From Candidatus Cloacimonadales bacterium (GTDB lineage: Bacteria > Cloacimonadota > Cloacimonadia > Cloacimonadales > JAIOQZ01): DNA of 64,000 nucleotides. The DNA lies in the NCBI GenBank assembly GCA_963674825.1, contig OY771587.1, positions 928,001 to 992,000 on the forward strand, written 5' to 3'. The notes beneath the pieces are model-generated. The model was not told where the DNA came from, did no database searches, and saw nothing but the letters and a program-made list of their open reading frames with translations. The translations under genes and the position numbers were made by a program. Of the stretch, positions 1-64,000 are shown piece after piece (the stretch's first letter is position 1; the number at the start of each line of letters is the position of its first letter).

Positions 1-270
1 CGCAATACCGGTTGCCAGAATGCTGTCCGATACGACGCGCATGGTGTCGGCAACCAACCAGTAGTAAACTTCGAACGTATCGATTATGGCAACGCCATCC
101 TCAACCGTTACATTGGGCATAGACAATCGATAGAGCCATGAGCTTCCTATCTCAACCGGATATGAGCCGTATAAGATATTCGACTCACTGTCACATTGTA
201 CAATAGCAAGACTAATGACAATAAGCATGCAGAAATACAGCCACCAATAAAGCTTTCTGATCCGCTTCAT
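1..270 (-). CDS. Putative lipoprotein/exported protein, N-terminal part (runs off window start)
   Basis: Translated by hand: MKRIRKLYWWLYFCMLIVISLAIVQCDSES...; basic N-terminus, hydrophobic stretch, Cys; GGAGG RBS upstream; not in the ORF track because truncated. Confidence 0.65.
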   Translation of the reverse strand, partial: MKRIRKLYWWLYFCMLIVISLAIVQCDSESNILYGSYPVEIGSSWLYRLSMPNVTVEDGVAIIDTFEVYYWLVADTMRVVSDSILATGIA

Positions 271-280
271 CTTCCCTCCG

Positions 281-1099
281 TTACCTCTTCAGAGCGATTC
301 CAATCTCATACACACGGTTCTTGGATGTGCCGGTTTTCTTCGCGACATTCTTCACCGCCTGTTTCATGGAAACACCTTCATCTAATTCGCTTGTGAGCAG
401 CGCTTCCAGTTGAGCGTCGTCCACTTCGGTGGATTGATAGCCCTCGACAAGCAGCACCATCTCGCCCTTTTTCGTATACTCGTTTTCGATGAGTTCCGTG
501 AACGTTCCGCGCACGTACTCCTCATGCATCTTGCTGATCTCGCGCGCGATGACAGCCAGCCTGTCACCGAGTTTTTCGCGCAGCCAATCCAGCGTCTTAT
601 CGATGCGATGCGGCGCTTCGAAAAACACGATCGTAGCCTGAAGCTGCTTGATTTCCTCAATGAGCGCATCGCGATCCTTGAGCTTGTCCGGCAGAAATCC
701 GACGAACAGGAACCGCAAGGTGTCCAGCCCGGAAGCGCTGACAGCGGGAATGACGCTGGTTGCGCCTGGTAGCGCTACGACTGTTATATCGTTCCGGATG
801 GCCTCCTGCACGATGGTCTGTGCCGGGTCGGAGATTCCCGGGCTGCCGGCGTCGGTGATCACAGCGATGTCGTTTCCTTCCTGAAGCTTTCGGATCAGTT
901 GCGTTGTACGTTCGCGTTCGTTAAATTTGTGGTAACTCACGGTTGGTGTTTCGATGTTGTAGTGTTGCAGGAGGACGCGCGACGTGCGGGTATCCTCACA
1001 AGCAATTGTGGAGACGCTTTTCAGCGTCTCCACAGATCGGAATGTCATATCTGCCAGATTTCCTACTGGCGTTGGAATCAAGTAAAGCGTTCCATTCAT
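281..1099 (-). CDS. rsmI: 16S rRNA (cytidine1402-2'-O)-methyltransferase
   Basis: LYLIPTPVGNLADMTFR, ACEDTR, DAGSPGISDP, FEAPHR, REISKMHEE motifs. Confidence 0.96.
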   Translation of the reverse strand: MNGTLYLIPTPVGNLADMTFRSVETLKSVSTIACEDTRTSRVLLQHYNIETPTVSYHKFNERERTTQLIRKLQEGNDIAVITDAGSPGISDPAQTIVQEAIRNDITVVALPGATSVIPAVSASGLDTLRFLFVGFLPDKLKDRDALIEEIKQLQATIVFFEAPHRIDKTLDWLREKLGDRLAVIAREISKMHEEYVRGTFTELIENEYTKKGEMVLLVEGYQSTEVDDAQLEALLTSELDEGVSMKQAVKNVAKKTGTSKNRVYEIGIALKR

Positions 1100-1100
1100 G

Positions 1101-2342
1101 TCATATCTTTCTTGGTGGATTGATTTTGATGGTCATCACAGCGCTGATGAGGCACAGAACGCCGCAGATGGAAAATGCCAGCGGGAAATTGCCCATGTCA
1201 CCGAGAACGCCGCCGAGGATCGGCCCGAAAATACCACCAGCACCATAAGCAAGAAAGACGAACGGGTAATTTTCACCCACGAATTTCGAGCCAAAGGTAT
1301 CGGCAGTGATCGTAGGGAATAGTGCGAACGCGCCGCCGTAATTGAATCCGATCAGCGTTGCCACAAGATAGAGCATCCAAGGTGTTCCCGCCATGTATGG
1401 GAACAGCAGCATGAAAATACCCTGGCTGGCAGCCATGATAATGATGGACGGCTTGCGTTTGAGCTTGTCGCTGAAGACGCCCCAAAGGATGCGACCCAGT
1501 CCGTTTGCAAGGCTGAAAAACACCGCCATTGCAGTACCGGAGATCGCAGCAGCAGCAGCGAGATCCAGTCCCTTATTCTGCAGCGCTTCCATGGGATAGA
1601 GCTTCATGAGCCCGATCGACATAAGGCCTGCCATCGCGTTGAATACAAATACAAGGAAAATCAGATAGAACGGAAGGGTTCGCAGCATTTCCCCGCTGCG
1701 TAGATCCTTTCCGGACGATACCGCTTTCGCACTATCAGTTTTCTTATTAACGGCTTCTTTCTGCTCTTTCGGGAAAACCATCCAGATGCTCCCGATTAAG
1801 ATAAGAATAGCGAATAGCACACCATAGACGATAAACGTTGTGGAGATGCTGTAGCGTTCGATCAGATGTCCCCATTGACCAGCAAGCTTCACCCAGACCA
1901 TTGCCCCGAAGCCGAAGCCAGCCACCGACAAACCGCTGATAAGTCCCTTCTTATCAGGAAACCAGCGGATTCCGACCGCGATCGGCACTACATAGCTGAT
2001 ACCGATACCGCCACCACCGATCAATCCGATGAAGATCAGAATCGGCCAGAACGATGTCCCGCCGAAGAGACCGCCCAGAATATAACCGGCTCCCATGGTG
2101 ATCGCCGAGATGATCGAAAGACGACGCGGTCCTACTTTCGCAAGTTTCTTTCCTGCCAGCACCATGACCACCGCGAAGCTCACCAGACCGACAGAGAAGA
2201 CGATCTGCGTCTGAACCTTGCTCCAGCCGATTGCTGTCAGATAAGGCGTAAATACCGACCACGCATAGATTGCACCCAGACAAAGCTGGATGAGAACTGC
2301 TCCGAAAATGACCAGCCAGCGATTCCCTTTGTTTTCAGTCAT
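1101..2342 (-). CDS. OFA (oxalate/formate antiporter) family MFS transporter
   Basis: QLCLGAIYAWSVF, RWFPDKKGLISG, ANGLGRILWG motifs; about 12 hydrophobic segments. Confidence 0.88.
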   Translation of the reverse strand: MTENKGNRWLVIFGAVLIQLCLGAIYAWSVFTPYLTAIGWSKVQTQIVFSVGLVSFAVVMVLAGKKLAKVGPRRLSIISAITMGAGYILGGLFGGTSFWPILIFIGLIGGGGIGISYVVPIAVGIRWFPDKKGLISGLSVAGFGFGAMVWVKLAGQWGHLIERYSISTTFIVYGVLFAILILIGSIWMVFPKEQKEAVNKKTDSAKAVSSGKDLRSGEMLRTLPFYLIFLVFVFNAMAGLMSIGLMKLYPMEALQNKGLDLAAAAAISGTAMAVFFSLANGLGRILWGVFSDKLKRKPSIIIMAASQGIFMLLFPYMAGTPWMLYLVATLIGFNYGGAFALFPTITADTFGSKFVGENYPFVFLAYGAGGIFGPILGGVLGDMGNFPLAFSICGVLCLISAVMTIKINPPRKI

Positions 2343-2355
2343 ACGCTGCTCCGGA

Positions 2356-3603
2356 CTACAGGCCGTACTTGTCGATGATTTCTTGCTTGGTCAATCCGAG
2401 AATACCGTATTTTTTACCAACTTTGATGAAGGCTTCCAGCGCTTTGTCGAGGTGTTCTCTTTCATGTGCGGCAGATATCTGCGTGCGGATACGAGCCTTG
2501 CCCTGCGGTACCACCGGGAAGAAGAAGCCGATCGCGTAGATGCCTTCGTCATACAGATCGCGGGAGAAATCCTGCGAAAGCTTGGCGTTGAAGAGCATTA
2601 CCGGCACGATAGGCGTATCACCTGGCTGAAGGACGAATCCTGCATCCTGAAGACCTTTGCGCCAGTATTCGGTATTGGCTTCCAACTTGTCGCGGCGTTC
2701 GGTGGTCTTGGAGAGAATCTCCAGAACCTTGAGCACACCGGAGACGACCACCGGAGCGATGGTGTTGGAGAAAAGGTACGGTCGCGCTTTCTGACGGCAC
2801 ATCTCCACGACTTCCTTACGACCGGATACACATCCGCCGGAAGCGCCACCAAGAGCCTTGCCAAAGGTTGTTGTGATAATATCGATCTTACCCATCACGC
2901 CGCATTTCTCGTGGGTTCCACGACCTGTCTTGCCGATGAAGCCAGTAGAATGGGAGTCGTCCACAAACAGCATAGCATCGTATTTCTCGCAGAGCGCGAC
3001 CATCTCGTCGAGCTTCGCGGTATCGCCGTCCATAGAGAACACACCGTCGGTGATGACTACTTTGAGCCGTTTATCGGCGTGCAGAATCAGCTTTTTCTCG
3101 AGATGCTTCATGTCGGAGTGCTTGAAGGTGTCGTGCATAGCTGGAGCCAGCCGGATACCGTCGATGATGGAGGCGTGTACCAGACGATCGGAAATCATCA
3201 CGTCCTCGTCGGTGAGGATCGCTTCAAAAACGCCGGCGTTGGCGTCCATGCAGGACGGGAAGAGGATGGTGTCTTCAGTGCCGAGGAAATCGCTCACGAG
3301 CTTTTCGAGCTTCTTGTGGATGTCCTGCGTACCACAGATGAAGCGTACGGATGACATACCGTAACCACGGGTGTCGAGACCTTCATGCGCGGCCTGGATC
3401 ACGTCCGGGTGACTGGAGAGCCCCAGATAGTTGTTGGCGCACATGTTGATTACTTTCTTGAGGCTGGATCCGGTGGGGAATTCCACCTCGATGTCCGCCG
3501 CCTGCGGTGAATGTATGAAGCGTTCCTGTTTGAAGATGCCTTTGTCATCGATCCCTTTGAGGGTATCCAGATAGACTTGTCTCACTTTGTCGCTGTAAGC
3601 CAT
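2356..3603 (-). CDS. kbl: Glycine C-acetyltransferase (2-amino-3-ketobutyrate CoA ligase)
   Basis: NMCANNYLGLSSHP, SVRFICGTQDIHK, TDGVFSMDG, TFGKALGGASGG (PLP Lys), ARIRTQISAAH. Confidence 0.93.
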   Translation of the reverse strand: MAYSDKVRQVYLDTLKGIDDKGIFKQERFIHSPQAADIEVEFPTGSSLKKVINMCANNYLGLSSHPDVIQAAHEGLDTRGYGMSSVRFICGTQDIHKKLEKLVSDFLGTEDTILFPSCMDANAGVFEAILTDEDVMISDRLVHASIIDGIRLAPAMHDTFKHSDMKHLEKKLILHADKRLKVVITDGVFSMDGDTAKLDEMVALCEKYDAMLFVDDSHSTGFIGKTGRGTHEKCGVMGKIDIITTTFGKALGGASGGCVSGRKEVVEMCRQKARPYLFSNTIAPVVVSGVLKVLEILSKTTERRDKLEANTEYWRKGLQDAGFVLQPGDTPIVPVMLFNAKLSQDFSRDLYDEGIYAIGFFFPVVPQGKARIRTQISAAHEREHLDKALEAFIKVGKKYGILGLTKQEIIDKYGL

Positions 3604-3751
3604 AGTGTCGCTCCTTGTAAGGTTTTAGTGTCGTTGCTTTGATTTGGGCTGAACCAAACTTCCGAATGTTTGGGTCAGACGTCTCGTATCGAGTACCCAT
3701 ATCAAAGCAACGATCCCGACCGAGGCTTAACCCCGGCCGGGTAAAAAGCTG

Positions 3752-4009
3752 TTACTGGCCGAGGTGCTTGAGCACGAGCTCGGTGATAAGGTTTACGTTG
3801 TCGAATGCTTCCGGGGTCGCTTCCTCGTCGGGAAGGCTGATTCCATATTTGTTTTCCAGGAAGCGTTTGAGTGATACCATCGAAAATGAATCGACCAGAC
3901 CACCGGATATAAGCGGTGTGTCGAATCCTACCTCATCATCATCGTCCTCTACATATTCTTCGATCACGTATTCGAGCACGACTTCCTTGATTTCTTCACG
4001 ATCTGCCAT
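3752..4009 (-). CDS. Acyl carrier protein (DltC-like, ACP1)
   Basis: Acidic 85 aa protein with LISGGLVDSFSMVSL phosphopantetheine-Ser motif. Confidence 0.9.
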   Translation of the reverse strand: MADREEIKEVVLEYVIEEYVEDDDDEVGFDTPLISGGLVDSFSMVSLKRFLENKYGISLPDEEATPEAFDNVNLITELVLKHLGQ

Positions 4010-4265
4010 AGTTGTTTCTCCTTCCTCGATTTATAGAGTTATTGCTTGGTTTTTTATACTTCATTCGATTCCCAGATTCGCACTGGATCATCACTCATCG
4101 GATTCCCGGACCAATTCATGTGAATCAAGTACCCATCCGTCAAATACTTTCAGCAAATCTTTGCACTTTATTCACCGTATGCAAAATCATCCGGGCGAGA
4201 TACCACCCGGATGACACCATATTATTCGCTAATCACATTACGTTTCAATCTCACGGTCGTTCTTA

Positions 4266-5018
4266 CTAGCGCTGGTTCATTACCTGATTTAGCAGAGTTC
4301 TGGCATGTTCATGGGGATCAATACTGCGTGCAAATGTACCCCAATTTGCAACATTGTAGGTGAATGAAAGGAATACCAAATCTCCAACCACCACCCAGTT
4401 TTCCTGATCGACCGACAAGTTTAGATATTCTGAAGTAGGATCGTTGAACCCGTGCAAGTTCGCTGCCAGCGTGTATGCTCTGAGTGCAGGGTCAATATAA
4501 ATTGAACCGATAGAGCGCGACTCGTCATCTGGGCCAAGGATGAACAGGGATTGTGCGTCGGAATTAGCTTCCAACGTCCAGGTCAATTCGTAATTTGTCT
4601 GTCCATCCCACGTATCATCGATATTGAGTGTAGGAATATAGGTCATCGTCAAAGTAGCAGTCTCGGCATAAGCGCCGTTGTTGATATCGAGATCGTAGGC
4701 ATAACTTTGGCCAGGCGTAAATTCGTAATTCGCCCACCATTCATTGTACATCTCCTGATAATACATCGAAACATCTTCGCCATCAATGGTAAGATTACAG
4801 GATTCAATGAGATCTGTCTCATCCAGCGCAAAAACGTAGATGTATCCATAACGGAACTCCGGACTTTGCGAGAATGTAACCGCATAGCGCCAGTCTGATG
4901 TAGGGGGCTGGGATATTCCGCCGCCGTTATCGTCGTCGTCATCGTCATCCGATGAGCAGGACACCATCATGCCCAATGCGAGCATCACGACAAGAAAGCC
5001 AATAATCAGTCGTTTCAT
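4266..5018 (-). CDS. Lipoprotein of unknown function (tandem paralog 5)
   Basis: Lipobox MMVSC; shared C-terminal motifs W.L....AQSL, R.YT, ENW...GD. Confidence 0.8.
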   Translation of the reverse strand: MKRLIIGFLVVMLALGMMVSCSSDDDDDDDNGGGISQPPTSDWRYAVTFSQSPEFRYGYIYVFALDETDLIESCNLTIDGEDVSMYYQEMYNEWWANYEFTPGQSYAYDLDINNGAYAETATLTMTYIPTLNIDDTWDGQTNYELTWTLEANSDAQSLFILGPDDESRSIGSIYIDPALRAYTLAANLHGFNDPTSEYLNLSVDQENWVVVGDLVFLSFTYNVANWGTFARSIDPHEHARTLLNQVMNQR

Positions 5019-5078
5019 TTGTTTCTCCTTGGTTGAGGGAGTTACAGTCTATATGCAGCAAAGGATAACGCCGCATTG

Positions 5079-5708
5079 TTATTTGTCATTTTCGATCATC
5101 CTCGAAAGCTGTTCTATCGTCCGCCTGGCAAGATCCAGTGGATTCAGCCTGTAATCAATGTATCCGTAGTTCTTCATTACACTCGTCTCTGCGACCACGT
5201 AGAATCCATCTTCCTCCGACCAGTTTTTTTCCTGAAGGTTGAAATGGATGAACTCGGTGGAAGGATCGTCGTAATCCATGAATCCGGCAGGAATAGAATA
5301 TCGCCGGTCTGACGGAAGCATATAAATTGTGGCAATGGGATCATCCCGAGCCGCGCCGGGGCCAACCACATACAGGGATTGCGTTCTCGCATTTCTTTGC
5401 AGCGACCATTCAAGCTGGAAATCGCTCTGACCATCCCAGGAATCAGGGAAGTTTGCGTCCGGGATATATGGCATCGTGAACGTCCCCGAGCGCTGATATG
5501 AATCGTTGATCACGACTACATACGAATATATGCTCCCCTGCACAAACGGATAGTAGGCCGAAACCGAATCCGAATCCCGGTAATATTCAAGCGGGACTTC
5601 TTCGATGATAACGCCGGTACTTCCACCACTGGAGCCATCGGAGCTACAGGAGATCACAAGGATCAGAATAAGCAAGAATGCGGTGAATGCAGTGGCAAAG
5701 CGATTCAT
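5079..5708 (-). CDS. Lipoprotein of unknown function (tandem paralog 4)
   Basis: Lipobox VISC; WSLQRNARTQSL, RRYS, EKNW motifs. Confidence 0.8.
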   Translation of the reverse strand: MNRFATAFTAFLLILILVISCSSDGSSGGSTGVIIEEVPLEYYRDSDSVSAYYPFVQGSIYSYVVVINDSYQRSGTFTMPYIPDANFPDSWDGQSDFQLEWSLQRNARTQSLYVVGPGAARDDPIATIYMLPSDRRYSIPAGFMDYDDPSTEFIHFNLQEKNWSEEDGFYVVAETSVMKNYGYIDYRLNPLDLARRTIEQLSRMIENDK

Positions 5709-5753
5709 GATATCTCCCGGATATGGATTGCATGGTCAGAAATTGCAATTTTA

Positions 5754-6425
5754 TCAATGACACGTCAATGATTTTTGTTCAGAAATCCTATCGTCGTTGC
5801 TTCCGTAGGCAAAGCTGTAGAAGAAGAATTCCCCGGAAGTCTCCCAATTGCACTCCACAAGTTGAATACTGATGGTCGATTCACCGGTGTAGCCGAAGAG
5901 CTCCGCGTCCATGGAATAGCTTCGATCCCTGGGATTCATATAAATGAGCGTCTTGTAGGGATAGGGGTCGTCGCGGCCAGTATCAGCGTTCTCGAAATAC
6001 AGATACTGGGTTCTGGCGTCTTTATCCATATTCCATTCAATTTTAGTATTCTCACCCGCGACGTATTCATGAGGAAATTCGCATTCCGGTTCGCAGGCAA
6101 TCGTCAGATCAGTAATTTGATGGTAAATGCCATTGACAGTGATTTCGATATTATAAGTCTCACCTTCCTGGAATGGATAATACGCGAAATCGCGGCTGCA
6201 GGTCACCTCTTCCCCATCAATCAGGATACAGAGACTATTGATTGGGATCGAGCCGGTGAGGACTACATAGATCATCTGGCTCTGTGCCGACGCATAGACG
6301 GCGAAGCTGGATTGCGTGATGTCGGGGAGTTGGTGGATAGGATTCTCTTCCTCGTCGGAATCGAAAAGGTTGCAAGACAATAGCAGAAGCGACAGTAACA
6401 GGGCCAGTATGAAGATGCGTAGCAT
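5754..6425 (-). CDS. Lipoprotein of unknown function (tandem paralog 3)
   Basis: Start reassigned to MLRIFILALLLSLLLLSC (AAGGAG RBS); WNMDKDARTQ, ECNW motifs. Confidence 0.8.
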   Translation of the reverse strand: MLRIFILALLLSLLLLSCNLFDSDEEENPIHQLPDITQSSFAVYASAQSQMIYVVLTGSIPINSLCILIDGEEVTCSRDFAYYPFQEGETYNIEITVNGIYHQITDLTIACEPECEFPHEYVAGENTKIEWNMDKDARTQYLYFENADTGRDDPYPYKTLIYMNPRDRSYSMDAELFGYTGESTISIQLVECNWETSGEFFFYSFAYGSNDDRISEQKSLTCH

Positions 6426-6457
6426 GGATAAGTACTCCTTCAGATTCAGTATTTCAT

Positions 6458-7138
6458 TTATCTGGATGATTGCGGTGTAAACTCCTCGGTATCGGCATTG
6501 TAGCTTATGAAATAGAAATCGCCTTGCTGGATCCAATTGTATTCGGTAATGCTGACACGGATATTGGTATCGCCGGAATAACTCACCATCTCGCCGTTGA
6601 ATGTAAAATCACGCTGCTCGACGGGGAGGTAGCTGTAGAGATCGGAGACGCAGAATACGCTGTCGGTATCCACGAAGTTCTCGATTAGAAGCATCTGCGT
6701 CTGGGCATCGCAGTCGAGACTCCATGTGATCTCCGTGTAAATGCCGATCTCGAGACTGTCCGGAATCGAAAGCTCCGGTTCGCACACCATGGTTAGATCG
6801 ACAACCTGTCGTTTTGTGTCGTTTATGTTCACATCGATGGTGTAGCACTGGTTTGGTTCGAATGGATAATCACCTTCAAAAAGCGCGTAGTCTGCGTTTC
6901 GCCGAACCATGAACACGTCCGAGCCATTGATGATTACCTGTAAATTACCGATCTCCAACTCCGTGAAAGTAAAGACGCATATCGAGCCCCACGGGTACGC
7001 AACGATGTTGATGGTTTCTTTGTTGGACGGTAACGGATTTTCCATAAAATCACGATTGTTCTCATCAAACAGAGTGCAGGAAACGAGGGCAGTGACAGCA
7101 ACAAGTATCAGTATGAGATTGGTGGGTAGATTTTTCAT
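6458..7138 (-). CDS. Lipoprotein of unknown function (tandem paralog 2)
   Basis: Lipobox LVSC; CEPELSIPDSLE, WSLDCDAQTQ, EYNWIQQGDF. Confidence 0.8.
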   Translation of the reverse strand: MKNLPTNLILILVAVTALVSCTLFDENNRDFMENPLPSNKETINIVAYPWGSICVFTFTELEIGNLQVIINGSDVFMVRRNADYALFEGDYPFEPNQCYTIDVNINDTKRQVVDLTMVCEPELSIPDSLEIGIYTEITWSLDCDAQTQMLLIENFVDTDSVFCVSDLYSYLPVEQRDFTFNGEMVSYSGDTNIRVSITEYNWIQQGDFYFISYNADTEEFTPQSSR

Positions 7139-7155
7139 GTAGGCAATACTCCATT

Positions 7156-7917
7156 TTATAGATTATCGGTGCGGGTTTTCCAAATTGTGTCAATGATCAT
7201 CTGTGTCCTTTTCATTCGTGCTTCAGGGCCGATATCTTTCATATTATACGAATGGTTCATGAACATATCATACGAATGGCTCATGAACCTGAAATCCCCC
7301 ACGATCTCCCAGTTATATTCTTCCAGGTCGATCGTCAGGTATGAATCGCCTGTGTGATGGAAGGTATCCGCGCTCAGCGTGTATTCGCGCTGTGAGCTGT
7401 GAACATAGACCATCTTCGCTTCGGGATTCTCCAGGCTGTCGGCGTTGGCGCTGTACAGGAAGCAGAAAACCTGGGTCTTCGCATCATGATCGAGGTCCCA
7501 CGTTAAATTCAAATCGACACCCTCTTCAAGCGAATCGGGAATCGCCAGCTCAGGGATGCATACCATTTTCAGATCGATCACACCATGATACTGATTATCG
7601 ACGGTAACATCGATGTGATAGACGCTGTTCGGCTGAAAATCGTAGAAACCTCCGAATCGAACCAGATTTCCGCTGTTCGCTGCCTCGTTTTCGATGTTTT
7701 GCCCATCGACAAATACACAAACAGTATCGACAGGCACATCCCAGTCACTGTATAAGGCAATGCTACCCCATTCTGGATGAACCGACACGATATAGGGTGA
7801 ATCGTCGACATAGGGAAGCGTGGTGATATCCGAATCGCTACTGTCATCGAACAAAGTACATGATGTCATGATGACACATAGGAAAATCACGATAATCTCA
7901 GGTAGATTACGAACCAT
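7156..7917 (-). CDS. Lipoprotein of unknown function (tandem paralog 1)
   Basis: Lipobox MTSC; CIPELAIPDSLE, WDLDHDAKTQ, EYNWEIVGDF; GGAGG RBS. Confidence 0.8.
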   Translation of the reverse strand: MVRNLPEIIVIFLCVIMTSCTLFDDSSDSDITTLPYVDDSPYIVSVHPEWGSIALYSDWDVPVDTVCVFVDGQNIENEAANSGNLVRFGGFYDFQPNSVYHIDVTVDNQYHGVIDLKMVCIPELAIPDSLEEGVDLNLTWDLDHDAKTQVFCFLYSANADSLENPEAKMVYVHSSQREYTLSADTFHHTGDSYLTIDLEEYNWEIVGDFRFMSHSYDMFMNHSYNMKDIGPEARMKRTQMIIDTIWKTRTDNL

Positions 7918-7968
7918 TTTGCACCTCCATTCTTGTGAGCTTCACTTAAAACGACAATTGAAATTCGA

Positions 7969-7996
7969 AATATGGTTAATAATAAATGAATGTCAA
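7969..7996 (-). promoter_or_regulatory. Putative sigma70 promoter of the lipoprotein array
   Basis: Minus-strand TTGACA (7996-7991), 16-bp spacer, CATATT. Confidence 0.45.
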
Positions 7997-8008
7997 CGTA
8001 TTTTCGGC

Positions 8009-8036
8009 AAAAAAAACCGGGCGATTGCTCGCCCGG
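8009..8036 (-). terminator. Rho-independent terminator after the acetate ligase gene
   Basis: CCGGGCGA-gcaa-TCGCCCGG hairpin followed by a T8 run on the minus strand. Confidence 0.8.
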
Positions 8037-8052
8037 ATATTTGACGCAATGT

Positions 8053-9759
8053 TTATTCGTCGTCTTCGAGGGTCGATGTGTCTCCAATCTCCTCGCCCCA
8101 CTCCTTCGCGTGAAGCAAGCGCCGCATGATTTTACCGCTGCGGGTTTTGGGCAGCGATTTGACGTATTCGGTCTCCTGCGGCATGGCGAGCGGCGAGAGT
8201 TTCTTGCGGATAAAATTCATGATCTTGAGCTCAAGATCCTTGGTCGGCTCGTAGCCTGGCTTCAGCACCACGAACGCTTTAACGACCTCCATGTTGACAT
8301 CGTCTGGCTTGGAAACGACTGCTGATTCCGCAACTGCTTCGTGTTCCAGCAGTGCAGATTCGACCTCGAACGGGCTCACCAGATGGCCGCCGGTGTTGAT
8401 CACATCGTCATCGCGACCCACGAACCAGAAGTATCCGTCCGAATCGATATAGGCACGGTCGCCGGGCAGATACCAGTTGTTCTGGAACTTACTCTGGTAG
8501 GTCGCTTCGTTGTTCCAGTAAGTCCGCATCATGGCTGGCCATCCCGGACGGAAAGCGATCAGGCCGATCTTGTCAGTCTCTTTGATCTCCTCGAATGTGG
8601 AGGTATCGACCAGACTTCCAGTGATGCCAGGGAATGGCCTTCCCATAGAGCCTGGCTTGATCTTCATGCCCGGGTAATTGGAGATCATGATGGAACCGGT
8701 CTCGGTCTGCCAGTAAGAATCGAGGAAAGCCCTGCCGAATACTTTTTCCGACCAGATCACCGCTTCTGGGTTGAGCGGTTCGCCCACGCTGGCCAGATGG
8801 CGAAGCGAGGATAGATCATACTTTCCAACCAATTCGTCGCCGGCTTTCATCAGCGAGCGAATAGCCGTTGGAGCGGAGTACCACACCGTAATGCCGTAGC
8901 GCTCGATAAACTGGTACCATGATTCCGCGGAAAAACCCGTATCAAGTACGCACTGTGTAACGCCGAGGCTCCAGGGGCCAATAATCCCGTAGGATGTGCC
9001 GGTTACCCAGCCAGGATCGGCGGTACACCAGTAAACGTCATCTTCATTGAGATCCAGAACCCACTTCGTAGTGAGATACTGCGAGATCAACGAGTAATGA
9101 ACGTGCTTAACGCCCTTGGGTTGGCCGGTGGTTCCGGAAGTGTAGTGTAATACTGACGGTGATTCGGCTTTGGTAGGATAAATCTCGAGATCCTGAATCT
9201 TGTCAGCCGTCTCCAGATCAAATGCCACTTCCCGCTCTTGGAGCGGTTTCTTGCCGTCGTAATCCACCACGATGATGTGTTTGAGGTAGGGTGTCTTCTC
9301 GAGAATTCTGCGTACTTTGTTGACGTGCTTTTTCTGGGTGATGATCGCGGTTGTCTCCGCGTTATCGAGCCTCACAAGCAGCGATTCGTCGCCAAATGCT
9401 GAGAAGAGCGGCTGCGCGATCGCTCCGATTTTGAGAACACCCAGAAAACCGATGTAGAGTTCGGGAATCTTGTCCATGAAGAGGCAGACGCGATCTTCAT
9501 TCTTGATTCCCAGGTTGCGAAGGAACTGTCCCACGGTATTGCTGGCGATTCTGATGTCGTTGAAAGTGTACTGCTTTTTCGCACCTCCGAGACCTTCCCA
9601 GTAGAGTGCGATACGGTTTCCGTTACCCTTCTCGCAGATTCTGTCACTACAATACCAGCCAATGTTAATTACGTTGCCGTCCTGGTATTCGAGTTCTTTT
9701 TCGGAAATGGACCAATCGAAGTTTTTGATGCGTTCATCATAGGATCCGATATTGGACAT
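8053..9759 (-). CDS. acsA: Acetate--CoA ligase family AMP-forming acyl ligase (AcsA type)
   Basis: YTSGTTGQPKG, WCTADPGWVTG, SVGEPLNPEA, WQTETG, LPKTRSGKIMRR. Confidence 0.88.
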   Translation of the reverse strand: MSNIGSYDERIKNFDWSISEKELEYQDGNVINIGWYCSDRICEKGNGNRIALYWEGLGGAKKQYTFNDIRIASNTVGQFLRNLGIKNEDRVCLFMDKIPELYIGFLGVLKIGAIAQPLFSAFGDESLLVRLDNAETTAIITQKKHVNKVRRILEKTPYLKHIIVVDYDGKKPLQEREVAFDLETADKIQDLEIYPTKAESPSVLHYTSGTTGQPKGVKHVHYSLISQYLTTKWVLDLNEDDVYWCTADPGWVTGTSYGIIGPWSLGVTQCVLDTGFSAESWYQFIERYGITVWYSAPTAIRSLMKAGDELVGKYDLSSLRHLASVGEPLNPEAVIWSEKVFGRAFLDSYWQTETGSIMISNYPGMKIKPGSMGRPFPGITGSLVDTSTFEEIKETDKIGLIAFRPGWPAMMRTYWNNEATYQSKFQNNWYLPGDRAYIDSDGYFWFVGRDDDVINTGGHLVSPFEVESALLEHEAVAESAVVSKPDDVNMEVVKAFVVLKPGYEPTKDLELKIMNFIRKKLSPLAMPQETEYVKSLPKTRSGKIMRRLLHAKEWGEEIGDTSTLEDDE

Positions 9760-9803
9760 AGCTTTCTCTCCTTCAGACGCGGCAGCGCCTGTGTCTTTAT
9801 TAT

Positions 9804-10202
9804 TTATAGTTCGAGTATAACCATTGCCATTGCCGTGGATTTCAAATGAGACAGCGAAACATGAATGGATTGAATTTTGTTCATTCGCACGAATTCGTCA
9901 ACCTTTCCATGCGTTTTTATCATTGGTTTGCCCAAATCATCGTTGGTAATCTCGATATCAGTAAACGTGACACCCTGCTGCCAGCCGGTTCCCAGCGCTT
10001 TCATCATCGCTTCTTTCGCTGCGAACCGGGCGGCGTAGCATTGGTCTTTCGATTTCCGGGATTCACACTCCCGAATCTCGTTATCGGTAAAAACCTTCTC
10101 GCGAAAGCCTTCCAGCTTGCTGATGCTTCTAAGGACTCGCTCCACTTCGATGTGGTCGATACCTACTCCAAAGATCAACTTGCCCTCTTCAGCATAGAAC
10201 AT
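9804..10202 (-). CDS. acpS: Holo-ACP synthase (4'-phosphopantetheinyl transferase)
   Basis: GVGIDHIE, AARFAAKEAMMKALGTG, VSLSH; true start may be the TTG of LIFGVG. Confidence 0.93.
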   Translation of the reverse strand: MFYAEEGKLIFGVGIDHIEVERVLRSISKLEGFREKVFTDNEIRECESRKSKDQCYAARFAAKEAMMKALGTGWQQGVTFTDIEITNDDLGKPMIKTHGKVDEFVRMNKIQSIHVSLSHLKSTAMAMVILEL

Positions 10203-10240
10203 CCAAAGATCAAGCGTACTCCTTCAGTATAGCTGACGGC

Positions 10241-11203
10241 TTACAGCTGACCGGCTTTGAGCCTGGCAGTGAGCTTCTCGATCATATCTTTGGTCATGGC
10301 AGCCGTATCGTATGCAGGCTTCCAATCCCATTCTTCTCTTGCAGCGGAGTCGTCCATGCTGTTTGGCCAGCTATCAGCGATCGCCTGACGAACCGGATCG
10401 ACATCGTAGTCCATGGTAAATCCGGGCATTTCTTTTCTAATCGCTGCCGCGAGTTCTTCGGGATCGAAGCTCATGGCGGTGACGTTGAAGGCGTTGCGAT
10501 GGATCAGCCTTGCAGGATCGGCCTCCATTACGTCGATCGCAGCCTTGAGGCAGTCCGGCATGTACATCATGTCCATGAGGGTCCCCTCTTTGATGTAGCA
10601 TGTGTAGTGACCAGTCTTCACTGCTTCATAGAAGATATGCACCGAATAATCGGTCGTACCACCACCGGGAGGCGTAACGCTGGAGATGATGCCCGGATAG
10701 CGAACACCGCGAGTATCGACGCCGAAGCGCTTGTGATAATAATCGCACAGCAATTCACCGGCGACTTTGGTAACGCCATAGATAGAGGTCGGACGTTGGA
10801 TGGTGTCCTGCGGTGTGTTGTCCGGAGGTGTGGTGGGGCCGAAAGCACCGATCGAGCTGGGAGTGAACACCGCTGCGCCGGTTTCCTTCGCGATAGTCAG
10901 CGTGTTCAAGAGACCGTTCATGTTGACGTTCCAGGCGACTTCCGGTCTCGCTTCCGCAACCGCGGAAAGGAGCGCTGCCAGATGATAGATCGTGTCTATT
11001 TTATGCTTCTTCACCACTTCGGCGAAGCGATTTGCGTCCAGGCAATCGATGACTTCATAGGGACCAGCCTCGACCAGGTCTCCGGTGAGGTCATTGCGGA
11101 TGTCGGACGCGACAACGTTTGATGCTCCGTAAATCTTACGAAGAGCTGCGACGAGTTCGGTTCCAATCTGCCCTGCGGCACCAGTTACAAGAATGTTTTT
11201 CAA
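10241..11203 (-). CDS. tdh: L-threonine 3-dehydrogenase, SDR/GalE-like type
   Basis: LVTGAAGQIG, PSSIGAFG, YGVTK, PGGGTTDY, MMYMPD, RQAIADSWP: signatures of SDR-type ThrDH. Confidence 0.88.
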   Translation of the reverse strand: MKNILVTGAAGQIGTELVAALRKIYGASNVVASDIRNDLTGDLVEAGPYEVIDCLDANRFAEVVKKHKIDTIYHLAALLSAVAEARPEVAWNVNMNGLLNTLTIAKETGAAVFTPSSIGAFGPTTPPDNTPQDTIQRPTSIYGVTKVAGELLCDYYHKRFGVDTRGVRYPGIISSVTPPGGGTTDYSVHIFYEAVKTGHYTCYIKEGTLMDMMYMPDCLKAAIDVMEADPARLIHRNAFNVTAMSFDPEELAAAIRKEMPGFTMDYDVDPVRQAIADSWPNSMDDSAAREEWDWKPAYDTAAMTKDMIEKLTARLKAGQL

Positions 11204-11391
11204 AGCACTTATCCTTTCTTAGCGTAATTTGTAATTGAATCGATTATTTCCTGGCTGTCCCGTTTTTTGTCAACTGGAAAATCAACTGTTTGAGATGAAT
11301 CCTCATATAATGAAAATCCACCGTATCCCTTCGATTCCGATCAAAGTTAATACGGTGGATAAATTCTTTTATTCTCCGTCTTCTGAAAAAC

Positions 11392-13396
11392 CTACTTGAT
11401 CATCAGCGCTTTGCCTGTATATTCCTTGTCGCCAGCCGTAAGCCGGAACAAGTACGTTCCAGACGAAGCCTGCTTTCCATCCTGATCGCAACCGTCCCAG
11501 ACGATCTTGTGCTCAATACCGCCAGCCTGAATACCTCTAACATAACCGCGAACTTTCTCACCGCGGATGTTGTAGATATCCAGCTCGACAGCCACATCAT
11601 TCACCAGATAATAGCTGATCGCAGTCGAGGGATTGAACGGATTCGGATAAATAGAACGAATACCGGTAACCAGTACAGCATCCGGAACGTCCTGCTCTTC
11701 CCCACTGCCTGTGACTGTCAAAGTAACAGGTCCATATAGCTGCACCATACCGGAAAGATCTGTCGATTCCAGCCAGTAGTAGTACGTGTTATTGAGCGAT
11801 ACTTCGTTATCGATCAGTTCGTAGCTGCTTCCAGAAGATGAATTCTGAGCTGCGATCGGTTCTGCGTTGATACGGATCGCCGAATCGACATCTGATATTG
11901 TATTGCGAAGAATGTTGTAACCAAGCATATCGCTTTCGGAAGCTGTAGTCCACTGGATGGACGCAAAGCCCGATTGCGTCTGGGCAGCAGCGAAAGAAGA
12001 GAGCTCTACGGGCAACGTTTCGCTGCTGAGAATGACGTATTCACGTGTGTAGGCACGTCCTCCAGGATTTGCCGTGATGCTGACTGAGCCGGGAACGAAT
12101 TCGCCGATGTACTCATATTCCGTCCAGGTATTAGAGCCGTCATCATGCTGAAAGACACTTGAGGGCGTCTCACTCCCCCCCCAATAATAGGTAAGATTTG
12201 TGGTTACGTCACTTGGAAGTCCTACAGTGAAAGCGCCGATCACATCCTCGGGATAGGGTACAGCGAGTTGCGGTTGATCGGTGATCATACCCCACAAAGT
12301 AAATGCGGCAGGTTCGGACACAAATGAGTAGTCAATTGCAGGATTCCAGGGACCATCGCCGAGGTCAATAATTGGGAAAACCAGTTGATCTGGGCCTGTA
12401 CCACCGGTGATTACCTCTTGTGCAAAAACAATCGCGGAAGGGACTCCAGTTGGATCTGCCGGTTCCGACATTACTGTGTAGGTCTGTGTCCCCAGCGCCG
12501 GATAATCTTCTCCCGGCCCAAACGGTACGACGTACCAGCTGACAGTCTCACCCCAGCCTGCTTGTGGTAACGCGCAGTTGTAAACCATCTCACCGAGGTA
12601 GTCGATTGATTCGCCTAACTGTGACCCGTTACAGAACACATTGAAGCCAAAGACCATATCGATGCCTGCATAGTCCCAGCTAACGGTAACCAAACGAGGC
12701 ATATTCGTTTCGCCGTTCGCCGGGAAAATGGCGTTGCAGTCCGATTCAGGTGTGTCAAATGTCATATCCAGGCCATATGATGTACCGTTCGTATTCGTAG
12801 CTTTAACACGATAATGATAGGTTGTGTTGGGAGTCAGTCCGCCAAGCATGTGGAATACCTCGGTCAACGAACTGCCGGTAACTGGGCTCTGATCAGCCTG
12901 TACTGTCATGCCGTAATTGAGATCCGTACCATATTCGAATTCAACTGCCGTGCTTTGCCCCATAGCATTTACATAGCCCTGGAACATTGCAAATGTGGTG
13001 AAGATGTTCGTCGCTGTGTTCGTGATAGCGATGGGGTAGAAGCCCGGAATAGTTTCGAACGTGGAATCTCCGCCGTGAACAGTCCCTCCACTGTAGCTTC
13101 CACATATACGGAAGTGATAGGTTCTGAATGGTGTCAATCCCGTGATTTCGGCACTGCATTCGTGCATCCCATCAATACTATAAACCGATGTCGGAGTAGC
13201 ATCGACGTATGTTCCATAACTCATGTCAAGCCCATATTCGAACCAGACATCGACCATGTTATCCCAGGGCTGTAATCATCAATGGCTCTAACCTACCGGT
13301 TTGATTCAGATTATCTATTACCACATTGTCGTTTCCAACATTCGCTGAGAGTAACACGATAAAAACAAGAAAAATCACCGTGAAGATTCGATTCAT
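11392..13396 (-). pseudogene. Secreted FN3-repeat protein with C-terminal FlgD-Ig/T9SS-like sorting domain, frameshifted near 13270
   Basis: Signal-peptide ORF 13259-13396 (MNRIFTVIFLVF...) and body 11392-13257 are in different frames; GLTPFRTYHFR and GLTPNTTYHYRV FN3 motifs; TLPVELSSF; YPNPFNPST. Confidence 0.7.
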
Positions 13397-13581
13397 AGAA
13401 ACCCCCAAAAAAAAGAATTTACTGAGTAGTGTTCCCATAACGCTTTGTGTCAAGAATATTGTGTTTCATGAATGAATTATCCTCATCGGTTCATTATTCT
13501 GATTTGCTACTCAGCTTATACCGTGATGCAGAATGGCTTTTATCTTTCAAATGTTGACAGAAACATGAGCTTTCAAATCAA

Positions 13582-14862
13582 ATGATTAGCATGGGAAAAT
13601 TTGTGACATTCTTCGTCGAGCGGGACATCCACCCGCGGCGAAAAGCTAACAGAAAACTGGAATCGCTGCACATGCTGAGCGGGATCATCATATCCGTCGC
13701 GGCGCTCATGACCGCGCTGGCGCTATTCTCGGGGTACGAGAAAGCGCTGAAGGATGTGATTCTGGGCGTCAATTCGCACTGCTATATCTTCCGTTTCGGC
13801 AGTCGCGATATCACGCCGGAAGACGAGCGTAGGATCGAGGAATATCTCGCATCGAAGCCGGAAATTGAAGCTATTGGTGCGGCAGTGAACGCTCAGGCAA
13901 TGGCAGTGCGCGGTCAGCGCACCAAAGGCGTGACTTTGCGCGGAATCGATACGGCCAGCGAGAGCCTTCCCACCCACTACCATCGTTACGTAAGGAAAGG
14001 ACGCGCGATCCTCGAAAACGATCGTGAAGCGGTGATCGGCATCAAGCTGATGCAAGAGCTGGGCCTCGATCTCGGCGACACGCTCAAGATCGTCAGTCCG
14101 CTGCACCCCAGGCTGACTCCGATGGGCTTAAAACCGAAATCCGCGCGGTTCGTCATCGTGGGCATCTACGAATCGGGTATGTACGAGTACGACAGCACCT
14201 ACCTGATCACTCAGCCACACGCAGCGGCTCAGTTCACCATGAGTCCAGACGAATTTTCCTGGCTCGAACTCAAACTAAAGCCTGAATACATCGATAATGC
14301 GGATGTCCTGGCAAGTCGATGGGAAGACGAGCTGAATCTCTACGCCCGTTCAGAGGATCCCGAATTCTACGGATCCTATCGCATCGCATCATGGATATTC
14401 TATAACGGTAACCTATTCACGCTTATTACGTTGGAAAAGTGGATCCTTTTCATCATTATGAGCTTCATGGTGATGATCGCATCCTTCAACGTCGTAAGCG
14501 GAATTCTCACATCGATCCTGGAACGACGACGCGATATCGGAATTTTGAAAGCATACGGCGCAACTTCCGGGATGATCAAGCGCATCTTCATGGGCCGAAC
14601 CATGCTCATGACCGCTCTCGCTGTCCTTTGTGGCGAAGCGCTCGGATACGTCCTGGGACAGATTATCAGCCATCAGACGCTTTATCAGCTCAAGGGCGAT
14701 GTCTATTTTCTCGAAAAGCTGAACGTAAGTTTCAGCTGGGAAGTGTGGCTGATCGTTTTTGTGGTCGCGATGGTGATCGTACTACTTACAGCACTGTTCC
14801 CGCTACGCAAGATCGAATCGATGAACGTGAGTGAAATCCTGCGGAATTCACATGGGAAATAG
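13582..14862 (+). CDS. lolC: LolC/E-family lipoprotein-releasing ABC permease
   Basis: VGIYESGMYEYD, MVMIASFNV, ERRRDIGILKAYGA; precedes lolD. Confidence 0.82.
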   Translation: MISMGKFVTFFVERDIHPRRKANRKLESLHMLSGIIISVAALMTALALFSGYEKALKDVILGVNSHCYIFRFGSRDITPEDERRIEEYLASKPEIEAIGAAVNAQAMAVRGQRTKGVTLRGIDTASESLPTHYHRYVRKGRAILENDREAVIGIKLMQELGLDLGDTLKIVSPLHPRLTPMGLKPKSARFVIVGIYESGMYEYDSTYLITQPHAAAQFTMSPDEFSWLELKLKPEYIDNADVLASRWEDELNLYARSEDPEFYGSYRIASWIFYNGNLFTLITLEKWILFIIMSFMVMIASFNVVSGILTSILERRRDIGILKAYGATSGMIKRIFMGRTMLMTALAVLCGEALGYVLGQIISHQTLYQLKGDVYFLEKLNVSFSWEVWLIVFVVAMVIVLLTALFPLRKIESMNVSEILRNSHGK

Positions 14863-14870
14863 GAGACACA

Positions 14871-15533
14871 ATGCTATTGAAAGCTAAGAACATACAAAAG
14901 AGTTATCAAGAAACCGCTGGGAAACTGACAGTGCTCAGGGATATCAACCTCGAAGTAGCCGAAGGCGAGATGATCGCAATAACGGGTGAATCGGGCTGCG
15001 GTAAAAGCACCCTGCTGCACGTTCTCGGACTCCTTGATCAACCTGACAGCGGCGTTATCTCCTATCACAACAAAGAAATGAAACCCGACGACCGCAGAAT
15101 CGCGAACTTTCGTAATCGCTCAATCGGGTTCGTCTTTCAGTTCCATTACTTGCTCGAAGATTTCACCGCGAAAGAAAACGTGATGATCCCAGCCCTGATC
15201 GGTGGGAAGAGCCGCAAGGAATCGGAGAAGATGGCGCTTGAGCTACTTGATCTGCTCGAGATTGGTGCGCGACAGGAGCATTTCCCTAATCAGCTTAGCG
15301 GTGGCGAATTGCAGCGCATCGCTATAGCCCGTGCGCTGATCAACCGACCCGCGATCGTCTTCGCGGACGAACCGACCGGCAACCTCGATCCCCGGCACAG
15401 CGAGGAGGTCGTCAACCTTATCATCCGCCTGAACCAAGATATTGGGCAGACCTTCGTTGTGGTCACCCATAACCTCGGCATCGCCGGGCGGATGCAGAAA
15501 CACTATGTATTGGATGACGGAATCCTGCGCTAA
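14871..15533 (+). CDS. lolD: LolD-like ABC ATPase
   Basis: GESGCGKST, IGFVFQFHYLL, LSGGELQR, ADEPTGNLD. Confidence 0.88.
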   Translation: MLLKAKNIQKSYQETAGKLTVLRDINLEVAEGEMIAITGESGCGKSTLLHVLGLLDQPDSGVISYHNKEMKPDDRRIANFRNRSIGFVFQFHYLLEDFTAKENVMIPALIGGKSRKESEKMALELLDLLEIGARQEHFPNQLSGGELQRIAIARALINRPAIVFADEPTGNLDPRHSEEVVNLIIRLNQDIGQTFVVVTHNLGIAGRMQKHYVLDDGILR

Positions 15534-15543
15534 ATAGACGCAT

Positions 15544-18500
15544 ATGAAATATAAAAAATGGCTACCCATCGTGGTGGCGATTCTGTTTCTAATCAATCTG
15601 GCGGCGTTTATCGTCTTCAAGGTAATCGATCTTGATCTGCTGGTGAGAGATAAAATCACCCGAAGGATCACTTCAACTCTAAATGCCGAAGTGACCATCG
15701 ACGATTTCACACTGGATGACCAGCAGGTCAATATCAGTGGAATGACCATCGACTGGCGCGAGCAGAACATGAAACTGACCGTCGATCAGGTCTACATCCG
15801 CTACAAGCTGCGCAAACTGTTATTCTCCGGATTCAGCATTCCCGGAGTTATCGATCAAATTTCCATTTATAATCCAAGGTTCGATATACTGATCGAATCA
15901 GCAGTAGATAAATCACCTAAAGAGTTTCCATCCCTGGAAGAGATTCTGGAGAACTTACCCGATCTCAGCGGTTATTTTAACGTCCTGACCGCCGAAAACG
16001 GTACCGTTTCGCTACGTTACGACAGTCCGGAAATCACAGTAGCAGACACGATCCGGGCTATTCGCATTTACGCTCGTAATGAAGAACTCTGTCACGTAGG
16101 CTTTACCGCAGGCGATTCGCTCGCAGGACTCACCGGAAGCCTGGTTATGCAGCGCGGTGAATTCCTCAACGCGGACGTGAAGCTGAGTGACTATCGTCCT
16201 GATGTACTGGACATCCCCATGTTCGACGACCTCGATTTCCGCTTTGACAGCCATGTTCATCTGACAAAACAGGGATTCCGGCTGGATGGCGCAATCCGCG
16301 ACCTGCGTGTTGACTATCGCGATCAGAAGGTGCGTGCAGACTCAATCGCGTACGAAGGCTCGCTCGATTCGATCATGGTCCGCACCCAGCGCATGTCCTT
16401 CAACGGCGACCCCGTGCGGCAGCAAGTCATTGTCACCAATCCGCTCAAACCAGAGCGTCGCATCGAGGGCACCTTCCACAGTGTAATCAATGTTCAGAAT
16501 TACGTTGATTCGCTTGACGGACACTTCGAGGTGGATGGAAACCTCACCAACGAAACCGGCGAAATCCTCTTTTTTGCAGGTGTGTCATCCGATTCACTTC
16601 GCTACGGCAGCCATATCGTACGTGATATCAAAGGCAATCTTGAAGCGGATATGGAAGGTGTGCGGTTCGATTTGAACCGACTCCTGTTCGAGCGCAACCG
16701 GCTATCCGCGCAGGGAGTTTATAATTTTGAGAAAGGCCTCCACGTCGATGTGGACGCACCCGGCTTCATCTGGGATGAATCGGGGCTTGTAGCGGAAGGA
16801 AATATCGTTGCGACTGTCGATTATCACCAAGGTAAGCCTCTCGTAGTTACGGCAACCATGGAAGACTTCGCAGTTCACGACCAATATATAGAGATCTCCG
16901 ACCTTTCGGCGGATATCGATTTGACCGGCGATCAGCTTTCTGTGAGAATCCTCGAACGTAATGAACATCTGGAAATTGCGCTTGAAGCCGATCTTGCCAA
17001 AGAAAGCATCTCCGCAGATTTGCAGTTCACACGCTTCGATCTCAAGAAATACCTGCCATTCATGAACTCACTCGGTTCAAGCCTTCCCGCGGTAAACGGC
17101 AATGTGCATATCATCGGCGATAGAAACAACATACAGCTCGATTCCAGGCTGCGCATCTATGAAGAACGATACGGCATGCTGGATGGTTTTCTAATCACCA
17201 ACGCTGTGATCGACCTTCTTCACGAACGGACGTATTTGCATGTTCGCACCCGCAGCGGTGTATATAATTACGAGCCCATCAAGTTTCACATGCTGGCAGC
17301 CGGAGACCTTCAGAGCCTGCACACGCTTGATTGTCGCATCAATGACCAGATTGCTGTTGATCTGCACCTTTCCCGTAAACCGGAGCTCGACTTTGGCTTC
17401 CGCATCAGAGCGAAAGATATTGTTATCCCCGATTACCTGCAATACTTCATGAACAACTACAATGCCCGGAAGTTCGAGGGAGAAACCGACTTCGACTTTG
17501 CATACAACATGGACGCTGACGACCGCGTAAAGGGCTGGCTCACACTCGAAGACTTCCGCTACGAAAACGTCTGTCCACTTTCGACAATGTTCAGATTTAG
17601 CGGAACGAAAGAATCCGTGCAGTTCGAACCATTTATGGTAACATCCGTAGGACAACTTGTTTCACGCGGAGAGGCATCCGTTCATCTTGAACCAAAGCCA
17701 TCCGTGCTGTTCAACCTTTCCACAGACGACCTGGATTTGAAGAAGCTTTTCATGGACTCGAACAACCGCGGAACCGTTTCGGGAGCAGTCAATTGCCGCT
17801 TCATGGAGGGTGACGATCACATTGAAGGGTGGGTATCAGCGCGAGATATCAATCTTTCCGGTTTCCAGGCTGACTCGATCTATGTCGAAGCTTCTCAGGA
17901 AAGCGGACAATTACGTATCGATACACTTTATGCTTACCAAAAACCCTATTTTGAGATGAATGTATCCGGGGCAATTGGCTATAATTTCCTTCGCGAAAAG
18001 GCTTTCGAAGACTCCAGCGTGGTTAAGGTCGCTTTCAGTGGCGACTTCCTCAAAATGCTCTCCGATCGTTTCAGCTTTCTGCATCACGGCCAATCATCGG
18101 CCGAGATCAAACTCGAACTCGGATTAAAAGATGAGCAGTTCAACATCCGTTCAGGTAATATCCAGCTCAAAGACGGCGAGATCAAGCCAGACTATTTCAA
18201 CACAAAAGTCCGCGATATCCAGATCGATATGCGGATCGAAGACGATATCCTGAATATCGAGGAGTTCAGTCTCGGCACGGAAGGCCCCGGACGGCTTCAC
18301 ATCGAGAACGACAATATCGGAGCTGAAGACCAATTCAAGCTCGGTACTCTCCAAATGGGATATTTTTACGCCTATACAGATCAGGAAGGAATCTGGGCAT
18401 CCATACCTTGGTATATGCCGGAGAATACCCTTGGCAACGCGATTATCACCGGGCGAAATGAAGATCGTGCCAAGATTTCCGGGCCTTTCGACGACATCCA

Positions 18501-19629
18501 CATCATCGGCGACCTGAACATCTCCAACGGCGGTGCAATCTACCCGGAAGATGTGACCAGCCTGTTGGACATCGTAGGAACCGAAACCACTTCCTGGATC
18601 AACGACCGTTTAAGCCTCGATAAGCGCTCGAAGGAGAAGAAAAGGAAGTCTCGATACTCGGAATACGTTCGCATTGGCGTACCAATCACGATGGACCTGA
18701 TGCTGCACTTCAAGGACAATTGTTTCTATGTTATGAATCCATGCAACTTCGAGGTGAATCCAGATAGCTATCTCCAACTATATCTTTGGGACAAGTATAT
18801 CTTTGTGAAAGAGGCGATGTTCACTTCCGAGCGAGGAACGATGGACCTCTTCGGCTCGACCTTCCAGGTGGATTACGTCGAAGTGGTGGTTAACCAGTAT
18901 CTAGATAAGAAAGGCGACGAAATCCTTGGTCTCAGCGACTATGACGTGAAGATCAAAGCCTCGCTCTATAACAAGACCGCCGACGGTACCCTAATAACGC
19001 TGGATGTGATTCCGCAGGATCAGGATCGCAAGAACATCATCGGGAACCTCCAGTTCCAGCTCCGTAGCGATGATCCTAACGACCAGACTGTCATGTCCAT
19101 GCTCTCCAAACTTAAGTACGGACGCAGCCACGACGAGGTTACGCAACAACAACAGGAAGCGCTTTTCCAGGATGAAGCGCTCTATATGGCAGGCGCTGGT
19201 GTTGAGAACATCTACATTAATCCGTTCCTTTCGCCGGTCGAGAACACATTCCGTAAGTATCTGCATCTGGACTACTTCTACATCAGGCCGGGCATCTTCC
19301 GCAACCTCTTCTACGAATACGCAGGTTCACACGTGGACGAGATCGAACCGGTGGAACAGGAAAGCAATATGTCGCGCTTCAGTGGTATTCTGCTGAACGA
19401 TCTTTCAGTCCGCCTCGGCAAGTACCTCACGCGAAACCTGTTTGTCGATTACGAATTTCTGGTGGAGAAAACAACGGATATCGAGCGCACCAGGATGACA
19501 TTATCGCACGATTTCACAGTGCGTTACGACCTCCCTTGGAGATTCAGGCTCGGATACACCTACCGGCTCGAGAACGATATCAATACTCAGGTGCATCAAA
19601 TCATGCTGGAAAAATCTTTACGATTTTGA
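15544..19629 (+). CDS. Large AsmA/TamB-like periplasmic beta-rich protein
   Basis: 1361 aa, single N-terminal TM anchor, amphipathic beta repeats, C-terminal VRLGKYLTRNLFVDY and terminal Phe. Confidence 0.65.
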   Translation: MKYKKWLPIVVAILFLINLAAFIVFKVIDLDLLVRDKITRRITSTLNAEVTIDDFTLDDQQVNISGMTIDWREQNMKLTVDQVYIRYKLRKLLFSGFSIPGVIDQISIYNPRFDILIESAVDKSPKEFPSLEEILENLPDLSGYFNVLTAENGTVSLRYDSPEITVADTIRAIRIYARNEELCHVGFTAGDSLAGLTGSLVMQRGEFLNADVKLSDYRPDVLDIPMFDDLDFRFDSHVHLTKQGFRLDGAIRDLRVDYRDQKVRADSIAYEGSLDSIMVRTQRMSFNGDPVRQQVIVTNPLKPERRIEGTFHSVINVQNYVDSLDGHFEVDGNLTNETGEILFFAGVSSDSLRYGSHIVRDIKGNLEADMEGVRFDLNRLLFERNRLSAQGVYNFEKGLHVDVDAPGFIWDESGLVAEGNIVATVDYHQGKPLVVTATMEDFAVHDQYIEISDLSADIDLTGDQLSVRILERNEHLEIALEADLAKESISADLQFTRFDLKKYLPFMNSLGSSLPAVNGNVHIIGDRNNIQLDSRLRIYEERYGMLDGFLITNAVIDLLHERTYLHVRTRSGVYNYEPIKFHMLAAGDLQSLHTLDCRINDQIAVDLHLSRKPELDFGFRIRAKDIVIPDYLQYFMNNYNARKFEGETDFDFAYNMDADDRVKGWLTLEDFRYENVCPLSTMFRFSGTKESVQFEPFMVTSVGQLVSRGEASVHLEPKPSVLFNLSTDDLDLKKLFMDSNNRGTVSGAVNCRFMEGDDHIEGWVSARDINLSGFQADSIYVEASQESGQLRIDTLYAYQKPYFEMNVSGAIGYNFLREKAFEDSSVVKVAFSGDFLKMLSDRFSFLHHGQSSAEIKLELGLKDEQFNIRSGNIQLKDGEIKPDYFNTKVRDIQIDMRIEDDILNIEEFSLGTEGPGRLHIENDNIGAEDQFKLGTLQMGYFYAYTDQEGIWASIPWYMPENTLGNAIITGRNEDRAKISGPFDDIHIIGDLNISNGGAIYPEDVTSLLDIVGTETTSWINDRLSLDKRSKEKKRKSRYSEYVRIGVPITMDLMLHFKDNCFYVMNPCNFEVNPDSYLQLYLWDKYIFVKEAMFTSERGTMDLFGSTFQVDYVEVVVNQYLDKKGDEILGLSDYDVKIKASLYNKTADGTLITLDVIPQDQDRKNIIGNLQFQLRSDDPNDQTVMSMLSKLKYGRSHDEVTQQQQEALFQDEALYMAGAGVENIYINPFLSPVENTFRKYLHLDYFYIRPGIFRNLFYEYAGSHVDEIEPVEQESNMSRFSGILLNDLSVRLGKYLTRNLFVDYEFLVEKTTDIERTRMTLSHDFTVRYDLPWRFRLGYTYRLENDINTQVHQIMLEKSLRF

Positions 19630-19679
19630 TGCGTATGACTTCTTGACATAAACGATAATGCTATGTTATAAGGGATAAA

Positions 19680-20789
19680 ATGAAAAGCGATACAGTGTTT
19701 TTATCGGTCGATTGTCTTAGAAATTTCATGGAGAAGGTGTTTGTCAAACTCGGTGTACCGGAAGAGGATGCGGTAATCTGCGCGGATGTGCTGATCACCA
19801 GCGATCTTCACGGAATCGAATCGCACGGCATCGGCAGATTGAAGATGTATTACGACCGCATCCGCGAGGGCATCCTGAATCCCGTGACCAAAATCGACGT
19901 TATGCGCGATAAAGGCGCAACAGCTGTGTGGGACGGCAATCATGGCATGGGACATGTTATCGGCAAGAAAGCGATGCACAAGGCGATCGAGAAGGCCGGT
20001 CAGTACGGCGTCGGAATTGTCACCGTGCGAAATTCGAGCCACTACGGAATCGCCGGCTATTATGCCAAACTCGCTGTTGAACAGGGCATGATCGGCATCA
20101 CGTTCACGAACGCGCGTCCGTCGATCGCACCAACATTCGGGACAACTCCCATGCTGGGAACGAACCCGATCTGCTTCGGTGCGCCGTCGGACATGGACTA
20201 CCCGTTTCTCTTTGATGCAGCGACATCCATAAGCCAGCGCGGAAAGATCGAAGTGCTGGATCGCGAAGAGAAAGAGACACCATCCGGTTGGGCTATCGAT
20301 TCCGAAGGTAACCCCTACACGGATACGCCCAAACTATTGGTTGATCTGATCAAACAGAATGCCGCGATGCTGCCCCTTGGCGGGATTGGTGAAACGATGG
20401 GTGGTCACAAGGGCTACGGCCTGGCAACAATGGTAGAAATCCTCTGCGCGTCATTGCAAAACGGTAGCTTTCTGAATGGACTGCACGGATTCGATCAAGA
20501 TGGCAAACGCGTTCCGCACGCTCTGGGCCATTTCTTCATGGCGATTGATATAAGCTTCTTCACCGAACCGGAGGATTTCTGCCGGACAACCGGTGAAATC
20601 ATGCGTCAGCTCAAAGGAGCAAAGCTTGCGATTGGCGCAGAAAAGATTTTTATCGCAGGAGAGAAGGAACACGAGAACATACAACGCGTTATGAAAGAGG
20701 GAGTTCCGGTGATTCCGAATTTACAGAAGAATATTCGTATCATGCAGGAAAAACTGGGCCTGGATGATGACCTGATACCAAGAAGCTGA
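19680..20789 (+). CDS. Ldh_2-family (malate/L-lactate/sulfolactate) dehydrogenase
   Basis: DLHGIESHG, RNSSHYG, LGTNPI, GGHKGYGL. Confidence 0.9.
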   Translation: MKSDTVFLSVDCLRNFMEKVFVKLGVPEEDAVICADVLITSDLHGIESHGIGRLKMYYDRIREGILNPVTKIDVMRDKGATAVWDGNHGMGHVIGKKAMHKAIEKAGQYGVGIVTVRNSSHYGIAGYYAKLAVEQGMIGITFTNARPSIAPTFGTTPMLGTNPICFGAPSDMDYPFLFDAATSISQRGKIEVLDREEKETPSGWAIDSEGNPYTDTPKLLVDLIKQNAAMLPLGGIGETMGGHKGYGLATMVEILCASLQNGSFLNGLHGFDQDGKRVPHALGHFFMAIDISFFTEPEDFCRTTGEIMRQLKGAKLAIGAEKIFIAGEKEHENIQRVMKEGVPVIPNLQKNIRIMQEKLGLDDDLIPRS

Positions 20790-20833
20790 TTAAATCATTA
20801 TTCAAGAATATACATGATAAACAAGGAGGAATT

Positions 20834-22525
20834 ATGAAAAAGGTGCTTGTTATTACAGTGCTGCTGGCCATCGCAATGATGCTACAGGCGCAAAATCCGC
20901 CACGGAACCTCGAAGCTGTTGCCGGCGACGAAATGGTTACACTCAACTGGGATAGCCCGATCGAAAACGGCATGATCGAGATCACTTATCACGACGGTAA
21001 TCCCTACGACGCTTATTATCAGAACTTCGGATTCGGATACGGAACAGTGTTCGACCTTTCCGATTTCGACAATCCCACCCTTCAGAAGCTCGATTTCCGC
21101 CACACATCCTACGACATCATGGGACCGCACGAGTATAACCTTCATATTATTGACTGGGACGATATGTCTGTTATCACGGTGATCGAAGGTCTCGAAACTA
21201 CCGTTAACGACGATTGGGAAACAGATATCAACCTTCAGGAGATTTCCGCCCCGTCGATGGTCGGTATCTTTATCGAACCACTTGGTAACTCTGCAAGCGA
21301 CGCTTATCCAGTTGTTGACATGGATCCCCTCTGCAACTATCTTTCGTACGTTGTCGATGTCGATAACAATTATAGCATCAGTGAAGATCCCGCAGATGGC
21401 GACTTCCTGATCGACCTCTGGATTTCCGCAGATGGTTATCGCAGCGCGAAAGCGAAAAAAGTTCCCATGGTGGAACACCCAGTCTCACTCCACAAGCATG
21501 CACTCAGACCAGCGAATCCACAGTTCTCCACACCGCAGTCACACAACCGCGAGGACGTCCTTGGTTACCTGGTTTATCGCAATAACAACGTGATTACCCC
21601 GAATGTTATTCAGACACTCACCTATATCGACACAAACGTTACCAACGGTGTCGAATATACATATTACGTGACAGCCATGTATGAAAGCGGACAATCCGAA
21701 GGCTCGAATTCTGTCACTGTCGTTCCAAACATCCCGCAAGGGATCTATCTGACCGAAGGTTTTGAATCCAACTATATCCCTTCCGACTGGATTATCATTG
21801 ATGCAGATGGCGACAGCTATAACTGGGTGATGAATGAATCCAGTTTCGAACCGAATTCGGGAAGCCGCTGCGTTTGCTCAGCTTCTTACATCAACAATGT
21901 CGGTCCGCTTACCCCAGATAACTGGCTGATCACCCGTGCTATCGATCTCGAAACCGACGCAATACTGAAATTCTGGGTCGCGCCGCAAGACGAACAGTGG
22001 ATCAATGAACACTACAAAGTGAAGCTCTCTACAACCGGAACCGATATCGACGATTTCGATGTCCTCCTCATGGAAGAAACAATCGCTAGTTCGGCATGGT
22101 CGCAGAAGACGGTCGATCTCTCGGAATACACAGGCGAAACCGTTTACATCGCGTTTGAGCACTGTGAAGTAACCGATATGTTCTTCATCAAGCTGGACGA
22201 CATCCTGGTATATGACCCAACAGAGAACGATAACGACGCAATTACAATGCCCGAGTTCTCGACCAGCTGCTACCCGAATCCGTTCAACCCGGAGACAACC
22301 ATCAGCTATAGCCTGCCGATCGACGCGCAGGTTAAATTGGAAGTCTTTAACATCCGCGGTCAGAAGGTCACCACACTCGTAAACGACCGCGTTGATGCCG
22401 GACAGCATTCGGTTGTCTGGAACGGTACCGATCAGAGCGGAAGCCCTGTCTCCAGCGGTGTCTATTTCTACAAACTCAACACCAGTGGAAATACGCTCAT
22501 TCGCAAGATCGCGCTGATGAAGTAA
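20834..22525 (+). CDS. Secreted protein: FN3 + cleaved-adhesin (choice-of-anchor J) domain + FlgD-Ig/T9SS-like CTD
   Basis: Signal peptide; IDADGDSYNW, LTPDNWLIT, DLSEYTGETVYIAFEH; YPNPFNPETTI. Confidence 0.85.
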   Translation: MKKVLVITVLLAIAMMLQAQNPPRNLEAVAGDEMVTLNWDSPIENGMIEITYHDGNPYDAYYQNFGFGYGTVFDLSDFDNPTLQKLDFRHTSYDIMGPHEYNLHIIDWDDMSVITVIEGLETTVNDDWETDINLQEISAPSMVGIFIEPLGNSASDAYPVVDMDPLCNYLSYVVDVDNNYSISEDPADGDFLIDLWISADGYRSAKAKKVPMVEHPVSLHKHALRPANPQFSTPQSHNREDVLGYLVYRNNNVITPNVIQTLTYIDTNVTNGVEYTYYVTAMYESGQSEGSNSVTVVPNIPQGIYLTEGFESNYIPSDWIIIDADGDSYNWVMNESSFEPNSGSRCVCSASYINNVGPLTPDNWLITRAIDLETDAILKFWVAPQDEQWINEHYKVKLSTTGTDIDDFDVLLMEETIASSAWSQKTVDLSEYTGETVYIAFEHCEVTDMFFIKLDDILVYDPTENDNDAITMPEFSTSCYPNPFNPETTISYSLPIDAQVKLEVFNIRGQKVTTLVNDRVDAGQHSVVWNGTDQSGSPVSSGVYFYKLNTSGNTLIRKIALMK

Positions 22526-22567
22526 AAGCGCTCGTTCGAAAGATCGCGCTGATATAATTACTCTCCA

Positions 22568-22600
22568 ATCCCCTCTCATGATCGTGAGAGGGGATTTTTT
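22568..22600 (+). terminator. Rho-independent terminator
   Basis: AATCCCCTCTCA...TGAGAGGGGATT stem followed by T run. Confidence 0.8.
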
Positions 22601-22607
22601 ATTGCAT

Positions 22608-22637
22608 GGGCAGGCACAGAGACCTGCCCCTACAGCC
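22608..22637 (-). repeat. GTAG-family REP-like palindrome, copy 1
   Basis: gggcaggcacagagacctgcccctacagcc; 29/30 identical to 28085-28114; reads GTAG-GGGCAGG...CCTGCCC on the minus strand. Confidence 0.75.
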
Positions 22638-22775
22638 TTTCCTACCATCATCACACACCAATAAATCAAATCATTCTTCGCCAAGCTATCGATCCCGATT
22701 ATCTTATCATGCTAAGGTAAATGAACGCCGAATGAGGTGATCTCATCGGCAAAGAGAAAAGAGCGCAGAAAAAGA

Positions 22776-22804
22776 TTGACACGCTGAGAATGAGACTGAA
22801 TATC
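22776..22804 (+). promoter_or_regulatory. TTGACA promoter with Fur-box-like operator
   Basis: GAGAATGAGACTGAATATC (22786-22804) matches 14/19 of the classical Fur box GATAATGATAATCATTATC, just downstream of the -35 element. Confidence 0.6.
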
Positions 22805-22825
22805 AGTTGCAAAAGCGAGGCGCTC

Positions 22826-23263
22826 ATGAAGAAGCAGTACGAGATATTTGCCAAGTTCCTTGATCGGAAGGGACTCAAGATGACACGCTCGCGGAAAACG
22901 ATCTTGCAGGCGGTGTTCGAAACGCACGATCACTTCCACGCTGATCAGCTCTATGAGCAGATCAGGGAGCAGGACGACACTGTTTCCCGCGCGACGGTTT
23001 ACCGGACCATCCCGCTTCTGGTGGAAACAGGGTTGGTTAAGCAGTCGATGCGCCGTAACTCGAAGAATTACTACGAGCACATCTACGGTCATCCAAGTCA
23101 CCTCCATTTGATCTGCACACGATGCGGAAGCATCTACGAAGAGAAGTCAGGGAATATGGAGCGAGAACTGCGAAAACTGTGCGAGAAACGAATGTTCCGG
23201 GTGGATGAGTTCACTATCACCATCAAGGGACTCTGCCGGAAATGCGCGGAAAGGAAAGGATAA
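22826..23263 (+). CDS. fur: Fur-family transcriptional repressor
   Basis: GLKMTRSR, HFHADQLY, VSRATVYRT, HLHLICTRCG, GLCRKC; start set at the ATG with GAGG RBS. Confidence 0.9.
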   Translation: MKKQYEIFAKFLDRKGLKMTRSRKTILQAVFETHDHFHADQLYEQIREQDDTVSRATVYRTIPLLVETGLVKQSMRRNSKNYYEHIYGHPSHLHLICTRCGSIYEEKSGNMERELRKLCEKRMFRVDEFTITIKGLCRKCAERKG

Positions 23264-23264
23264 A

Positions 23265-23564
23265 ATGTTCAGAGGTATAGGGAAACGATTCCGCAGAATG
23301 GGCGGAAAAGGTCACGGTGGAAAGCACTGCCATTGCCATCGAAAAAATGGGTTTGCGCATCGTCCGCTTGATGAATGCGCCGAAAACGAACGGGTCTGCA
23401 TTCATCGCAATCCTGACCGTCAGACCATGGAGATGGGCCTGCACAACGGTGGACTTGTCATCATGCTCAAGAATGATCCGTCCGACAACAACATCGTCGT
23501 GGGAATCGGAAACTCTCGGTTCATCCTCTCGAAACGGGTTGCCAAGCTTATCGAAGTAGGGTAG
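23265..23564 (+). CDS. feoA: FeoA-family protein with His/Cys-rich N-terminus
   Basis: MEMGLHNG, NIVVGIGNSRFILSKRVAKLIEV SH3-like FeoA signature. Confidence 0.75.
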   Translation: MFRGIGKRFRRMGGKGHGGKHCHCHRKNGFAHRPLDECAENERVCIHRNPDRQTMEMGLHNGGLVIMLKNDPSDNNIVVGIGNSRFILSKRVAKLIEVG

Positions 23565-23568
23565 TATC

Positions 23569-23802
23569 ATGGTGCGCGAGCTTCGCAATTACATCGTTGA
23601 GCATGGACAGGCAGATATGTGGACGCTGTCCAATCGCTTCCATGCCGAGCCGACGGCAATCCGTCCGATGCTGGAGATGCTGATTCGTAAGGGTGAGATA
23701 GCAAAATCGCATTTCCAATGCGATTCTTGCGGTCTCAATAGCTGTACGGGATGCGGCTCGCAGCTGTTATCTGAAATCTACGTCAGCAAAAAATCTGCTT
23801 AG
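23569..23802 (+). CDS. feoC: FeoC-like winged-helix Fe-S protein
   Basis: LSNRFHAEPTAIRPMLEMLIRKG plus CxxC...CxxC (CDSC, CTGC). Confidence 0.78.
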   Translation: MVRELRNYIVEHGQADMWTLSNRFHAEPTAIRPMLEMLIRKGEIAKSHFQCDSCGLNSCTGCGSQLLSEIYVSKKSA

Positions 23803-23857
23803 GTTTGGAATTTGATTCCTTCCCTTGTAGGTTGTAACATGTAACTCGTAAACGCCC

Positions 23858-24445
23858 CTAATCTTCCTGCCACGTAATCGTATCGCCTGGTTTGATACCA
23901 TACATATCCGTGTAACCGGCATTTACTTCCACTACGTACCGAGAGGGGCCTTCGCTGGGAATCATGTCCTCATTCAAGGGTTTCGTATTTTTAGCGATAT
24001 GCACAATGTTTCCAGCCGTATCCACATAGATAATATCCAGCGGGATATAGGTGTTTCTCATCCAGAACGAGCGTTCGATCTCGGAAGAAAAGATGAACAG
24101 CATGCCACGATTTTCCTGCATCTGTTTGCGGAACATCAGACCACGAGTCCGGGAGAATTCGGTCGCGACAATTTCGATCTCGATTTCGGAGCGGAACTCG
24201 CCATTCGGACTTTCGAATCGCAGCGTTCCATCGCGACGGAACTTGATCTCTGGTAGATTTCGCTCAGTATAAGTTCCCGCCTTTGGCTTGTGCTTTTTAG
24301 TTTCCTGTTCTTCTCCACTTCGATTGTAAAGGTGAAGAAAGTAGGCCAATAACATACCAAACAGGATCGCCATCATGAAGATTGCAATTCTCATTTTTAA
24401 TCTGGGTTGTTTATCCTTTTCGGGTGCCTGTCTGTTCTTCTTCAT
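23858..24445 (-). CDS. DUF192 family protein
   Basis: RTRGLMFR, GMLFIF, FWMRNTYIPLDIIY, YVVEVNAG. Confidence 0.9.
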   Translation of the reverse strand: MKKNRQAPEKDKQPRLKMRIAIFMMAILFGMLLAYFLHLYNRSGEEQETKKHKPKAGTYTERNLPEIKFRRDGTLRFESPNGEFRSEIEIEIVATEFSRTRGLMFRKQMQENRGMLFIFSSEIERSFWMRNTYIPLDIIYVDTAGNIVHIAKNTKPLNEDMIPSEGPSRYVVEVNAGYTDMYGIKPGDTITWQED

Positions 24446-24587
24446 ATTGTCTCCCTCAGAATTCACGCGAGATAATCATATCTTGTTTATGTGTCAAAGG
24501 ATTTCAGGATTTGATTGACAAATTCCTTTTCCAGCGAGTTTCTCGTCTTGTCAAAGATTGATAATCTAATGAAATTGAGGACTTATT

Positions 24588-25883
24588 TTGAAATTCTTTA
24601 TCGAAACTTACGGATGTCAGATGAACGTCGCGGATTCCGAGACTGTAAGCGGAATCCTTACGATGGAGGGACTGGAGCCAGTCGATACGATCGACGAAGC
24701 CGATGTCATCATATTCAATACTTGCACGGTTCGCCAGCATGCCGAGGACCGTGTCATCGGTAGACTCACCAGTGAATTGGTGAGGAAAAAGCAGCGCCCC
24801 GAGCTCGTTTTTGTTATCATCGGCTGCGTTGCACAACGCAAGCGTGACGAACTACTCGAGAGTATTCCCGGTCTCGACCTCGTAGTAGGCGTTGATCAAT
24901 ACCGCATGTTGCCCATGATGATCAGAATGGCTAGTAATTACGGCATACGCAACAGTACCGAATTCGCTAAAACCGAGAACTATGAGAACCTTAAAATAAA
25001 CCGCGGTGGGCACAACAACGCGTTCGTAACCGTCATGCGTGGATGTGACAATTTCTGTTCTTACTGCATCGTACCGCATGTTCGTGGACGCGAAAGGAGC
25101 CGCAATACCCAAGGAATCGTCAACGAAGTCACCCGCGCCGGACGCGAAGGCTTCAAAGAGATTACGCTGCTGGGCCAAAACGTCAATTCTTACAGTTGGG
25201 GCGGCATTGACTTCCCCATGCTGCTGTGGCGTCTGAACGATGTCCAGGAGATCGAACGGCTGCGTTTCGTGACCTCACACCCCAAAGATCTCTCCGAAGA
25301 TCTTATCGAGGCCATCGCCAATTGCGAGAAGGTCTGCGAGCATATTCATCTACCACTGCAAGCCGGTAACGACGAGGTTCTCAGGCGTATGAATCGTGGC
25401 TACACGGCAGACCATTACCGTAACCTGATTCACGAACTGCGGCGCCAGGTTCCGGGGATCGCCATCACGACCGACATCATGACCGGCTTCCCGGGCGAAA
25501 CCGAAGAGGCTTTTCAGGATACGCTGAACCTGATGCGCGAGATCGAATTCGACTTCGCCTTCATGTTCAAATATTCACCTCGCGAAGGAACTCCCGCTGC
25601 CGAGATGACAGACCAGATCGACGAAGAAGTGCGGCTCGACCGTCTTAAACGGATGAACGACCTGCAAGCCGAGATCACCACAAAGAAATATCGTGAGCAG
25701 ATCGGCAGAGAGGTCGAAGTCTATGTCGAGAAGGTCAGCAAGCTCTCCGAGAAAGAGATCTCCGGTAAAACGCGCGACTTCAAGATCGTCGTGTTTGAAG
25801 GCGATCCATCCCAGATCGGTACTTTCGTAAACGTCAAGGTCGACGACGCCGTCGGCTGGACGCTCAAAGGACACCAGATATGA
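24588..25883 (+). CDS. miaB: tRNA 2-methylthio-N6-dimethylallyladenosine synthase
   Basis: ETYGCQMN, GCDNFCSYCIVP radical-SAM motif, TSHPKD, TRAM domain. Confidence 0.95.
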   Translation: MKFFIETYGCQMNVADSETVSGILTMEGLEPVDTIDEADVIIFNTCTVRQHAEDRVIGRLTSELVRKKQRPELVFVIIGCVAQRKRDELLESIPGLDLVVGVDQYRMLPMMIRMASNYGIRNSTEFAKTENYENLKINRGGHNNAFVTVMRGCDNFCSYCIVPHVRGRERSRNTQGIVNEVTRAGREGFKEITLLGQNVNSYSWGGIDFPMLLWRLNDVQEIERLRFVTSHPKDLSEDLIEAIANCEKVCEHIHLPLQAGNDEVLRRMNRGYTADHYRNLIHELRRQVPGIAITTDIMTGFPGETEEAFQDTLNLMREIEFDFAFMFKYSPREGTPAAEMTDQIDEEVRLDRLKRMNDLQAEITTKKYREQIGREVEVYVEKVSKLSEKEISGKTRDFKIVVFEGDPSQIGTFVNVKVDDAVGWTLKGHQI

Positions 25884-27604
25884 ATCACCTGCTTTCCTGG
25901 GTGCATCACGATACATCGCTCATCATCAACGCTAACGCGCTGCTGGTGCTCTCAATCCTGATTCTCACCGGGATCCTGATCGGAAATCTGGCCAAGAAGT
26001 TCAAATTGCCCACCGTCACCGGATGTATTATCGGCGGCGTCCTGCTTGGGCCCTACGTATTGAATATCTTCACCGAATCGGCATATGAGGCATTCTCCCC
26101 CATCACCCATTTCGTGCTGGGACTGATCGGCTTGACCATCGGTAGCCACCTTGATTTCCGTAAGTTGCACAACGCAGGAAAGCGTATCACCTGGATCACC
26201 TTCATGGACGTGCTGGTCACGGCACCGATTGTGTTTCTCGGACTATACCAGTTCTCTGGGCTTTCCGTCGAAGAATGCCTGCTCCTCAGCGCTATCGCCT
26301 GCGCAACAGCTCCCGGATCGGTGCTGCACGTGGTCAAGGAACGCAAGGCCAAGGGAATGTTCACCAAGACAATCCTCGCGGTTGTAGCGTTCAACAATGT
26401 TATCGTAATCCTCTTATTCTACACGCTTTACTACTACGCGGTGGGACGGTTGAAACCGGGCGACGTATCGCTCGTCCAGACTATGTTCAGACCGCTATTG
26501 TACCTCTCCGAGTCGTTTATTACTGGCGGCACGGTCGGCTTCGCGCTGATCTATCTCACCGAAAAACGCAAGAAGGTGCTCTTCTCCTTCCCGGCGATGG
26601 TGCTTTTCGCGCTGGTACTCTCGGTCGGTATTTCCCAGACGCTGCATTTTTCGGGACTTCTTACCAGTCTCATCCTGGGTATGATCATCACCAACTTCTC
26701 GCGCTACCGTGACGACTTCTTCTCCGCGTTCCACGATCTCGAGGAGATCATCTTCGCCACTTTCTTCGTGCTGGCAGGTACACACCTCGATTTTCACGCA
26801 CTGAAGGTTGCTGGACTGGCTGGCGCAGTGCTGATCATCGCGCGTTTTATCGGCAAATTCATCGGCCCCACGCTGGGTACGCAATTCGCCGACAGCACGA
26901 TTACCGTTCGCAAGTGGATCGGCCTGGCGCTCTATCCTCTGGCAGGAGTCGCGATCGGTCTCATGCTCATTATCACCGATACGCCCATCTTCCACGAGCA
27001 CGCCTCCACCCTGGCAGCGATCGTTCTGAGCGCGGTCATTTTCTTCGAGATCATCGGCCCTATCCTGACCGGCATGACCATCTCGAAAGCAGGTGAATCG
27101 CAGAAAAATCGTTTACGCCTGCTCGACTTCCTGCAGGAAGAGTACATTCGGCTAAATATCAATGCCAAGGATAAATGGGAAGCGCTCGAAAGCATGTCGG
27201 AATTCATGCATAAGGTGCACAATATCAAGGAACTAAGCCTCGAAGAACTCAAACAGGGTGTAATCGCACGTGAGAAAGAAATCACCACCGGTATCGGCAA
27301 CAACATCGCCATCCCGCATGTTATCGTAGAAGGCGGTCCGGCTATTCGCGGCGTGATCGGTATATGTAAGGAAGGGATCGAGTTCAATTCCATGGACGAC
27401 CAGCCGGTCAAAATCATCATCCTCATCGCGACACCGAAGGATCGCTACGAATTGCACTTACAGGTACTCGCGAATGTCGCCAAAATTTTCGGACATCACT
27501 CTCACATCAAGGAATTGATCGTGCACGCGCGCACACCGGAAGAGGTGTATGAAATCCTCCAACGCGAAGAAGTCGATAAGCTGAATCCCTTCTTCGAGGA
27601 TTGA
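25880..27604 (+). CDS. Cation:proton antiporter fused to C-terminal PTS EIIA domain
   Basis: CPA-type TM region (ATAPG, AGVAIGL), then REKEITTGIGNNIAIPH EIIA phospho-His motif. Confidence 0.88.
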   Translation: MNHLLSWVHHDTSLIINANALLVLSILILTGILIGNLAKKFKLPTVTGCIIGGVLLGPYVLNIFTESAYEAFSPITHFVLGLIGLTIGSHLDFRKLHNAGKRITWITFMDVLVTAPIVFLGLYQFSGLSVEECLLLSAIACATAPGSVLHVVKERKAKGMFTKTILAVVAFNNVIVILLFYTLYYYAVGRLKPGDVSLVQTMFRPLLYLSESFITGGTVGFALIYLTEKRKKVLFSFPAMVLFALVLSVGISQTLHFSGLLTSLILGMIITNFSRYRDDFFSAFHDLEEIIFATFFVLAGTHLDFHALKVAGLAGAVLIIARFIGKFIGPTLGTQFADSTITVRKWIGLALYPLAGVAIGLMLIITDTPIFHEHASTLAAIVLSAVIFFEIIGPILTGMTISKAGESQKNRLRLLDFLQEEYIRLNINAKDKWEALESMSEFMHKVHNIKELSLEELKQGVIAREKEITTGIGNNIAIPHVIVEGGPAIRGVIGICKEGIEFNSMDDQPVKIIILIATPKDRYELHLQVLANVAKIFGHHSHIKELIVHARTPEEVYEILQREEVDKLNPFFED

Positions 27605-27647
27605 TCCCCCCCTGGGTACGCGGAGCTCCAGCTCGGCATTTCGCCCC

Positions 27648-28077
27648 ATGGAACGCGGACGTCCTCGTCCGCATCCCTACTCCCTGTTTCGAACTAATGA
27701 ACATGTAAATTTACCCTCCTCGCATACTGCGAGAAGGGTAGTGTTTTACTTCTCTTTATTAATCATAATGCTAATATTCATACAACAATCCAGAACAATA
27801 CAGTATATTGCTTCATATTCTGGAATTATTGGCAAATATCTTGCACAAATGGGATAAAGAACCAAAGAAATGATTTCCTATAATGATTTCATATCCTCTC
27901 CTATTTATTATTTGGCTTAACGCCATGTCATGCTATTATAAAGCTCTGAGAAAAAAAATTCAGAAAAAACATTTTTTTTCAAAATGAATTGTTGATATTG
28001 CAAAACCTACGAAGAACATGCAGACGAGGATGAGGGATTCGAATTTGCATGCAAATTCACAGACGTCCGCGTTCCAT
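27648..28077. repeat. Inverted pair of REP-like elements flanking an AT-rich core (REPIN/MITE-like)
   Basis: ATGGAACGCGGACGTCCTCGTCCGCAT (27648-27674) and an interrupted inverted copy (28018-28030 + 28064-28077). Confidence 0.55.
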
Positions 28078-28084
28078 AAGAGAA

Positions 28085-28114
28085 GGGCAGGCACAGTGAC
28101 CTGCCCCTACAGCC
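28085..28114 (-). repeat. GTAG-family REP-like palindrome, copy 2
   Basis: gggcaggcacagtgacctgcccctacagcc. Confidence 0.75.
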
Positions 28115-28210
28115 CATTCCAGGTACTCAGATGTCTTGTAGGTTTGGAACAAAACCTGGAATCTTCAACGGTCTGCATTCCCCCATGGAACGCATAAATC
28201 TCTACTCAAT

Positions 28211-28240
28211 AAAAAAAACGGATCCCGATTTGGGATCCGT
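28211..28240 (-). terminator. glnS terminator
   Basis: ACGGATCCC...GGGATCCGT stem with A-run on the left (T-run on minus strand). Confidence 0.75.
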
Positions 28241-28264
28241 CGTTGTATGTGAAGCTTTAGTTTA

Positions 28265-29935
28265 TTACTTCGTCGACTTCATGATCTTCGCGAAGCTGTC
28301 GCGAAGCGGCACGGTACGGTTGATGACAACGTGCTCGTCGGTGGTATCGGGATCGACATAGAAGTAGCCTTGTCTGAGGAACTGGAAATGCGTCCCGGGT
28401 TTGGCTTCCTTCAGGGACGGCTCGCCCTTGGCCGTGATAGTGACCAACGACTCGGGATTGAGTATCTCGTGGAAGTCGCTGTATTCGGCGGGGTTTTCCA
28501 CCGTGAAGAGGTGGTCGTAGAGCCGTACTTCGATGTCTTCCGCATGCTTTGCAGAGACCCAGTGCGAGGTGCCCTTGACCTTGCGTCCGTCTTCGGTCCA
28601 TCCACCGCGTGAATTGGGATCGTAAGTGCAGTGGATTTCGGTGATGTTGCCGTCTTCATCCGTCTCGTAGCCTGTACAGGTGACGTAGTAGGCGTGTTTG
28701 AGACGAATCTCGGCACCGGGTGAAAGGCGGAAGAATTTCTTGGGCGGATCGATCATGAAATCTTCCCTCTCGATGTAGAGCTCACGGCTGAACGGAATCT
28801 TCCGTGTGCCGGCATTCTCGTCCTCGGGATTGTTCTCCGCGTCAAACCACTCTTCCTGATCTTCCGGGTAGTTAGTGACGATCACCTTGACCGGATCGAT
28901 CACGGCCATCACGCGAGCGGCACGCTTGTTGAGATCTTCGCGAAGACAGAAGAAAAGCAGGCTGATATCAGCAGTGCTATTACTCTTGGCCATACCGATT
29001 CGATCGCTGAATTCGCGGATCGATTCGGAAGTAAAACCACGACGACGTAATCCCGCAATCGTAGGCATGCGAGGATCATCCCATCCATTCACAATCTTTT
29101 CCGTAACCAGCGCGAGAAGCTTACGCTTGCTCATGATGGTGTAGTTGATATTGAGTCTTGCGAATTCAATCTGCTGCGGGTGACTTGGCACCGGAAGCTG
29201 ATCCAGGAACCAGTCGTACAGCGGCCTGTGATCTTCGAACTCGAGTGTGCAAAGTGAGTGAGTGATCTTCTCCAGGGCGTCCGACATGCAGTGTGTATAG
29301 TCATACATCGGATAGATGCACCATTTGTCACCCGTGCGGTGATGATGTGCCTTGCGGATGCGATAGACGACTGGATCGCGCATGTTCAGATTAGGCGAAG
29401 CCATATCGATCTTGGCGCGCAGGGTAAGGGTTCCTTCTTCGTGCTTACCGTCTTTCATCTCCTGGAAGAGCGCAAGGCTTTCCTCGATAGGGCGGTTTCG
29501 GAAGGGGCTTTCCTTGCCGGGTTCCGTGAGCGTGCCGCGGAGTTCCCTGATTTGATCAGGCGTGAGTTCATCCACGAAAGCCTTACCATCTTTGATGAGC
29601 TGCACGGCGTATTCGTAGAGTGCGTCGAAGTAGTCGGACGCGAAATAAAGGCGGTCTTCCCAGTCGAATCCCAGCCAGTGGATATCTTCCATAATCGAAT
29701 CAACGTACTCGACATCTTCTTTAGTCGGGTTGGTGTCGTCGAAACGGAGGTTGCAAGTGCCTTTGTAATCACGGGCAATGCCGAAATTGAGGCAGATCGA
29801 TTTTGCGTGGCCGATGTGGATATAGCCATTCGGCTCCGGCGGGAAACGGGTCGCAACGCGATCACCGTTCTTGCCGGTTTCCAGATCGTGGTCTATGATA
29901 TTTCGAATGAAATTGGATTTTGTTTCTTCGCTCAT
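28265..29935 (-). CDS. glnS: Glutamine--tRNA ligase
   Basis: [44 protein letters not shown]. Confidence 0.97.
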
Positions 29936-29942
29936 TGTTACC

Positions 29943-30845
29943 TCACCATGGAAATTGATCGTCGATGCGCACGGATTTCATTTCCATGTCGTGCCCAAGA
30001 AAAAGCAGTCCGTTCACTGGGCGCAGTTCATCGAGGATCATGCGTTTATAGCGGTACGACCTTGTCCGGTCAACTTCGTAAGCGGAGGTGACCGATGGCC
30101 GCAGATGTTCTTTATGCGGGAAGATGTCGCCGCCGTAATAGGCAAGCTCACCTTCGCTCTCGATACGGACAACCTGGAATCCGTTGGAGTGACCACCAGC
30201 CAGGATCAGCCTGATCTCCGGAGTGAGGTTCACATCGCCGTTGACCAGTCGAAACATCTCGCTTGCTTCAAGCAGGCTGAGCTGATGGTCGAACTGATAG
30301 GCGGATTCGTTGAGTTCGTCCGGGTGACGTGCGGTACTCCACTCGATCTCCTGGATGTAGTGAATGGCATTGGGAAAAGTCAGCTCATCGCCACTGCCAA
30401 AATCACTAACAACGCCTCCCGCGTGGTCAAAGTGTAAATGGGTCAGGATCACGCCGTCGATGTCCTCTCGCTTGTAGCCGACTCGTTCGAGGTTCTCGAC
30501 CAGAGTGAACTCGGATGCACGGTAGATCTTTTTCTCTTTATCGCTGATGCGATTGCCCAGTCCGGTATCGATGAGGAAAACCTTATCACCGGTTTCGAGC
30601 AGCACCAGGCTGAAATCCATTTGAATGCGGTGCTTTTCGTCGGTAAATACGCTTCTTTCCCATATGGCGCGCGGGAAAATTCCCATCGCTGCGCCACCGT
30701 CCGACCAGAAATGTCCGCCGGAGAGCGTCCTACTCTTTATCTTCCCGATTGTTGTTGTTTCGGTTATTGGTGCGGGTTCCGCCGCTATTGTTGTTTTCAC
30801 CGTTGTTGGGGCGGCGTGGCCGTCTTCTTCTGCGCGGCTTGGCAT
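29943..30845 (-). CDS. MBL-fold metallo-hydrolase (YtnP-like)
   Basis: [22 protein letters not shown]; start uncertain (ATG 30845 has a GGAGG RBS and lies inside jag). Confidence 0.85.
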
Positions 30846-31542
30846 TGGGTCTTCCTCCGTCTTTTTCAGCGTCTCTCGGAGCGACGTTGTTGTTATTTGA
30901 TGCAGCCAGCTTCTCTTCGGAGTCGGGCATGACAACGACGCGTTTTTTGTCGCCTTTTCCAACTGTCATGGTGCGAAGAGTCTTGTCCTTTTCGATATAA
31001 CGGTGGATGATCTTCCGATCTGTAGCACGCATAGGGTCGAATGTAAAGCTTTTATTGCGCTGTTTCACCTTTTCGGCTACATTGCGCGCTTTGCCGAGAA
31101 TCTGCTTCTCGTGATTTTTGCGATAACCCTCGCAATCCACTACAACCTGAATATCCTCGATGCCCTTATTGAGCAGCATACGGTTTGCCAGATGCTGGAT
31201 ACTGTTCAGCAGTTTGCCATCTTTGCCGATGACGAATCCCTTCTCTTTAACGCCTACCAGATCGATAATCACGGTGTCGTTCTTTTTCTCGGATGTGACT
31301 TTCTCAAAATCGACACCCATCTGATTGAGAAGCTCTTCGATGAACGACTTGATTCCTTCGTCGTCGCCCTGCTGAAGCATGAAATTGATAACAACCGGCT
31401 TTGCGCCGAAAAGATTGAAGAAGCCGTTGGAACCTTTATCGACGATTTCGTAGTTAAACTGGTTCCGTTTCAGGTTGAACTCTTTCATGAAGCCTGTCAC
31501 GACTTCAAATTCAGATTTTCCCTCTCGTTTGATTATCTTCAT
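30730..31542 (-). CDS. jag: Jag/KhpB (EloR) RNA-binding protein
   Basis: Jag_N (GFFNLFGAKP), KH (VIGKDGKLLNSIQ), R3H (RKIIH); follows yidC. Confidence 0.9.
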   Translation of the reverse strand: MKIIKREGKSEFEVVTGFMKEFNLKRNQFNYEIVDKGSNGFFNLFGAKPVVINFMLQQGDDEGIKSFIEELLNQMGVDFEKVTSEKKNDTVIIDLVGVKEKGFVIGKDGKLLNSIQHLANRMLLNKGIEDIQVVVDCEGYRKNHEKQILGKARNVAEKVKQRNKSFTFDPMRATDRKIIHRYIEKDKTLRTMTVGKGDKKRVVVMPDSEEKLAASNNNNVAPRDAEKDGGRPNAKPRRRRRPRRPNNGENNNSGGTRTNNRNNNNREDKE

Positions 31543-31648
31543 TGTAAAAAACCTCGATTAAAAAATTACTGTTTCAGTAACTGCTCTCACCCATAGGAGG
31601 CAAAAAACATTCAAGTGAATTTCGCCTCGTATGGGTAAGAATTGTTGA

Positions 31649-33283
31649 TCAGTTTTGAGCAGCAGCTTTCTTGCGCTTGCCCATGATGTACATCTGGCCG
31701 ATGGACAGGATGTTGAAGATCGTCCAGTAGAGTACAAGACCGGATGAAAGTCCGGCAAAGATCCACACCATCATCACAGGCATGACATAAAGCATCATTT
31801 TCTGTGTCTGTGCGGCGGCTTTTTGCTGGTCATCCATGCTATCGGAGCTCTGCGTTTGCGGACTCATCATCTTCTGCTGTACAAACATGAACACACCCAT
31901 CAGGATGGGCAGCACGTAGTACGGATCCGGTGCCGAAAGGTCGTTCAGCCAGAAGAAGAAATTCGCCTGACGAAGCTCGATCGAATAGCGCAAAGCCGGA
32001 TAGAGCGCGAAGAGAATCGGCATCTGAAGAAGCGTGGGAAGGCAGCCGCCGAGTGGACTGACCCCATGCTCCTTGTAGAGCTTCTGGACTTCAGCGTTCA
32101 TCGTACGCGGATCGCCTTTATACTTCTGCTGGATCTCTTTGACTTTCGGCTGAATCTTCTGCATTTTCTGCCCGGATTCAAGCGTTTTGTGAGTCAGCGG
32201 ATAGACCACGATCTTAATCACGATCGCGAAGATGATAATGTCGATACCGTAGTTCGGAATGAACTTATGCAGCATTTCCAGGAACCACAAAAAGAACTTG
32301 CTCAAAAATTGCAGCCACTTCCAGCCGATCTCGGCCAGGTTTTCCATGCCCATGCCGAATTCATCTTCCAACATGCTGGCGATAAGCGGCCCGACAAAGA
32401 CCGAGTAGTGGTGCCGAATCTCCCATGGGTGATCCGAGTTATCCACATGGAGCGACATGCCCGGGCTTTCGCCGCGATCGGTAGCATAGAGCTGGTTAAC
32501 GTGCAAAAGATTGTCCGGAATCACCGCGATGCCGAAGTACTTGGTGCGAACACCGGCCCAATCGATATTGCCATTGAGTTCACGCGGTTCCTTCATCAGC
32601 TTCGAGAGCATGATGCTTTCGATGCTGTTGTCGATCATCGTGACGATTTTGTAGTCGTTCTTCTTGTGCTTGAGATACGCTTCGGTATCGCGTAGTCCGG
32701 ATTCGAACGCAAGATTATAGTGCTCGATATCCTGTCCGATATTAACGTTGAAATCGACTTCGAGCCGGTAATCGGCGCTCAGCCGGAAAACTTTTTCTAC
32801 CAGTCTGTTGCCGTCATCGTCCGCGAGGAAGAATGTGATACCATTGTCGGTGGTTTCAACCTGGTAGATCATGTTGGCGATATCGATATCGCCTGCACTG
32901 GTTTCGATGGGGATGTTCTCGAAGCAGAGCGTGCGCTGCTCTTCGGGAATCAGCTGTACGAACTTTGTCCGGTCCATCGATGGATAGTCTTTCACGACGG
33001 CTTTTGTGATGCATGCGCCCAGGGTTGAAAAAGTTAGCGCAAGCTTGTCGTTTTCCAAAGTAACCAACTCTGCTTCGACGGAAGTATCCATCGCAAGAGC
33101 TCCGGCAGGTTTCCCTGGGATAGAAATCGAATCGGGCGAGACGGTTTCGGCTGTAGCTTCGGCTTGCTGAACGTTTTCAGTGGCGGCTTGATTCTGATTG
33201 TTTTTAGGAGCCCAGATAAATTGGTTGAACAACCAATAGACGATGAAAATCAGTACGATAGCGATGATGGTTCGCTTATCCAA
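31649..33283 (-). CDS. yidC: Membrane protein insertase YidC
   Basis: NYGIDII, KMQKIQPK, PLGGCLP, QMPILFA, DLSAPDPYY, SGLVLYW. Confidence 0.96.
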   Translation of the reverse strand: MDKRTIIAIVLIFIVYWLFNQFIWAPKNNQNQAATENVQQAEATAETVSPDSISIPGKPAGALAMDTSVEAELVTLENDKLALTFSTLGACITKAVVKDYPSMDRTKFVQLIPEEQRTLCFENIPIETSAGDIDIANMIYQVETTDNGITFFLADDDGNRLVEKVFRLSADYRLEVDFNVNIGQDIEHYNLAFESGLRDTEAYLKHKKNDYKIVTMIDNSIESIMLSKLMKEPRELNGNIDWAGVRTKYFGIAVIPDNLLHVNQLYATDRGESPGMSLHVDNSDHPWEIRHHYSVFVGPLIASMLEDEFGMGMENLAEIGWKWLQFLSKFFLWFLEMLHKFIPNYGIDIIIFAIVIKIVVYPLTHKTLESGQKMQKIQPKVKEIQQKYKGDPRTMNAEVQKLYKEHGVSPLGGCLPTLLQMPILFALYPALRYSIELRQANFFFWLNDLSAPDPYYVLPILMGVFMFVQQKMMSPQTQSSDSMDDQQKAAAQTQKMMLYVMPVMMVWIFAGLSSGLVLYWTIFNILSIGQMYIMGKRKKAAAQN

Positions 33284-33295
33284 AATACCTCCAGG

Positions 33296-33514
33296 TCATA
33301 GTAGGGGGTCGTGTCCTCCGGGGTGAAACGGATGGCACTTGAGTATCCTCTTGACTGACAGGAGTAACGCTTTGTGAAACGGGTATTTCTGGAATGCTTG
33401 ATATGCATAAACGCTGCAGGTGGGCGTAAAGCGACACGAGGGAGGAAGAAACGGGGATATTGCCTTTTTATATACGGTTATCGCGAACATCGCGAGCCGA
33501 TTGAATATCCTCAT
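33296..33514 (-). CDS. yidD: Membrane protein insertion efficiency factor
   Basis: [23 protein letters not shown]. Confidence 0.95.
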
Positions 33515-33515
33515 G

Positions 33516-33860
33516 TTACAAACTCTCTCCGGCGAGTCTGGATCCCAGGCGTGAAAAAAATCCGTCCAGTTCGAACGACAGCTCGTTCCAATCTGCTTCC
33601 GCTGCGCCTATGCGCGCGATGATGAGAACCTTTACGGGCAATGTCCATAACTGCCCATGCTCTCGTATAAACGCCCTGATCCGCCGTTTTACCTTGTTTC
33701 GCTTTACTGCCTTACCGACCTTTTTACCTGCAACGATACCTACAAAGAGGTGCGGCGCGGTCCCTTTATAAACAAGAAAAGTGAACCGTCTTCCGGGAAA
33801 CCGCCGATGGTCGGAATAAACCTCGTCAAATTCGTTCCGTTTCCGAATCACTCCATACAT
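33516..33860 (-). CDS. rnpA: Ribonuclease P protein component
   Basis: [17 protein letters not shown]; synteny. Confidence 0.92.
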
Positions 33861-33867
33861 TCAAACA

Positions 33868-34002
33868 TCAGACAGTAAGTCTTTTACGTCCCTTGAGTCT
33901 GCGAGCTGCAAGGACCTTGCGTCCGCCCTTGGTTGCCATGCGGGCGCGAAAACCGTGTACGCGTTTCCGACGCGTGTTGTGCGGCTGATATGTTCTTTTC
34001 AT
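33868..34002 (-). CDS. rpmH: 50S ribosomal protein L34
   Basis: Hand translation [44 protein letters not shown] (44 aa); AGGAG RBS. Confidence 0.97.
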
Positions 34003-34383
34003 GTTTTTATTCTCCTTAAAAATCTACATTCCGGTTCACTTTATACACATTGCTGTGATGAGCTTGAAAAAAATTACAGCCGCTTTTGTGTCAAGCATTT
34101 AATCACACATGCCAACGAATCTCTCTGTCCGACATCGGTTTATTTCAATTCATCGCAGCTGCTAAGCTTGTTGAACATGTATACGAGGTCGAAATGATCA
34201 TCATACGCTGCAACACTTTTATAGTAGAAAACCTGACCCAATTTTCGATACAGAAAAAGATAGAATCACTTTCTTTGTGCAGAAGTGGGTTGACAGGAGT
34301 TTTTTCCTCAACATTTTCTTGTATCGAACGATAAAAGCGTGTCACATGAATTTTTGATCAATAATCGAATAAAGGAGTAAACC

Positions 34384-36267
34384 TTGAAAACTACAGTATT
34401 ACCCCCGCATGGAGGCATGGGTTTAATCGACAGAATGATGCCGGAATTCGAAAGGGATTCGATTCTGGCGCAAGCTTCAAAACTCAAATCGTATACAATC
34501 AGTGACGCGGACCTTTCGATGTTTTACCGGATCGCCGACGGCGCACTCTCGCCGCTGGAAGGCCCGATGTGTAAAACCGAATTCAACCGTGTCCTGGAAG
34601 AAGAAGTCATTGAGCGCAACGGCAAGAAATACGCATGGACGATCCCGGTGGCGTTTCCGGTTTATAAAGCGGATGCGGATCAGTACACGATCGGTCACAA
34701 GATCGTGGTGAAGACCGAGCAGGGCGTTGTCGCCGGACTGCTCCAGGTTGAGGACATCTACCCGTTCGATAAAGATTTCTACAATCTCAAGGTTTACGGC
34801 ACCGACCGCAAGGATCACCCCGGTCCGCGCATCGTCAATGATGATCCGCGCGATTACCTTCTGGGCGGAAAGATCTGGGCGCTGCCTCAGTTACAGCAAA
34901 AACCCTACGACAAATACATGCTCTCGCCGATCCAGACCCGGTCGCTCTTCAAGGAACGCGCGTGGGAACGAACCGTCGCTTTCCAGACCCGCAACGCACT
35001 GCATCGCGCTCACGAATACGCGATCGTCTGGGCGATGGAGAAACTGACTCGCGAAGGCCATTTCACTGGAGCGATTCTCAATCCACTTGTAGGCGCAACC
35101 AAGCAGGATGACGTCCCCGCCGACATCCGCATGGAGACCTACGAAGCATTGCTCAAGAACCGTGCTCTTGGTGAAGGCGACATGGACGAACAGCTCTGGA
35201 AAGATATGGGCTATACACTCGCCGATCAGCTTGTGCTTATCGGGCTGGATGTTAAAATGTTCTATGCAGGTCCGAAAGAAGCGATCATGCACGCCATCTA
35301 CCGTCAGAACTACGGATTTACCGACATTATAATCGGTCGGAAGCATGCCGACGCACCGTTTGACGACGGCACTCCTGCCTGGGGTGACTTCGATGCACAC
35401 GATAAATTCGACAATCCCAACGGTGAGCTACAGATCCAGCCAGTTAAGGTGGGATTTGCGGCTTATTTTGAGGAACTGGGAAAAGTCGCGCTCATCGAAG
35501 ACAATAAGGACAAGGGTTATCACACCATATCCATTGCCGGAAAGGTGTTGCGCCAGAAGCTTCAGAATCAGGAGCCGATCGATACGCGCGTCATGCACAA
35601 GCCGGTCGCGGACATCCTTACCGACTTCTATCAGCAGCGAGCGCGCGAAGAGAAGAAGGAGATCAAGTCCACCAACATCACCTGGCACACGAGCGGTATT
35701 TCGAAGGTCGATCGCGAGAAGCGCAACAACCACAAGGGTGTCGTTATCTGGCTGACAGGGCTTTCCGGTTCCGGGAAATCGACCATCGCCATGAACCTGC
35801 AATCGGTCCTCTTCGAGATGGGTTGTCATACCTACGTCCTTGACGGCGATAACGTACGCCACGGACTCAACCGCAACCTCGGCTTCTCACCCGAGGATCG
35901 TGACGAGAATATCCGCCGCATCGGCGAGGTAGCCAAGCTCTTTGCCGACGCAGGTACCATTGTGATTACCGCTTTCATCTCGCCCTATCGTCAGGGTCGT
36001 GACGAAGCGCGCTATATGATGGAACGCGGCGATTTCTTCGAGGTTTACGTAAACGCACCGGTACCGGTCTGCGAACATCGTGATCCGAAGGGACTTTACA
36101 AGAAAGCGCGCCAAGGTATCATCAAGGAATTTACCGGTATCTCCGCACCTTACGAAGAACCGCTGAATCCTGAGTTCGTACTCGACACCGAACATTACAG
36201 CGTCGAGGAATGCACGCAGCAGATTCTGGAAAAACTCATTGAAACGAAAGTGGTCAAGCGCTCGTAG
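34384..36267 (+). CDS. sat/cysC: Bifunctional sulfate adenylyltransferase / adenylylsulfate kinase (PAPS synthase)
   Basis: [31 protein letters not shown] (Sat); [26 protein letters not shown] (CysC). Confidence 0.93.
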
Positions 36268-36293
36268 CGTCGATCATCTCGAATAGATTCAAT

Positions 36294-36331
36294 ACCGCCC
36301 TGGGATTCGTCTCCGGGCGGTTTTCTTTTTT
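36294..36331 (+). terminator. Terminator after sat/cysC
   Basis: ACCGCCC...GGGCGGT stem followed by T-rich tail. Confidence 0.65.
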
Positions 36332-36449
36332 CTCATAGAATAATATGTATACTTACTCGGCAACTCGGGGATAGAGATACAGCTTCATCCAAAAATTTTC
36401 TTTACGTTTTACAAAGACCGATTATCGTATGGCGTGGAGGTACTCGGGA

Positions 36450-38090
36450 ATGAAAATTATATTTGCTTTGTTCCTTGTTTTAGTATCCATACCCGTCCTT
36501 GTGGCAGTACAGTCGGTTGATTCAACGGTGGTCGTACCCCAACCTATTCTTGTGATCCAGCCGGACAGCAGCGCATTCATCGCGAAGAAAGATACCCTCT
36601 TCTGGCTCTATGGTTCGGAAGGATCATTCCAGGTGGAAGAGCGAATCGATCAGCTTGACAAGAAGCTGAACAAAGAGGTCCGCTGGAGAAAGAAACCGTT
36701 CATCAACCTGCATTCGATCGAAAAGGGTGGTAGATTCTATATTGCCGACAGCACAAGGCTCCTGCTATCCATCACACCCACCGACGCACAAAAGCACGGG
36801 CTCGACCGTCAATCACTGGCAGATACCCTTATCTCCATCCTGACTCGCAAGAATCAGGAATACCTCGGACATTCGCGCATTTTCAACATTATTAAAGACA
36901 TTCTTATCACGCTGGCGTTATCGGTTCTCCTCGTCGGCGTATATTGGTATATCATCAAATTCTTACGCTTTTTCTTCAAAAAGATCCGTAAATGGCTGGC
37001 GCGCGAAAATAACCGGATTATCCGCAGCATCCGGCTGAAAAATATCGAGATCCTCTCGGCTGAGCGAATGCGAATGCTGCTTATCTATACGGTGAAGCTG
37101 ATCAGCATCGTGGTCTATTTTGTGATCAGTTATACATTCCTCACTACGCTGATCGCCACCATTCCAGGTACCAAGCCCATTACCGACAAACTGTATTCAT
37201 TCATCCTGACACCGCTCAAGATGATATGGAGTTCGTTCATCCATTTCATCCCAAATCTCTTCTTCATCCTGGTCATCATTGCAGTATTCCACTATATGAT
37301 GCGGTTGTTGAAGTTCCTCGCAAAAGAGGTCGAGATCGGAAACTTGAAGATACCCGGATTCTACCCTGACTGGTCACGGCAAACCTACCTGATCGTAAGG
37401 TTCCTGGGCATGGCTTTCGTTATCGTGGTGGTATTCCCATACCTACCCGGCTCCAATTCACCGGCGTTCAAGGGTGTCTCTATCTTTCTGGGTATCCTTT
37501 TCTCGCTGGGATCATCCACAGCCATCACCAACATGGTTGCCGGACTGGTTATAACCTACATGCGACCATATGTTGTGGGCGACTGGGTAAAAATAGCCAA
37601 TACTTTGGGCGTGGTTACTGAGAAAAATCTGCTGACCACTCGCCTCAGAACTCCCAAAAATGAAGAGATCTCCATCCCGAATTCGACGATCCTGACCAAT
37701 CAAGTGCAGAACTACTCTTCGCTGAATAGCGAATTTGGGCTGATACTCTACACCACCGTCACCATCGGCTACGACGTCCCCTGGCGACAGGTACATGAAC
37801 TGCTGATCTCCGCTGCCGAGAAGACCATCGGCGTGTCGAAAAAGAAGAAGCCGTTCGTGCTCCAAAAAAGCCTGGACGACTTCTACATCAGTTACGAACT
37901 GAATGCATATACCACATCACCGGACAAGATGGCATTGACCTACTCCAATCTGCATCAGAATATCCAAGATAGTTTCAATGCAGCCAATGTGGAGATCATG
38001 TCTCCGCATTATCGTGCCGAACGTGATGGAAACGCTTCCACAGTGATTCCTCCTGAAGAGGTGCCTGTAAAAATTTTGCCGAAGCAATAA
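36450..38090 (+). CDS. MscS-family mechanosensitive channel
   Basis: PYLPGSNSPAFKGVS, NMVAG...RPYVVGD, IPNS, IGYDVPW, IMSPHY. Confidence 0.9.
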   Translation: MKIIFALFLVLVSIPVLVAVQSVDSTVVVPQPILVIQPDSSAFIAKKDTLFWLYGSEGSFQVEERIDQLDKKLNKEVRWRKKPFINLHSIEKGGRFYIADSTRLLLSITPTDAQKHGLDRQSLADTLISILTRKNQEYLGHSRIFNIIKDILITLALSVLLVGVYWYIIKFLRFFFKKIRKWLARENNRIIRSIRLKNIEILSAERMRMLLIYTVKLISIVVYFVISYTFLTTLIATIPGTKPITDKLYSFILTPLKMIWSSFIHFIPNLFFILVIIAVFHYMMRLLKFLAKEVEIGNLKIPGFYPDWSRQTYLIVRFLGMAFVIVVVFPYLPGSNSPAFKGVSIFLGILFSLGSSTAITNMVAGLVITYMRPYVVGDWVKIANTLGVVTEKNLLTTRLRTPKNEEISIPNSTILTNQVQNYSSLNSEFGLILYTTVTIGYDVPWRQVHELLISAAEKTIGVSKKKKPFVLQKSLDDFYISYELNAYTTSPDKMALTYSNLHQNIQDSFNAANVEIMSPHYRAERDGNASTVIPPEEVPVKILPKQ

Positions 38091-38178
38091 TATCGTTGCA
38101 CCCTGCGTGGGAATTTATCTTGCCTGTAACGCTCGACCTCAGGACGAGTACACATCACTTGAATTAAAGGAGGTAACT

Positions 38179-40248
38179 ATGAAATATTTGATGACCATTT
38201 TTACGCTATTATGCCTCACCGCGGCGTTTGCTGGCGAGATGACGCCTGAAGGCGTTTTCAAAGCTGAATCGCAACTGAGCTTCAAAACGCAAACAAGACA
38301 TCGTGACGCACCCTCTTATGTTGTCTCAGTACCACCGGTTGATGTTCAGACAACATACTACGACTACATGCCGGGTAGTTACATCGCCAATCCGATCCAG
38401 TTTCAACGGATGGAAGATGGTGGCCTATACCTGACGTTCCACGCTCGTGAGACTGCCAGCGCAACCAGAAGGCAATACATCGCCTATATCAACCCGGACG
38501 GAAGCCTCAACAGTGTTAACTACGTATCTTCGGCCGACGCTTCGGAAGGATACGGTTCGATCGACCTTGATTTCGATACGCAAGATCCAGTTTTTTCTTA
38601 CCATGTCGATTTCGGACAACCATCCATGACTGTGGATGGCGGGTATGATGTATGGCATCTGCTGCAAACGCCGGGACTCATCTCCACACCTTACACTGTC
38701 GTCGATAACGCTGCCATTGCTGGAATCCAGACACCGTTCTCGGACGACCTCTTCGGCTGGCCATACACTTTTGTCATGAAATCACCAACGTACGACACCG
38801 ACGGAAAGCGCCGTATGTTCGTTTTCTCATCGAACAACACCACCCATAGTACAGACCCATCCGAAAACGTGCTCATCGCCTGGGTAGATTACATAACGAC
38901 AGATATCGAAGTCGGTAACATCCACAGCATGGAATGGAATTACACGACCATCGAGATGCTGGATGAATACAACGCCGGACCCGTATGGGGACGCTATCAG
39001 AAGGGTATCGCGATAACCGAAGATGGGAAAATCGGTATGATCGGCTACCTGAATGCGAATGATATCGAAGGAGCCGGCTCCGAAATGCTGGTGATATACA
39101 ACGATAATTACGGCGAAGGCGAATGGCAGATTTTCGAGCATGAGCTCGCCTACTATGTCGATAATCCGGAGAATGAAGACGGCACGGAATTCTTCGCTTC
39201 CGACGGAGCTGATATCTATTTCGATCTGGTCAACAGCAGCCACCCGCAGGCGATGTTCGATGCCGAGGGAACCCTCCACTTTATCGGCAACATGGTGCTT
39301 GGATACCAGAACGCGGACGAAGAACATATGCTGTGGCAGTATTTCAGCTATGTGAAAGACATCGCGTTCAATCCGGAATATGAAACATGGGATTTCAAAG
39401 ACCTCTATCCTCAGAGCACATCCGAAGAAGCCACCTATCCCTATCTTCCATGGGACGAGGATCAGGACGGGAATGTGGATGAATTTTCCGACGATGGAAA
39501 CGTAACTTACAATCCTGGCTGGCCCATCTGGTTTTACGACTGGGATACAGCCTTCCATGAGAACACTTTCAAGTTCTGTTCGAATGTGGAAGACGATCTC
39601 TATGCTGCCGTTTGGCACGATGGACTCAAGAGTCTGCTGTACAATGACGCTGCGGATGAAGAATACGCAGATTGGGCAACTGCCCCCGAAATCATGATCT
39701 CGATCAAGTTCATGGACAATGACTGGTACGAACCGATCCGGCTCAACGCGCTGGAGGTTCCCGAACTCGAAGGCATGACGCCGGTTTATGTCTATCCCGC
39801 GGATTACATCGAATATGTTGGTGGGGGGTTCTGGCGCATTCACCTCTTCTTCCTGGACGATAACAGCTTTGGCAGCTTCATTCAGGGGTTTGGTGCAAAT
39901 GATGGCGGCATGCTCAAGTATATGGCTATCGATGTAGCGCTGCTTACACCGGTAAGCGACGCTCCAGAAGTAACAGCACTCGAACTGGATAATTACCCCA
40001 ATCCGTTCAACCCCGAGACAACGATTCAATTCGATATCCCGAACCACGCGCAGACAAAACTCAGCGTGTACAACGTTCGCGGCCAATTGGTGAAGACACT
40101 CATCGATCAACCGATGGATGCTGGACAGCACAATGCGGTTTGGAATGGTCAGGATAACAGCGGCAAACCTGTCTCGAGCGGTGTGTATCTCTATCGCCTC
40201 GAAGCTGGAAAGCAGGTTATCACAAGAAGGATGCTGCTATTGAAGTAG
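38179..40248 (+). CDS. Secreted acidic protein with FlgD-Ig/T9SS-like CTD
   Basis: AGGAGG RBS, signal peptide, C-terminal NYPNPFNPETTI...VSSGVYLYRL. Confidence 0.85.
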   Translation: MKYLMTIFTLLCLTAAFAGEMTPEGVFKAESQLSFKTQTRHRDAPSYVVSVPPVDVQTTYYDYMPGSYIANPIQFQRMEDGGLYLTFHARETASATRRQYIAYINPDGSLNSVNYVSSADASEGYGSIDLDFDTQDPVFSYHVDFGQPSMTVDGGYDVWHLLQTPGLISTPYTVVDNAAIAGIQTPFSDDLFGWPYTFVMKSPTYDTDGKRRMFVFSSNNTTHSTDPSENVLIAWVDYITTDIEVGNIHSMEWNYTTIEMLDEYNAGPVWGRYQKGIAITEDGKIGMIGYLNANDIEGAGSEMLVIYNDNYGEGEWQIFEHELAYYVDNPENEDGTEFFASDGADIYFDLVNSSHPQAMFDAEGTLHFIGNMVLGYQNADEEHMLWQYFSYVKDIAFNPEYETWDFKDLYPQSTSEEATYPYLPWDEDQDGNVDEFSDDGNVTYNPGWPIWFYDWDTAFHENTFKFCSNVEDDLYAAVWHDGLKSLLYNDAADEEYADWATAPEIMISIKFMDNDWYEPIRLNALEVPELEGMTPVYVYPADYIEYVGGGFWRIHLFFLDDNSFGSFIQGFGANDGGMLKYMAIDVALLTPVSDAPEVTALELDNYPNPFNPETTIQFDIPNHAQTKLSVYNVRGQLVKTLIDQPMDAGQHNAVWNGQDNSGKPVSSGVYLYRLEAGKQVITRRMLLLK

Positions 40249-40312
40249 TGGAAACAGAAGATCAACTTTTGCAGGGCAGGTGTAGCAACCTGCCTTTTCT
40301 ATTTGCATAGGC

Positions 40313-40471
40313 TTAGAAGTTGGCGTAGAAGAAAGGGTTCGATTCCACAGCCATGACGGTAATCAACGCTTTCGCCGCGATCGCCGAGAATAGTAGTGTA
40401 AATATATACGTCACCCTAAGATAGAGCCAGAGATTTTTACTGCTTCGGATACGCTTGAATAAACGATTCAT
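40313..40471 (-). CDS. DltX-like small membrane acyl-shuttle peptide (52 aa)
   Basis: Hand translation MNRLFKRIRSSKNLWLYLRVTYIFTLLFSAIAAKALITVMAVESNPFFYANF*; AGGAG RBS; overlaps the SGNH gene 3' end; single TM; C-terminal FFYANF. Confidence 0.85.
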   Translation of the reverse strand: MNRLFKRIRSSKNLWLYLRVTYIFTLLFSAIAAKALITVMAVESNPFFYANF

Positions 40472-41417
40472 AAATGAATTCTCCTAATTTATAATTACCA
40501 CTTTCGTTCAGATGTCCTACACCCTTCAATCGATTTTCTGATCCTGAAATCTCAGCAGAATTGAAGAAGAGGATTCCTTCAGTATTACAAAAATCGCGTA
40601 GTAATTTATTTTCAAGCTCATTCTGACTAAAGAATACAAGCATGAAATCATGCCCATAATCCTTCTGGAATTGTAATAATGTAGCCTTTAAACCTTCAGG
40701 TAGCACGGATACTTGTTCAGAATCATCCTCGCTCCCTACATTATCTGTATTATCATCGACAACGTTGCCTTTGAAACGTTTTGCGTAATTATAACAAAGA
40801 GAAGCAAGACTCGATCGGCTACAAATCGCTTCAACTATCAGTCGAGCTTTTGAGAAGGGAAAATTCTCGCCAAAGTGATCCGGTAGATCAAACGACAAAG
40901 GCTGTTCGTGACGAGAGAGCCATTTAGTACGTAAATGCTCTAGGGCAAGCACAACTTTATCAGGCTTACGGTACTTTTGAGTGAAGAGTTTAACACGAAA
41001 GTATGCCATATAAGGATCATGTCCGGATGCTCCAAGATTGAATACAGAATACTGGGGATTATATTCCTGGAGTTTACGATTGAATACCGCAGCAGCCGTT
41101 TTCCTGATCGGAACCTGATACGCCTCAATATATGACGATCCGGCAAGAAAAACCAGCTTTGTATTATCAGCTAAGTTTACTTCCGGACCATGAATGCCAA
41201 CATTGTTACGCCAGAAACGCTTGTAACCTGCTTCGATATTGAGATACTTCGAGTTCGGCTCATACATGTATACTTTGTGGTAGGAATGCCCCTTTGGGAA
41301 AAAGTAAATCGGCTTCCTAACTGGCTGTGGCGGATATAACACAATGAAGCGAAGAATAAGTTCCACTGTAATCAACGCGGTAATGATACCCAGTAGAAAA
41401 AGAACCATTTTTCTCAT
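40437..41417 (-). CDS. Membrane-anchored SGNH-like acyltransferase (DltD/AlgJ-like), copy 2
   Basis: N-terminal TM, LAGSSYIE, NLGASG, GHLNESGN; ATGA-coupled to the MBOAT stop. Confidence 0.75.
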   Translation of the reverse strand: MRKMVLFLLGIITALITVELILRFIVLYPPQPVRKPIYFFPKGHSYHKVYMYEPNSKYLNIEAGYKRFWRNNVGIHGPEVNLADNTKLVFLAGSSYIEAYQVPIRKTAAAVFNRKLQEYNPQYSVFNLGASGHDPYMAYFRVKLFTQKYRKPDKVVLALEHLRTKWLSRHEQPLSFDLPDHFGENFPFSKARLIVEAICSRSSLASLCYNYAKRFKGNVVDDNTDNVGSEDDSEQVSVLPEGLKATLLQFQKDYGHDFMLVFFSQNELENKLLRDFCNTEGILFFNSAEISGSENRLKGVGHLNESGNYKLGEFIYESFIQAYPKQ

Positions 41418-42541
41418 CTGAACCACATCCAGCCAATTGTAACAAACGTGAATGTAACCAGCCCCATCAGGATCTGATAGCTCATCGCTTTGGGTGTCTT
41501 GATCTTACGCTGGCGCTTGTAATTCACCCAAAGCTGATACACAGCGATACCCACGCCGTGCCAGATTCCCCAATACATGAAGTTCCATGCTGCGCCATGC
41601 CACAAACCGCATGCAGCCATCGTGATGATCGGCACGCATACCAGAGACCAGAACTTTTTCCGGCTCACACGGCTCAGCGGGAAGAAAAGGTAATCCCGAA
41701 TCCACTCCGACAACGATATGTGCCAGGTAGCCCAAAAGCGACTCATGTTGGTACGGAAATAGGGATTATTGAAGTTCTCCATGATCTTCAAGCCCATAAT
41801 CCGTGAAGAACCGATCGCGATATCTGAATAACCCGCGAAGTCAGCATATATCTGAATGGAATACCCCAACAAAGCGACGATTCGCAGCCAGATTGACGCG
41901 CTGTCCCACCAGGGTTGAATGAAATAGCCAATCCAGTCGGCAATAACCAGTTTCTTGAACAAACCGTACACGATTCGCTGGAAACCGTACCAAACGTTCT
42001 GCCAGCTCTGGTGGTTCTCCTGCATCTGTGGTTGAAACCGTGAGAACCTCTCGATAGGCCCCGCAACGAAGATAGTGAACAGCGAACTATAGCTGAGAAG
42101 CTCGAAAAACGTACCGCGTTTGGTGATCTTCCAGTTGAGATCAGCAAGATAGCTGATGTGTTTGAAGGTCAGATAGGAAATACCCAACGGCAGAAGCAGA
42201 TTCTCAATTTTAAAATCGGGAAGGCTGGACACGAATTGAGTTAGTTGACTCAGTGTTCCGGTAAGCAGTCCGAGGTATTTGAAGACAATCAACGAACCGA
42301 GTACGCCCAGGATGCCGATTTTCAGGAAAACTGGTTTTTTAAAACGCTCCAGAAGCCAGGCAAACAAATACGTCCAGATCGTCAGACACACCGTAACAAT
42401 GGCTGCCGATCGATCCAGATAGGCGATAAATCCCAGACTCGCAACGCTCAGGAACGCAGCCCGTACGTGTCGCCATGGAATTGCGCGAAACAAGAGGGCA
42501 ACCAAGATCAGATAGGCGAAAAAATGAATGCTAACGATCAT
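41414..42541 (-). CDS. MBOAT O-acyltransferase (DltB/AlgI-like)
   Basis: PLGISYLTF, AGPIER, YADFAGYSDIAIG, ENFNNPY, FWATWHISLS, GLWHG. Confidence 0.93.
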   Translation of the reverse strand: MIVSIHFFAYLILVALLFRAIPWRHVRAAFLSVASLGFIAYLDRSAAIVTVCLTIWTYLFAWLLERFKKPVFLKIGILGVLGSLIVFKYLGLLTGTLSQLTQFVSSLPDFKIENLLLPLGISYLTFKHISYLADLNWKITKRGTFFELLSYSSLFTIFVAGPIERFSRFQPQMQENHQSWQNVWYGFQRIVYGLFKKLVIADWIGYFIQPWWDSASIWLRIVALLGYSIQIYADFAGYSDIAIGSSRIMGLKIMENFNNPYFRTNMSRFWATWHISLSEWIRDYLFFPLSRVSRKKFWSLVCVPIITMAACGLWHGAAWNFMYWGIWHGVGIAVYQLWVNYKRQRKIKTPKAMSYQILMGLVTFTFVTIGWMWFR

Positions 42542-42548
42542 GAGATGA

Positions 42549-42779
42549 TCAGTACCTTTCGATGATTTCGATCATCTGCTTGACGGTATCGAATGATTCC
42601 GCAGTGATAACCGGTGCAGGTACCCTTTTCCCGAACTCTGTCTCGATAAACTGCTGAAGCGACACCAGCGAAAAGGAATCGATCAATCCCGATGAGATCA
42701 ACTTCGTATCTTCGTCGATGACGACATCGTCGTCTTCCACAAACTCGTCATAGATAAATTCAATCAGTTTCTCTTTCAT
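42549..42779 (-). CDS. Acyl carrier protein (DltC-like, ACP2)
   Basis: LISSGLIDSFSLVSL; paralog of 3752-4009. Confidence 0.9.
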   Translation of the reverse strand: MKEKLIEFIYDEFVEDDDVVIDEDTKLISSGLIDSFSLVSLQQFIETEFGKRVPAPVITAESFDTVKQMIEIIERY

Positions 42780-42864
42780 AGAATTCTCCTTTGGATGAAA
42801 CCTTCAATCCTCTTTCTTTGCCTTTCTGTCAAGACTTTCCTGTGGTCTTGATGTCAATGCATTT

Positions 42865-43899
42865 TTATTCTACATGCGCCTTATTAGTTGTTGATACAGA
42901 GGGCAATTCATCGGTGTCTCGTGTCATTAAAAAAGTTTTTTGAAATGCAACGTTAAGAAATTCACCAAGCTTTGCATTGCCTTCACGTGTAAGGTGGCCA
43001 TCCCCATTGAAACGAGATTCTGGTTTTAAAATCTCTTCATTGTATTCGTAATTAATGCCATTCATCCGGCAGAAGCTATCAAGTAATTCATTTGCCTCAT
43101 GGCAATCATTAAAAGAAACAAGCAGAAAATCTTTACCATATGTTCTTTGAAATTGTAACAGAGATTCCTTTAGTGCATCAGATAACTCTGGAGTACAAGG
43201 AACTTCACTATACCCATCAGCTATTTCATTATTCACTTCTCTTATACGTTTTGGAAGCGACATTATCGATCGCGCAATCAGATTAATGAAGCTGGAATGG
43301 TGACGTACTTGAGCAGCTAGGCGATATAATCTTGAATACCCGATTTCCTCTCCAAAACGCTCTGGGAGAGTGAAATCTAATGGATATTCATGCCGTTTCA
43401 GCCATTCGTCATACGTACCCTCTATTGCCAGAATGATTTTATCAGGTTCATAGAATTTTGAATAAAATTGAGTCTTGAACCACAATGTATACGGATCATT
43501 TCCTGAGCCTCCTAGGTTGAGAACGCTATAGTCAGGATATTGCTGCTTCAACTCCTTATCGAATACTGACGTAGCTGTTTCTGTTCTACTGACCTGAAAT
43601 GCTTCGATGAACGACGAACCAATCAAGAAAATGTACCGATGATAGGTACTGGAATCAAAATCGGGGCCATTCAATCCGATATTATTCAATTTGAATTTTC
43701 TATTACCACCCTCAACATTCCAGAATTCATAATACGCATCATGTATTTTTATTTTCTGAGTTTTCGCACCATCTCTTCGATAAACAAACTGCCGGCTACT
43801 AAAACCAACAGGATAATTTACTGCAAACCGAACCAGTAGTTCAACAACAATCAAAGCGGTTAATGCTCCCAAGAAAATTAACAATATCTTTCTGATCAT
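42865..43899 (-). CDS. Membrane-anchored SGNH-like acyltransferase (DltD/AlgJ-like), copy 1
   Basis: N-terminal TM, LIGSSFIE, NLGGSG, DGHLTREGN; paralog of 40437-41417. Confidence 0.75.
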   Translation of the reverse strand: MIRKILLIFLGALTALIVVELLVRFAVNYPVGFSSRQFVYRRDGAKTQKIKIHDAYYEFWNVEGGNRKFKLNNIGLNGPDFDSSTYHRYIFLIGSSFIEAFQVSRTETATSVFDKELKQQYPDYSVLNLGGSGNDPYTLWFKTQFYSKFYEPDKIILAIEGTYDEWLKRHEYPLDFTLPERFGEEIGYSRLYRLAAQVRHHSSFINLIARSIMSLPKRIREVNNEIADGYSEVPCTPELSDALKESLLQFQRTYGKDFLLVSFNDCHEANELLDSFCRMNGINYEYNEEILKPESRFNGDGHLTREGNAKLGEFLNVAFQKTFLMTRDTDELPSVSTTNKAHVE

Positions 43900-44022
43900 C
43901 TTCCAATTTATTCCCTATCTACAAATTTCCCTATTCTATACATACTATTCACTTAGCCTACCTTAAGACAAGTATACATTTCTTTGAAATACAAAATGAG
44001 TTATATGTCAAGCGGTTTGTTC

Positions 44023-45687
44023 TCAATTGCTACAACTCGATGATTCAATCAGTTCCAGCATGCCGTCAGTTACACGGTACACCTTGTCGCATATATCGAG
44101 GAATGCATGGTTGTGAGATGTGATGATAACGATCCGGTCTCTGGAGAACGCTTTCACCGATTCCAGAATAATCTCCTCGGTCTGCTTATCAACATTGGAG
44201 GTCGGCTCGTCAAGTATCAACAGCTTCGGATCTTTGACCAACGCCCGTGCGATGGCAATACGCTGTTTTTCCCCCACAGAGATCCCTGTTCCACTCGGAC
44301 CAAACATCGTATTATACTGCTCCGGTAGATTCAGGATGAATCCATCCGCACCTGCAAGTTCGGCAGCTTTACGGACTTCCTCATCGGTGGCATTTGGTTT
44401 TCCAAAGCGGATGTTCTCGTAAACGCTGTCGTGAAGAAGCACCGGCTCCTGCTCCACGTAGGCAGCGATATAGCGCAAAGCCGCAGTCTGGTTCTTCTTC
44501 AACGTACGGTTTTCGTTGATCGTCACGCTACCGTCGATCGGCTCGTAAAGGCCTATCAGGTTCATCAGGAGGCAAGACTTCCCGCAGCCGGAGTGTCCGA
44601 CGAGCCCGATCACCTCGTTTTTGTGGAACGTCGCGTCTTTCACCGTAACGACCGACTTCACGGAGTCGTAAGAGCAGGCGAAGTCCTCGAATCGCAGTTC
44701 GTTTATATCACCCGGATTCTCGCCAATATACTCCGGCTCGTCATTGCAGAGCTCGTTCATTCGCTCGAGTGCTGGAATGCTCTTCTGGATGTTGTTAATC
44801 TGCGAAATCATCTCCATCGCCGGTTCGCTAACCAACGAGTAGTATGAGATATACGCCACTAATTGACCGATGGTTAGCTGATCATGCATGATATACCATG
44901 CTCCCAAACCCAGGATCAACACCGATCTGGAAGTCGTATAAAAAGCCATGAAAAATCCCTGATATGCCCCGATGTTAATTACAGGCTGGAAGGCCTTGAA
45001 GAATCGGGCGATACCATCATGCCAGTATGAAAGCACCTTCTGGTGATTCATGTAAAGCTTGGCAAATGGCGCCCAGATAATGGCATTCTGCATATAGCCG
45101 TTCAACTTTCCGAAGTACTCCAAGATCTTTGCATATCGATTACGCACCGCATCACCGAAGAAATACAAAATGATCAGCACGAATGCAAGATACGACAGTG
45201 TAATAACCGACATCAACCAGTTCATCTGGATCAGCAGAATGCATCCGATCACGATGACAATAACAGCTTTCAAGATGTGGATAGCCTGGTCTGCAAGCAT
45301 GCTCGAAAGCTGATGTGTGTCGTTGTTGATCCTGCCTACCCAGTACCCGACATCGTTTTTCTTTAGATTACTCATCGGCGTACGAATCAAGTTCTCTACC
45401 GCCATACTCTTGATCGAAAAGAGGATCTTCCAGTTGAAGAATGACCCGAATTTAGTCCGACAGAAGACAAGAAAGCTCCGCACGAAGGCAAAGAGCAGAA
45501 GCACAGCCATCAGGTTGATCATCTGCTGCCAGTCTTTGGATGGAATTGCGAAATCGATTACACGCTGGGTGATGTAAGGCGTAGCATATGCTAGAATCGA
45601 TGTGAAGAGAACCAGAAAGAAGAAGTAGAGGTAAAATCCGATGTATTTACGAGTGATCAAGAACAGAATGTTGGATTTCTGCTTCAT
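44023..45687 (-). CDS. ABC exporter, fused permease/ATPase
   Basis: 6-TM domain, GHSGCGKS, ISVGEKQR, LDEPTS. Confidence 0.9.
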   Translation of the reverse strand: MKQKSNILFLITRKYIGFYLYFFFLVLFTSILAYATPYITQRVIDFAIPSKDWQQMINLMAVLLLFAFVRSFLVFCRTKFGSFFNWKILFSIKSMAVENLIRTPMSNLKKNDVGYWVGRINNDTHQLSSMLADQAIHILKAVIVIVIGCILLIQMNWLMSVITLSYLAFVLIILYFFGDAVRNRYAKILEYFGKLNGYMQNAIIWAPFAKLYMNHQKVLSYWHDGIARFFKAFQPVINIGAYQGFFMAFYTTSRSVLILGLGAWYIMHDQLTIGQLVAYISYYSLVSEPAMEMISQINNIQKSIPALERMNELCNDEPEYIGENPGDINELRFEDFACSYDSVKSVVTVKDATFHKNEVIGLVGHSGCGKSCLLMNLIGLYEPIDGSVTINENRTLKKNQTAALRYIAAYVEQEPVLLHDSVYENIRFGKPNATDEEVRKAAELAGADGFILNLPEQYNTMFGPSGTGISVGEKQRIAIARALVKDPKLLILDEPTSNVDKQTEEIILESVKAFSRDRIVIITSHNHAFLDICDKVYRVTDGMLELIESSSCSN

Positions 45688-45824
45688 TGCGTCCTCTTAT
45701 CGATCATGAAGAAATACAGGTTTAACTTCCAAGTGTGCTGTACTCATCTGCTTGCCCCAAAAATGGGGAATCAACATTCTCAGCCGGACATCCAGAAGTT
45801 GATTTTATAATCGTTGTGAGGCTT

Positions 45825-47003
45825 TTACAGCAGTCCTACTTCCTTGCCCACCATGTAGAATTTTTCCAGCGCGAAATCGAGCTGCTCACGGGTGTGCGTG
45901 GCCATGAAGCTGCAACGGATCAGCGTGTCGTTCGGCGCAACAGCCGGCGGGATCACCGGGTTGATAAAGACGCCTTCTTCGTCCAGACGCTTCCACATTT
46001 GGAATGCGGTCATCATCTCGCCCACATGCAGCGGGATCACCGGTGTGTTGGAGGTTCCGGTCTCGTAACCCATATCCTTGAATGATTTTAGCATGTAGTT
46101 GGTGTTTTCCCAGAGCTTTTCGATTCGCTCCGGTTCGCTCTCGATGATGTCCAGCGCAGCGAGCACGGATGCTGCTGATGCAGGTGGTAGTGACGCGCTG
46201 AAAATGAGCGCGCGTGAGAAATGCTTGAGATAGTGTATAATTTCTTCATCCGCGGCGATAAATCCGCCCACGGAGGCAAGTGATTTGCTGAAAGTACCCA
46301 TGATGATCTCGGTGTCATTCACCGCGTCGAAATAGCGAGCGCATCCAGCGCCGCTTTCGTGCAAGACGCCCAGCGAGTGCGCTTCATCGATCATCAGACC
46401 AAAGTTGTATTTCTTCTTAAGTTCGAGGATTCCGGGGATATCCGCGATGTCGCCTTCCATGCTGAAGATACCATCCACCACGACAAGCGCATTAGCGCCT
46501 TCAGCCTTGATCAGAGTCTTTTCAAGGCTTTCGATGTCGTTGTGATTGTAGCGCAGCATCTTACCCATGGAGAGCCGGCAGCCATCGATAATGGAAGCAT
46601 GATCGAGCTTATCGGTGACGATGAATTCGTTCTTGTTCACGATCGCGGAAATCGCACCAACATTCGCCTGATATCCAGTGGCGAATACAAGAGCTGCCTC
46701 TTTGCCCACGAACTGTGCCAGTCTTTTCTCCAGCTCGATGTGAATATCAAGCGTACCGTTCAGAAACCGAGATCCGGCGCAACCGGAGCCATATTTGTCG
46801 ATTGCATCCTGCGCAGCCTTCTTGACTTTCGGATGTGTAGTAAGACCCAGATAGCTGTTGGAGCCCATCATCAGCATTTTCTTGCCGTTGACCAGCACTT
46901 CAGTTTCCTGCTCGGTGGAGATAATACGAAAGTACGGATAGTAACCCAGCGCCATGACTTCTCTGGCGCGCGTGAAATTCTTGCATTTGTCTATGATACT
47001 CAT
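45825..47003 (-). CDS. spt: Serine palmitoyltransferase-like alpha-oxoamine synthase
   Basis: YPYFR, GSNSYLGLT, GSGCAGSRFLNGTLDIH, GTFSKSLAS; resembles Bacteroidota SPT more than BioF or Kbl. Confidence 0.7.
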   Translation of the reverse strand: MSIIDKCKNFTRAREVMALGYYPYFRIISTEQETEVLVNGKKMLMMGSNSYLGLTTHPKVKKAAQDAIDKYGSGCAGSRFLNGTLDIHIELEKRLAQFVGKEAALVFATGYQANVGAISAIVNKNEFIVTDKLDHASIIDGCRLSMGKMLRYNHNDIESLEKTLIKAEGANALVVVDGIFSMEGDIADIPGILELKKKYNFGLMIDEAHSLGVLHESGAGCARYFDAVNDTEIIMGTFSKSLASVGGFIAADEEIIHYLKHFSRALIFSASLPPASAASVLAALDIIESEPERIEKLWENTNYMLKSFKDMGYETGTSNTPVIPLHVGEMMTAFQMWKRLDEEGVFINPVIPPAVAPNDTLIRCSFMATHTREQLDFALEKFYMVGKEVGLL

Positions 47004-47050
47004 ACGGAATCCATGTTGTTTGATTGTTCGTATTTATTCAGGTTATCTCA

Positions 47051-48118
47051 TCAGATTATCTCGAATTCCTTAAGATTCTTATACATGACCATCACGAGGC
47101 CACGGACAAGAAACACGCCTGGAACCGATAAAAACATTCCTAAAATTCCAAACAGATACCCACCGGCAATAACTGTCAACATGATTATTAACGGGTGCAT
47201 CTCTGTTTTGTTTCCGATAACAATAGGATAGATGAAGTTATTGTCCAGCACTTGTACAAGCGCCATACCTCCAGCAACCCACAGGATCATGATTGGATCT
47301 TGCCCGGAAATCAGCACGGACGACACTGCCAGAATGGTTCCAATCCACGGGCCGAAATAGGGAATCGCGTTGGCAAACCCGGCGACGATGCCTATCAGAA
47401 GCGAATATTTCACACCGAAGACTGTCAACACAATGGTCGCGAGAATGCCTACAATGATAATCTCGATGAGCAGTGCACGCATGTAGGTACCAATGATGTC
47501 ATCAATCTTTTCCAGCATAATGAGAGTCAGCTCGAAGTAGCGATTGGGGATTATTTTAAGAAACCAGCTCTTGATCGATTCTTCGTCCTTGAGCAGGAAA
47601 AAGCCCACAATCGGGATCGCAACGATGAATGACATCAGCGTAATAAATACCCGAACCAGATCACCCAGGTTGGACAGCAGACCGGTCGTCTGGCGTTCTA
47701 CGAAACCGACGATCTTCTCCTGCACCTGATCCATGGGGATGCCCAGCTTACCTTCCAGTTGTCCGAAGAATTTATCGACGTGCTCCATCACCTTTAGTTT
47801 TGACGTCAATGGTTCACCTTGCTGCATGAACATTCTTAGCGACGAGCCTATTTCTTGGGCTTGATCAATCACGGCCGGAATCAGAAACCACATACCGGCA
47901 AAAATGATCAGTATGAATAGCGAATAGACAATGATGATCGCTACCAGACGATTGATTCTCCAGCTTTCCAGCATGGTGGTCAGCGGCTTCAGAAGATACG
48001 CGAAGATCAATCCCGCAATAAGATAAGAGAGAATACGCGAATAGAAAATAATCCCGAGGACAACCAATATCAGAACGAATCCGTAGAATACGGAGCGGAC
48101 AGTTCTACTCTTGTTCAT
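47051..48118 (-). CDS. AI-2E family transporter
   Basis: AYLLKP, IPYFGP, HPLIIM..GG.LFGILG. Confidence 0.88.
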   Translation of the reverse strand: MNKSRTVRSVFYGFVLILVVLGIIFYSRILSYLIAGLIFAYLLKPLTTMLESWRINRLVAIIIVYSLFILIIFAGMWFLIPAVIDQAQEIGSSLRMFMQQGEPLTSKLKVMEHVDKFFGQLEGKLGIPMDQVQEKIVGFVERQTTGLLSNLGDLVRVFITLMSFIVAIPIVGFFLLKDEESIKSWFLKIIPNRYFELTLIMLEKIDDIIGTYMRALLIEIIIVGILATIVLTVFGVKYSLLIGIVAGFANAIPYFGPWIGTILAVSSVLISGQDPIMILWVAGGMALVQVLDNNFIYPIVIGNKTEMHPLIIMLTVIAGGYLFGILGMFLSVPGVFLVRGLVMVMYKNLKEFEII

Positions 48119-48608
48119 CGGTGATCTCGCGGAGCTTTTTGTTCGTCTCCACCACATTGTTGCTCAGTCCTTTGCCGAGTTCGTACACGATCTTGACGCC
48201 GATGCGGGGATATTTGTCGATCATATCCTGGAAATCGACCTTGGAAACGGCGAGCAAAATTGTGTCTTCAGATGCTATAGCTGTGGCGGTACGACTTGTT
48301 TCGATGAAAAGACCGATCTCGCCAAAAAACGATTGTGGATTCAACTCTGCAAGCTTGATCGGGTCACCATCTTCCTGCTCCAGAACGATATCGACTTTCC
48401 CACGTTTGACAATGTAGAGCACTGCGTGAGGATAACCTTCTCGGAAAATCACTTCTCCGGGTTTATACTCCCGCTGATGCATGAGCCGTGAGAAAATCTT
48501 CAGCTCGTAGTGGTTCAGATGCTTCAGAAAATCGATTTCGCGTAAGAAACGCGTATCGTGCTTATTACCGTCTTTGTCCTTCGTCTTGAGCAGACAGAAG
48601 ATTCCCAT
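48105..48608 (-). CDS. Cyclic-nucleotide-binding domain protein
   Basis: GEVIFREG, FFGEIGL, RTATAIA. Confidence 0.9.
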   Translation of the reverse strand: MGIFCLLKTKDKDGNKHDTRFLREIDFLKHLNHYELKIFSRLMHQREYKPGEVIFREGYPHAVLYIVKRGKVDIVLEQEDGDPIKLAELNPQSFFGEIGLFIETSRTATAIASEDTILLAVSKVDFQDMIDKYPRIGVKIVYELGKGLSNNVVETNKKLREITDEQE

Positions 48609-48618
48609 GCTACCCCCT

Positions 48619-49206
48619 CTACAGAATGAATTTCAGTGAATGGGCGACACCGAGTGTGATCGATGTGACCACTACGCCGGCAATGAGTACTCCTATAAAG
48701 ATACAGGCGATTGACTTCCAGAACTTCAACCCCAACAGATACGCCGCAAACGATCCTGTCCAAGCGCCCGTTACCGGAAGCGGTATGGCGACGAACAAAA
48801 TCAGGCCCAGCTCTTCGTATTTCTCAACGACGGCGCTGCGCTTGCGGGTACGTGTAAAGATCCACTCGAGAAATCGTTTCGACCATTGATAACGAAAACC
48901 GATCTTGGTAATCCAATCCAGAAAGATCAAGAGGAAAAAGATGGGAACCATGTTTCCAACGACGCTCAGCAGGTATACCTTCCACCACGCGAGGTCAAAA
49001 AACTCGATTCCAATCGGGATGGAACCGCGAAGCTCGAAGATTGGGAGAAATGAAATCAGACAAACGATGCTCTCTGACGACATCCCGGTCTGCTCAAGCT
49101 TTGCCACGAATCGCGTCTTCCAGCCAGCCTCATGAGCTGGAGCTTCCTCCGCAAACATGGGTATCAATATGCAAATCAGAACGATTAGTAAAACTACTCT
49201 TGCCAA
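48619..49206 (-). CDS. Small multidrug export (COG2426) family membrane protein
   Basis: PIFELRGSIP, LFVAIPLPVTGAWTG; TTG start overlapping the pcm end. Confidence 0.82.
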   Translation of the reverse strand: MARVVLLIVLICILIPMFAEEAPAHEAGWKTRFVAKLEQTGMSSESIVCLISFLPIFELRGSIPIGIEFFDLAWWKVYLLSVVGNMVPIFFLLIFLDWITKIGFRYQWSKRFLEWIFTRTRKRSAVVEKYEELGLILFVAIPLPVTGAWTGSFAAYLLGLKFWKSIACIFIGVLIAGVVVTSITLGVAHSLKFIL

Positions 49207-49847
49207 CCTTCTTCTCCCACAAGCGGAACAAATGCGCATCCGCCCCACTTTTCCTGTATGAATTCGCCGTTTTGGCGTGTGATGCAGATTAATTCCTGTA
49301 CATAGCGCGATCCCGCGGGAATGACCAGTCTACCGCCCTCGGCAAGCTGCTCCAGCAACGGCTGAGGAATCTTTGGCGCTGCGGCTGCGACCACGATGCG
49401 ATCAAACTCGTTTACAGGTGGATAGGCCTTTTCCCAGCCTCGCGTCCCATCGCCGACGCGAAAATGGATATTCTCGTAGCCCATCGTTGTCAAGGTGCGC
49501 TTGGCACGTCTGAGGAGTGGATCAATGCGCTCGACGGTGTAGACTTCTTTCACCAGTTCTGCCAAAAGCGCGGTTTGGTAACCACTGCCGGTGCCGATCT
49601 CCAGCACCCGGTGCTCCGGTTCGAGCTCGAGCAAGCTGAGCATGAGCGATACGATGTAGGGTTGCGAGATTGTCTGCCCCTCTCCGATCGAAAGCGGATG
49701 ATCAGCATAAGAATGCATCTTGAAATCGTCTGGGACAAATTCTTCGCGCGGAACCTTCATGAAGGCCGCCAGCACTTTTACGTCACTGATCCCGCGAGCT
49801 TCCAGGTTATCGCGAACCATGATGCGACGTTGATCTTCAAACTTCAT
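49194..49847 (-). CDS. pcm: Protein-L-isoaspartate O-methyltransferase
   Basis: GQTISQPYIV, VLEIGTGSGYQ, FVPLVG. Confidence 0.96.
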   Translation of the reverse strand: MKFEDQRRIMVRDNLEARGISDVKVLAAFMKVPREEFVPDDFKMHSYADHPLSIGEGQTISQPYIVSLMLSLLELEPEHRVLEIGTGSGYQTALLAELVKEVYTVERIDPLLRRAKRTLTTMGYENIHFRVGDGTRGWEKAYPPVNEFDRIVVAAAAPKIPQPLLEQLAEGGRLVIPAGSRYVQELICITRQNGEFIQEKWGGCAFVPLVGEEGWQE

Positions 49848-50622
49848 CCGGGTCCTCCGGCTGCTCGAAGAGATCGACGTTGTCTATCCAACGAGAGATG
49901 GGCTTCACTGTATTGTCGCACATGAAGTCCGGATAGAGCGGTGAAATAGAGATACTTCCTGCGTGAACGCAGGCGAAATCGGTACCGTCGTCTTTTGACC
50001 AGTACTGGATATCGCCACCGACGATGTAGGACATATTGCCCTCTTCGTCGATACACTCTCGAACAAAATTTCGGTAGTGGCGATGCCCGGGACGGGTCAA
50101 CTGAATTCCCCTGACCTGATCCCGTGGAAGATTAGGGACATTGATATTGATAATGTTTTCTTCTCCAACCAGGTCGGCTATTCCTCGCTCAAGCATCTCG
50201 GCGATATACCAAGCAGCAGTCTCGAAATGTTGATCCTTATAATCCTGAATGGACACGGCAATAGATTTCCAACCGAGAAACATCGCTTCCAGCGCGGCGG
50301 CGACAGTTCCCGAATAGAGGATATCCTCACCCATGTTCTGCCCGGAATTGATACCGCTGATAACAATATCCGGATCCTGCTTGAGAATCATCTGCTGCGC
50401 CATGAACACGCAATCAACCGGGGTACCCGTGACCGCGTGACGGTCAGTACCACGATTCTGGACATATAGCGGTTTACGGATTGTAATGGAATGAGACGAC
50501 GCGCTGCGCTCGCTTTCCGGTGCGACCATGATCACATGATGTCCGCGCTTCTTGAGCTCTTCCGCCAGGACGTTGATCCCGATCGCGTCAATCCCGTCAT
50601 CGTTCGTTAATAATATACGCAA
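49837..50622 (-). CDS. surE: 5'/3'-nucleotidase SurE
   Basis: ILLTNDDG, GTPVDCV, SGINSGQN, YSGTVAAA. Confidence 0.96.
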   Translation of the reverse strand: MRILLTNDDGIDAIGINVLAEELKKRGHHVIMVAPESERSASSHSITIRKPLYVQNRGTDRHAVTGTPVDCVFMAQQMILKQDPDIVISGINSGQNMGEDILYSGTVAAALEAMFLGWKSIAVSIQDYKDQHFETAAWYIAEMLERGIADLVGEENIININVPNLPRDQVRGIQLTRPGHRHYRNFVRECIDEEGNMSYIVGGDIQYWSKDDGTDFACVHAGSISISPLYPDFMCDNTVKPISRWIDNVDLFEQPEDPDEV

Positions 50623-50645
50623 TGATCTATCCTTTCAAGATGTTA

Positions 50646-50960
50646 TTACATAAACTTCTGCATCACAACCAGCCCGACAAGAACCATCACGATCACGACA
50701 GCGACGATACTGATCAGCCTTCCATGCCGCCTGAAGATCCGCGACCACGAAGCTGGCCTTGCCATCTCGATCCCGCTGCCATGAAGCACGCGATAAGCCT
50801 TTTGTGTCGGTAGAATCCACTTGACCTTACCCCGTTTTGTCAAATAGGGCATATAGCCTCTTTGGAGGAGATATTGTTTATTCTCGTCGCTGATGTTGGT
50901 TACTTCATCAGGGCTGAGAAACTGGTCTCTTTCTTGTTCCTTCATATAGAATGACTCCAA
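50646..50960 (-). CDS. Hypothetical protein with C-terminal TM anchor
   Basis: Co-oriented between GT2 and surE; hydrophobic C-terminus. Confidence 0.55.
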   Translation of the reverse strand: MESFYMKEQERDQFLSPDEVTNISDENKQYLLQRGYMPYLTKRGKVKWILPTQKAYRVLHGSGIEMARPASWSRIFRRHGRLISIVAVVIVMVLVGLVVMQKFM

Positions 50961-51627
50961 GGAAATTCATAATATCCCGAACGTGTCGGATATGGCTGGG
51001 CTGGTCGTTGTAGATCGTGCTGATAGGTATATGTGCAACGACGGCACCCTTTCGAACGTATTCGAAGAGGATCTCTGTCTCCAGCTGATATCGCTCGGTA
51101 CGCAGGATGCATCCCTTGAGGGGTTCGAGTCCATAAAGACGGTACCCGCTCTGCGAATCACATATCCTCGTGCCGGACATCAGCGTCACGATCAGACTGG
51201 TAAGAGTGTTGCTCGCGACACGGGCCATGGGCATACCGCTACGAAAGAACGCGCGTTTGCCAAGAACCAGATCAGCGTTCGCTTCCCGTTGTTTGATCAG
51301 AAAGCGTTCCATCTGGTCTGGATGGTGCTGCATGTCGCTGTCCATCGTCAGCACAAATTCGAATCCCTGCCTCATCGCGAGGTTGAACCCCACCTTGAGA
51401 GCAGAACCCTTGCCGCGGTTGCGATGCATACGGTGAAGCTGTACGCCGTGGTCGAGGCAGATATCCGCCGAGTCGTCCGAAGAGGCATCATCCACACAGA
51501 TAACGTTCTCCGCGGACGTATTCGCCAAGACGCCCCAGAGCAGTTCCGGAAGCGTCTCACCGGCGTTATAGACCGGTATCACAACCGCAGTGTTTTCCCA
51601 GCTTGCCTGCATATTTTTTCGTTCCAA
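50908..51627 (-). CDS. Glycosyltransferase family 2 (DPM-synthase-like)
   Basis: VIPVYNA, VDDASSD, NRGKG, TMDSDMQH, DSQSGYR. Confidence 0.9.
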   Translation of the reverse strand: MERKNMQASWENTAVVIPVYNAGETLPELLWGVLANTSAENVICVDDASSDDSADICLDHGVQLHRMHRNRGKGSALKVGFNLAMRQGFEFVLTMDSDMQHHPDQMERFLIKQREANADLVLGKRAFFRSGMPMARVASNTLTSLIVTLMSGTRICDSQSGYRLYGLEPLKGCILRTERYQLETEILFEYVRKGAVVAHIPISTIYNDQPSHIRHVRDIMNFLGVILYEGTRKRPVSQP

Positions 51628-51648
51628 GCGATTTATTTCATGCGCGGA

Positions 51649-53037
51649 TTATTTCCGCTTCGATTTCCAGATCGTACCGTCTTTGGTATCCAGCAACTCG
51701 ATGCCGATATCGGCGAGGTCGTTGCGGATTTTATCGGCCATAGTGTAGTTCTTTTCCTTCTTGAAGAGCTGACGGTACTCGATGAACATTTCCACCAGCT
51801 TGCCGGAGAGATCGTCCTTGCGGAGCTTGTCTTCCAGATTCGAGAAGAATCCCAGCACGCTTCCGATCTCGACCAGCGCATGCGCGTACTGGATTCGCTC
51901 TTCGACCGGTTCGGAGAGGTTTTTGATATTGCGCGCCAGGTCGAACAACAGTGCAACAGCCTTGGCGGTGTTGAAATCGTCGTCCATCGCAGCCTTGAAG
52001 TCATCGATATACGCCTGCACCTTCTCATCGAATTGCGGTTTCTCATCCATGATCTTCAGGAAGTCCACAAACTCCAGCGCATCATAGAAATTCGCCACAC
52101 CGCTCTTGCTCTCTTCAAGCAGGTCCGGTGAATAGTCGATCGGGCTGCGGTAGTGCTTCGAGAGGAAGAACAGCCGGACCACTTCGGGATCGAATTTGTC
52201 CAGCACGTCGCGCGTGGTGAAGAAATTGCCCAAGCTCTTGGACATCTTCTCACCGGCCATGTTCAGGAAACCGCCGTGCATCCAGTAGCGAGCCAGCGGC
52301 TTGCCGTTCTGAGCGTACGCCTGAGCCTGTTCGTTCTCGTGATGAGGAAACACCAGGTCAACCGCTCCGCCGTGGATATCGAAGGTCTCGCCCAGAAGAT
52401 CGCGGGACATCACCACACATTCGGTGTGCCATCCCGGACGGCCTTCACCCCAGGGGCTATTCCAGGTCGGTTCGCCCGGCTTGGATTTCTTCCACAGGGT
52501 GAAATCGAGCGGATTGCGCTTCTGCTTGTTCTCCTGAATGCGTGCACCGACAAGCTGCTCGTCTGTTTTCTTGCCGGAGAGGCTGCCGTAGTTATCGAGC
52601 TGATCCACCGAGAAATAAACATCGCCATCAGCCTCGTAGGCGAATCCCTTCTTCTCCAGATCGCGAATAAAACCGATCATCTTGCCGATGTACTCGGTTG
52701 CCTTGGGCGAGTGGTCGGTTGGGCGTAGACCCAGACGGCCTGTATCCTCGAAAAACGCCTTGGTGTAATGCTCTGCGACTTTCTCGAAAGGGATATTTTC
52801 GGCAATAGCCTGGTTGATGATCTTGTCGTCGATATCGGTGATGTTTTGCACAAAGGTGACGTCGTAACCGGCATACTCGAAGTAACGTCGGACCACGTCG
52901 AAGAACAAAAACGTACGTGCATTGCCGATGTGAAAGTAGTTATATACGGTCGGTCCGCAGGCATAGAGCTTGACTTTGCCGGGTTCGACCGGTGTGAATT
53001 CTTCTTTTGTCCGTGACTGTGTGTTGTAAATTTTCAT
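51649..53037 (-). CDS. cysS: Cysteine--tRNA ligase
   Basis: CGPTVY, HIGNAR, GRPGWHTEC, FPHHENE, KMSKS. Confidence 0.97.
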   Translation of the reverse strand: MKIYNTQSRTKEEFTPVEPGKVKLYACGPTVYNYFHIGNARTFLFFDVVRRYFEYAGYDVTFVQNITDIDDKIINQAIAENIPFEKVAEHYTKAFFEDTGRLGLRPTDHSPKATEYIGKMIGFIRDLEKKGFAYEADGDVYFSVDQLDNYGSLSGKKTDEQLVGARIQENKQKRNPLDFTLWKKSKPGEPTWNSPWGEGRPGWHTECVVMSRDLLGETFDIHGGAVDLVFPHHENEQAQAYAQNGKPLARYWMHGGFLNMAGEKMSKSLGNFFTTRDVLDKFDPEVVRLFFLSKHYRSPIDYSPDLLEESKSGVANFYDALEFVDFLKIMDEKPQFDEKVQAYIDDFKAAMDDDFNTAKAVALLFDLARNIKNLSEPVEERIQYAHALVEIGSVLGFFSNLEDKLRKDDLSGKLVEMFIEYRQLFKKEKNYTMADKIRNDLADIGIELLDTKDGTIWKSKRK

Positions 53038-53121
53038 CTATCCTCCGGAAAGGCATTTCCAGTTTTTTTGTTTGCACTGTTCGGAGATAAGCGCTTACAG
53101 AATGCGTGAAAGATGCTTAGA

Positions 53122-53658
53122 TTACACCTGCAAAATCGTCACAACCGTATCGCCCATCTTTTTCTCGTAGGTACGATACTGGTGCCAAGCCTCTTCGATG
53201 GGCTCGTCGAACGCATGTTCGATCATAACCCTGCCTGATGGCTTAAGTAGATTTCGATCGAAGATACGCATAACTGTCTTCTGCACCAGCCCTTTACGAT
53301 AGGGCGGGTCGATCAGGATCAGATCGTATTGCTCTTCGGTGTCATCCAGAAATGCGGTCGCCTTCTTCTTGTGAACCTGCGTTGTATCGCGACAACCCAA
53401 TTTCTCGATGTTTTTCCAGATGGTCTGCACCGATTTCTGGCTCGAATCGACGAAAATCGCCTGCATGGTTCCACGACTGAGCGCTTCAAGCCCGAGAGCA
53501 CCGCTGCCGGCATAAAGATCGAGCACGATATCGTCGTCGTAGAGATCGAGAACACTGAAGATCACTTCCTTCACGAAATCTGTTGTGGGTCTCACGCGAT
53601 CGCCAGACACCGTAAACAGGTGACGTCCCTTGTATTTACCGGTTATGATCCGCATCAT
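53122..53658 (-). CDS. rsmD: 16S rRNA (guanine966-N2)-methyltransferase
   Basis: MRIITGKYKGR, RPTTD, LDLYAGSGALGLEALSRG, DPPY. Confidence 0.95.
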   Translation of the reverse strand: MMRIITGKYKGRHLFTVSGDRVRPTTDFVKEVIFSVLDLYDDDIVLDLYAGSGALGLEALSRGTMQAIFVDSSQKSVQTIWKNIEKLGCRDTTQVHKKKATAFLDDTEEQYDLILIDPPYRKGLVQKTVMRIFDRNLLKPSGRVMIEHAFDEPIEEAWHQYRTYEKKMGDTVVTILQV

Positions 53659-53843
53659 TCCCCCTTTCGCACCTAGTTTATCCTGTAATGATCGACGAGG
53701 ATCAGCTTCTTTTATATTTCTTGCTTCCGAATTTGATCTCGAGCTGCTCCGGTTTCTGTTCGAAATTCGGGCAGGTCAGAAGGATCGTTTCTGCCGACTG
53801 CTTGCACTTATTCATGCATTTAGCACATAACTTATTGATGTCT

Positions 53844-54398
53844 TTATTCTTTACTTCCATAAAATACTCGTATCAGTTCACCCAATGTGATATCCTGCAG
53901 TGACTTGTTCTTCCCCAGGATTTCAATGGCACGCGCGCTCAGTTCCCCAACATTCATCGAAAGCCAATCTGTCGAAGGTATCGCAGTAAGTGGTTTCGAT
54001 TTTAGCGCAGAAACGGATTCATCATCATCGTATGATCCTTCCAGGATGGATTTGCGAGGTTCGGGCGCGAGCTCTTCGTCCGATTCAACGTTCAAATCAT
54101 CTTCGTCCTCTTCCTGCTGCTGCATCGATTCCTGTAGTTTCTCGTAGCGATCCTGCGGCAATATCTTCAGTCTCTTCCGCTCGTCGGCGGTGAATAGCGC
54201 AGCAATTCGCGGATCGTAGTGGAGCTTGTCATCGCTGAGGATGCGTTCCTGCACGGCCTCGAGTCGCTCTTGAATATCTTCGTCGCCCCGCTCGTTATAC
54301 AGACGGGCATAGACCGCGAGTGCGTCGAAAAGCTGGTTTTGCGATTCATACAACTGTGCGAGCGTCATGGTTGGCGCTAATGATTTGGATGGAGCCAT
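53844..54398 (-). CDS. Hypothetical acidic protein (TPR-like N-terminus)
   Basis: TMTLAQLYESQ...ALAVY helix motif; co-oriented with comEA. Confidence 0.6.
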   Translation of the reverse strand: MAPSKSLAPTMTLAQLYESQNQLFDALAVYARLYNERGDEDIQERLEAVQERILSDDKLHYDPRIAALFTADERKRLKILPQDRYEKLQESMQQQEEDEDDLNVESDEELAPEPRKSILEGSYDDDESVSALKSKPLTAIPSTDWLSMNVGELSARAIEILGKNKSLQDITLGELIRVFYGSKE

Positions 54399-54399
54399 A

Positions 54400-54990
54400 T
54401 CATTCTCCCAGGGTTATCTCGGGTTTCATCTTCTGCAGAGTCTTCTCGCCAATACCGTTTACCTTAAGAAGGTCGTCAATGCGCTTGAAACGGCCATGTT
54501 TATTGCGATATCGCACAATTCTAGTCGCCAGCACTTCGCCGATCCCTTCGATTTCCATCAATTGCTGCACTCCGGCGCGATTGATGTTGACCTGTCCGGT
54601 CTGGGAAGAAAACCCCAGTAAAGAATCCTGAAATGCGGTTTCATTGTCAAGCGGTATCAGATAGGGAAGCATCCCATCATAAAGTTTCTCGCCAATGCCA
54701 TGTACTTTCATCAGGTCCGATCTGCGCGCAAAACCCGGGCTTTCAGCGTATGCCATGATCGCCCGTGCTTTCTTCTCGCCGATGCCCGGTAGCGCCATGA
54801 GGTCTTCAAGCACCGGGTTACGTAAATCGATGCGCAGATCACTTTGCTCCAGCGTTACACGCAACGAATCTACGTCCGATGCCGATTCCCTTGCAAAAAA
54901 ACGCGCACTCAGTCCCAGCAGCGCAAAACCCATCAGAAACAGCAATATCCGCTGCTCGCCTGGTGTAAAAAGCTTGCTCAGCGGATTCAC
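54400..54990 (-). CDS. comEA: ComEA-family helix-hairpin-helix DNA-binding protein
   Basis: Repeated LPGIGEK/VHGIGEK/EGIGE/VNGIGEK HhH motifs; N-terminal TM. Confidence 0.88.
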   Translation of the reverse strand: MNPLSKLFTPGEQRILLFLMGFALLGLSARFFARESASDVDSLRVTLEQSDLRIDLRNPVLEDLMALPGIGEKKARAIMAYAESPGFARRSDLMKVHGIGEKLYDGMLPYLIPLDNETAFQDSLLGFSSQTGQVNINRAGVQQLMEIEGIGEVLATRIVRYRNKHGRFKRIDDLLKVNGIGEKTLQKMKPEITLGE

Positions 54991-54991
54991 C

Positions 54992-55387
54992 TTAAGCGTC
55001 CTTTACCCGAACAAACGTCGCTTCCGCACGAGCGTGAATCTTTCCCTCAGGATCGGTCAACTTCGCTTTGCATGTGATAATGCGCCCCTTGTTTTCCACG
55101 ATCTCACCACTGACAAGATAGTCGGTGAGGGAGTTAACCGGCCTTTTATACTCGATGCTCATTCGTCCCGTAACCGCGACAGTTCCCGCGTGCAGTACTA
55201 TCTTGGCCATCGATTCATCCAACAGCGCTGCGACCATCCCGCCGTGGATAATGCCGGGATATCCGGCGAATTTTTCCGGAAGATTGACCACCGCAATCGC
55301 TGTGTTATCTGGATATTCGAAATCGAGTTGCAGGCCATCAGGATTGGCCTTACCGCAGATGAAACATTTGTTGTATTCTTCGCTCAT
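54992..55387 (-). CDS. PaaI-family thioesterase
   Basis: CFICGKANPDGL, HGGMVAALLDE; AGGAG RBS before MSEEY. Confidence 0.9.
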   Translation of the reverse strand: MSEEYNKCFICGKANPDGLQLDFEYPDNTAIAVVNLPEKFAGYPGIIHGGMVAALLDESMAKIVLHAGTVAVTGRMSIEYKRPVNSLTDYLVSGEIVENKGRIITCKAKLTDPEGKIHARAEATFVRVKDA

Positions 55388-55501
55388 GAAGAGACTCCTT
55401 TTCTTCTCTCTCATCCCGTCTTCTCGCCCGATGCACAGCTTGCCTTCGGTTTTTATTGACAATCGTTCCCGTCCATCGTTTCAAGACGTTCGGAGGTAAT
55501 C

Positions 55502-55741
55502 ATGAGACCGATCGAAAGAACCATATTATCCAAGATCGACGACAAAGGCGTCACGTTCGACCGCATTGAGGAAATCATCGACGGAATGACACGCCAGGAG
55601 CTCAAGAAAAGCTTCCCGGACGATTCCATCTTCCAGTCGCCACGCTACTTCGCGAAGGTAGTTCTGGACAGCCTTGTGCGGCGCGGCGCGATTCAGAAGC
55701 AGGACGGTAAGTTCGTCAAACCATCTAAAAAGGACGATTAG
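55502..55741 (+). CDS. Small hypothetical protein (possible winged helix)
   Basis: GGAGG RBS, TTGACA at ~55456, LDSLVRRGAIQKQDGKF. Confidence 0.65.
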   Translation: MRPIERTILSKIDDKGVTFDRIEEIIDGMTRQELKKSFPDDSIFQSPRYFAKVVLDSLVRRGAIQKQDGKFVKPSKKDD

Positions 55742-56283
55742 TCCATCAGCTCCTGATCGTACTTCGCCATCGCATCGATCGCGAGCTGAAGAAAATCTCC
55801 CAGCTCGAACCCGATATTGCTGCACGTCGCGATCTGCTCACGATTCGCACCCGCGGCAAAGCTCTTCGATTTGAACTTCTTCTTCAGCGATTTCAGCTTC
55901 ACCTCATGGATGGTCTTACCCGGCTGCATCAAGGCAGCGGCTGTGACCAATCCCGTAATCGGATCGGCAGCGTAGAGACTTTTATCCAGCAGCGATTCCA
56001 CCGGTGCATGATCCGCGTGTGCCTTTACCGCATGAACCACATCCCCGGGTAGCCCGGCCTCTTCCAGCATCTGCGCACCTTTCACGCTGTGCTGGTCGGG
56101 ATCGTCCATCGTGTATTCGTAGTCGATATCATGCAATAGCCCGGTGACAAACCACTTCTCCGCATCTTCATTGAAATGCTCCGCAAGCGCTTCCATCACC
56201 GCACCTACAGCAAGGCTGTGCTTTCGCAGGCTATCGCTTTCCAAATGACTATATAACAGCTCATTCGCCTCTGTACGATTCAT
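55738..56283 (-). CDS. HDIG-domain metal-dependent phosphohydrolase
   Basis: KHSLAV, GLLHDIDYE, KSFAAGANRE. Confidence 0.9.
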   Translation of the reverse strand: MNRTEANELLYSHLESDSLRKHSLAVGAVMEALAEHFNEDAEKWFVTGLLHDIDYEYTMDDPDQHSVKGAQMLEEAGLPGDVVHAVKAHADHAPVESLLDKSLYAADPITGLVTAAALMQPGKTIHEVKLKSLKKKFKSKSFAAGANREQIATCSNIGFELGDFLQLAIDAMAKYDQELMD

Positions 56284-56331
56284 CGAGATTATCTCCTTTT
56301 CTTGTATGGCGCGAACCGAGTGCAAACGTCT

Positions 56332-56829
56332 TTACCCCCCTGACAAGGGGGGATTAAGGGGGGTTATCCCCAATTCATCTTCCCTCTGTCGAATCCTCGA
56401 CATTAAATCATCGTATACCCCCTGCAATCTGCATAGAACATCACTGTTTATGTATCGAACCACAACAACCCCAAGGATCTGCAACCTCTCAGTGCGGGTA
56501 CTATCGTATGAAATCCGGTCGGAATGACTATCGCCATCAATTTCAATCGCCATACGTAATTTCGAGCAATAAAAATCCACAATGTAATGATCAATCGGTT
56601 TCTGGCGCAGGAACTTGTACCCTGTTTGCCTTCGAGACAGAATATACTTCCACATTCGCACTTCGGGGAGACAACCGGTTCGACGATTTTCACGGGCACA
56701 GGATGTAAGTTTTGGATTATATGGGAGATGATTTCTTGTTACCCCCCCTTTATCCCCCCTTGTCAGGGGGGTTAGAGAGGCTTCAACCTCAACAAAATCC
56801 TCTGCTTTCTCAAACTCTTTTTCCGCCAT
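56332..56829 (-). CDS. DUF559 (Vsr-like) endonuclease
   Basis: LPYNPKL..ARENR, KFLRQKPIDHYIVDFYC, IEIDGDSH, VVRYIN. Confidence 0.9.
   Translation of the reverse strand: MAEKEFEKAEDFVEVEASLTPLTRGDKGGVTRNHLPYNPKLTSCARENRRTGCLPEVRMWKYILSRRQTGYKFLRQKPIDHYIVDFYCSKLRMAIEIDGDSHSDRISYDSTRTERLQILGVVVVRYINSDVLCRLQGVYDDLMSRIRQREDELGITPLNPPLSGG
56335..56771. mobile_element. 29-bp inverted repeats bracketing the DUF559 domain
   Basis: 56335-56363 cccccctgacaaggggggattaagggggg vs 56743-56771 cccccctttatccccccttgtcagggggg (28/29 reverse-complement match). Confidence 0.65.
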
Positions 56830-56908
56830 ATTCCGCTGCCTCTAGCGATGCGTCCTCATTCCCTACCAAACCTCAAAACAGTACTTGAACCGTTTCCCAG
56901 CTCCAACA

Positions 56909-57697
56909 CTATCTCCACTGCCTTAGCACTTCGTAGCAGGCGACAGCGAATGAAGTCGCCACATTGAGCGAGTTTTTCCACCCATGAACAGGAATTCTCA
57001 CGATGTGGTCAACCATTTTCAATGTATTTTCATCGATACCATGAGCTTCGTTGCCGATCAAGATCGCACACGGACATGGAAATTCCATCTCGAATAACGT
57101 CGGCGAATCGGCCACCGTTTCCAGCGCGATCACGGGAACTCCACGGTTGCGAAATCGCTCGATCACGATCGAGACATCCTCGTCGTACTGCCATGCCACA
57201 TGTTCGTCGGTACCCATGGCCGTTTTCACAACCTTCGGGTTGTTCGGCGTGGCTGTGTAGCCGGTCAGATACAGCTTCTCCATGCCAACGCATTCCGCCA
57301 CCCGGAAGATCGAGCCTACATTGAACGATGACCGCAGATTATGCACAATTCCGAATAGCGGATACTGTTTCTGATGATTCGATCCATCACCCTGCACGAT
57401 GTTAAGATGTGTGTCCATCGGTTCATAGCCAAGCTTTCTCTGTAACGGGACAGAAAACAGCATGAACTTCTCCAGCGTTTCGCATTCCGGTATTTCCAGG
57501 CTCAACTCGGCGTCCCGTACGAACTGCCTGAGATCCAGCATCAATTCCCATCGCACTTCCGCATCGTCCCACTGCCGCTCGAGTGTTTCGAGGTAGTCGA
57601 TCAGCGTCTTTTCGATCTTATGCTGGTCGAAGCGCTCGATTTTCTTCTTGGTATATTTCATTTCGACATAATGAGCATACACTGTTATGAACGTCAA
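56909..57697 (-). CDS. TrmH/SpoU-family RNA methyltransferase
   Basis: HNLRSSFNVGSIFR, IGNEAHGI, NSLNVA; start may be 57661. Confidence 0.9.
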   Translation of the reverse strand: MTFITVYAHYVEMKYTKKKIERFDQHKIEKTLIDYLETLERQWDDAEVRWELMLDLRQFVRDAELSLEIPECETLEKFMLFSVPLQRKLGYEPMDTHLNIVQGDGSNHQKQYPLFGIVHNLRSSFNVGSIFRVAECVGMEKLYLTGYTATPNNPKVVKTAMGTDEHVAWQYDEDVSIVIERFRNRGVPVIALETVADSPTLFEMEFPCPCAILIGNEAHGIDENTLKMVDHIVRIPVHGWKNSLNVATSFAVACYEVLRQWR

Positions 57698-57761
57698 CGC
57701 ATTTTTCAGTTGCTAATGAATCATTGATCACTATTATTGGGTTTAAAGATCGGAGGTAAAC

Positions 57762-58154
57762 ATGAAATCGATTTACGAACGGAAAATCGTCGGATACGAA
57801 TGCGATATATACGGGCACTTGAACAACGCCAACTACCTGCACGTCTATGAAGAAGCACGCACGAAGGCGTTAAACGAGATCGGGCTTTCCATCTCCGGAT
57901 TGCTTGCGCAAAATCTGCACATGTACCTCAACGAGATCAACATCAAGTTCATGCGCGGCGTCCCGCTTGACTCCATCGTGACCGTTACCACCGAGATTAT
58001 CGTCAAGAACCGGCTCCGCTCCATCTGGCACCAGGAGATGTTCGACAGCGACGGTAACCTGTGCAGCGTCGCCGATGTGCATGGCGTCTTCGCACGTGAT
58101 GGAAGACCAATCCGAATCCCGCAGGAACTGATGGCAAATTTCGGACTGGAGTAA
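57762..58154 (+). CDS. Acyl-CoA thioesterase (YbgC/FadM-like)
   Basis: YECDIYGHLNNANYLHVYEEAR. Confidence 0.9.
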   Translation: MKSIYERKIVGYECDIYGHLNNANYLHVYEEARTKALNEIGLSISGLLAQNLHMYLNEINIKFMRGVPLDSIVTVTTEIIVKNRLRSIWHQEMFDSDGNLCSVADVHGVFARDGRPIRIPQELMANFGLE

Positions 58155-58251
58155 CCCCGCCATCACGTAAAATTATTTTCTTGACAATCGTCTTAAATTA
58201 GCCTCCATATTGTGTTGAGGGATTTATCATAACCAATACTTGGAGGCAATT

Positions 58252-59862
58252 ATGTATAGGGCAATTCTCGCACTCACATTCGTACTGATCTGCACACTCG
58301 CATTCGCTGACGGCGTTCAACCCAACGGCTTCGGAACCGAAACCAATCCGTACCTCATGGAATCGCTCGACAACTTACTGTGGCTATCGACCAATGAAAA
58401 GGTGTGGTCGGATGAATTGTATTACCTTCAGACCGCCGATATCGACGCCACCGACACCGAGAACTGGAACGATGGTGAAGGTTTTTCGCCGATCGGAACA
58501 AGCGGTCGGAAGTTTAAAGGCGTCTATGACGGTGACAACCATACAATCAGCAACCTGCATATCAACAGACCAGATCAGGATTATATAGGGCTATGGGGGT
58601 ATACTCATTATTCTACCTTCACAGAAATTAAATTGGTCAACGTCTCGATCATTGGCGGAGAATTTACCGGTTCACTTGCCGGTTATTGCGAAGGCTCTGG
58701 ATTGATCGAGAACTGCCATTCAGGCGGATCTGTCGAAGGTGCTCGAAACGTTGGCGGTCTGTTCGGGTGTTTAGATGGTTATCTTGATGACTATTACACC
58801 CTAATCATATCGAGTTGTTCGTCCACCAGCACTGTTGTAGGAACCGAAATCGTTGGAGGACTGATAGGAGCTGGATACGTAGTGGAAATATCTTATTGCT
58901 TTGTCGATTGCACCGTATCCGCGACAGAATCGTATGCGGGTGGAATTTGCGCTATAACCAACGAAGCATTTGTAATTGAATACTGCTATGTTCAGGGGGA
59001 AATTTCAAGTTCAGACTTTGCTGGAAGTATCATCGGATATTGCATATTGTCGAATATTGATTCATCAGGAAGTAATGCAACGATAAATTGCTCGGGAGAT
59101 CAATCCGGCGGTATTACTGGATGTATGACGTACGCAATAATCAATTGCTGCTATTTCTTAGGCAATTTGAATGGAACATCTCATTCGGGAGGCATAGTCG
59201 GTTTTTCCGCTGACTCCGATATCAAGAACTGCTACGTTGCAGGTAATATCACGCCGTCAACAGCGTCAGCGTTATCTGGAACTTTCAATAATTACGAATA
59301 TATTGCTCGCGTTCGCAATTGTGTCTGGAATACTCAGACAACCGGAGTTAATCATGCCATGGGTACCAATCAAGAAAGCGCCATAGACTGCTACGGCTGC
59401 ACCACAGCAGAGATGATGCAGCAATCAACCTACACTAATCTCGGCTGGGACTTCGTGGATGAGACCGAGAATGGCACTGAAGATTATTGGGATATGTCCA
59501 CCGACTGGAACGAAGGCTATCCATACATCCACGATATCTGGGTCTATGTCGATAACGATGAAGAACCAACCGTTCCGCCAGTATTCGAAACCACGCTGAG
59601 CAACGCCTATCCGAATCCGTTCAATCCGAGCACGACCATCGCATATTCGCTTTCAGAATCAGGACCGGTCGAAATCAGCGTCTATAACATCCGCGGACAG
59701 CGGATTACAAAGCTTATCGATGAAAGACAGCCAGCCGGGCAGCACAACGTCGTCTGGAACGGCACCGATTCCCGTGGCAAGCCCGTCTCCAGCGGTATCT
59801 ACTTCTACAGGATGACAACGCCTGATCGCTACATCGCGAAGAAAATGGTAATGGTGAAATAG
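58252..59862 (+). CDS. Secreted GLUG-repeat protein with FlgD-Ig/T9SS-like CTD (copy A)
   Basis: GTETNPY, YLQTADID, FKGVYDGDNHTISNL, repeated VGGL.G, YPNPFNPST. Confidence 0.87.
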   Translation: MYRAILALTFVLICTLAFADGVQPNGFGTETNPYLMESLDNLLWLSTNEKVWSDELYYLQTADIDATDTENWNDGEGFSPIGTSGRKFKGVYDGDNHTISNLHINRPDQDYIGLWGYTHYSTFTEIKLVNVSIIGGEFTGSLAGYCEGSGLIENCHSGGSVEGARNVGGLFGCLDGYLDDYYTLIISSCSSTSTVVGTEIVGGLIGAGYVVEISYCFVDCTVSATESYAGGICAITNEAFVIEYCYVQGEISSSDFAGSIIGYCILSNIDSSGSNATINCSGDQSGGITGCMTYAIINCCYFLGNLNGTSHSGGIVGFSADSDIKNCYVAGNITPSTASALSGTFNNYEYIARVRNCVWNTQTTGVNHAMGTNQESAIDCYGCTTAEMMQQSTYTNLGWDFVDETENGTEDYWDMSTDWNEGYPYIHDIWVYVDNDEEPTVPPVFETTLSNAYPNPFNPSTTIAYSLSESGPVEISVYNIRGQRITKLIDERQPAGQHNVVWNGTDSRGKPVSSGIYFYRMTTPDRYIAKKMVMVK

Positions 59863-62445
59863 AACACGAACAATGCACTTGGAGGCATTATGCGTAGAGT
59901 AATACTCACACTCACATTCGTACTGATCTGCACATTCGCTTTCGCTGACGGCGTCCAGCCCAATGGCTCCGGAACCGAAACCGATCCGTACCTCATGGAA
60001 TCGCTCGACAACTTGCTATGGCTTTCGACCAACATAGACGTTTGGAGCGACAGCCTCTACTTCCTGCAAACCGCTGACATCGATGCCTCGGACACGCAGA
60101 ACTGGAATGGTGGAAATGGGCTTTGGCCGATCGGAACAAGCGCTAATAAGTTTTCTGGCACTTATGACGGCGGAAATCACACCATTAGCGATATGCATAT
60201 CGATCGAAGACACAGTGACAATATGGGGATGTGGGGATATGCGCTCAACTCATCATTTAAAAATCTGAGTATCTTGGATACCTATGTTTCCGGTGACCAA
60301 TACGTTGCCATTTTCGTGGCGAAATGTAGCGGTGTAACGTTCGAAAATTGCCACTGTAGCGGTCAGCTTGATGGATCGTTCGATATTGGGGGGCTTGTTG
60401 GTGGTGGATATGTTTATACTGCAACGAACTGTTCTTCCACATGTACAATAGATGGGAACAGCCGTGTCGGGGGACTAATTGGCTACCTTAGCTTCTCTCT
60501 CGGAATAGAAAACTGTAGCTCAGACTGCTCAATTGCTGGGAATTCTTCATTGGGGGGGCTGATAGGTTATGTCGATTGTTCTCACCCAATTTCCTTTTGC
60601 TCTTCCAATACTCAAATCCTTATGGACTGGAGGAACGGAAGTAATGTTGGAGGTTTAATTGGGTTTTCTGATGATGTAAACATTGATCACTGCAATGCCG
60701 ATTGCACGATATCGTGTCTTGGATATAGTACTTCCAATGTCGGTGGGCTGATAGGGTATTTTAATCATGATAATCATAGCGAGAATTATACGATATCTAA
60801 TTGTTTTGTAACGGGTTCTATTGAAGGCGAAGAAGATGTGGGAGGATTAGTTGGAGGACTTCGCACCGCCTATTCACCATTTACAAACAATCTTTTCGAA
60901 CATTCTTATTACGACTACGAAACGTTCACCATCAATGGAGAGCACGAAGTTAGCTTTGGGGCAGTACCGACCAATTTATTCAACGACTGGGTGGAGAATG
61001 GATTCGAACTAAATCCTGATGACTACCTTCTCAATCTCGATGGCTCTGATGATTACCTGATATCAAGTCCTGAAGACTTACGTTGCTTGATGGCTTTCGG
61101 GCAAGATAATTGTGCCTTTCGCCTAACAGCCAACATCGATATGGCTGAATATCCAGGCTTTTATCTCCCGGTATTCTGCGCAACCCTTAACGGTGACAAT
61201 CACACGATATCAAACCTTTCTCTTATTGACACCGACAATGATTTCAAAGGCTTCATTGGTTTTGCGAAGAGAGCCGTAGTTTCAGATCTGAACATAAACA
61301 ACATTCAAATTAGTGGCAACGAGTACATTGGAGGAATGGCTGGATATGGGCAGTATACTGCGATCACCAACTGTAATGTTAATGGACTGATCAATGTAAC
61401 ACATCGCTATGTTGGAGGTTTTTGTGGTTTTTCAGTTGAAAACACCTTCACACAATGCAGCTTCAACGGTTCAACAGCAAGCGAAGTCAACGACTCGAAT
61501 AATGGCGGAATTTGTGGCTATGCCAGAGTAAGCGATTTCATCAATTGTTTCAGCAATGGGGAGATTATCAACACGGGTACTTCCAGTAAAACCGGAGGTA
61601 TTGTCGGGCGATGTTATAGCAGCACTTTCCAAGGATGCTATTCTGAAGCAACGATCGATGCTTCACGTTCGAGAGCTGGCGGTATTGTGGGATACTCCGA
61701 TGTGTCAACGGTGAACAATTGCTACTTCTCCGGGATCGTTATGGGCAGCACAGACACAGGCGGAATCGTAGGGATCAGTATTCACGGATCGGAAGTCAAT
61801 TACTGCTATGTAAATGGAGAGGTTTATCCTCCTGAGGCTGCGGCCATTGTCGGCTATAATACACGAGGCGAGGTTGGAGGGGAAGTTTCGTATGTTCGCA
61901 ATTGCGTGTGGGATTCAGAAACCATGGCTGTCAGCGGTGCGATTGGCCATTCATATGGTGGGCAAACATATATGGTCGAAGGCCACACTCGCGCTGAGAT
62001 GCGAGAACAATCAACCTACACCAACCTCGGCTGGGACTTCGTGGATGAAACCGAGAATGGCACTGAAGATTATTGGGATATGTCCACCGACTGGAACGAA
62101 GGCTACCCATACATCCACGATATCTGGGTCTATGTCGATAACGATGAAGAACCAACCGTTCCGCCAGTATTCGAAACCACGCTGAGCAACGCCTATCCGA
62201 ATCCGTTCAATCCGAGCACGACCATCGCATATTCGCTTTCGGAAGCAGGACCGGTCGAAATCAGCGTCTATAACATCCGCGGACAGCGGGTCAAGAAGCT
62301 CGTCAGCGAAAGGCAGCCAGCCGGGCAGCACAACGTCGTCTGGAACGGCACCGATTCCCGTGGCAAGCCCGTCTCCAGCGGTATCTACTTCTACAGGATG
62401 ACAACGCCTGATCGCAACATCGCGAAGAAAATGGTAATGGTGAAG
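59422..62445 (+). repeat. Near-identical ~440-bp direct repeat (3' ends of the two GLUG genes, ~59422-59859 and ~62008-62445)
   Basis: Direct comparison shows long identical runs; mismatches are concentrated in one short codon block. Confidence 0.9.
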
Positions 62446-62448
62446 TGA
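59890..62448 (+). CDS. Secreted GLUG-repeat protein with FlgD-Ig/T9SS-like CTD (copy B)
   Basis: Same architecture as copy A with an extra internal GLUG module (LTANIDM...LNGDNHTISNL). Confidence 0.87.
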   Translation: MRRVILTLTFVLICTFAFADGVQPNGSGTETDPYLMESLDNLLWLSTNIDVWSDSLYFLQTADIDASDTQNWNGGNGLWPIGTSANKFSGTYDGGNHTISDMHIDRRHSDNMGMWGYALNSSFKNLSILDTYVSGDQYVAIFVAKCSGVTFENCHCSGQLDGSFDIGGLVGGGYVYTATNCSSTCTIDGNSRVGGLIGYLSFSLGIENCSSDCSIAGNSSLGGLIGYVDCSHPISFCSSNTQILMDWRNGSNVGGLIGFSDDVNIDHCNADCTISCLGYSTSNVGGLIGYFNHDNHSENYTISNCFVTGSIEGEEDVGGLVGGLRTAYSPFTNNLFEHSYYDYETFTINGEHEVSFGAVPTNLFNDWVENGFELNPDDYLLNLDGSDDYLISSPEDLRCLMAFGQDNCAFRLTANIDMAEYPGFYLPVFCATLNGDNHTISNLSLIDTDNDFKGFIGFAKRAVVSDLNINNIQISGNEYIGGMAGYGQYTAITNCNVNGLINVTHRYVGGFCGFSVENTFTQCSFNGSTASEVNDSNNGGICGYARVSDFINCFSNGEIINTGTSSKTGGIVGRCYSSTFQGCYSEATIDASRSRAGGIVGYSDVSTVNNCYFSGIVMGSTDTGGIVGISIHGSEVNYCYVNGEVYPPEAAAIVGYNTRGEVGGEVSYVRNCVWDSETMAVSGAIGHSYGGQTYMVEGHTRAEMREQSTYTNLGWDFVDETENGTEDYWDMSTDWNEGYPYIHDIWVYVDNDEEPTVPPVFETTLSNAYPNPFNPSTTIAYSLSEAGPVEISVYNIRGQRVKKLVSERQPAGQHNVVWNGTDSRGKPVSSGIYFYRMTTPDRNIAKKMVMVK

Positions 62449-62487
62449 TCACTACATTCGAATAGAGAATAGGAAACAGCTTTATAA

Positions 62488-62520
62488 ATACCGGAGGGCA
62501 AATGTCTTCCGGTATTTTTT
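62488..62520 (+). terminator. Terminator after GLUG copy B
   Basis: ATACCGGA...TCCGGTAT stem followed by T run. Confidence 0.8.
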
Positions 62521-62555
62521 ATGTCTGATATAAAGTCTCACCCCCCTTGGCAGAA

Positions 62556-62866
62556 GTTACTATCGATCGGGGGGACGGGACAACCCGCGACGCTATAATC
62601 TGTTAGACCATATTGGGCGATAGTAACTTGTTGGCAAGGCCGGTTACTATCGTCCCTTTCAGTATCCCGAAGATGGCACATCGGGTTCACTTACGAGGTT
62701 GTTTAGTTACTTCATATTTCGCGAGATAGTGCGAAAGCCTTTGAGTTTGCGATAGTAACCGAAAATCAGCGATAGTAACCAACCGATAGTAACTCGGTAG
62801 TAACCCGAACCAACAGCCGATAGTAACCAATCGGTAGTAACCGGCGATAGTTCGCACGATAGTAAC
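62556..62866. repeat. Cluster of ten CGRTAGTAAC motifs (probable protein-binding sites at an element end)
   Basis: Forward at 62618, 62750, 62770, 62784, 62795, 62818, 62832, 62857; reverse at 62556, 62643; partial copies at ~62724 and 62845. Confidence 0.9.
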
Positions 62867-62936
62867 CACACCCAACAAGAAACCCGACTGGTTAAAGTCG
62901 GGTCAAGCAAAAACCGTTTGGAACCCTGTCGGCCGA

Positions 62937-63680
62937 TTAGTAGAGCCTGAACTTAATCACCACCACGCCAACGAGGTGAACGTCCATTGGTGAATCCTCG
63001 TCGAGCACGATGACATTGTAGTCTTTGTTGAATGGGAGAAGGAGTACTTGCTTGTTCTTCGGCACGAGCTGCACCTTTTTCAGCGTGATGCCATCATCGG
63101 TTCGAACAGCGCACACCTTGCCATCGAGACTCATCCAGTCGTAGTTGTAATGGATGACCACGATGTCGCCATGATGGATGTTCGGCTCCATGCTGTGACC
63201 GTTCACTCGAAATACGCAGTAGTTCACCGTATCACTCGAAAGGAACACGCGCGGAATTTCGATGTACGCGAGGCTGTCCTTCTTCACTTTGACGGGTGGC
63301 CCTGCCGCAATCTCCGCTTCCACCGGCAGACTCACCGTTCGACTGAAGTAGTTGTCCGAAGGATTGTAGGGACGACCGTCGATAGTCTTGACCGTGTGCT
63401 TGAGCATTTCAAGCCGCTTCTTCCTGCCGTCCTCGGTCTCGAGTAACGCTTCGGGGAAGGGTTCGATGAACATCGAACCTTGTCCTGTGAGCAACCAGTT
63501 CATGTTCACGGCATGCATTTCGCAAATACGAACCAGCGCATCGATGGATGGTTTGCTCTTCTTCTTGTCAGAGAGCCAGTCCGAGAGGTTTCCGGTTGAT
63601 ACGCCGATTGATGACGCAAAATCCATCTTTTTCATTTCTAACGACTTAACTACAGCCGCCAATCTGTCTTTTACTTCCAT
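62937..63680 (-). CDS. Phage-type repressor: XRE HTH + S24 peptidase (CI/LexA-like)
   Basis: FASSIGVSTGNLSDW HTH, NMNWLLTGQG, IAAG cleavage site, VNGHSMEP, ITLKK. Confidence 0.92.
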   Translation of the reverse strand: MEVKDRLAAVVKSLEMKKMDFASSIGVSTGNLSDWLSDKKKSKPSIDALVRICEMHAVNMNWLLTGQGSMFIEPFPEALLETEDGRKKRLEMLKHTVKTIDGRPYNPSDNYFSRTVSLPVEAEIAAGPPVKVKKDSLAYIEIPRVFLSSDTVNYCVFRVNGHSMEPNIHHGDIVVIHYNYDWMSLDGKVCAVRTDDGITLKKVQLVPKNKQVLLLPFNKDYNVIVLDEDSPMDVHLVGVVVIKFRLY

Positions 63681-63721
63681 GCTTTCTCCTGCAATGACTT
63701 ACAGTTTATGCGAGAAATCTG

Positions 63722-63793
63722 TTGACATTTCGCACGCAATTCTTCATTATTGATGCATGAACTCGAAATTGCACAAACACGAACCGGTGTCAA
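63722..63793. promoter_or_regulatory. Face-to-face promoter pair (lysis/lysogeny-type switch)
   Basis: Plus strand TTGACA 63722-63727 + 17 bp + CATTAT; minus strand TTGACA 63793-63788 with weak -10 (CAATTT). Confidence 0.55.
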
Positions 63794-63823
63794 TGGAAAA
63801 TTTTCAGCGGAAGGGAGAAAGGA

Positions 63824-64000
63824 TTGAAAAAGTACACGCAAAACCAATTCAAGGCTGCCATAAAGCTTAAGGGAATCAGCATTTCCGAGATTTCGGAAAC
63901 CATAGGAATTTCGATGCGAATGCTTGAATATTATATGAAGGGCGAGAAGAATATGCGAAAAGCGGACGCCTTCCTCGAACTTCTCGAACCGGAATTAAGT
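63824..64000 (+). CDS. Ner/Cro-like HTH regulator (partial, runs off window)
   Basis: TTG start after GGAGAAAGGA; MKKYTQNQFKAAIKLKGISISEISETIGISMRMLEYYMKG...; divergent from the repressor. Confidence 0.75.
   Translation, partial: MKKYTQNQFKAAIKLKGISISEISETIGISMRMLEYYMKGEKNMRKADAFLELLEPELS

Follow-up and report, generated by a model that had tools for sequence, protein, structure and literature searches.

What role could a stand-alone acyl carrier protein (ACP) play beside a threonine dehydrogenase (Tdh), an acetate ligase and a paralog of the glycine C-acetyltransferase Kbl, an enzyme that in its textbook form uses CoA? The question is raised by positions 1101-11203 of a 64,000-nucleotide stretch of contig OY771587.1 from a Candidatus Cloacimonadales bacterium (the window), in which six genes had been reported on the minus strand as a candidate source of acetyl-ACP for a distant MBOAT cassette.

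Gene content of the cluster and of the MBOAT cassette

All six genes of the initial annotation are present on the minus strand and correctly placed (Table 1), while five lipoprotein-like open reading frames between the ligase and ACP1 had gone unmentioned. These had no matches in Pfam and NCBIfam searches, occur in 4-7 copies in three congeners and are absent from this site in most other families; the array is an insertion outside the conserved module. Hairpins or terminators were also said to split the cluster, and a strong terminator-like hairpin does follow the ligase, in a spacer with a folding z of -2.74, but the totals of terminator-like (13 vs 11.7+-3.3 in shuffles) and promoter-like sites (23 vs 16.4+-3.4) are not clearly above those of shuffled sequence. 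The strongly folding ACP1-kbl* spacer is present once in the genome, does not belong to a repeat family and has no Rfam match. Rfam scans gave no match in window positions 1-47500; in eight related loci they turned up two tRNAs and nothing else, and no glycine riboswitch is there to indicate direction.

Table 1. Features of the cluster and of the MBOAT cassette, in window coordinates.
Feature	Position	Strand	Evidence or remark
MFS monocarboxylate-type transporter	1101..2342	-	NF049980 326.5 vs 320
Kbl*, paralog of glycine C-acetyltransferase	2356..3603	-	TIGR01822 580.4 vs 493
Strongly folding spacer, ACP1 to kbl*	3604..3751	-	z -7.70, 0/200 shuffles
ACP1, dedicated carrier protein, DSFS attachment motif (Ser41)	3752..4009	-	
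Five paralogous lipoprotein-like genes, between ligase and ACP1	4266..7917	-	mutual identity 24-35%
Members of the lipoprotein-like array	4266-5018, 5079-5708, 5754-about 6425, 6458-7138, 7156-7917	-	
Terminator-like hairpin 3' of ligase	8017..8036	-	8-bp stem, 7 GC pairs, 8 T
Acs*, AMP-forming acetate ligase, B. subtilis AcsA type	8053..9759	-	PRK04319 759.8 bits vs 729
AcpS phosphopantetheinyl transferase	9804..10202	-	TIGR00516 96.5 vs cut-off 59.8
Tdh, SDR-type L-threonine 3-dehydrogenase	10241..11203	-	best PDB match 7OL1, E 5.9e-133
DltX-like 52-aa microprotein	40313..40471	-	ends in FxYxxF acyl-shuttle motif
SGNH-like periplasmic transferase A	40437..41426	-	shares 37% identity with transferase B
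MBOAT*, short DltB-like membrane acyltransferase	41414..42541	-	PF03062; WHG motif
ACP2, carrier of MBOAT cassette	42549..42779	-	33/76 identical to ACP1; outside 1101-11203
SGNH-like periplasmic transferase B	42865..43899	-	ESM Atlas: first matches GDSL-like clusters, 0.96

The six genes do not form one conserved unit. Among 77 annotated loci of other genomes (80 minus three in which the ORF caller missed the ACP; a second survey of 80 loci lost two for the same reason), the ligase is found in 74, Kbl* in 75, AcpS in 54, Tdh in 18 and the MFS transporter in four, and the conserved core is the ligase, ACP1 and Kbl* only. Tdh and the transporter were excluded as dedicated parts by these counts and by the presence of Tdh in 165/177 genomes of the phylum. 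The same breadth makes Tdh, which aligns to 7OL1 over residues 1-313 (a full-length likeness to a solved SDR Tdh) and has no other close copy in this genome, a possible source, rather than a dedicated part, of 2-amino-3-ketobutyrate (AKB) supply; it could also be an AKB sink. AcpS, the single tblastn match in the genome, likely starts at the TTG at 10178, giving the 124 aa seen in relatives, and both AcpS and Tdh look like housekeeping genes. The transporter had been assigned to the OFA family, whose model TIGR00890 it fails (215.2 vs a cut-off of 374.85), passing that of the 'L-lactate MFS transporter' instead (NF049980). It is a local passenger replaced in relatives by other acetate or monocarboxylate transporters: SatP-type acetate-uptake (NF038013) or sodium/solute symporter genes recur downstream of kbl*. 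AckA and several further ACPs are also encoded in this genome, which counts against the acetyl-transfer reading proposed below.

The two carriers had been aligned by hand as paralogs, and the identity of 33/76 proved exact (BLASTP E 5e-16). They have ten invariant columns in common, the DSFS motif occurs in 98/98 ACP1 and 69/69 ACP2 sequences, and ACP1 is 70-92% identical across six families. Beside ACP2, MBOAT* has no shuttle motif fused to its C-terminus; the microprotein is kept where the MBOAT is short, and long MBOATs carry the motif (defined in PMC12148441) as part of their own chain. G-x-S and G-H are invariant in 20 aligned homologs of the SGNH-like transferases; a Pfam search with transferase B gave no match. 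The MBOAT* subfamily occurs in 26/177 genomes, comprising the 25 with ACP2 and one (G143) with MBOAT*, SGNH and microprotein, where searches for ACP2 and Kbl* found neither. Polysaccharide-synthesis genes flank ACP2 in 9/10 loci picked by eye from 25, and the cassette probably encodes a membrane machine acetylating the cell surface. A gene resembling serine palmitoyltransferase (SPT; 45825-47003) adjoins the window's cassette, and none lies next to ACP2 in the relatives' loci inspected.

Distribution and residues of Kbl* and Acs*

Across the 177 phylum genomes, Kbl* is present, in one copy each, in 52/54 genomes with ACP1 or ACP2 and in 0/123 with neither. Of the two exceptions, G092 has its kbl* interrupted by a contig break, and in G176 the slot holds a different oxoamine synthase. 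Acs* and ACP1 occur in the same 36 genomes, all with an Acs of this type only: Acs* and other Acs genes are never found in one genome (0/36, the others being in 28 genomes; 5.7 expected). The module hosts are uncultured anaerobic bacteria. It had been proposed that Kbl and/or the ligase may use an ACP and that co-occurrence with the MBOAT cassette would test this, a test that supports the proposal for Kbl* and fails for the ligase. A whole Kbl* accompanies ACP2 in 24/25 genomes, the copy in the 25th being cut by a contig end, while the MBOAT subfamily and the ligase share seven of the 177 genomes against 5.3 expected (p 0.43), and two against 2.9 in family f3 taken by itself. No Acs*-type ligase exists in 18/25 ACP2 genomes. 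The ligase thus does not track the MBOAT cassette and was rejected as a DltA replacement.

Among the 141 ligase-free genomes, Kbl* is whole in 17/18 with ACP2 and present in 0/123 without it. In 13 of these 18, kbl* directly adjoins ACP2, whereas the seven cassettes in ligase-module genomes contain no kbl. Fisher values overstate these associations, since the genomes are related and those 13 co-occurrences are physical neighbours travelling together; the unlinked cases comprise one genus, G105 and the seven module genomes. That genus is represented by three genomes (G057, G062 and G063) without ligase and ACP1, yet with ACP2, MBOAT* and, upstream of their housekeeping kbl, a Kbl* of the module type. 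They lost the ligase and ACP1 but kept Kbl*, and four congeners without ACP2 have no Kbl* at that site. On the MBOAT* tree, own-Kbl and Kbl-in-trans states need three changes, of which at least two are forced. Housekeeping Kbl is also encoded in 16/18 ligase-free cassette genomes, so that Kbl* is an extra enzyme there. The window's genome likewise has a second, orthodox Kbl, while no classical Kbl was found at E 1e-160 in 15/36 module genomes. A DltA-like ligase beside one ACP2 (G108) was dismissed as a counter-example, having its own ACP.

In quick IQ-TREE and FastTree phylogenies (FastTree for MBOAT*), built without clade tests, Kbl* forms its own clade apart from housekeeping Kbl, within which cassette-type and module-type copies are sister clades that may have diverged in partner choice. 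Cassette-type and orphan copies also exceed the TIGR01822 cut-off. The Kbl active site comprises N52, V81, H138, S187, H215, K246, L274, F275 and R370 in C. necator numbering (PMC9814548); eight of these residues are kept in 118/118 Kbl* sequences and the PLP lysine pattern in 117/118, and the glycine-sized pocket is unchanged in the residue survey. The residue 14 positions after the catalytic His is Arg or Lys in 42/42 housekeeping Kbl and in 7/118 Kbl*, and is followed in Kbl* by Asp in 118/118. By a fixed offset, which presumes no indel between His and Lys and uses no structure, this position matches ALAS Lys156, described in PMC4615937 as contacting the CoA ribose and as tolerating His, Thr and other residues. 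Kbl* thus appears to have kept the Kbl active site and lost the basic residue corresponding to the CoA-ribose lysine. The predicted complex of a Kbl* dimer with ACP2 scored 0.27 against a mark of 0.32 and is given no weight in either direction. In Acs*, the short-chain pocket Trp (Trp414-equivalent) is matched by pattern in 84/87 sequences, with three unmatched, and the Arg of motif A8 is Leu in 87/87 (GHL vs GER). Equivalents of Arg584, a CoA-binding residue, and of Phe163 are kept, so that Acs* could still use CoA. Phe163 is the CoA adenine contact (PMC6122825).

Proposed acetyl transfer and alternative explanations

It seems somewhat probable that Kbl* reversibly shifts an acetyl group between AKB and a holo-ACP, serving an acetate ligase through ACP1 and a Dlt-type set of MBOAT, microprotein and SGNH enzyme through ACP2. 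The genes, co-occurrence, gene order, trees and residue patterns behind this reading are observed; from them we infer each reaction step, the nature of the acyl group as acetyl, the direction on the Acs* side, the glycan acceptor and the use of an ACP in place of CoA. The reaction would be AKB + holo-ACP <=> glycine + acetyl-ACP. Acs* would interconvert acetate + ATP and acetyl-ACP1, so that acetate would connect with AKB, glycine and threonine metabolism and bypass free CoA. Taken together, Acs*, ACP1 and Kbl* would probably do the work of an acetyl-CoA synthetase, with acetate entering and AKB passing to housekeeping Kbl or Tdh, although the relay to acetyl-CoA is weakened by the module genomes without a classical Kbl. 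ACP2, 39 kb from the cluster, would be loaded in trans by the same Kbl* from AKB derived from threonine via Tdh, or from acetyl-CoA and glycine via housekeeping Kbl. MBOAT* would then carry the acetyl group across the membrane onto the FxYxxF tyrosine of the microprotein, from which an SGNH enzyme would set it on a surface glycan.

Kbl* might instead consume acyl-ACP, joining the acyl group to glycine to give threonine (by reversed Tdh) or an aminoketone, with the tie to the MBOAT reflecting other chemistry or another acyl group. A ligase, an ACP and an oxoamine synthase also make up the AasR/AcpR/SPT architecture (PMC9386255); Tdh is present in 18 of the 77 loci, and the condensation direction in the module suits the acetate-uptake genes. 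This appears unlikely, as the 18 ACP2 genomes without Acs* would then have no evident loader, the sole DltA-like ligase beside an ACP2 has its own carrier and the glycine-sized pocket is unchanged. The threonine-making route raised initially is further weakened, and a replacement of threonine synthase by the module unsupported, by strong ThrC matches in 15/36 module genomes vs 27/141 others, 'strong' meaning E below 1e-68, a line set by the analyst, with weaker paralogs in most genomes.

Two further explanations are each considered very improbable. Acs* could stand in for DltA, acetylating ACP2 from acetate and ATP or having ACP1 hand its acetyl group to the MBOAT; the carriers are paralogs sharing invariant columns, a third cassette of this genome, like Dlt, has its carrier loaded by an adenylating ligase, and a second route of this kind could operate in the seven genomes with both. 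Against it stand the chance-level overlap given above, the 18 ACP2 genomes lacking Acs* and the 77 annotated loci, none of which has an MBOAT 9 kb or less from ACP1. Alternatively, Acs* and Kbl* could be ordinary CoA enzymes that break down threonine and exchange acetate, with an unrelated or regulatory role for the ACPs and an MBOAT using acetyl-CoA. Both proteins exceed curated cut-offs of CoA-using families, PatA takes acetyl-CoA directly (PMC12148441), and a member of the MBOAT subfamily occurs without ACP2 in G143, but the near-perfect pairing of ACP and Kbl* in two gene contexts, the extra housekeeping Kbl and the substitutions fixed close to the CoA site would be left unexplained.

The chances appear evenly balanced that Kbl* is an ATP-independent, PLP-dependent loader transferring acetyl from AKB to the ACP2 phosphopantetheine, such that threonine (or an acetyl-CoA and glycine relay) feeds a Dlt-type trans-envelope acylation, and that the same enzyme handles acetate on a private carrier, not CoA, in a widespread anaerobe module.

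Comparison with known systems

The literature search found no description of this module, although supplements could mention it. Known carrier proteins of envelope acylation are loaded by ATP-using ligases, and known ACP-using oxoamine synthases only unload their carriers. A reversible Kbl acting as loader would, if confirmed, charge a carrier by a new route and make surface acetylation depend on threonine and glycine metabolism. In hundreds of anaerobe genomes (at least 593 relatives), genes annotated as acetyl-CoA synthetase and glycine C-acetyltransferase would then encode enzymes that work without CoA, affecting metabolic models of digesters and sediments.

Kbl* resembles the Tdh-Kbl pair (E. 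coli 1FC4, C. necator 7BXP) in fold family, active-site residues and the upstream Tdh, and differs in its separate clade, an insert of five residues, an extended C-terminus and the motif DRL(V/I)HAS. The closest solved relative of Acs* is B. subtilis AcsA (PRK04319; PDB 9G79; E 7e-174), with an acetate-sized pocket; unlike it, Acs* always occurs with ACP1 and has GHL where motif A8 has GER. The AasR-AcpR-SPT system of Rhodobacteria likewise combines a ligase resembling acyl-CoA synthetases with its own ACP and with an oxoamine synthase preferring acyl-ACP (PMC9386255), and the ligase and Kbl* counts at the ACP loci give a grouping of this triad type. The acyl group here would have two carbons rather than a long chain, and no sphingolipid product is implied; SPT models score far below cut-off on Kbl* (312 vs 640) and the ligase keeps its short-chain Trp. 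Since Kbl chemistry retains the carboxyl group and is reversible, Kbl* could both load and unload its carrier, unlike that system. In PatA/PatB and AlgI/AlgJ, an MBOAT also passes acetyl via the FxYxxF tyrosine to an SGNH enzyme, but PatA uses acetyl-CoA, and according to PMC12148441 these systems have neither carrier protein nor microprotein, both of which are present here. The likeness to Dlt (DltA, DltC, DltB, DltX, DltD; PMC12148441) extends to the carrier, the short MBOAT, the separate FxYxxF microprotein and the SGNH-like transferase, with the Dlt family models below cut-off (DltB 186.5 vs 375, DltC 31.5 vs 68). The window's cassette differs in that no adenylating DltA accompanies it and a PLP enzyme would fill that role, its predicted cargo is acetyl rather than D-alanine, and its host is not a Firmicute.

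Gene content of the cluster and the conserved module

The initial annotation described a cluster of six minus-strand genes, all of which are real; the transporter was, however, called an OFA protein, whereas the MFS product falls below the OFA model cut-off and passes the L-lactate model, and five lipoprotein-like ORFs had been omitted. In family scans, Kbl*, the carrier-protein-associated Kbl paralog, scores above cut-off (TIGR01822, 580 vs 493), as does the AMP-forming ligase Acs* as an acetate--CoA ligase (PRK04319, 760 vs 729), while AcpS is found and the ACP matches are weak. The dehydrogenase is an SDR-type L-threonine 3-dehydrogenase (Tdh). Paralogy of the cluster carrier ACP1 with ACP2 of the MBOAT cassette is borne out by 33/76 identical residues. 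The same genome further encodes a second, orthodox Kbl (56%) and AckA, and has one AcpS match. Its nearest relatives with a name are Candidatus Cloacimonadales.

Coordinates of the features discussed
Feature	Position	Remark
Spacer ACP1/kbl*	3604-3751	folds unusually well, z -7.7; single-copy
Five paralogous lipoprotein-like ORFs	4266-7917	no family match
acpS ribosome-binding site and first codons	about 10170-10235	tandemly doubled
52-aa ORF	40313-40471	C-terminal FxYxxF motif
Serine-palmitoyltransferase-like gene	45825-47003	NF047600, 582, below the cut-off of 640; upstream of cassette by two genes
Repressor-like ORF	62937-63680	HTH plus peptidase S24 by eye
TIR-domain gene, congener G002	L028:10238-11272	occupies ACP1/kbl* spacer site
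Repressor-like ORF, congener G001	L030:17333-18076	3 kb past module, adjoining possible transposase
Third cassette, same genome	L045:9665-13781 (G000:C1 about 3369600-3373800)	
Orphan SGNH gene, same genome	L287:8991-9962 (G000:C1 about 1517000)	site of congeners' ACP2-MBOAT cassette
Second module, G108	L088:11544-16516	directly after ACP2-MBOAT
Oxoamine synthase, G176	L261:7711-9018	in Kbl* slot, after ligase and ACP1
MBOAT subfamily member, SGNH and microprotein, G143	L278:7871-10096	within polysaccharide cluster

The copy number of the lipoprotein-like ORFs is 4-7 in the three congeners, and most other families lack them; their ESM Atlas neighbours are unnamed clusters from Cloacimonadota and Bacteroidota. 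Unrelated insertions lie between the ligase and ACP1 in other lineages. The spacer between ACP1 and kbl* matched no Rfam family. Translation from the second copy of the acpS start would yield a 124-aa protein, as in relatives. The first 45 residues of the repressor-like ORF are identical in the congener G001.

When an ACP1 alignment was run against the species genomes of GTDB, at least 593 relatives were recovered, the best 80 of which stem from Bacteroidota, Aminicenantes, Zixibacteria, Delongbacteria, Elusimicrobia and others. In the 77 of these 80 loci that could be annotated by script, Acs* (74/77), Kbl* (75/77) and AcpS (54/77) are found, along with housekeeping Kbl (27/77), Tdh (18/77), SatP (9/77), MFS (4/77) and sodium/solute symporters (4/77), and MBOAT in 0/77; the conserved unit is thus Acs*-ACP1-Kbl*. 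The 177 genomes compared within the phylum have a completeness of 85% or more; Acs* and ACP1 are found in the same 36 of them, on a single contig in 35, and Tdh in 165. The 36 genomes with Acs* and the 28 with other Acs genes share none (5.7 expected, in a test inflated by kinship), which suggests that the module fills the role of an acetyl-CoA synthetase. The oxoamine synthase that takes the place of Kbl* in G176 is a different one, about 40% identical and under every family cut-off.

Distribution of Kbl* and the ligase relative to the MBOAT cassette

Kbl and/or the ligase had been proposed to replace DltA as the source of acetyl-ACP. The strong comparative evidence speaks for the Kbl part of this proposal, which would stand, and against the ligase part. 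ACP2 is present in 25/177 genomes, and the MBOAT subfamily in the same 25 and in G143. Only seven of these genomes also carry Acs*, a chance-level co-occurrence (5.3 expected, p 0.43), and Acs* was therefore rejected as the loader of the cassette. Kbl* is single-copy in the 52 genomes that have it; every one of these is among the 54 with ACP1 or ACP2, and Kbl* occurs in 0/123 of the remaining genomes. Acs* is absent from 18 ACP2 genomes. In 13 of these, kbl* directly adjoins ACP2; of the others, G105 has a cassette-type copy elsewhere, and in G092 the gene is truncated where the contig stops. A module-type Kbl* lies immediately upstream of housekeeping kbl in G057, G062 and G063, which have neither ligase nor ACP1. 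Kbl* is absent from that site in four ACP2-less congeners of the latter three. The seven cassettes in module genomes, including that in the window, contain no kbl.

In the trees, cassette-type and module-type Kbl* form sister clades separate from housekeeping Kbl, the orphan copies of G057, G062 and G063 falling inside the module clade, and mapping own versus distant Kbl* onto the MBOAT tree takes three changes. Among 78 annotated ACP2 loci on metagenome contigs, some from repeated organisms, kbl lies at most three genes away in 26 and MBOAT is present at 64. On the simplest interpretation, ACP2 depends on a Kbl*, and the cassette in the window would use the copy of this cluster. G143, where neither ACP2 nor Kbl* was found, is an exception to the pattern.

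Residues and proposed reactions

Kbl catalyses a reversible reaction without decarboxylation, in which the thiol receives only the acyl part of 2-amino-3-ketobutyrate (AKB), so that a Kbl acting on ACP would load acetyl and little else, and Kbl* in ligase-free genomes would therefore run from AKB to acetyl-ACP2. All 18 ligase-free ACP2 genomes have an AKB source, namely housekeeping Kbl (16), Tdh (17) or both. For the module we favour the direction from acetate via acetyl-ACP1 to AKB, because of the uptake-type transporters and the exclusion of ordinary Acs. The module may conceivably run in reverse with a gain of ATP, a reaction with precedent in Syntrophus. Threonine synthesis is not favoured as its purpose, and the absence of classical Kbl from 15/36 module genomes, at the threshold used, counts against a relay to acetyl-CoA.

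By residue counts, the active-site residues that PMC9814548 names for C. necator Kbl are retained in Kbl*, which is therefore likely to perform glycine/AKB chemistry. Kbl* nevertheless shows constant differences. The residue 14 positions after the catalytic His, which corresponds, if no indel intervenes, to the CoA-ribose lysine of ALAS (PMC4615937), a position where ALAS accepts changes, is basic in 7/118 Kbl* vs 42/42 housekeeping Kbl. The motif DRL(V/I)HAS occurs in 118/118 Kbl*. Acs* retains the Val-Thr and Val residues of the pocket. The short-chain tryptophan of Acs-type ligases (described in PMC6122825) is also retained, as are the Phe163 and Arg584 equivalents, and the motif A8 arginine (described in PMC11255334) is lost in 87/87 Acs*.

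The Dlt-like cassette and known systems

The FxYxxF microprotein, whose motif is defined as an acyl-shuttle motif in PMC12148441, is conserved alongside MBOATs of 375-383 aa, and MBOATs of 451-481 aa carry the motif as a fusion. In the two flanking proteins of the cassette, the motifs G-x-S and G-H are invariant, and the neighbours of these proteins are GDSL-like. Glycosyltransferase, nucleotide-sugar or flippase genes surround ACP2 in 9/10 loci hand-picked from 25, pointing to a surface glycan as the predicted acceptor; no such genes adjoin the cassette in the window. The serine-palmitoyltransferase-like gene is not conserved beside the cassette in the relatives compared. The orphan SGNH gene suggests that the cassette in the window has moved, since its site holds the ACP2-MBOAT cassette in the three congeners, as a tandem duplication in G001 and G002. 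The third cassette of this genome has an AMP-forming ligase of its own and also encodes an ACP, an SGNH-like protein, an MBOAT and a 39-aa microprotein that ends in FxYxxF. The second module of G108 comprises a DltA-like adenylation enzyme, a GNAT, a separate ACP of its own and a long MBOAT.

A full-text literature search, mainly of open-access papers, found no paper on an acetyl-CoA synthetase/ACP/2-amino-3-ketobutyrate gene cluster, none joining glycine C-acetyltransferase, ACP and MBOAT, and none joining acetyl-ACP, MBOAT and O-acetylation; a looser search, judged by title and abstract, returned none on the Acs*-ACP1-Kbl* module. Among known systems, the nearest are Dlt, PatAB, the AasR-AcpR-SPT triad (described in PMC9386255) and Tdh-Kbl, and AONS takes CoA or ACP thioesters according to PMC11906848. 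The cassette resembles Dlt in its carrier ACP2, its MBOAT and its FxYxxF microprotein, and according to PMC12148441, MBOAT/SGNH pathways apart from Dlt have neither carrier nor microprotein.
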